Virus record (IMG/VR): IMGVR_UViG_2675903413_000004
Coordinates: 1-17,605 of that record
Reading direction: 5' to 3' (one strand)
Source: a virus
Lineage: Duplodnaviria; Heunggongvirae; Uroviricota; Caudoviricetes
DNA: 17,605 bases
Shown: positions 1-17,605 of the stretch, piece after piece
How the letters are laid out: each line of letters opens with the position of its first letter
Position numbering within the stretch: position 1 is the stretch's first letter
Program-made: the position numbers and the translations under genes
The notes under the pieces: generated by a model
The model's database searches: none
What the model was told of the DNA's origin: nothing
What the model saw: only the letters and a program-made list of their open reading frames with translations

Positions 1-7600: not shown

Positions 7601-8304
7601 GCTTTCCCCTTAATATCCTGCGCCTTAACATCCCAGCCAAAACCTATGGCCTGAAGCTGACGCGCCAGCGCCTTGTCAAATTCATCATCATTCATGCCCA
7701 GAAACACACGAGCAGGAAGATCCACTGTCCAGCTGGTTTTCACGGCTTTATTACTGAGTTTTCGAATCAGCAGCCCCGCCTGGCTGTATGGCATCGTTTT
7801 GGTGATTTCGCCCTGTGTGGGCTTTTTCCATCTCTTACCGGTTTTCACCCGGTACCCCAGCGCCCGTAATTTTTTGGCCTGGGCAGGCGTCGCCATTTTC
7901 CCGGCCTCTGCCTTCCGTGGCTGATTACTGCGGCTGACCTTTACGCGCATTCCGTTTTGTTGCGCGTACCCCACCGTTCCGGCTGGTACCGGCGCTTCCC
8001 CGTTCCGGTATCCACCGCCCTGTAAATAGATCCGCACAGCCTGAATTTCTGGCATTTCACGGATATGCAGCAGCTTTGGCAGGTTGCGCAGCATCTTCCC
8101 TTTGCGTTTTGTCTTACGTCCCGGCCACTTCTGGCCATCCGGGGATTCCTGATTGCGCACATGCCGCTTTGCCGCAGCAATCACGCCATATTTGGCCAGA
8201 CGCCAGATCAGACGCTGCCGTTTTCTCGGCGGCAGCTCCATGCTGGCCAGTGCCTTGCGCAATTCGGCCAGCTGTTTTTTATTCAGCTCGCCACCGGCAA
8301 TCAT
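7597..8304 (-). CDS. Phage virion morphogenesis / tail completion protein (P2 gpS-like) with a long basic C-terminal extension
   Basis: 235 aa; N-terminal region (LAELRKALASM...ESPDGQKW...GYAQQNGMR) fits the PDG..W / YA..Q.G pattern of the virion-morphogenesis (gpS) family as recalled. ATGA overlaps at both ends (8301-8304 and 7597-7600). Confidence 0.5.
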   Translation of the reverse strand: MIAGGELNKKQLAELRKALASMELPPRKRQRLIWRLAKYGVIAAAKRHVRNQESPDGQKWPGRKTKRKGKMLRNLPKLLHIREMPEIQAVRIYLQGGGYRNGEAPVPAGTVGYAQQNGMRVKVSRSNQPRKAEAGKMATPAQAKKLRALGYRVKTGKRWKKPTQGEITKTMPYSQAGLLIRKLSNKAVKTSWTVDLPARVFLGMNDDEFDKALARQLQAIGFGWDVKAQDIKGKA

Positions 8305-8537
8305 TCGCTATCCCCCACCGGCGCACCGGCCTCATCCACGCTGTAAATACTGGCGGTCAGTGCCGTCCAGATTTCAGGCTCAACCAGTGACCAGCGCTCA
8401 CCCCGCCACGGAATAGCCCCGTTTTCGTCCTGCCTGATCACCAGTTCTTCTACCATCGGAACAGTCAGCACCACAGTGGCCACTTCCTCATCCTCCACCG
8501 ACACATCCCAGTCAGGTTCAGCTTCACTCAGCCCCAC
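8301..8537 (-). CDS. Small acidic hypothetical protein, first gene of the late operon (possibly 5'-truncated)
   Basis: 78 aa, very Asp/Glu-rich, GTG start at 8535-8537 directly abutting the junction with the oppositely oriented terminase fragment; stop overlaps the next gene's ATG. Confidence 0.35.
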   Translation of the reverse strand: MGLSEAEPDWDVSVEDEEVATVVLTVPMVEELVIRQDENGAIPWRGERWSLVEPEIWTALTASIYSVDEAGAPVGDSE

Positions 8538-8554
8538 TTCATCCAGTAGTTCCC

Positions 8555-8926
8555 TGTCTGGGAGTAGACGTTACCGGCATTGGCCAGGGTGTTTTTGACA
8601 ACATTCAGCATTTTGCCATGCGCGTGGCCGTCCCTATTCGTTACGACCTGAACACCAAAAATCAACTGGTGCTGAAAGCGGTGGACGTGGTGGAAAGCCA
8701 ACGTATTGAGTGGGATAAAAACCTGAAAGAGATCGCGGCCAGCTTTATGTCTGTGCGCCGAACCACCACACAAAGCGGCAACGCCATGACGTTTGTCGCT
8801 GACCGCAGCCAGGATACTGGCCACGCGGAGGCGTTCTGGGCGATTACCCACGGTCTGCATAACGAACCCCTTAACTATGAAAACAAACCTAAATCCCGCT
8901 GGGGTGTAAGGAAAGAGGCAGCATGA
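8555..8926 (+). pseudogene. 5'-truncated remnant of terminase large (ATPase) subunit gene (gpP-like), C-terminal ~100-120 codons only
   Basis: Frame is open from 8438 to a stop at 8924-8926 that overlaps the portal ATG, but the only ATG (8618) has no SD. Protein-like sequence (..CLGVDVTGIGQGVFDNIQHFA-MRVAV..) begins about 8555 with no start codon. In P2-family phages the gene immediately upstream of the portal is terminase P. Confidence 0.4.
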
Positions 8927-9984
8927 GTAAAAAGAAACGCTTTGTTAAGCGCGACCAGCGCGGCGACAAATCAAAAAAGATGAGCATTATCACATTCGGC
9001 AAACCTGAACCGGTTCTGACTACCGGCACAGATTACCGTGATATCTGGTACGACAATGCCGCCGATCACTTCACCCAGCCGATTGACCGGCTGGCACTCG
9101 CACAGCTGATTAATCTTAACGGTCAGCACGGCGGCATCATTCACGCCCGCAAAAACATGATTGTTTCAGACTACCTGGGGGGCGGGCTTATTCACGACCA
9201 GCTGGAAGCGGCAGCGTTTGACTATATAACCTTTGGGGATATTGCGATTGCCAAAATTCGTAACGGCTGGGGCGACGTGATCGCACTTGAACCCTTGCCC
9301 GGTCTGTATATTCGCCGCCGCAAAGTCAGAGATAACGCCCTGGATAAGCCCGGTGACTACGTGGTGTTACAGGAAGGAGAACCGCAGGTATGGCCAGAAG
9401 AAGATATTATCTTCATCAAAATGTATGACCCACAACAGCATATCTACGGACTGCCGGACTACATCGGCGGTGTGCATTCCGCGTTACTTAACAGTGAAGC
9501 GGTCATTTTCCGACGCCGCTATTACCACAACGGTGCGCACACAGGCGGTATTCTTTATACTCGCGATCCCAGCATGACGGACGAAATGGAGGAAGAAATT
9601 GAACAGCAGCTGCGTGACAGCAAAGGGATCGGTAACTTCTCCACCATCCTTGTAAACATTCCCGGTGGAGACGGCGACGCCATCAAATTCATTGAAATGG
9701 GGGATATTTCCGCGAAGGATGAATTTGCCAACATCAAAAACATCAGCGCCCAGGACATTCTGAACGCGCACCGTTTCCCTGCCGGCCTCGCCGGTATTGT
9801 CCCGCAGAACACTGCCGGACTGGGGGATGTTGAAAAGGCTGAACGCATTTACAAGAAAAGCGAAATTGCCCCCATCCAGCGCCGTTTCATGCTGGCCGTT
9901 AACAACGATCCTGAAATACCGGAAAGGCTACACCTTAACTTTGATTTAAGTTACACAGAATCAACGGATAAGGGTGCGGCATGA
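8923..9984 (+). CDS. Q: Portal protein (P2 gpQ-like)
   Basis: 353 aa starting MSKKKRF... with GAGG SD 5 nt upstream. Long stretches (DYRDIWYD, RLALAQLINLN, HGGI, ARKNMIV, AVIFRRRYYHNGAH, ISAKDEFANIKNISAQD-LNAHRFPAGLAGI-PQNT-GLGD) match the P2 portal as recalled; needs search confirmation. Confidence 0.7.
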   Translation: MSKKKRFVKRDQRGDKSKKMSIITFGKPEPVLTTGTDYRDIWYDNAADHFTQPIDRLALAQLINLNGQHGGIIHARKNMIVSDYLGGGLIHDQLEAAAFDYITFGDIAIAKIRNGWGDVIALEPLPGLYIRRRKVRDNALDKPGDYVVLQEGEPQVWPEEDIIFIKMYDPQQHIYGLPDYIGGVHSALLNSEAVIFRRRYYHNGAHTGGILYTRDPSMTDEMEEEIEQQLRDSKGIGNFSTILVNIPGGDGDAIKFIEMGDISAKDEFANIKNISAQDILNAHRFPAGLAGIVPQNTAGLGDVEKAERIYKKSEIAPIQRRFMLAVNNDPEIPERLHLNFDLSYTESTDKGAA

Positions 9985-10034
9985 GGCGAAAGAGGCTAAA
10001 ATCCAGGCATCATTTAACAGCTGGAGCATGGAAT

Positions 10035-10304
10035 ATGCGAGTTCTGAAAATCGAATGCCCGGAATGCGGCTCAAAGGCTGTTATTCGTAAAACAAACAGG
10101 AAGCACCGGCAGATTGCCGATATTTACTGTGCCTGTTCAGATGTTGAGTGTGGCCACACGTTTGTTATGAATCTGACGTTCTCCCACACTCTCAGCCCCA
10201 GCGCTAAAACGGGTGATGCGATGGTGCAAAAAATACTGAATGCACTTTCACCCGATCAGCGCCAGATGGCATTAGACCTACTGAAAGCGACTCCCGCCGC
10301 CTGA
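10035..10304 (+). CDS. ogr: Ogr/Delta-family zinc-finger late-gene transcriptional activator
   Basis: ORF track 9981..10304; the ATG at 10035 has GGAG 8 nt upstream and places the zinc finger at the N-terminus as in Ogr. Motif CPECG-x20-CACSDVECGHTF matches the Ogr/Delta C-x2-C...C-x4-C-x2-TF signature. The 9981 start (ATGA-coupled to portal stop) is not excluded. Confidence 0.75.
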   Translation: MRVLKIECPECGSKAVIRKTNRKHRQIADIYCACSDVECGHTFVMNLTFSHTLSPSAKTGDAMVQKILNALSPDQRQMALDLLKATPAA

Positions 10305-10484
10305 AATGCCCCCATTCTGGGGGCGTTGCCCTTCCTTTTTAACTATTTCGCGAACCTCTCCCGCAAGCTCTCCAATCCAGGCCAAAGCGATTGTTTTTTC
10401 TCTCTGGTTACTTTCGTAAACATGGGCAATTTTGGCCAATAACTCAATGCGTTCCAGCTGTGCCGACGCCTCCAAAAGATCCAT
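10278..10484 (-). CDS. Hypothetical small protein (68 aa) between replication gene and late activator
   Basis: ATG at 10482-10484 preceded by GGGGG 4 nt upstream; N-terminal 50 residues look helical and protein-like. The 3' end overlaps the ogr stop and the hairpin, so the true end is doubtful. Confidence 0.25.
   Translation of the reverse strand: MDLLEASAQLERIELLAKIAHVYESNQREKTIALAWIGELAGEVREIVKKEGQRPQNGGISGGGSRFQ
10308..10340 (+). terminator. Possible (non-canonical) terminator after the late activator gene
   Basis: Perfect 6-bp GC stem GCCCCC (10308-10313), loop ATTCT, GGGGGC (10319-10324), but the T5 run (10336-10340) is 11 nt downstream rather than adjacent. Confidence 0.3.
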
Positions 10485-10603
10485 TTAGCCCCCACAAGCA
10501 ATAAATAACTGGATATACATACAGTACACCTTAAAGCACGAATTGTGAAATTTAATTTCCTGCCATCTACTGACAAATGAATGCCTTTCACATAATTACA
10601 CCG

Positions 10604-12625
10604 CTATAACCACCCCGGCCACAGTTCCTGCAATGGCTCGTTTTGAGTCTCTTTAAGCCGCCCGTTGCGGTAAATCAGAGCGCCCTGACCAAATCTCAAA
10701 CCACTACCCCGCAAGAGAATGGCTATTTCTTCATCAGAACCATCAAAACCCCGACTGCGTAATTCCAGTTTTAACCGTCTGCGGGTTCCCCCCTCCGTAC
10801 AGTTATTGACAGAACTCCAAGGGGCGGCGTTGCCGCCAGAAAAACCCGCCTCCGCTGGCGCTTCGGCCAACTTCGCAACCTTTTGCCACTTAACCAGACG
10901 GGTGCAAACTTCTGAATCAGGAACCAAAGGAGAATAAACCCCCTGTATGCGCTGCACGTCCTCTGCATACTCGTTGCCCTGTTCCGTAATTTCATAGGCC
11001 AGACGAACAACCAGATCACGGCGGGCAACCAGTGCACCGCCCTGCGCCTGGGTATATGCAGCCCAGTCCCCGACATCAGCAGCGGCCAGAACCGCATCCA
11101 TTCTGCGATCGGTCAGCACCTGATCCCGCAACCGACGCAGCTCACGCCAGACAGTTACCGGCGCACCACCAATCTGCTGAAACTGACGAATACGCCAGCG
11201 TGAAGCCCATGCAGAAACGGACTTAGCCATATCACGCAGGTTTTCGCCGGTTTCTTCGTCATGCTCACCATCCAGCGCAAAACCATCAATATTTTTTGAA
11301 ATGTATTTCGCGATGTAGCCCGTGGCCGAACCTTTGGCGGGATCGATAGCTTCAACATGAAAACGCGCCTTCAGCGCCTTTTCAGATTGCAGTTCTTCAG
11401 AATCGGTAATTCTGGCGTGATAGCAAAGAATATCGCGTACCGTGTCCACGTCATGCGGACGCATAAAAAGCAACATATGCCAGTGCGGTGTCCCGTCATG
11501 GTGAGGCTCAACAACCCGAAACCCAAATACATGAATACCCGCACGCGAGATCGCTGCGCGTGCTTTTGCCCATACGCCGCATAAATAGCGCTGGGTATCC
11601 TGCGGCGTACATCCATCCCATTGCGATACAAAGCCACCTTTGCTGTGCACTGCGTGGAAACGTGATGGCGCGGTGATGGTGTAAAACTCACCGGCCAGCC
11701 CTTCTTCATTGGCCATATCTTCAAACCCTCGCATTCTTACCATTAGTTCACATCGACGGATCGCCGGATTTGCAACGCTGCGGTGCACCATGCTGTCCAG
11801 TGCAATGCGCAGCCCCTCATCATTCAGCAGATCAAACTTTTTAAAGAACTCCAGATTCCGCTTTTTCTGGTCTATCCATTCGTCCAGTGTTTTGCGGGAT
11901 ACATAAGCGCTGGCCGCTTTTTGTACCTGTCCCACCGCGATGGCCATATGTTCGCGCTGCATATCACGCGCACGTTTAAGACGTAGGTACCACCATTCCG
12001 GCGCCATCATGCGCAGTATCCCGGATTCCGCCTTACGCATTTCCAGTTGACCTTCATTGGCCTCATGTTCAGCCCAGTACGGCGGCTGGTTATTCAGCAT
12101 CAGGCAACCCGCGCAAAGATGGCGGTATGATTCCAAGGTGCGGCGATGCAGCTCTCTGGCGTCGTCAGTGCCAGAGTCAAACTGTTCGGTGAAGTCATAA
12201 AGTGACTGGGAAATCCAACCAGATACCTGGCCAGCCAGTTTTTTAAGATCAGGACGGTCTAGTGACGGCAAGCGCTCCAGCGACTTACCAAAAGGAAGAT
12301 CAGCAGCGTCAGCGGCCAGCGAGTAACGCGCAGCCACTTTGCGCAGACGTGGCAATACACTCCCGCCGATAGTCTGGCGCAGGAATGTATTGGCACGGCG
12401 ACGCCCGTCACGACCAGCAAACAGCTTTTCGTAACGACGGCCAAAATACCCGGCTAACCAGTCGGGTATCTCATGAAGGTACTGTGAGCGCCATTCGTAA
12501 TCCTGCGGGTTAACCGCCCACAGGCGGCGCTCAGTGAGCGTGGCGTCTGTAGGTGTACCCGGTGCGAACGTTTCACGCCGCCAGGTATCGACGGCGTGAT
12601 GTTGGCCATTGGCGACAGGAGTCAT
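10604..12625 (-). CDS. Rolling-circle replication initiation protein (P2 gpA / 186 RepA family, HUH endonuclease)
   Basis: 673 aa; HUH-like motif GTPHWHMLLF and catalytic-tyrosine motif GYIAKYISKNIDG; position downstream of the cII-early operon as in P2/186. ATG at 12623-12625. Confidence 0.8.
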   Translation of the reverse strand: MTPVANGQHHAVDTWRRETFAPGTPTDATLTERRLWAVNPQDYEWRSQYLHEIPDWLAGYFGRRYEKLFAGRDGRRRANTFLRQTIGGSVLPRLRKVAARYSLAADAADLPFGKSLERLPSLDRPDLKKLAGQVSGWISQSLYDFTEQFDSGTDDARELHRRTLESYRHLCAGCLMLNNQPPYWAEHEANEGQLEMRKAESGILRMMAPEWWYLRLKRARDMQREHMAIAVGQVQKAASAYVSRKTLDEWIDQKKRNLEFFKKFDLLNDEGLRIALDSMVHRSVANPAIRRCELMVRMRGFEDMANEEGLAGEFYTITAPSRFHAVHSKGGFVSQWDGCTPQDTQRYLCGVWAKARAAISRAGIHVFGFRVVEPHHDGTPHWHMLLFMRPHDVDTVRDILCYHARITDSEELQSEKALKARFHVEAIDPAKGSATGYIAKYISKNIDGFALDGEHDEETGENLRDMAKSVSAWASRWRIRQFQQIGGAPVTVWRELRRLRDQVLTDRRMDAVLAAADVGDWAAYTQAQGGALVARRDLVVRLAYEITEQGNEYAEDVQRIQGVYSPLVPDSEVCTRLVKWQKVAKLAEAPAEAGFSGGNAAPWSSVNNCTEGGTRRRLKLELRSRGFDGSDEEIAILLRGSGLRFGQGALIYRNGRLKETQNEPLQELWPGWL

Positions 12626-13482
12626 GCGCAGGCCATCGCTATAGAACCAAGCGGCGACTTCAGAATTAACTCTGCGGCAACTTTCTGGCTTGCAGCTGCG
12701 GCACCAACACTACGTGGGGCATTAATGCGAACGGCTTCAAATCCGGCGTACAGGTAATGCACCATTTCCAGATCGGCATTAGAGGCCACAACCGGCACAC
12801 CTTTTCTGGCCAGACGGCGCAACTTACGCGCCAGCCTCCCCTGATCCATGTGCGAAAAACCGCGCTCATGGTAAGCGGTGAAATTGTCGCTTTCAGTCAG
12901 ATAAGGCGGATCACAGTAAACAACGTCATTCCCGTCCCGAACCAAATCGAGCGTTTCTGAATAGTGGGCAGTAATGAACGTTGCGCGTTTCGCTTTTTCA
13001 GCAAAGGCACGGATTTCATCAGCGGGAAAATAAGGCTTTTTGTACTTACCGAACGGGACGTTGAACTGGCCTCGGCGATTATACCGGCACAGGCCATTGA
13101 AGCAGTGGCGATTCAGGTACAGGAAACGCGCAGCATTTTCAACAGATTCAGAACCGGCCTTACCACCAGAAAGATTGAAAGCATCACGCACTGCGTAATA
13201 GAAAATGGCACGGCTTTCTTCATCACCTAACGAACCGGCAGTAAACAGGATCTCCAGCTCATTCAGCAGCGCATCAGTGTGATACGCCATCGCCTTATAA
13301 AGATTAACCAGATCAGGATTCACATCTGCGATCAGATACTCGTCATAATCCGTATTCATCATGACAGCGCAGGAACCTGCGAACGGTTCAACCAGGCGTT
13401 TACCTTCTGGAAGGTGCGGACGCAGCATAGGCATAATGCGGGCTTTGCTGCCCACCCATTTAAGCGGAGTTTTTATTGCCAT
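12622..13482 (-). CDS. dam: DNA adenine methyltransferase, Dam family (N6-adenine, probable GATC specificity)
   Basis: ORF track starts at TTG 13503; first ATG is 13480-13482 (MAIKTPLKWVGSKARIM...). Motif I VEPFAGSCAV, motif IV DPPY, and FLYLNRHCFNGLCRYNRRGQFNVPFGKYKKPYFP almost identical in pattern to E. coli Dam. Stop overlaps the repA ATG (ATGA). Confidence 0.85.
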   Translation of the reverse strand: MAIKTPLKWVGSKARIMPMLRPHLPEGKRLVEPFAGSCAVMMNTDYDEYLIADVNPDLVNLYKAMAYHTDALLNELEILFTAGSLGDEESRAIFYYAVRDAFNLSGGKAGSESVENAARFLYLNRHCFNGLCRYNRRGQFNVPFGKYKKPYFPADEIRAFAEKAKRATFITAHYSETLDLVRDGNDVVYCDPPYLTESDNFTAYHERGFSHMDQGRLARKLRRLARKGVPVVASNADLEMVHYLYAGFEAVRINAPRSVGAAAASQKVAAELILKSPLGSIAMACA

Positions 13483-13706
13483 GCCGCACCGCCTTTGCTG
13501 CAAATCGCCGCGGCTTCTTCGCGGATCAACTCAACGATTTCCGTTGCGCTTAAACCTTCATTGGCTGCATGGGTGGCCAGCTTATTCAGACGGGTGGAAC
13601 ACAAATCAGCAGCAGCGGCTTTACCTTCCTGCGTGGCTTTGGTGAGCATTGCCAGCAGGTCAGTGACTGATTTTGTTGCGGGTAAATCCTGACGTGTCAT
13701 ATGCAT
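13473..13706 (-). CDS. Hypothetical early protein (77 aa)
   Basis: ATG at 13704-13706 with AGGA 9 nt upstream; Ala-rich helical protein; stop lies inside the start region of dam. Confidence 0.45.
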   Translation of the reverse strand: MHMTRQDLPATKSVTDLLAMLTKATQEGKAAAADLCSTRLNKLATHAANEGLSATEIVELIREEAAAICSKGGAAWQ

Positions 13707-13773
13707 TTTGGTTTCCTTAAGGCAAAAGAATCCCCGGCCACTTGAAACATGGCCAAAAAATTCAGGCGGTTAA

Positions 13774-14175
13774 TTAGTGAAAAGTGGGGTGTACTGTGGC
13801 AGCTGAGTAGTTCGGTACCGGAATCAGGTGCAGTTCATAGGTTGTCCGCCACCACTCCTGGATCAGTGCATTTATCTCGCCAACTCCCAGCGCCCCGGCT
13901 GTATAGAAAATCGCACGAATCCCCGCCAGCGCTTCTATCTGGGCTTCTTTGCTTTCCGCTTCGCGATACACGCAGCACCAGAAAGCGGCATTGATCGCCA
14001 GCCAGTGACGCGGATTCGTCATGTGCTCGGTGTCATTGAAGAAGAACGGATGCAAAGCGATGCGGCCATTTTTACTGGTGCTTTTCTCTGTAAACACTAC
14101 AGCGTAGTTATGCGGGACACCCCACACAGCCAGTTCAGCCCCCAACGATTTACCCTCAACGGAAATAATGGTCAT
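13774..14175 (-). CDS. Hypothetical early protein (133 aa)
   Basis: ATG at 14173-14175 overlaps the upstream stop TAA (14175-14177) by one nucleotide (TAATG); coding-like composition; no recognised motif. Confidence 0.5.
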   Translation of the reverse strand: MTIISVEGKSLGAELAVWGVPHNYAVVFTEKSTSKNGRIALHPFFFNDTEHMTNPRHWLAINAAFWCCVYREAESKEAQIEALAGIRAIFYTAGALGVGEINALIQEWWRTTYELHLIPVPNYSAATVHPTFH

Positions 14176-14798
14176 TAGTGATTCCCCTGTTGCTGGAACT
14201 TATGGACGATATGAGGTGCAATCACCATCTGTACCCCACTACTGCTATAAATTGGATGTGCCTTTTTGATCGGGCGGTTCGCGGTGCGCTTTGAAAAATC
14301 GCTGTCACGTAAACTGCCGAAACCTTCAAACGTTAACCGCGCCCGTGAAATGCCCTGGCGCAGTTGAATCATGTCCCGATAGCCCAGGCGTTCATAAATC
14401 TCACGCCAGCAACATTTGCTTAAGTGGGCTTTAAATGCCCCGGAACCAGAAGTAACCGCAGCAGCATGAAGCACCACGCCGCGCCACTCCGGTGTTAAGT
14501 TGTCCCACCATTCAGCGGCCTCGCTGCTTTCGTTGAAGTATTTGCGGCGGATCTGTTTTAAATGCTCCAGCCCGCGCTTTTGCTGTTCCTGGCTAATCGC
14601 CATAACGCCCCCTATAGTCCCATCAGACGACGCCACCACGGGCGGCGCGGCTGCTGGCCATTGAATTTGTACATGTGGCCAGGGTTCCAGCGCTGACCGT
14701 TTGGCAGTTCTATCCAGCCCGTTGAACCACTCGGCAACTGCATGGCTGGTGATTCTTTTTTCAGGTAAGTGACAAACGCTTTCATGGTGTTCCCTCAC
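14175..14798 (-). CDS. Hypothetical early protein (207 aa from GTG, or 142 aa from internal ATG at 14603)
   Basis: GTG start at 14796-14798 overlaps the cII stop (GTGA); alternative ATG at 14601-14603 has GGGGG 4 nt upstream. Trp-rich segment EWWDNLTPEWRGVV; no recognised family. Confidence 0.5.
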   Translation of the reverse strand: MREHHESVCHLPEKRITSHAVAEWFNGLDRTAKRSALEPWPHVQIQWPAAAPPVVASSDGTIGGVMAISQEQQKRGLEHLKQIRRKYFNESSEAAEWWDNLTPEWRGVVLHAAAVTSGSGAFKAHLSKCCWREIYERLGYRDMIQLRQGISRARLTFEGFGSLRDSDFSKRTANRPIKKAHPIYSSSGVQMVIAPHIVHKFQQQGNH

Positions 14799-15298
14799 AT
14801 CAGGCCGGTGGCGTTGGTTGTGACCAGCTCCACCGCCGCAGCCAGAACAGGCGCAGAGTGAATACGGCTTTCAACGGTATAAGCCAGCACGGATAAGCTA
14901 CGGATTGCATCGCGGGCACGATCCAGAATTTGAGTACGGCGGGCGGCAGTCATATAGCCAGTTGATACGGCTTCCCCAGCAATCGCGCCCACACTGGCTG
15001 TGGCACTCAGTGCGCACAACTGCATGTTGCCTTCTGTGGCATTGTTCACCGGCACGGATGGAAGGCAGTTAATCTGACCTAACATCCCATCAAGCAAACG
15101 CGCATCTTCGGTGTAATCCGTGATAGCCAAAAGCTCATCACAGGTCAGGCGGTGCGGTTGTGCTGGGTTCAGTTTGTTGCGCAGGATCTGCGGCCTCATA
15201 CCAACGGCAGCGGCCACATCTTCAAGATTGTGCTCAATTGCAAATGCTCGGCAAGCCGCATCAAAGTGCGCATGTTTAGAGGTCTGGTAATCAAACAT
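14795..15298 (-). CDS. cII: CII-like lysogeny-establishment transcriptional activator (phage 186 CII family)
   Basis: 167 aa beginning MFDYQTSKHAHFDAACRAFA..., with ..RNKLNPAQPH.. matching 186 CII as recalled; GGGAGAGG SD upstream; second gene of the operon divergent from cI. Confidence 0.65.
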   Translation of the reverse strand: MFDYQTSKHAHFDAACRAFAIEHNLEDVAAAVGMRPQILRNKLNPAQPHRLTCDELLAITDYTEDARLLDGMLGQINCLPSVPVNNATEGNMQLCALSATASVGAIAGEAVSTGYMTAARRTQILDRARDAIRSLSVLAYTVESRIHSAPVLAAAVELVTTNATGLM

Positions 15299-15328
15299 TG
15301 TTTGCCTCTCCCGAATCCGTAGGATGGA

Positions 15329-15550
15329 TTACGCGTTAAGCGAAATGTCACATTCGCTTAAAGCCTGAATAGTGAGCGCGGCCATGTTGACTTCGACCAA
15401 GCCTTTCTTCTGCTTACCCTTCGGCTTAATAGGTAATTTCCCGTATTCGATCAGGTTCCTGGCGGTTTCTTTGTTGGTACCAGTACGGCGGCAATACTCG
15501 TCTAAAGGCAGGTATGGCTCAGGGATGATGATTGTAATGTTCGGACGCAT
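15329..15550 (-). CDS. apl: Apl/Cox-like excisionase and lytic-switch regulator (phage 186 Apl family)
   Basis: ORF track starts at TTG 15583; first ATG is 15548-15550 (MRPNITIIIPEPYLPLDEYCRRTG...), GGAG 8 nt upstream. Small basic protein, first gene of the operon divergent from cI, as in 186. Confidence 0.6.
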   Translation of the reverse strand: MRPNITIIIPEPYLPLDEYCRRTGTNKETARNLIEYGKLPIKPKGKQKKGLVEVNMAALTIQALSECDISLNA

Positions 15551-15685
15551 GAGGCAAACTCCACAAGTTAACCTGTACGGCAATACAGGGTTATATAAGG
15601 CAACATTCGAAATATGGAGCCAGATTAATTCGTGTTTCGAGAAGTGTCAATTTTAATTTCTCGAATCGAGACTTATGGATTCGCT
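15551..15685. promoter_or_regulatory. Lysis-lysogeny switch region between apl and cI with candidate convergently firing promoters and TCGA-type repeats
   Basis: Minus-strand perfect -35 TTGACA (15650-15645) with weak -10 candidates 15-17 bp downstream (about 15629-15622), directed at apl. Plus-strand TTAACC (15568-15573) and TATATA (15592-15597), directed at cI. The two would fire toward each other. Palindrome CTCGA-A-TCGAG at 15660-15670 plus TTCGAA (15606-15611) and TTTCGAG (15635-15641). Confidence 0.35.
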
Positions 15686-16267
15686 ATGAGCACATTTAAA
15701 ATCGACCTAAACGTAGATAGCACACCGATTCTTGACAGGGTGATCGAGGCTTACGGATTTACGCAGAAGTTACAGCTCGCGGAACATCTGGACATGGCAG
15801 CCAGTTCTCTTTCTTCACGCTACAAGCGTGGAGTTTTCCCGGCAGACATTGTCGTGAAATGTGTAGCCGAAACAGGCGCTAATCTGGAGTGGCTGGCGAC
15901 AGGACAGGGACGTAAATTTAATGATGATGAATTAGACATACTCAAAATACCGCGCAGCAAGATTGTTGATGGCCAACTCTATGACGCTGGCACACTTATG
16001 CTTGATAAAGTCATCTTCCTGCCTGGTAAGCCCTTACCGCAACAACCGATTTGTGTTCTGGATGGCCTTGTTCAGTACATTGTTGACCAGTCTTATTCTG
16101 AAGTTTATGACGATGATTGGTTGGTTGAAGTTGAAGGAAAAACAAGCGTCCGCACTCTTACACGGATTCCGGTACGAAAAGTCAGAGTTAGCGGTGTTGG
16201 TATGGCATTTGATTGCGGAATTGACGACATAAAAATCATAGGCCGCGTTGTTCTGACGATAAAATAA
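15686..16267 (+). CDS. cI: CI immunity repressor (phage 186 CI family)
   Basis: ORF track starts at GTG 15632; ATG at 15686 gives a 193-aa product. Segments DRVIEAYGFTQKLQLAEH...SSLS.RY and ETGANLEWLATGQG resemble 186 CI as recalled; stop is 1 nt before the int ATG. Confidence 0.7.
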   Translation: MSTFKIDLNVDSTPILDRVIEAYGFTQKLQLAEHLDMAASSLSSRYKRGVFPADIVVKCVAETGANLEWLATGQGRKFNDDELDILKIPRSKIVDGQLYDAGTLMLDKVIFLPGKPLPQQPICVLDGLVQYIVDQSYSEVYDDDWLVEVEGKTSVRTLTRIPVRKVRVSGVGMAFDCGIDDIKIIGRVVLTIK

Positions 16268-16268
16268 A

Positions 16269-17309
16269 ATGAGCGTTCGTAAACTTCCTACAGGCGAATG
16301 GATCGCCGACTTCTACACCGTCAACCGCAGTAATGGCAAGAACGGGAAGCGTATACGTAAAAAATTTGCCACGAAAGGGGAAGCCCTGGCATTCGAAAAC
16401 CATACGCTTCAGAAAGTAGACGCAGCTCCGTGGCTGGGTGAAGGGAAGGACAAGCGAACTTTAATAGATCTGATAACAATGTGGTATGAACGCCACGGCG
16501 TAGCTTTGAGCAATGGCGAAAAGCGTAAAAATGCTATGACCTGGGCGGCGGAATGCATGGGATTCCCGCTGGCCACAGAATTTAATGCCCAGTTGTTCAC
16601 AGCCTACCGCGCTAAAAGGCTGGATGGGCATTATGCCCGTACCAACAGAGTATCTAAGGTTTCCCCGAAAACTATGAACCTTGAACATGCTTACTTCCTG
16701 GCTATGTTCAACGAGCTGAAACGGATTGGTGAATGGTCAGCACCCAACCCACTAGAAAACGTCAGACAGTATCGTACTGATGAAACCGAAATGGCTTTCC
16801 TCACTACCGAAGAAATTGATCGGCTTTTACTGGAATGCAAACGAAGTAAAGTTAAGTACCTAGAATTAGTTGTCAAAATCTGCCTTGCTACCGGCGCAAG
16901 GTGGAATGAGGCGGCAACGCTGAAAAGCTCCCAGATCGCCGGGGGTAAAGTCACGTTCGTCAAAACCAAAGGGAAGCGCAACAGAACAATTCCCCTTGAT
17001 GATGAACTTCTGTCCGAATTACCTGAAACAAAAGGCGCTCTGTTCCCCAAGCCCTGCTACAACGCTTTCCGCTCTGCTCTGGAACGTGCAGGCATTGAAC
17101 TCCCCTCCGGCCAGCTTACCCATGTACTGCGCCATACATTTGCCAGCCACTTTATGATGAACGGCGGAAACATTCTGGTTCTGCAAAAAATTCTCGGCCA
17201 CGCTGACATCACTATGACAATGCGTTATGCCCATTTCGCCCCAAGCCACCTTGAAGATGCCGTGCGACTTAACCCCTTAAAATGTCGCAAAAATGTCGCG
17301 ACAGCTTAG
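16269..17309 (+). CDS. int: Tyrosine-type site-specific integrase (P2/186 Int family)
   Basis: 346 aa; C-terminal catalytic signature ..ATGARWNEA.., HVLRHTFASHF, LGHADITMTMRYAHF (R...HxxR...Y); almost contiguous with cI, as in the 186 cI-int operon. Confidence 0.9.
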   Translation: MSVRKLPTGEWIADFYTVNRSNGKNGKRIRKKFATKGEALAFENHTLQKVDAAPWLGEGKDKRTLIDLITMWYERHGVALSNGEKRKNAMTWAAECMGFPLATEFNAQLFTAYRAKRLDGHYARTNRVSKVSPKTMNLEHAYFLAMFNELKRIGEWSAPNPLENVRQYRTDETEMAFLTTEEIDRLLLECKRSKVKYLELVVKICLATGARWNEAATLKSSQIAGGKVTFVKTKGKRNRTIPLDDELLSELPETKGALFPKPCYNAFRSALERAGIELPSGQLTHVLRHTFASHFMMNGGNILVLQKILGHADITMTMRYAHFAPSHLEDAVRLNPLKCRKNVATA

Positions 17310-17344
17310 AAATACTGCCGAATACTCACAGATATTAACTAACG

Positions 17345-17373
17345 TAACTTATTGATAACACTGTAAGTTATTG
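17345..17373. repeat. Direct repeats in the int-proximal arm (possible Int arm-type or IHF sites)
   Basis: TAACTTATTG (17345-17354) and TAAGTTATTG (17364-17373), 9/10 identical, in the AT-rich region between the int stop and the candidate core. Confidence 0.25.
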
Positions 17374-17427
17374 TTTTTCGTAGATAGTTGATGCTTTATA
17401 ATATAGCCTGTGCTATATCTGTATGTA

Positions 17428-17447
17428 ATGCAATCATCCCTCAAGGA
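17428..17447. repeat. Right copy of imperfect direct repeat (candidate attachment-site core)
   Basis: ATGCAATCATCCCTCAAGGA; see the left copy at 357-377. Lies 118 bp past the int stop. Confidence 0.35.
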
Positions 17448-17476
17448 TCGACGGGATTAGCAAGTCAGGAGGTCTT

Positions 17477-17605
17477 ATGAATGAGTTCAAGAGGTGTATG
17501 CGCGTGTTTAGTCATTCTCCCTTTAAAGTACGGTTAATGCTGCTCTCTATGTTGTGCGATATGGTCAACAACAAACCGCAGCAAGATAAACCTTCCGATA
17601 AATAG
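17477..17605 (+). CDS. Small ORF (42 aa) with strong ribosome-binding site; probably flanking host gene
   Basis: AGGAGG (17467-17472) 4 nt upstream of the ATG at 17477; MNEFKRCMRVFSHSPFKVRLMLLSMLCDMVNNKPQQDKPSDK; stop TAG is the last codon of the window. Confidence 0.35.
   Translation: MNEFKRCMRVFSHSPFKVRLMLLSMLCDMVNNKPQQDKPSDK

Follow-up and report, generated by a model that had tools for sequence, protein, structure and literature searches.

The P2 remnants present in Escherichia coli K-12 and B strains are defective prophages that were formed by deletion. Prophage degeneration by deletion is a well-described process, and the cryptic E. coli prophages DLP12, e14, Rac and Qin have lost morphogenesis genes by internal deletion and kept their repressor and integrase, the outcome being an immune prophage that is unable to propagate (PMC6379469). 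Two other types of elements also do without capsid genes. R-type tailocins, i.e., the pyocins derived from P2 tails and their relatives, have a P2-type sheath, tube, tape-measure, baseplate and lysis cassette, and P4-like satellites are integrated elements containing an integrase, replication genes and an Ogr/Delta-type activator. The prophage described here was analyzed as a stretch of 17,605 nt, which we refer to as the window, and it resembles each of these systems in the features mentioned; like the P4-like satellites, it is, in addition, a shortened integrated element (~18-19 kb in the present case). Its closest relatives are intact phages, and we conclude that the locus is, very probably, a recent and strain-private deletion scar inside a resident P2-like E. 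coli prophage.

The window is part of contig CXXP01000012.1 (379 kb) of the draft E. coli assembly GCA_001269265.1. Because the gene calls of this contig reproduce those of the window, we consider the window to be a genuine deposited sequence. The prophage is P2/HP1-like and belongs to the ESSI-2 group of the genus Quadragintavirus (Peduoviridae). Megablast analysis against phage records resulted in a 98% match to ESSI2_ev040 (NC_049393.1), a member of the same family and genus, that starts abruptly at window position 8557. Alignment showed that window 559-13482 is collinear with this phage at 96.5-98% identity (96-98% over the retained sequence), and the window has the gene order of the intact Quadragintavirus members ESSI2_ev040, the prophage of E. 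coli XYEH3934 and Cronobacter phage ESSI-2. Pfam matches to Phage_GPA (E 6e-105) and Ogr_Delta (E 9e-20) agree with its assignment as a P2-like prophage. Window 559-8558 corresponds to positions 5284-13283 of ESSI2_ev040 and window 8557-10323 to positions 18441-20208, and therefore about 5.16 kb of ESSI2_ev040 is absent from the window. In ESSI2_ev040, the genes on one of the strands are ordered as tail terminator, head-tail adaptor, a small gene, small terminase, P2-family major capsid and scaffold, and the genes for the large terminase (1,776 nt), the portal and a regulator are located divergently on the opposite strand.

When the whole window was compared with complete E. coli genomes, at least seven chromosomes showed 100.0% identity to it, with the matching sequences spread over 27.7 kb in three pieces. 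E. coli XYEH3934 carries an intact copy of the prophage (NZ_CP110978.1, ~3049-3078 kb), and its chromosomal positions 3050521-3078219 match the window in three collinear blocks. Using the locus numbering L002, in which 3001-30699 stands for chromosome 3050521-3078219, window 1-560 corresponds to L002 3001-3560, window 559-8558 to L002 8696-16695 and window 8557-17605 to L002 21651-30699. The two sequences differ by one mismatch in 17,605 nt and by two gaps of 5,137 and 4,957 bp. Hence, the window prophage and that of XYEH3934 are ~99.99% identical over all retained sequence and occupy the same integration region next to mntS, but the window lacks 4,957 bp spanning the head and packaging genes plus a divergent intergenic region, and 5,137 bp of the tail-fibre module, and its genes for the large terminase (TerL), a gpR-like protein, a gpI-like protein and a 566-aa late protein are truncated or fused.

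The original prediction had proposed that the head genes expected next to the tail operon are missing from the window, owing to a deletion of 5-6 kb. Both parts of this proposal hold: the missing segment amounts to 4,957 bp when measured against XYEH3934, and to ~5.16 kb against ESSI2_ev040. Alignment to the intact prophage allowed its endpoints to be mapped to the base. The segment corresponds to L002 16696-21652 (XYEH3934 3064216-3069172), and the junction is located at window 8557..8558, where a TC is common to both parental flanks (2-nt microhomology); comparison with ESSI2_ev040 gave the same breakpoint at 8557/8558. The deletion removed 249 nt (codons 1-83) of the 168-codon gpR-like tail-terminator gene; the entire genes for head completion (gpL-like), small terminase (gpM), P2-family major capsid (gpN) and scaffold (gpO); a divergent intergenic region of 161 bp; and 1,408 nt (codons 1-469; 79%) of the 591-codon TerL gene (gpP). 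The annotation of the XYEH3934 prophage lists exactly the head genes that were predicted to be missing. No scaffold, capsid, small-terminase or head-completion gene is present in the window, all parts of which align to the intact relative outside those genes. The intact relatives contain the scaffold, major capsid, small-terminase and head-completion genes between TerL and the tail genes, and the gene order at the junction is not shared by them: ESSI2_ev040 and the prophages of 22 complete E. coli genomes all have a full-length TerL gene.

As a consequence of the junction, region 8301-8926 consists of two truncated gene stubs placed back to back. Both open reading frames are C-terminal fragments, because their Pfam matches cover only the ends of the respective profiles. 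The plus-strand frame follows a TGA codon (8435-8437) and stays open from 8438 on, but its first part (8438-8556) is noncoding, being the complement of the gpR remnant. Protein-like sequence had been predicted to begin around 8555, which was accurate: homology to large terminases starts at 8557/8558. From there to 8926, the plus strand encodes residues 470-591 of the 591-residue TerL (gpP-like). Its translation matches Pfam Terminase_6C (E 6.6e-14, profile positions 59-154 of 155) and is identical to the C-terminus of the XYEH3934 TerL, WP_266057632.1 (591 aa). The idea that this frame is a remnant of terminase P, which called for similarity of the 8555-8926 translation to terminase C-termini, thus stands.

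A complete TerL combines an ATPase domain with an entire RNaseH-like nuclease, and residues 1-469 are absent from the stub. The stub has neither the ATPase domain nor the first 58 positions (the first third) of the nuclease profile, nor does it have a start codon and ribosome-binding site of its own, and with these domain parts missing it cannot be a functional terminase. As had been noted before, the frame that opens at 8438 contains a single ATG, at 8618, without a Shine-Dalgarno sequence. We found that this ATG is the first and only ATG, GTG or TTG codon of the frame and is located inside the domain, and that no AGGAG-like motif is present in the sequence before it, acattcagcattttgcc. The predicted ATGA overlap with the start of the 353-aa portal reading frame is also present, at 8923. 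The portal gene (gpQ-like; 8923..9984, plus strand; Pfam Phage_portal) is intact and 100% identical to that of XYEH3934, but the gene upstream of it and, probably, its promoter region have been lost. A portal gene and a 122-aa TerL stub are all that is left of the head and packaging module; because the rest of this module lies in the 4,957-bp gap, the element is a defective derivative and not a viable member of the group.

On the other side of the junction, window 8301..8558 (minus strand) encodes residues 84-168 of the 168-residue gpR-like tail terminator/completion protein. The 78-aa reading frame 8301-8537 that it contains overlaps the tail gene that follows, and its product matches positions 87-132 of the 133-position Pfam profile P2_Phage_GpR. 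The original prediction let the late operon begin with a GTG-start gene at 8537. The reading frame does exist, but the GTG is an internal codon of the truncated gpR-like gene. An in-frame stop on the minus strand lies four codons upstream of the junction, and therefore no fusion protein is encoded there. Downstream, the middle part of the late operon is retained (984..8304, minus strand). Based on Pfam matches, the XYEH3934 gene table and the gene calls of the source contig, it encodes a gpS-like tail completion protein, sheath (DUF2586), tube (HP1 Orf24), holin, M15 endolysin, spanins, tail chaperone, a DUF6890 protein, tape measure, a DUF2590 protein and baseplate J, and it is now without an evident upstream promoter. 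The small DUF6890 reading frame (4448-4642, minus strand) is located between the genes for the tail assembly chaperone (4639-4896) and the tape measure (2484-4451), overlapping each by 4 nt. This position matches that of the frameshift-extension part of tail assembly chaperones (P2 E/E+E'), and the DUF6890 sequence may be expressed as a chaperone extension and not as a separate protein.

A second deletion, of ~5.1 kb and situated 8 kb away, had escaped the original prediction, as had the truncation of the left-hand gene at the head-gene junction. This junction is located at window 559..560, with a 2-nt microhomology (TA) and 5,137 bp missing (L002 3561-8697). Besides the tail-fibre gene and the gene for tail-fibre assembly, the deletion took two hypothetical genes, most of the gene for the 566-aa late protein and the 3' end of the gpI-like gene. 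Comparison of the translations showed that it generated an in-frame chimeric reading frame of 186 aa (424..984, minus strand), in which the first 142 aa of the gpI-like protein are followed by the last 44 aa of the 566-aa late protein. The sequences across the two joins (gaps L002 16696-21652 and 3561-8697) read ...GTTCCCTGTCTGGGAGTAG... and ...CTCTGCCAGTATCTGGATC.... Inspection of the two junctions side by side revealed no remnant of an IS element, no longer repeat and no run of Ns at either of them.

Two observations concern the positions of the junctions. The block between them (window 559-8558) is exactly 8,000 nt long when both 2-nt overlaps are counted and 7,996 nt without them; this spacing may be coincidental, may have resulted from one complex template-switching event or may be an artefact of processing. 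We also considered position 559 as a recurrent mosaic boundary, several genomes starting to match the window there, and rejected it: because the corresponding region of MFDS1019527 is an ordinary intact tail-fibre module, the match starts at 559 reflect only the window's own junction.

The excision is clean and its ends are joined at a 2-nt microhomology, which argues for illegitimate recombination and against loss by homologous recombination, site-specific recombination or a transposon. A single joining of a RecA-independent type at the TC would have fused the middle of the gpR-like gene (minus strand) to TerL codon 469/470 (plus strand), and the route may have been replication slippage, template switching or microhomology-mediated end joining. 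The two junctions have the same signature and the prophage differs from the intact copy at only one point, so that a single origin or closely spaced origins are possible; the two deletions may thus have arisen in one complex template-switching event or in two closely spaced events.

The portal gene is followed by an intact gene for an Ogr/Delta-type zinc-finger late activator (9981..10304, plus strand; Pfam Ogr_Delta, E 9e-20). According to Pfam (Phage_GPA, MethyltransfD12), the annotation of the identical prophage and the gene calls, the early and lysogeny region (10604..17309), likewise intact, encodes the gpA replication endonuclease, a Dam methylase, early proteins, CII-like and Cox-like proteins, the CI repressor and the integrase. 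Several features of this part of the window may be recorded. In between ogr and the end of the gpA gene, ~300 nt (10305-10603) contain a terminator-like hairpin (10319-10335) and a 68-aa hypothetical reading frame (10278-10484, minus strand); a search of the window, including this stretch, for the P2-type cos 19-mer with up to three mismatches gave no match. Relative to ESSI2_ev040 23375-26140, window 13468-15301 is mosaic: ~0.9 kb (gp30 and gp31 of ESSI2_ev040) is absent, the rest is 90% identical, and a gene resembling fil of phage 186 replaces the ESSI2_ev040 content. The integrase is ~74% identical to that of ESSI2_ev040, over a short stretch. The sole base difference from XYEH3934, at 14142 (C in the window, T in XYEH3934), is nonsynonymous (G12 here, R12 in XYEH3934) and falls in a 133-aa hypothetical early protein (13774-14175, minus strand); the XYEH3934 allele is probably the rare one. 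Since the allele of the window is thus likely to be common, the position was discarded as a sample-specific marker by which independent assemblies of the same reads might be recognized. The prophage lies between mntR and mntS, and its left end, with a serine acetyltransferase cargo gene, is outside the window. An 11-nt direct repeat, TATAATATAGC, is present at window 17397-17407, beyond the integrase gene, and at L002 1585-1595, next to mntR and outside the window, and is tentatively proposed as a candidate att core.

In P2, the late promoters are P_O and P_P. The late genes on the minus strand of the XYEH3934 prophage, which run from the scaffold gene to the end of the tail genes, form an operon of ~17 kb in which neighboring genes overlap or are at most 96 nt apart, and the deleted 161-bp region is the sole sizeable noncoding gap upstream of this operon and of the TerL-portal-ogr unit. 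Given this tight packing of the late genes, the divergent region is the obvious site for late promoters. It had been proposed that the deletion removed divergent late promoters. The 161-bp intergenic region is indeed gone, and by analogy with P_O and P_P of P2 it probably contained these promoters. No P2-type Ogr box (TGT-N12-ACA) was found in the deleted intergenic region, and the eight matches in the intact locus compare with 8.4 expected by chance; since this search located no promoters, their loss remains a deduction from gene spacing and from the comparison with P2. When the surroundings of the junction were scanned for sigma-70 promoters and terminators, nothing resembling a promoter was found to have arisen in front of the TerL stub or the portal gene. 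For the tail, lysis and portal genes that survive, the late promoters have probably been lost.

We then analyzed how widely the two junctions are distributed. When the two junctions were compared by megablast with 5,426 complete E. coli genomes, no match spanned either of them, although 22 of these genomes carry both halves of the head-gene junction apart from each other. No phage record spans that junction in a megablast search, and neither its exact 30-mer nor a degenerate 24-mer was found in collections of genome, viral and metagenome contigs. The two junction-specific proteins, the 186-aa chimera and the 102-aa TerL reading frame, are encoded by only one public contig, CXXP01000012.1. The absence of the junctions from the 5,426 genomes and the scanned collections indicates that the event is private and recent, and nothing in the searched genomes and collections points to an architecture that has been conserved. 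Over 10 kb of host flank, the identity to XYEH3934 is 99.6% (40 mismatches, 0.4%; no indels), compared with ~99.99% for the prophage. This difference implies that the deletions post-date a recent acquisition, and that the same phage has recently lysogenised different E. coli backgrounds. Prophages ~100% identical to this one are found in E. coli isolates from swine, chicken, humans, a hospital and wastewater. The locus thus differs in age from DLP12, e14, Rac and Qin: these prophages are old, widely inherited and heavily mutated, whereas the prophage in the window is private and undiverged, and represents the first step of decay.

Among the other explanations, the one that survives best is that the isolate carries an intact prophage and that two ~5-kb segments were dropped from the contig during assembly or processing. 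We consider this unlikely. It is true that a single draft assembly is the sole source of the junctions, that two deletions of similar size (5,137 and 4,957 bp) occur in an otherwise identical prophage, and that the 8,000-nt spacing, counting the overlaps, is an oddly round figure for something that arose naturally. However, the sequences at each junction share only 2 nt, whereas assemblers join on k-mers of tens of bases; scaffolders leave Ns, and none are present; the deleted segments are unique sequence, which is easy to assemble; and the 10-kb host flank does not contain any other indel relative to the reference. Moreover, the tail-fibre deletion produces an in-frame fusion, although the chance of that is one in three.

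Far less probable still is that the element is a selected functional derivative, either an R-type tailocin locus or a satellite-like element that depends on a helper and borrows the capsids of a related phage. The genes for integrase, CI, the Cox-like protein, gpA, Dam, Ogr, portal, sheath, tube, tape measure and lysis are intact, and both deletions are confined to virion structural modules, as might be expected for such a derivative. A working tailocin cannot be made, because the genes for the tail fibre and for its assembly have been deleted and only half of the tail terminator remains (gpR is cut to residues 84-168); R-type tailocins keep their tail fibres and a complete tail terminator. 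They are also devoid of portal, replication and integration genes and conserved across strains, the opposite of what is seen in the window, the junctions of which occur in 0 of the 5,426 E. coli genomes. The comparison with P4-like satellites is no closer: the window lacks a P4-type primase, capsid-remodelling genes of the sid/psu type and a family of relatives, and is instead a deleted copy of a helper-type phage itself. All of the retained genes are helper-type at ~100% identity, none redirects capsids or manipulates a helper, and no relatives with this architecture were found among the genomes and contigs searched, which gives no hint that it has been inherited or selected. In addition, the portal promoter has probably been lost, and the sequence is essentially identical to that of the intact phage, with no adaptive divergence. 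Equally slim is the chance that the prophage, with its two deletions, has just become a helper-dependent element, one that keeps the functions for integration, immunity and replication as well as Ogr and portal and that a co-resident or superinfecting intact Quadragintavirus could package and transfer. If this were true, it would illustrate how one or two deletions can turn a helper phage into a satellite of itself, possibly in one microhomology-mediated template-switching event with two junctions 8,000 nt apart.

Finally, the view that 8618-8926 is an independent small gene natively preceding the portal gene, for which the 102-aa reading frame called by the depositor from ATG 8618 might be taken as evidence, is refuted: all intact relatives have a 591-aa TerL at this place, the reading frame is 100% identical to the TerL C-terminus, the homology continues for 61 nt upstream of the ATG up to the breakpoint, and a Shine-Dalgarno sequence and nuclease-profile positions 1-58 are missing.

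We therefore return to a recent deletion scar in a resident prophage as the explanation that best fits the data. The portal gene is the only head gene left, both terminase functions are gone, and two other tail genes have lost parts in the tail-fibre deletion. Lacking a capsid, scaffold, small terminase, packaging ATPase and tail fibre, the element cannot produce virions or functional tails on its own. Loss of the promoters would leave the tail, lysis and portal genes transcriptionally orphaned, and the result would be an immune, integrated and largely disarmed prophage; the element probably still confers immunity. For annotation, reading frames 8301-8537 and 8618-8926 and the chimera 424-984 should be flagged as pseudogenes or deletion products and not as small phage genes, and prophage-prediction tools should score this prophage as defective. 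Beyond annotation, the significance is small: the locus is a case of ordinary, very recent prophage decay in one strain. What it offers is a base-resolved example of the first step of decay of a P2-like prophage, for which an isogenic intact copy is available, and it may be of use in teaching or as a benchmark for microhomology-mediated deletion in prophages.

Follow-up and report, generated by a model that had tools for sequence, protein, structure and literature searches.

In phage P2 the cohesive-end site (GGCGAGGCGGGGAAAGCAC) lies 167 bp past the portal gene Q (cosL at 1-19 and Q at 187-1221 on the minus strand of the P2 record), in agreement with the initial annotation of the present locus, and ogr is found at 24036-24254, between D and attP. 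In phage 186, cos and the ogr homologue, B, are placed as in P2; the cos of the P2/186 type is a 19-nt sequence, GGCG(A/T)GGCGGGGAAAGCA(C/T), about 170 bp past the portal gene. HP1 and HP2 follow the plan int-cI-cox-...-rep-..., then leftward Q and P and the O-N-M-L-tail series. In the HP1 record, cosL occupies 1-9, followed by attP (251-694) and int (at 698); a distance of 192 bp separates the end of orf35 from the right end, and Q and P are found at 10.7-13.6 kb. A cos beyond the last tail gene, by attP/int, is also given in the literature for the HP1-type organisation (Lavigne et al.). The 16-nt cos annotated in phiO18P adjoins int, at a distance of 200 bp from the end of the last tail gene, and run-off sequencing of PV94 has revealed 16-nt 5' overhangs (PMC3986222). 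K139 has been reported with terminally redundant ends and not with cos ends (PMC3986222), so the end structure is not uniform across the HP1-like group. The ev phages (ESSI2_ev040, ev015, ev129 and ev239) are plaque-forming temperate coliphages isolated from infant viromes (PMC6969025).

The window, that is, the whole 17,605-nt stretch of DNA that was analysed (IMG/VR record IMGVR_UViG_2675903413_000004), is with high probability a prophage that has suffered deletions and belongs to the HP1-like branch of the P2 family (Peduoviridae), with its cos elsewhere and none lost beside the portal gene. It shares 96-98% DNA identity with Escherichia phages ESSI2_ev040, ev015 and ev129, which belong to Quadragintavirus (Peduoviridae), the genus closest to the window, and about 75% with Cronobacter phage ESSI-2. 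The insertion site of the prophage in E. coli is between mntR and mntS; strain 1919D3 carries a sibling prophage between these two genes that is identical, or nearly so, to the window over the aligned parts. The source contig, 379 kb in length (GCA_001269265.1, CXXP01000012.1), was identified by an exact match to a fusion protein specific to the window and is 100% identical to window positions 1-10984. Tail genes of the HP1 type occur within the window (a DUF2586 sheath, a Phage_HP1_Orf24 tube and DUF2590), and the combination of an HP1-type tail module, including the orf35 homologue, with P2-type head genes is that of the HP1-type organisation, the head genes besides the portal gene being present in the intact siblings only and not in the window element. 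An Rfam scan of the whole window gave no match. The features around the portal gene are:

8923 to 9984, plus strand: complete portal gene, homologue of P2 Q and HP1 orf15 (PHROG 68, E=3e-119; Pfam Phage_portal)
9985 to 10034, plus strand: portal-ogr spacer of 50 bp, in frame with the ATG at 9981 and free of protein constraint
10035 to 10304, plus strand: Ogr/Delta-type zinc-finger gene (89 aa, or 107 aa from the start at 9981; Pfam PF04606)

The portal stop codon (TGA, 9982-9984) overlaps an ATG at 9981-9983 that is in frame with the ogr-like ORF (ATGA, 9981-9984), which can be read directly from the sequence, as it had been in the initial annotation. Such an overlap is by itself statistically unremarkable, since only an A before the TGA is required. 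A second in-frame ATG is located at 10035, with a GGAG upstream at 10023-10026. The encoded protein scored 70.8 bits against the Pfam family Ogr_Delta (PF04606; cut-off 26.3, E=9e-20), and the translation of 10035-10304 places its cysteines at C8, C11, C34 and C39 of the 89-aa form, a C-X2-C-X22-C-X4-C pattern. Its identification as a member of the Ogr/Delta family is solid, and its late-activator function is putative.

Among 26 distinct relatives, the 54-nt stretch 9981-10034 contains three invariant blocks, namely ATGA, TAAAATCC (9997-10004) and GGAG. Synonymous and nonsynonymous changes in these relatives stand at 14:28 in the spacer compared with 90:16 in the ogr core, and the variable sites of the 18-codon extension are distributed over the codon positions as 8/10/9, without third-position bias, which supports a start of the conserved Ogr-like protein at 10035, the one preferred in the initial annotation. 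The GGAG is certainly the Shine-Dalgarno sequence, or ribosome-binding site, for this ATG, and the spacer looks regulatory in nature. The TAAAATCC block may act as a -10 element (TAAAAT), although a consensus scan for sigma-70 promoters called none on the plus strand, and so lends no support to a promoter role for TAAAAT.

Alternatively, the Ogr-like protein might be made mainly as a 107-aa form from the ATG overlapping the portal stop, by translational coupling. All 45 distinct relatives keep a start codon over the portal stop, 41 of them as ATGA, TGATG or TAATG and the other 4 as TTGA; the 18-codon extension is open in every one of them, and the long form is the one annotated in ESSI-2, in YenM_324 and by PGAP. 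The open frame was nevertheless downgraded as an argument, because another frame is also nearly stop-free and the substitutions show no codon bias. Given an extension lacking protein-level constraint, a conserved GGAG at ideal spacing from the ATG at 10035, and Ogr, Delta and B proteins that begin just ahead of their first cysteine, the long form is unlikely to be the main product; a minor portal-coupled 107-aa form may be made as well. With the preferred start at 10035, only 50 bp separate the portal gene from ogr, and no cos was found there, which bears out the initial annotation in that the two genes leave no room for one.

The order of portal and ogr followed by a convergent small ORF and the replication gene A is common to functional relatives. 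A TerL gene, a portal gene and an Ogr-like gene facing the replication gene follow one another in ev040, ev015, ev129, ev239, ESSI-2, Yersinia phage vB_YenM_324 and phiO18P. One small ORF separates the portal gene from the zinc-finger gene in K139 and PV94, and HP1 has an ogr-like ORF, unannotated in its record, at 10635-10447, directly after Q. An Ogr-like gene downstream of the P-Q operon is thus found in HP1, K139, PV94, phiO18P, ESSI-2, the ev phages and YenM_324, as in the window. The portal-ogr junction is identical to the base in plaque-forming phages and is carried by at least 45 distinct relatives. Given the HP1-type tail genes and the order seen in relatives, the tight portal-ogr arrangement is a trait of the HP1-like branch and is not peculiar to the window element.

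The closest phages, ev040, ev015, ev129 and ESSI-2, share the portal-ogr junction, the gene order and the cos motif with the window element; they differ in having complete genomes of about 29-31 kb, the window lacking two blocks of about 5 kb, and in their allele of the Tum-like gene described below, from which that of the window is divergent (43% amino acid identity). phiO18P and PV94 also carry the Ogr-like gene downstream of the portal gene but have different hosts, and their Ogr-like proteins are only about 47-55% identical. With P2 the element shares homologous head genes (Q and P, and O, N, M and L in the intact relatives), the A protein, an Ogr-type activator and the convergence of A and Q. 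It differs from P2 in the positions of cos and ogr, which are exchanged here, in unrelated tail genes and in a cos region of no significant similarity. The initial annotation had been correct that ogr does not occupy the P2 position.

The ends of the relatives' genomes place the terminus between the last tail gene and attP/int. The ESSI-2 record has an identical 15 nt, GCGGGTGCGGTGTAG, at its start and its end; such redundancy might in principle stem from overlapping ends of the assembly. In ev015, ev129 and ev239 the virion assembly ends inside the cos motif, fused to Nextera adapter/index sequence, and such adapter-fused contig ends fix the termini to within a few bases only. The ends of the ev040 record were rejected as termini, this record being permuted, with its true break internal and marked by a 42-nt adapter embedded in the motif at 29624-29665.

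The cohesive end was located in three ways, from the breaks in the virion assemblies, from alignment to the cos of phiO18P and PV94 and from its context in IMG/VR, as the 16-nt GGCGGGTGCGGTGTAG, conserved between the last tail gene and attP/int and presumably a 5' overhang. The annotated 16-nt cos of phiO18P, reverse-complemented (GGCGGGAGCGGATGAG), aligns with it column for column, 12/16 positions being identical and the flanks shared. The 16-nt cohesive end of PV94, whose record breaks exactly between GCA and GGCGGGTGAGGAAGAG, is likewise homologous (12/16), and the flanks and the map position are common to both phages and the window lineage. The 16-mer was found in at least 120 IMG/VR contigs, about 113 of which have a conserved flanking context of about 100 bp; the consensus reads AAACTGAAAAA...GATCCAAAA..GCA, then the motif, then yGCnnTTT..GTC...TTTATTT, and CTGAAA repeats precede the core within the conserved element. 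In about 90 IMG/VR contigs the orf35 homologue lies downstream of the motif on the minus strand, mostly 160-250 bp away, the distance being greater in contigs with extra inserted DNA. In the relatives, cos follows the last tail gene, which is the homologue of HP1 orf35, at a distance of about 190-200 bp in the direction of attP/int. HP1 itself resembles the window element in a cos about 190 bp past orf35, by attP/int, in its HP1-type tail genes and in the ogr-like ORF after Q, but its cohesive end (cosL 1-9) is short and of unrelated sequence.

The core of this lineage cos was sought in the window at up to 3 mismatches and was absent. In the source contig, GGCGGGTGCGGTGTAG is intact, with its full context, at 11199-11214 of L134, a position 215-230 bp left of window base 1; it is flanked by a serine-acetyltransferase moron and by the ORF of 110 aa at the left edge of the window:

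1 to 333, minus strand: moron ORF of 110 aa whose N-terminus resembles a signal peptide, flanked in the source genome by the last tail gene and cos

The window therefore misses cos because its boundary, set at a gene end, cut the site off. From the source contig and the termini of the relatives, the cos of the element lies past the last tail gene, by attP/int, and not by the portal gene, and the overhang would be the same 16 nt. The packaging signal of the window element is retained, not lost. Of the two explanations offered in the initial annotation, the loss of packaging signals is thus contradicted, and the other, a terminus organised differently in this lineage, agrees with the order shared by functional relatives and with genomes ending at the 16-nt motif. 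The same annotation had named two findings that would refute its reading: a shared gene order in functional phages, which was observed, and a conserved cos at 9985-10034 or 10305-10603, which was found in neither interval.

The comparison with the cos regions of P2 and 186 that the initial annotation proposed gave a negative result. No P2/186 cos-like 19-mer was detected at up to 4 mismatches in the whole window, the best match, with 5 mismatches, lying inside a tail gene, and a scan of the window and its relatives with the 19-nt cos at up to 6 mismatches returned chance-level matches inside genes only. When the cos regions of P2 and 186 were aligned with that of the lineage (Smith-Waterman), the scores were no better than those of shuffles, which indicates that P2 and 186 are the wrong comparators.

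In the explanation favoured here, the positions of cos and ogr are swapped in the HP1-like branch relative to P2. The Ogr-type gene, a putative late activator, stands downstream of the terminase-portal operon, immediately so in the window lineage, and the cohesive-end site is found some 190 bp after the orf35 homologue, towards attP/int, so that none is expected by the portal gene. The spacer supplies the ribosome-binding site of ogr and possibly a -10 element, and a likely terminator hairpin together with a predicted SOS-controlled gene of Tum-like type takes up the interval between ogr and A. The features of that interval (10305-10603) and its borders are:

10278 to 10484, minus strand: Tum-like ORF of 68 aa, downstream of A and in the same orientation (PHROG 698, E=4e-22)
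10305 to 10327, plus strand: GC-rich hairpin within the 3' end of the small convergent ORF, with a delayed T-run after it
10507 to 10526, minus strand: LexA (SOS) box in the promoter region of the 68-aa ORF
10604 to 12625, minus strand: replication initiator gene A of the P2 A type, convergent with portal and ogr (Pfam Phage_GPA, E=6e-105)

The hairpin folds at -17.1 kcal/mol (z=-3.2), with terminator-like matches at 10319-10335, and is likely to be the ogr terminator. The 68-aa ORF showed 32% identity to the 186 Tum antirepressor over 38 N-terminal residues, in a search of a seven-sequence database, and 43% to the gp27 proteins of the ev phages. A Pfam search of this ORF gave no match; its length is too short for a DinI domain. 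With up to 3 mismatches allowed, TACTGTATATATATACAGTA matches the window at the LexA box only, 0 matches being expected by chance, and ev040, ESSI-2 and YenM_324 have perfect CTG-N10-CAG boxes at the equivalent position. In having such a box in its promoter and a place downstream of A in A's orientation, the ORF agrees with the 186 Tum type, and the A-ogr interval holds what is predicted to be a LexA-controlled Tum-like gene. In 186, too, A is directly followed, in its own orientation, by a LexA-controlled gene with a similar Tum N-terminus (p95-LexA-tum), and the CI/CII/Apl-type switch is shared; 186 Tum, however, is longer (146 aa), its C-terminal half being DinI-like. A LexA/Tum-like gene is absent between rep and ogr of HP1.

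A cos unlike that of P2 might be concealed within 10305-10603 and overlap the small ORF or its promoter, given that the interval is partly non-coding and that the topology of P2 and 186 runs from A through cos to the oppositely oriented Q. This is highly improbable: 10324-10503 cannot be aligned with ev040 DNA, whereas the true cos core is invariant; the hairpin, the Tum-like ORF and the LexA box with its promoter account for the interval fully; and the virion assemblies of four relatives are continuous across it and break at the other site.

The element is nevertheless defective, as the initial annotation had considered, through two deletions of about 5 kb that are unrelated to cos, and not for the reason then given. 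The corresponding features are:

559/560: deletion junction 1, with a loss of about 5.1 kb relative to ev040 and the 1919D3 prophage
424 to 984/990, spanning junction 1: fusion ORF of 186 aa, present in the source contig
8557/8558: deletion junction 2, about 5 kb lost
8557 to 8926 (ORF 8618-8926), plus strand: 3' remnant of the large terminase gene, the last ~123 codons, matched by Pfam Terminase_6C and PHROG in the C-terminal part only

Junction 1 removed most of the orf35-like gene, two unnamed genes, the tail-fibre assembly and tail-fibre genes and the end of an I-like gene, and it joins the 5' part of that I-like tail gene to the 45 terminal codons of the last tail gene, the one resembling HP1 orf35. 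Junction 2, where the alignment to ESSI2_ev040 jumps from 13283 to 18441, took part of the tail terminator gene, the head completion, TerS, capsid and scaffold genes, the O/P control region and, from TerL, a gene of 1776 nt in the intact sibling prophage, the first ~468 codons. Both junctions are present in the source contig; neither occurs in the 31 matching complete E. coli genomes, and the 40-nt sequence of junction 2 had no match in viral, genome or metagenome contig collections. The remnant prophage measures about 18.8 kb, compared with about 29 kb for the intact sibling, and this deletion mutant cannot make virions. In the divergent O/P control region that the window has lost, the sibling has the dyad TTCGGT-N11-ACCGAA and not the P2-type TGT-N12-ACA; late-promoter dyads of the latter type number three in the window, against four expected by chance, and none is intergenic.

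That cos once stood beside the portal gene as in P2 and was then deleted, the tight portal-ogr junction being a scar of decay, would suit an element so demonstrably decayed and a window with no P2-like cos, but is scarcely credible when plaque-forming phages and the other relatives have the same junction and the lineage cos maps elsewhere, intact in the source contig.

The arrangement of portal and ogr is therefore not a new one; it is the long-known HP1-type organisation, and the finding is an ordinary one. The lack of a cos beside the portal gene is normal in HP1-like members and is not to be taken as decay. Prophage windows trimmed at gene boundaries may lose cos, in this case by 215 bp. 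The lineage cos, defined as a 16-nt core with conserved flanks, is usable for orienting genomes and for spotting satellites that borrow it, and adapter contamination has been flagged in four RefSeq phage records.

Deletion derivatives that retain cos and int are common among IMG/VR contigs, and the same 16-nt cos is found in P4-like satellites that have a P2-family capsid gene of their own; these derivatives and satellites hint at a route from decaying prophage to satellite. The ~18.8-kb prophage itself retains cos, int, the CI/Cox switch, the Tum-like gene, A, ogr, portal and lysis genes. That the doubly deleted prophage travels as a helper-dependent hitch-hiker, with an intact phage of the ESSI2 type inducing and packaging it, is very unlikely in this particular case; helper-dependent mobilisation of cos-retaining remnants is conceivable, and it is the sole mildly novel thread to emerge from this locus.

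Relative to intact relatives, the prophage in the window has undergone two deletions, which have cost it the genes for the tail fibres and baseplate as well as the module encoding the head and terminase.

Window 559/560 and 8557/8558: deletion junctions, about 5 kb lost at each.

A 2-nt microhomology is present at each junction. The source contig (GCA_001269265.1, CXXP01000012.1) carries both, and neither was found in any complete E. coli genome searched.

Within the short spacer between the portal and ogr genes, only two elements are invariant among 26 distinct relatives, namely TAAAATCC (window 9997-10004) and GGAG (10023-10026), while the remainder varies freely. These may represent, respectively, the -10 element and the ribosome-binding site of an ogr-specific transcript. 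A candidate target of the Ogr-like protein itself was recognized in an intact sibling prophage (L004), and an unannotated homologue in HP1.

L004 11495-11540: dyad TTCGGT-N11-ACCGAA in the O/P intergenic region, absent from the window (deleted).
HP1 (NC_001697) 10447-10635, minus strand: Ogr-like zinc-finger ORF, unannotated.

The dyad separates the divergently transcribed scaffold and terminase genes, at the position occupied in P2 by a TGT-N12-ACA Ogr site, and is a putative binding site of the window's Ogr-like protein. The HP1 ORF shows 41% identity to that protein and lies in the 'intergenic' gap immediately 3' of portal gene Q.

Two further small ORFs are encoded on the minus strand of the window.

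Window 10278-10526, minus strand: LexA box and Tum-like ORF of 68 aa, resembling the N-terminus of the antirepressor Tum of phage 186.
Window 1-333, minus strand: ORF of 110 aa whose N-terminus resembles a signal peptide (MKNFIILAVGAAVSFNVFAAEVV...).

The LexA box (10507-10526) precedes the Tum-like ORF, an arrangement which suggests SOS-inducible derepression as in 186. Compared with the ev phages, this ORF is a strongly different allele (43% amino acid identity, DNA not alignable). The 110-aa ORF is an insertion separating the last tail gene from cos; it is lacking in ESSI2_ev040 and is probably a moron.

Nextera adapter and index sequence (e.g., TCGTCGGCAGCGTCAGATGTGTATAAGAGACAG and CTGTCTCTTATACACATCT) is present in the RefSeq/GenBank records of ESSI2_ev040, ev015, ev129 and ev239, the last of which also starts with a chimeric stretch of 113 nt and carries a poly-A tail.

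NC_049393 (ESSI2_ev040) 29624-29665: adapter/index.
NC_049395 (L006), NC_049394 (L007) and NC_049392 (L008), record ends: adapter/index.

This sequence is contamination which, by chance, marks the physical genome ends.

Many IMG/VR proviral contigs are derivatives in which deletions have removed most late genes and spared the cos element and the integrase (examples are L014, L019, L035, L048, L052, L053, L079, L091, L106 and L117); in L035 the 3' half of gene A directly follows cos. The same 16-nt cos core also occurs in nine IMG/VR loci (L012, L021, L044, L047, L072, L073, L109, L110 and L119); there it lies downstream of an Ogr/Delta-like gene, at a distance of about 350-410 bp, and the vicinity contains neither a portal nor an orf35-like gene. 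In the two of these examined, L044 and L072, the gene content is that of a P4-like satellite: AlpA, Ogr/Delta, an integrase of P4 type, a major capsid gene of the P2 family and, assigned by eye, a primase-like protein. These elements are presumably satellites of ESSI2/HP1-type helpers.

Follow-up and report, generated by a model that had tools for sequence, protein, structure and literature searches.

The window analysed here, a stretch of DNA of 17,605 nucleotides, carries on its minus strand the early genes of a 186/P2-type E. coli prophage, in the order apl, cII, fil, a gpB-like gene (o142), o133, a tR1-like terminator, a DUF2732 gene, dam and A (Table 1). A first-pass annotation had placed early-operon genes of a P2/186-family prophage between cII and dam, which is borne out. 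However, it had counted three genes in this interval, and there are four. A RefSeq prophage annotated by PGAP is 100% identical over a 1.5-kb query (window positions 13400-14900); its annotation contains the DUF2732 gene and o133 exactly as in Table 1, and also fil and a 142-aa protein starting at ATG 14603.

Table 1. Features of the cII-dam interval and its neighbours, in window coordinates.
Feature	Position	Strand	Description
cII (186-type CII, Phage_CP76)	14795..15298	-	upstream neighbour of the block; Pfam PF06892, E 1.8e-46
fil	14612..14785	-	57 aa; homolog of 186 Fil, which inhibits cell division (filamentation); Pfam Phage_186_Fil
o142	14175..14603	-	142 aa, basic; short divergent homolog of the P2 GpB N-terminal module
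o133	13774..14175	-	133 aa; phrog_3935, family without annotated function
Terminator-like hairpin and T-tract	13721..13759	-	terminator scan; homolog of 186 tR1
DUF2732 gene	13473..13706	-	77 aa; homolog of P2 Orf80 / 186 CP80
dam (D12-class N6-adenine methyltransferase)	12622..13482	-	Pfam PF02086, E 1.1e-65; PGAP start ATG 13482
Replication gene A	10604..12625	-	downstream end of the variable slot

Gene models, fil and the terminator region

Two of the three ORFs originally claimed, o133 and the DUF2732 gene, are real genes according to both PGAP and the purifying selection acting on them. The third, a 207-aa ORF spanning 14175-14798, was over-extended. Its GTG start at 14798 does overlap the cII stop (GTGA) and open a frame of 207 codons, as had been pointed out, but its first 65 codons overlap fil (14612-14785) in another frame. 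Because fil lies inside the 5' part of this longer ORF, in a different frame, it was overlooked. Stop codons interrupt the 207-aa frame across the fil region in 12 of 13 relatives, and in a relative with 96-98% identical proteins such a stop lies 25 codons upstream of the o142 ATG. Moreover, the full-length homologs of o142 have 136-146 aa and none has about 207 (105 clusters, whose shorter and few longer entries are partial matches). Given the frame stops in relatives, the coding signal of fil, the homolog lengths and the PGAP calls, we conclude that GTG 14798 opens a chance frame rather than a gene, that o142 starts at ATG 14603 with the ribosome-binding site GGGGGcgttATG, and that the interval holds four genes. 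A one-nucleotide stop/start overlap had also been reported, correctly: the o142 stop shares a nucleotide with the o133 start in TAATG at 14175, and this arrangement is kept as TAATG, TGATG or ATGA in most relatives. Such an overlap suggests that o133 is translationally coupled to o142.

The fil ORF begins 9 nt past the cII stop, in the same order as in 186, behind a strong Shine-Dalgarno sequence (GAGGGAacaccATG). In all 17 related loci the reading frame stays open and the ribosome-binding site is conserved. Its substitutions by codon position 1/2/3 number 94/70/213 (chi-square p = 5e-21), and its dN/dS lies between 0.05 and 0.16 in all but the most distant of eight comparisons, where it reaches 0.37. 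Residues 1-37 match the Pfam family PF10893, Phage_186_Fil (E = 3e-10; score 40.1 bits, cut-off 25), and the protein also matches phrog_7623 (4.5e-30) and phrog_816, "cell division inhibitor" (3e-8); PGAP's name for it is "phage filamentation protein Fil family". With a score above the Pfam gathering cut-off, we assign fil to this known family on the basis of its predicted protein.

The last gene before dam, whose start (ATG 13482) its 3' end overlaps by 10 nt, encodes a protein matching PF10809, the widespread DUF2732 family (E = 1.5e-11; score 44.5 bits, cut-off 25). PGAP likewise calls a DUF2732 family protein, and the protein falls in the same phrog as P2 Orf80, phrog_128 (2e-21). The dN/dS of the gene is 0.06-0.19. 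The annotation of CP80 in the 186 record as non-essential suggests that this, too, is a non-essential early protein. The DUF2732 gene is the first one downstream of a terminator of the tR1 type: between o133 and DUF2732, just upstream of the latter, lies a hairpin with a T-tract (GGCCAtgtttcaagTGGCC GGGGATTCTTTTGCC). This hairpin occurs in 17 of 17 related loci, its stem nearly invariant and its loop variable; a covariation test across these 17 loci detected no compensatory double changes, so the stem is simply conserved. The hairpin and the annotated 186 tR1 have GGG[GC]ATTCTTTTGCC in common, and the close variant GGGGCTTCTTTTTGCC is found in the annotated putative terminator downstream of B in P2. 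By sequence, the putative terminator region is a homolog of both 186 tR1 and the putative P2 terminator past B. A search of Rfam gave no match in the window.

o142 compared with P2 GpB

The first-pass annotation had recognised none of its three families. It is true that the products of o133 and the DUF2732 gene have no known function. However, DUF2732 can be identified with P2 Orf80 and 186 CP80, and o142 proves to be GpB-like, so that two of the three ORFs can be related to known P2/186 early genes, the second of them remotely. This goes part of the way towards the outcome that the first-pass annotation had itself named as refuting its reading, homology of all three to well-characterised early genes.

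The link to GpB is not apparent from standard searches. The 105 clusters of o142 homologs are all named hypothetical, NCBIfam yielded no model at E <= 1 and our local Pfam copy none at E <= 10, and the precomputed Pfam family PF26815, carried by every listed P2 B homolog, is absent from 105 of 105 o142 clusters. (Two fragmentary o142 clusters carry other, unrelated Pfam families.) In the PHROG search o142 matched phrog_33841 and did not match phrog_235, to which P2 B belongs. When the o142 and o133 profiles were compared directly by hhalign with all of the P2/186 early proteins, P2 B and 186 Dhr included, no score rose above background; for o142 against the P2 B family alone the profile-profile comparison was not significant (E = 0.07-0.13), and a merged profile gave 0.006. 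The idea of a relationship to GpB was first rejected because of this background-level result and was reopened by the annotation of a Yersinia phage.

That phage, vB_YenM_324, names its gp07 "replication protein GpB", a label that comes from record annotation and not from experiment. The hhalign probability for o142 and gp07 is 98.3% (E = 2e-14). In turn, gp07 matches phrog_5349 (8e-6) and phrog_14551 (1.4e-5), and P2 B matches phrog_14551 (1e-11), phrog_602 (1e-9) and phrog_5349 (1.7e-5). Among sub-threshold matches in the o142 family phrog_602 is the commonest (15 of 46 members), and another intermediate, PV94 gp08, matches phrog_235 (3e-4). Further bridges were found with hhalign between the B profile and PV94 gp08 (E = 3.9e-5) and between a combined profile of o142 and the Yersinia protein and Vibrio 10N gp7 (E = 1.5e-5); about 50 unrelated pairs, used as controls, all gave E >= 0.06. 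The alignment register is identical across all bridging pairs.

Iterative hmmsearch in a set of 3983 ORFs gave the same picture. Seeded with the o142 family, the search reaches P2 B residues 18-95 at E = 6.4e-9 with B not yet in the model; in the opposite direction, a search begun with the P2 B profile finds o142 at E = 9.8e-9. Both end in exactly the same 128 ORFs, with one ORF in every locus except one, which has two, and draw in no other families. In addition, in every lineage examined o142 occupies the genomic slot of P2 B, i.e., past cox/orf78 or cII/fil and ahead of the terminator and orf80 (DUF2732); the P2 order is cox-orf78-B-terminator-orf80. Both proteins are small, basic and helical: o142 has a pI of 9.95 (about 9.9 family-wide), and its AlphaFold2 model is all-helical at moderate confidence (pLDDT 69.7), with no fold match and no DNA-binding fold found. 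The dN/dS of the gene is 0.06-0.10.

Taken together, the intermediate sequences identify o142 as a remote relative of P2 replication protein B, homologous to its N-terminal module: residues ~25-97 of o142 correspond to residues 18-95 of B (about 75 residues). It is important to note the extent of this relationship. With 142 aa against 166, o142 lacks the C-terminal 70 residues of B: region 96-166 has no counterpart in o142, and the o142 tail (98-142) has none in B, the conserved tail motif FG.L.D.DF...MVIAP being o142's own. Since only the N-terminal module aligns, the function of o142 could differ from that of GpB. Scans with the single proteins Yersinia gp07 and PV94 gp08 retrieved close relatives only, and a viral-contig scan with P2 B retrieved near-identical copies only, too uniform for a diverse profile. 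Within P2 B, residues 34-86 and 97-150 resemble each other weakly, as an internal repeat would, but not significantly.

Distribution and features of o133

The full length of o133 matches phrog_3935 (E = 8e-52, residues 1-124), and its homologs form 93 clusters. A full HMMER pass of the o133 profile over 1.84 billion protein representatives recovered 33 clusters, none of which contains an annotated relative. The protein showed no homology to known families and no enzyme-typical motif. Its AlphaFold2 model is confident (pLDDT 87.5, pTM 0.83), and Foldseek found no match for it in BFVD. Like its neighbours the gene is well conserved, with a dN/dS of 0.08-0.14, and conserved aromatic or charged residues lie on the surface of the protein (N47, W66, R87, W108, W109 and H116). 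Homologs extend to Yersinia (gp08 of vB_YenM_324, 49% identity) and to Vibrio P2-like phages (hhalign about 96%, E = 3e-9).

We identified 167 loci with an o133-like gene. A B-like gene is present in 126 of these, directly upstream of the o133-like gene in 77 of the 126; in Vibrio loci that have a B-like gene, another gene lies between the two. Neither 186 nor any of 81 P2-type loci has the gene. Within a large sub-lineage of P2-like phages it belongs to the conserved early core, and its distribution is complementary to that of the long GpB: o142 is always followed by o133, short B-like genes occur with it, and P2-type loci lack it. However, a strict partnership between o133 and the B-like gene is not supported, because 41 Vibrio-type loci have an o133-like gene with no detectable B-like gene.

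Conservation of the block and possible roles

The first-pass annotation had viewed the interval between cII and dam as a slot for variable accessory genes. The relatives contradict this. The block of cII, fil, B-like gene, o133 and DUF2732 is strictly syntenic in Enterobacteriaceae and Yersinia loci, and Vibrio loci have cII, B-like and o133-like genes in this order with other genes interposed. The Quadragintavirus Escherichia phages ESSI2_ev015, ev040 and ev129, with 89-95% DNA identity over the interval, have the same four genes, entered in their records as hypothetical, DUF2724 or DUF2732. Cronobacter phage ESSI-2 lies further off, with 73% identity across 59% of this region, and its record has no fil call and overlapping mis-called ORFs over the B-like gene. 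In vB_YenM_324, gp06-gp09 are fil, "replication protein GpB", a hypothetical protein and a DUF2732-like protein, and the gene order (cII, fil, B-like, o133-like, DUF2732-like, A) is identical; its sequences have diverged further, gp07 is the shorter protein at 124 aa, and the DUF2732-like gene and A have no dam between them. Variation is instead concentrated between DUF2732 and A, a slot that holds dam alone here, and an exonuclease, a DUF3850 gene and dam in relatives with 95-98% identical proteins; the three ESSI2 phages and ESSI-2 likewise have additional exonuclease and DUF3850 genes ahead of dam.

Nonetheless, it could be proposed that these are accessory early genes which vary between lineages, serve host takeover, defence or anti-defence, and have nothing to do with the housekeeping functions of the phage. 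Neither o133 nor DUF2732 has an assigned function, the 186 record describes the DUF2732 homolog CP80 as not essential, fil itself is a host-takeover gene, and o133 is missing from P2 and 186. A search of the literature on DUF2732, vB_YenM_324 and 186 dhr/fil found nothing functional. However, the order of this block is fixed across Enterobacteriaceae and Yersinia, o133-like and B-like genes reach into Vibrio P2-like phages, and 167 loci contain o133; the slot that does vary is the neighbouring one. All four genes are under purifying selection, their dN/dS of about 0.05-0.2 being as low as that of cII and A, whereas anti-defence cargo typically turns over rapidly; o142 is homologous to a replication protein. 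Among defence models, PADLOC gave no match for fil, o142 or o133 and one weak partial match for DUF2732 (E = 0.008, 12.8 bits). Scans of o142 and o133 against Pfam, NCBIfam and PADLOC returned nothing meaningful, and their family profiles had chance-level matches only among PDB sequences. We thus consider an accessory or defence role for the genes quite unlikely. The interval is an ordinary conserved part of the early-operon core and not variable cargo; of its genes, one is a divergent version of a known gene and another an uncharacterised member of the core.

Comparison with 186 suggests another potential role for o133. The prophage shares with 186 the repressor type (CI, with Phage_CI_repr and CI_C domains), apl/cox, CII (PF06892) and fil and, past fil, a homologous putative terminator of the tR1 type, the DUF2732 gene and the replication gene A. 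The differences lie past DUF2732, where 186 has CP81-CP84 and our prophage only dam; after A, where 186 has a tum/orf97 region that is lacking here; and in the segment between fil and tR1. In 186 (cII-fil-dhr-tR1-CP80) this segment holds dhr, encoding 66 aa, and here it holds the B-like gene and o133, both of which are absent from 186. Occupying the position of dhr, o133 might be a functional analog of Dhr: a small protein, made early, that lowers DNA replication in the host and leaves the B-like protein and A to drive that of the phage. It adjoins a replication gene, and its conserved surface residues would suit a binding protein better than an enzyme. However, the likeness to Dhr is entirely one of position: o133 and Dhr differ in size (133 against 66 aa) and show no sequence similarity (hhalign E = 0.2), and the comparisons of o142 and o133 gave E = 0.13-0.23 against Dhr (phrog_6069), which is the background level. 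An analogy with Dhr therefore strikes us as very unlikely.

It is highly improbable that an ancient helical module is all that o142 has in common with P2 B and that the protein does another job, such as a DNA-binding regulator or antiterminator at the adjacent tR1: the short alignment, the protein's own tail, its strongly basic character throughout the family and the anti-termination of terminators in this region during early lytic transcription, according to the 186 record, would agree with such a job, but o142 lies in the slot of B in every lineage examined, its family merges cleanly with B in iterative searches to the exclusion of other families, and its model revealed no DNA-binding fold.

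The reading we prefer, and consider likely, is that we see here the core, next to the promoter, of the early lytic operon in an E. coli prophage of 186/P2 type (Peduoviridae, Quadragintavirus-like), with four genes, a GpB-like o142, and roles as follows. Fil would transiently block division of the host, a phenotype taken from the annotation of the 186 gene. P2 B reportedly interacts with DnaB, and phage DNA (lagging-strand) synthesis is said to need B. By analogy, o142 would serve as an accessory replication protein: it would engage the DnaB helicase of the host, and this engagement would let the A-nicked rolling-circle replicon assemble a replisome. For o133, the most likely role would be to work with the B-like protein in replication or replisome hijacking. 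It appears to accompany short, single-module B-like proteins, and to be absent where B is long (166 aa, P2) or where there is no B, as in 186, which is reportedly dnaC-dependent; o133 may thus be a partner of, or a substitute for, the C-terminal part of P2 B. A stronger version of this idea, which we consider doubtful, is that o133 is the obligatory second subunit of a two-part helicase-recruitment device. In such a device, GpB-like proteins of the short single-module kind (o142 type, 110-145 aa) would depend on o133 for engaging DnaB or the A-nicked origin, with o133 playing the part that falls to the C-terminal domain within the single chain of the 166-aa P2 GpB.

These results have consequences for annotation and possibly for phage biology. 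A missed fil and a mis-called o142 start are corrected, and the truly variable cargo slot is relocated to the interval between DUF2732 and A. A "hypothetical protein" of at least 105 enterobacterial prophage clusters can now be tied, at the level of remote sequence relationships, to the P2 B family, a link that no curated model detects. If o133 is a replication cofactor, it would add to our understanding of how rolling-circle P2-like phages capture the host helicase, and would explain why this lineage differs from P2, which has B alone, and from 186, which has no B. Should the two-part device exist, o133 would be a new and widespread component of replisome hijacking, present in more than 160 loci from Escherichia to Vibrio and with a fold unmatched in PDB and BFVD.

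Gene content of the cII-dam interval

The window is a P2/186-family prophage of E. coli. A prophage inserted beside mntS/opgE in E. coli 1919D3 matches positions 8557-17605 at 99.99% identity. The interval between cII and dam shares 89-95% identity with three phages of Quadragintavirus (Peduoviridae): Escherichia phages ESSI2_ev015, ev040 and ev129. The first-pass annotation placed three ORFs in this interval. Those of 133 and 77 aa are as it described, and the one-base stop/start overlap (TAATG) that it noted at 14175 is real; most relatives keep TAATG, TGATG or ATGA there. The third, a 207-aa ORF with its GTG start overlapping the cII stop, is spurious: the frame happens to be open by chance. 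Within its first 65 codons, in a different frame, lies a fil ORF with a strong ribosome-binding site, which scores 40.1 bits against the Pfam family (gathering score 25) and is labeled a Fil-family protein by PGAP. This ORF is open in 17 related loci from at least 10 genera, at 57-75 aa, except that the copy in one degraded prophage is frameshifted. In most of the 17 loci, including a relative with 96-98% identical proteins, stops close the 207-aa frame upstream of o142; of 13 distinct relatives, 12 have stops in that frame over the fil region. At fil codon positions 1, 2 and 3 there are 94, 70 and 213 substitutions (p 5e-21). Homologs of the 142-aa protein (o142) form 105 clusters, and the full-length ones are 136-146 aa long and start at MAI. 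Given the evidence for fil, the stops in relatives and the lengths of the homologs, the interval therefore contains four genes, all with dN/dS of roughly 0.05-0.2, similar to cII, dam and A.

Features of the early operon in the window
Feature	Position	Strand	Description
Early operon		minus	apl/cox, cII, interval, dam, A
apl/cox	about 15329-15550	minus	early operon member
cII	14795-15298	minus	Pfam Phage_CP76, E 2e-46
fil	14612-14785	minus	57 aa, Phage_186_Fil
o142	ATG at 14603	minus	142 aa
o133	13774-14175	minus	133 aa
DUF2732 gene	13473-13706	minus	77 aa
dam	12622-13482	minus	follows the interval
A	10604-12625	minus	replication gene, follows dam

The C-terminus of Fil varies in length among these 57-75-aa proteins, and the conserved portion is residues 1-45. 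The end of fil runs over the o142 ATG by about 11 nt in most relatives (e.g., L005:4001-4011); in the window, fil stops 8 nt short of it (14604-14611). The same gene-model problem recurs in public records: that of Cronobacter phage ESSI-2 (L017:3320-4078) has no fil call, and its o142-type gene is covered by three ORF calls that overlap, with an antisense one among them. The prophage copy in Enterobacter sp. EA-1 (L016:3350-4800) is decaying, with frameshifts splitting cII, the o142-type gene and the o133 homolog.

The gap between the end of A and ogr is about 300 nt (10305-10603). The tum/orf97 SOS module of 186 is absent from it, although the window's repressor is a 186-type CI, and so is the orf91/tin/old cargo of P2. 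The window is colinear with the complete 1919D3 prophage only from 8557 rightwards; left of the 8557/8558 junction, the match to that prophage resumes after a jump of about 4.96 kb onwards. Because of this jump the head genes are missing and only the last 102 codons of the large terminase are present (8618-8926, plus strand). Minus-strand tail genes (neck/tail completion, sheath, tube, tape measure and baseplate) follow the terminase remnant. A junction-spanning query found no match of at least 80% coverage in any of 5426 complete E. coli genomes. The prophage has the appearance of a deletion derivative, probably a defective one.

Relationship of o142 to P2 replication protein B

The gene orders of P2 (cox-orf78-B-terminator-orf80) and 186 (cII-fil-dhr-tR1-CP80) are such that o142 and o133 occupy the exact slot of P2 B and 186 dhr. 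No curated library that we scanned recognizes o142, and its AF2 model, which is helical and of only moderate confidence, yielded no fold match. Direct profile comparison of o142 with P2 B or 186 Dhr stayed at background level.

A tblastn search with o133 led to Yersinia phage vB_YenM_324, with the gene order cII-fil-gp07-gp08-gp09-A. Its o133 homolog is gp08; gp07, annotated as replication protein GpB, matches the o142 profile (98.3% probability, E 2e-14). Both gp07 and P2 B match phrog_5349 and phrog_14551. In two P2-like phages of Vibrio, the gene immediately following cII encodes a further bridging protein: PV94 gp08 matches the P2 B profile (E 3.9e-5) and 10N gp7 a combined o142 and gp07 profile (E 1.5e-5), while none of about 50 unrelated control pairs did better than 0.06. 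All pairwise alignments share a single register, in which o142 residue 31 corresponds to PV94 residue 70 and B residue 34.

For a formal test, 146 further loci were gathered via o133 relatives and all 3983 plus-strand ORFs were subjected to iterative hmmsearch. The o142-seeded profile matched P2 B residues 18-95 (E 6.4e-9) in round 2, which brought in only five new matches, with a model still free of B sequences. The reverse search, seeded with the P2 B family, passed through PV94 gp08 and Yersinia gp07 to the window's o142 (E 9.8e-9). Both searches end on the identical 128 ORFs, one per locus except for one locus with two. On the bridging matches and these converging searches, we take o142 to be genuinely, if distantly, homologous to the N-terminal module of P2 GpB. 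We do not regard it as a full-length GpB member: the C-terminal 70 residues of B have no counterpart in o142, whose own tail is conserved. P2 B reportedly engages DnaB, and by analogy o142 may be a DnaB-engaging replication accessory.

The pattern L/M-x4-R-x4-5-HA-x-L ... C-x-W/F occurs twice in the product of P2 gene B (L019:1959-2459), in residues 34-86 and in residues 97-150. GpB may contain a weak internal repeat of the module shared with o142; the second copy scores below significance.

The o133 family

With the o133 profile, a full HMMER pass over 1.84 billion representatives yielded only 33 protein clusters. The family nevertheless ranges more widely than that of o142, reaching Yersinia (49% identity) and Vibrio P2-like phages (hhalign about 96%). 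Over this range only M1, W66, W108 and W109 are invariant, and I4, N47, R87, A93 and H116 are nearly so, a pattern more suggestive of a binding scaffold than of an enzyme.

A B-like gene, i.e., an o142-type relative of P2 B, is detectable in 126 of 167 loci with an o133-like gene, lying directly upstream in 77 of these. Enterobacteriaceae and Yersinia loci have the order cII-fil-Blike-o133-DUF2732-[variable]-A. The o133-like gene is absent from 81 P2-type loci with a long B, and 186 has neither gene. In the other 41 loci, which are Vibrio-type (L227-L267, IMG/VR), the B-like gene is not detectable. Between cII and o133, these 41 carry an ASCH-like gene plus two small ORFs, unrelated to it and of about 96 and 135 aa; these may stand in for the B-like protein as non-homologous replacements. 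Our best guess, which is tentative, is that o133 acts together with the B-like protein, in replication or in capture of the replisome. Alternatively, o133 may be a Dhr-like inhibitor of host replication or have another takeover role.

The DUF2732 region and the variable slot

The 77-aa protein belongs to DUF2732 (44.5 bits versus 25) and to phrog_128, in common with P2 Orf80; in 186 it corresponds to CP80, which the annotation of that record calls "not essential". The 67-nt gap upstream of its gene contains a hairpin and T-tract (minus strand, 13759-13721) that is kept in every relative, with a near-invariant stem and a variable loop. Its 3' half and the next bases, GGGGATTCTTTTGCC, are recognizably the same sequence as the annotated tR1 of 186, GGGCATTCTTTTGCC, and the putative terminator after P2 gene B, GGGGCTTCTTTTTGCC. 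No compensatory changes were seen in this hairpin among relatives. RNAalifold predicts a second small hairpin (13707-13730, minus strand), in which the T-tract UUCUUU of this putative terminator pairs with the DUF2732 Shine-Dalgarno sequence AAGGAA; its changes are one-sided, with none compensatory. Such a hairpin could link DUF2732 translation to termination or readthrough.

The proposal that the interval is a variable accessory slot does not hold. The variable slot lies between DUF2732 and A. In the window it contains dam alone, in relatives with 95-98% identical proteins a 3'-5' exonuclease, a DUF3850 (ASCH-like) gene and dam (e.g., L002:4418-5448, L004:4425-5341), and in other loci different small ORFs. 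The depositors of Vibrio phage 10N.286.54.F9_PE001 (L102:1385-3285) compare two of its early genes, cII and an ASCH-like one, with ORFb and ORFd of retron Ec67. Retron Ec67 is carried in a prophage with the same type of early operon, dam gene included.

The interval is ordinary early-operon core, already annotated in RefSeq as fil, two hypotheticals and DUF2732. Of the three families left unrecognized by the first-pass annotation, only o133 stays an orphan; the 77-aa ORF is DUF2732, and the 207-aa region resolves into fil and the distant GpB homolog. The useful outcomes are the corrected gene model and the newly supported link between o142 and P2 GpB, and o133, as a conserved orphan, merits a simple experiment.

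Follow-up and report, generated by a model that had tools for sequence, protein, structure and literature searches.

At its right-hand end, the window (i.e., the whole 17,605-nucleotide stretch of DNA that was analysed) holds the early-control region of a P2-family E. coli prophage. A gap of 135 bp, at positions 15551-15685, lies exactly between two divergent start codons: that of the first lytic gene (CAT at 15548-15550, read on the minus strand) and the ATG of cI at 15686. To the right of the gap, cI is followed by int on the plus strand; to its left, a gene for a Cox-like protein is followed by cII on the minus strand:

14795-15298, minus strand: cII, CP76-type (PF06892), assigned from its open reading frame and Pfam
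15329-15550, minus strand: first lytic gene, encoding a Cox-like excisionase/repressor of 73 amino acids (PHROG 575, E = 1.5e-27)
15686-16267, plus strand: cI, encoding an immunity repressor of the 186 family with 193 amino acids (Pfam PF07022 and PF16452)
16269-17309, plus strand: int, encoding a tyrosine integrase, assigned from its open reading frame and a family match

The repressor carries the two domains of the 186 repressor, Phage_CI_repr (PF07022) and Phage_CI_C (PF16452), the second of which is recognised by sequence (PF16452; PDB 2fkd, E = 7e-14). It is 45% identical to 186 CI, whose structure is also its best match (PDB 2fjr, E = 1.4e-39). The first lytic gene had been named apl in the initial annotation, which is apt as a positional analogy but not as a statement of family: the product falls into PHROG 575, BLASTP aligned it with neither 186 Apl nor P2 Cox, and searches of Pfam, NCBIfam and PDB chains returned no match.

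Three complete E. coli chromosomes carry the segment 15300-16300 with 100% identity, and 29 of 5426 complete genomes have it in one version or another; when it was compared with deposited phages by blastn, the Cox-like gene alone aligned, and the intergenic gap never did. The comparison set was drawn from four annotated records and from those loci in genomes and viral contigs that encode a relative of CI or of its Cox-like neighbour. Each locus was cut down to the gap and 45 nt of lytic-gene sequence, and the 120 loci yielded 80 distinct sequences. Judged from its sequence, the locus is very probably the lysis-lysogeny switch of a 186-type (P2-family) prophage with an immunity specificity of its own and with convergent predicted promoters. 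The initial annotation had placed an apl-cI switch region at this very interval, as is borne out by the exact fit of the gap between the divergent starts and by the 186-type gene content. Because its operator sequences are unrelated to those of 186, the phage is presumably heteroimmune to 186.

Predicted promoters that face each other

The elements assigned to the two promoters are:

15645-15650, minus strand: -35 of the predicted lytic promoter (the pR analogue), TTGACA (TGTCAA on the plus strand), from a weight matrix and relatives
15622-15627, minus strand: -10 of the predicted lytic promoter, TAATCT, from the same evidence, with a start predicted at about 15615
15532-15537, plus strand: predicted -35 of the lysogenic promoter (the pL analogue), TTGTAA, inside the Cox-like coding sequence, from the offset of 186 pL and from invariance
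15555-15560, plus strand: predicted -10 of the lysogenic promoter, CAAACT, from the offset of 186 pL and from conservation, with a start predicted at about 15566

A strict scan of 15200-15900 for consensus promoters reported nothing, because it demanded at least 4/6 matches in each hexamer and so excluded TAATCT, which agrees with the -10 consensus at 3/6 positions (T1, A2 and T6 being kept); a position-weight matrix was used instead. On this scale, TTGACA-17-TAATCT reaches 12.0 bits and is the sole site of at least 12 bits on either strand of the 17.6-kb window, a score equalled in 2.75% of shuffles of the 135-bp gap; the annotated pR and pL of 186 score 10.8 and 7.0 bits, respectively. The TTGACA hexamer lies 36 nt from the cI ATG, is separated from TAATCT by 17 bp and is directed at the Cox-like gene.

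In 69 of the 80 distinct relatives, the top minus-strand match occupies the same position with a 17-bp spacer, which upholds the original choice of TTGACA as the best -35 of the region, on the minus strand near cI and pointing at the lytic gene. In these 69, the -35 is TTGACA-like, the spacer is always 17 bp, and the -10 is a TAnnnT hexamer that ends 69-83 nt from the lytic ATG; the sequence around these elements changes. The remaining 11 relatives comprise eight that score at least 6 bits at the lytic position, with -35 variants such as TTGCAT and TTTACA, and three that score just 3-4 bits, two of them with no recognisable -35 there.

The initial annotation had also described the -10 elements as weak, an assessment shared by our scores for the plus-strand pairs (and by the 3/6 matches of TAATCT). 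TTGTAA-17-CAAACT is the best plus-strand match in 15506-15700 at 6.3 bits, which 80% of shuffles reach, so that it does not stand above chance by score; the second-best pair, TTAACC-18-TATATA, has 3.6 bits and falls below chance level. The case for the lysogenic promoter rests on positional homology and conservation. TTGTAA has the same offset from the lytic ATG as the annotated -35 of 186 pL (TTGCGA), with the same 17-bp spacer, and CAAACT begins 4 nt after the lytic CAT, as does the CATGAT of 186 pL. In addition, TTGTAA is invariant in 80/80 distinct relatives, including at two synonymous positions (the third positions of a Thr and an Ile codon); at the other eleven variable third positions of the first 15 codons, the major allele accounts for 35-90% in ten and for 95% in one. 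CAAACT is kept in 78 of the 80, and GCAAACTCC (15554-62) is nearly invariant between flanks that vary. The conservation of CAAACT has other possible causes, because the hexamer overlaps both the ribosome-binding site of the Cox-like gene (GGAG, 15562 to 15559 on the minus strand) and a box-like sequence, GGCAAAC. In 186, a mutation in the -10 of pL also damaged the ribosome-binding site of apl and lowered Apl translation (PMC6593788).

Positional identity with 186 pL and the invariant synonymous sites thus support a plus-strand promoter adjoining the start of the lytic gene. This is where the initial annotation had sought one, except that its -35 (15532-37) lies outside the gap and inside the lytic gene. 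The nucleotide alignment with the pR/pL region of 186 that had been proposed as a check proved impossible, and it is the comparison by position that yields identical pL offsets. The two predicted starts, at about 15566 (plus strand) and about 15615 (minus strand), face each other some 49 bp apart. Because every supported plus-strand candidate starts to the left of the lytic start, we strongly predict a convergent arrangement, in line with the 186-like, face-to-face firing first suggested for this locus. The predicted separation falls within the 40-60 bp quoted for the face-to-face promoters of P2-like phages, whose lytic promoter is covered by the immunity operators and whose Cox/Apl sites are found either between the two starts or across the lysogenic promoter (PMC7498355; PMC3448106).

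Convergence would persist if the lysogenic promoter were instead TTAACC (15568-73)-18-TATATA (15592-97), probably the candidate that the initial annotation had in mind: transcription would start near 15604, and the promoters would still face each other, but they would overlap by only about 11 bp, and polymerase could occupy just one of them at a time. This pair ranks second on the plus strand, and relatives keep an AT-rich element resembling TATAAG fairly well at 15592-99. However, its 3.6 bits lie below chance level, its -35 sits in the left arm of a hairpin (see below) that has 18 different sequences among relatives, and its -10-like element, which has lost the last T in almost every relative, falls on the middle box of a repeat array; the pair as such is not conserved, and we regard it as an improbable promoter.

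Less probable still is a gap that holds the lytic promoter and operators only, with cI transcribed solely from the upstream CII-dependent promoter or by read-through, and with TTGTAA and CAAACT kept by coding, ribosome-binding or Cox-box constraint. The weakness of the lysogenic candidate and the overlap of CAAACT with the ribosome-binding region and GGCAAAC would fit such a gap, but prophage maintenance needs CII-independent expression of cI (which in 186 comes from pL, according to the record annotation), the two invariant synonymous sites are unexplained by coding constraint, and the offsets are identical to those of the annotated 186 pL. Least credible is a lambda-like, back-to-back arrangement in which cI is transcribed from the right of the lytic -35, e.g., from TTCGTG (15629-34)-17-TTTAAT (15652-57), a pair of 2.3 bits whose -10 matches 5/6 of the consensus but whose -35 is poor: TTTAAT is lost even where CI is identical or near-identical (TCACAA, GGCAAT or ACGATT standing there), and the 186 and P2 records annotate convergent promoters, a layout described as general for P2-like phages (PMC7498355; PMC3448106).

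Candidate sites for CI, the Cox-like protein and CII

Around and between the predicted promoters, as well as beside int and at the start of cII, lie short elements that we assign to the three regulators:

15629-15643, no strand: candidate CI operator O1, TTCGTGTTTCGAGAA, which fills the spacer of the lytic promoter
15658-15672, no strand: candidate CI operator O2, TTCTCGAATCGAGAC, 7 bp upstream of the lytic -35
15598-15612, no strand: possible third, half-strength CI site O3, weak, containing TTCGAA (15606-11) and located around the predicted lytic start
15579-15606, plus strand: three direct repeats at 10-bp spacing, GGCAATAC (15579), GGTTATAT (15589) and GGCAACAT (15599)
17311-17339, minus strand: three boxes at 10-bp spacing, TTAATAT, TGAGTAT and GCAGTAT, just past the int stop
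15272-15325, plus strand: putative pE analogue, with CII half-sites ATGTTTA-N13-CAAACAT (15272-98) and TAGGAT (15320-25)

Three motifs had been nominated as repressor operators in the initial annotation, and two of them belong to the pair O1/O2: the palindrome CTCGA-A-TCGAG at 15660-15670 (in its full form TCTCGA-A-TCGAGA, at 15659-15671) lies within O2, and TTTCGAGAA is the right half of O1. TCGAGA has four copies in the whole window, three of which fall within 15637-15671. The O1/O2 pair is present in all 64 relatives scored, with a sequence that differs between groups: TTCGYGWTTCGAGAA / TTCTCGAATCGAGAY in the window's own group, TTAGATAATATCTAA and ATCGTATTAAGCGACA in further groups, and TTCGACTTAATCGAGA in phage ev015. 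In these relatives, the lytic spacer is a 15-bp near-palindrome (10-14 of 14 positions self-complementary in 49/64), O2 lies 5-8 nt (mostly 6-7) upstream of the lytic -35, and O2 matches O1 of the same phage at 10-15 of 15 positions in all but one, where it matches at 9; in relative L050, the two operators are exact reverse complements of each other. The centres of O1 and O2 are 28-29 bp apart in the window and its relatives, close to three helical turns. Where the N-terminal domains of CI are less than 75% identical, O1 is 48-49% and O2 34-35% identical, as against 65-79% for the promoter hexamers. The relationship between operators and CI is confounded by the physical linkage of the operators to cI. 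Turnover of this kind around a fixed promoter is the signature of repressor operators, as which we read O1 and O2, and binding of CI to both is predicted.

Operator-like matches also recur 31-33 bp from O1 in relatives, i.e., at the position of O3. The third motif nominated initially, TTCGAA, lies here, and it has fared less well than the other two: it reads TTCAAA in relatives with the same CI, a relative of a different operator type also has TTCAAA, and the motif is thus a possible CI half-site that is not clearly specific to one immunity type.

A search around O1 for distal operators of the FL/FR type, in the window's own operator type, found none, a degenerate site being possible. Peaks near -300 and +303 from O1 were rejected as distal operators: they correspond to the 3' end of the Cox-like gene and to the ELDILK codons of cI, i.e., to conserved coding sequence common to different operator types. 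The best own-type match, at 15308-21, has 3 mismatches and stands at chance level (15 found vs 20 expected), and the apl-cII gap was rejected as a CI site in that it shows no variation with operator type. A direct repeat of 17 nt links 15665-81 with 15743-59, its second copy lying in the conserved VIEAYGF codons. As an operator pair it was likewise rejected, with no recurrent operator-like match at that offset in relatives, and we treat it as a coincidence.

The repeats at 15579-15606 are placed between the two predicted start sites, and their consensus, CGGCAATAT-N-ATAT-N-CAATAT (CAATAT-like), is retained in relatives regardless of CI operator type. Similar arrays with a spacing of 10-11 bp occur just past the int stop in several relatives, more clearly in L052 (CCAATAT, CCAATAA, CCAATAT) than in the window. 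By analogy with 186 Apl, whose binding sites are direct repeats of 10-11 bp found at att as well as between pR and pL (PMC7498355), the boxes between the starts are probably sites for the Cox-like protein, and the array at 17311-17339 provides candidate att-arm sites for it.

At the left of the locus, the CII half-sites lie over the start of cII, with TAGGAT 21 nt further on. In sequence and spacing they match the annotated CII site of 186 (ATGTTTG-N13-CAAACAT), where, in our own reading of that sequence, a -10-like hexamer likewise stands 21 nt past the site. The layout of CII site and putative pE is kept across relatives and is convergent with the lytic promoter.

If these elements act as their counterparts do in 186, the strong lytic promoter would fire leftward through the Cox-like gene, cII and the early genes, and the weak lysogenic promoter, its -35 buried in the Cox-like gene, would fire rightward into cI and int. 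Lytic transcription would suppress the lysogenic promoter by transcriptional interference, and CI bound to O1 and O2 would shut the lytic promoter, so relieving the interference on its own promoter. The Cox-like protein, bound to the boxes between the starts and to the att array, would repress lysogenic transcription and direct excision. CII would activate the upstream establishment promoter, whose transcript would read through to cI. We infer promoter activity, start sites, binding partners and interference, by analogy, from motifs, positions, conservation and operator turnover that can be read directly in the DNA.

A covarying hairpin between the predicted starts

Next to the predicted lysogenic start lies an element that the comparison of relatives brought out:

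15572-15589, plus strand: hairpin with arms CCTGTA (15572-77) and TACAGG (15584-89) and loop CGGCAA (15578-83), from covariation

The hairpin begins 2-6 nt after the predicted lysogenic start and has a folding energy of -7.3 kcal/mol, and the first of the Cox boxes falls in its loop. A 6-nt loop enclosed by 4-8 consecutive Watson-Crick pairs is found at this fixed position in 75 of the 80 distinct sequences, with 18 distinct inner arms. In 54 distinct 26-mers, 93.2% of cells are paired, compared to 64% in shuffles, none of which (0/500) reached the observed value; all six pairs of the hairpin change on both sides, and controls with slid partners gave at most 45% pairing. The cells of pairs 1-6 that depart from Watson-Crick pairing comprise eight G-T and two A-C, both of the latter coming from the two sequences without the hairpin; the excess of G-T favours the plus (cI-ward) strand as the one that would form the hairpin RNA. 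Arm sequence does not follow CI type: relative L006, whose operators are of the TTAGA type, has the same arms as the window. A search of 15200-15800 against Rfam 15 gave no match at E <= 1, and a literature search found no published description of such a hairpin.

Two conventional roles for an inverted repeat were considered and rejected. As an intrinsic terminator, the hairpin would be followed by a run of T, which is present in some relatives only, the window having GTTATATAA. As a palindromic site for a dimeric protein, it would have to accommodate at least 18 arm sequences around a constant, non-palindromic centre, with no tracking of CI type.

Our tentative suggestion, held with far less assurance than the identity of the locus, is that the hairpin functions as RNA in this clade of P2-family switches and would form at the very 5' end of the cI-int (maintenance) transcript. 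Stem-loops at the 5' terminus are known to stabilise bacterial mRNAs, for example in the ompA leader. The reading that we prefer is along these lines: a 5'-terminal stem-loop could stabilise the output of a weak, interference-prone lysogenic promoter, and its loop would also be the first of the DNA boxes recognised by the Cox-like protein. Like the stem-loops of the ompA type, the hairpin is short and lies within a few nt of a (here predicted) 5' end; unlike them, it has a conserved loop with a second use as a DNA box, and its stabilising role is putative. In a weaker alternative, the lytic transcript would fold into the complementary hairpin as it emerges and might pause polymerase over the lysogenic promoter, thereby strengthening interference by occlusion. 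If true, either reading would bring an RNA layer into a switch that has so far been explained entirely by DNA-protein interactions and polymerase traffic; and should cI expression depend on the hairpin, quantitative models of the switch would gain a new parameter that is easy to test.

Comparison with 186, P2 and deposited relatives

Phage 186 (GenBank U32222) has the same gene order, with int-cI set against the first lytic gene and cII, and a repressor of the same family, and its gap is of similar length (129 bp, compared to 135 bp here). In both phages, with the promoters annotated in 186 and predicted here, the lytic promoter adjoins cI and has its spacer filled by an operator (the central one in 186), the first lytic gene contains the lysogenic -35, the lysogenic -10 follows 4 nt after the ATG of that gene with a 17-bp spacer between the two hexamers, direct-repeat sites occur between the starts and beside int, and the CII site reads ATGTTTR-N13-CAAACAT. 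However, the operator sequences are unrelated, the lytic -35 stands 36 nt from the cI ATG here and 15 nt in 186, and the starts, which are 62 bp apart in 186, are predicted to be about 49 bp apart here. Where 186 has the distal operators FL and FR about 300 bp to either side of pR, none were found around O1, and the window has the covarying hairpin, whereas folds of the 186 leader do not surpass those of shuffles (z about -0.3 to -0.7). The spacing of the operators also differs: in 186, three of them are located at the lytic promoter, two helical turns (about 20 bp) apart (PMC3675496). Because O1 and O2 are separated by 28-29 bp rather than by two turns, the mechanics of the CI wheel of 186 are not simply transferable to this phage, and the near-three-turn spacing raises the question of whether its repressor forms the same 14-mer wheel as 186 CI.

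The resemblance to P2 is looser. The P2 record annotates Pe and Pc as convergent, about 36 bp apart, and P2 has as its first lytic gene, as does the window, one for a small Cox-type protein that doubles as an excisionase (PMC3448106). Unlike the window, P2 has a C repressor of a different family with short direct-repeat operators, no cII, and a Pc that lies wholly upstream of cox; its Cox is also without BLASTP similarity to the protein encoded here.

It is textbook knowledge for P2 and 186 that the lytic and lysogenic promoters converge, that repressor operators cover the lytic promoter, and that one protein serves as both excisionase and repressor. The switch described here is thus ordinary in kind and in itself adds little conceptually, the hairpin and the unusual operator spacing being the only features that a specialist might test. 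The 80 distinct natural variants nevertheless amount to a ready-made mutagenesis of the 186-type design, in which the promoter hexamers stay fixed and the operators turn over.

The closest deposited phages are Escherichia phage ESSI2_ev015 (Quadragintavirus) and Salmonella phage S.Kent 1-2-1, for whose switches we found no experimental work. Their operators (TTCGAYTTAATCGAGA and ATCGTATTAAGCGACA) differ from those of the window, and their intergenic DNA is unalignable with it by blastn. However, with CI 70-75% identical and the Cox-like gene 71-76% identical at the DNA level, both phages arrange promoters, boxes and hairpin as the window does.

Spacing of the CI operators and the cI start

The two predicted CI operators, O1 in the spacer of the lytic promoter and O2 upstream of its -35 element (together 15629-15672), have their centres 28-29 bp apart in the window, as they do in each of the 64 relatives scored (L002-L173), whereas the operators of phage 186, whose CI builds a 14-mer wheel, are spaced at ~20 bp, or two helical turns. 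In a mechanical ORF list, cI is lengthened by 18 codons ahead of its ATG and begins at a GTG in the same frame (15632-15685). Because this GTG sits within O1, and because relatives have diverged completely across the added codons, it is most likely not used as a start.

A 17-nt direct repeat (88% identity, the first two entries) and an operator-like sequence inside cI (the third) were also noted:

15665-15681, ATCGAGACTTATGGATT, comprising the right half of O2 and the cI ribosome-binding region
15743-15759, ATCGAGGCTTACGGATT, within the conserved VIEAYGF codons of cI
15932-15946, TTAGACATACTCAAA, where cI encodes its ELDILK linker

The direct repeat is probably a coincidence. The third sequence resembles the operator of heteroimmune, TTAGA-type relatives and lies ~300 bp from O1, a distance equal to that between the distal operator FL of phage 186 and its lytic promoter: In TTAGA-type phages it may act as an FL-like site, or it may simply be conserved coding sequence.

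A predicted establishment promoter, an inverted repeat and a hairpin

Two features lie at the junction of cII and the Cox-like gene, the first lytic gene:

15272-15325, ATGTTTA-N13-CAAACAT, overlapping the cII start codon and followed 21 nt on by TAGGAT
15338-15363, inverted repeat with 9-bp arms, TTAAGCGAA-N8-TTCGCTTAA, in the codons for the C-terminal LSECDISLN of the Cox-like protein

The first has the layout of the CII site and CII-activated establishment promoter (pE) of phage 186, and the establishment promoter thus appears to be conserved. The inverted repeat, situated a few nucleotides downstream of the predicted pE start, is retained in many relatives across operator types and degraded in some (e.g., L057). 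At the predicted 5' end of the transcript that runs towards cI is a hairpin (15572-15589); among relatives its CGGCAA loop is constant, whereas its arms covary, with at least 18 arm sequences represented. It had no match in Rfam, and a literature search returned no description of it.

Early-region genes and boxes beside int

Two further genes are adjacent to one another:

12622-13503, minus strand, D12-class N6-adenine DNA methyltransferase (PF02086, E = 1e-65), in the early region
13473-13706, DUF2732 protein, next after the methyltransferase gene

Directly after the int stop codon is a set of boxes similar to those of the switch:

17311-17339, minus strand, three boxes at 10-bp spacing (TTAATAT, TGAGTAT, GCAGTAT)

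Clearer CCAATAT arrays follow the int stop in relatives such as L052, L005 and L063, and it is likely that the Cox-like protein uses these boxes as att-arm sites.
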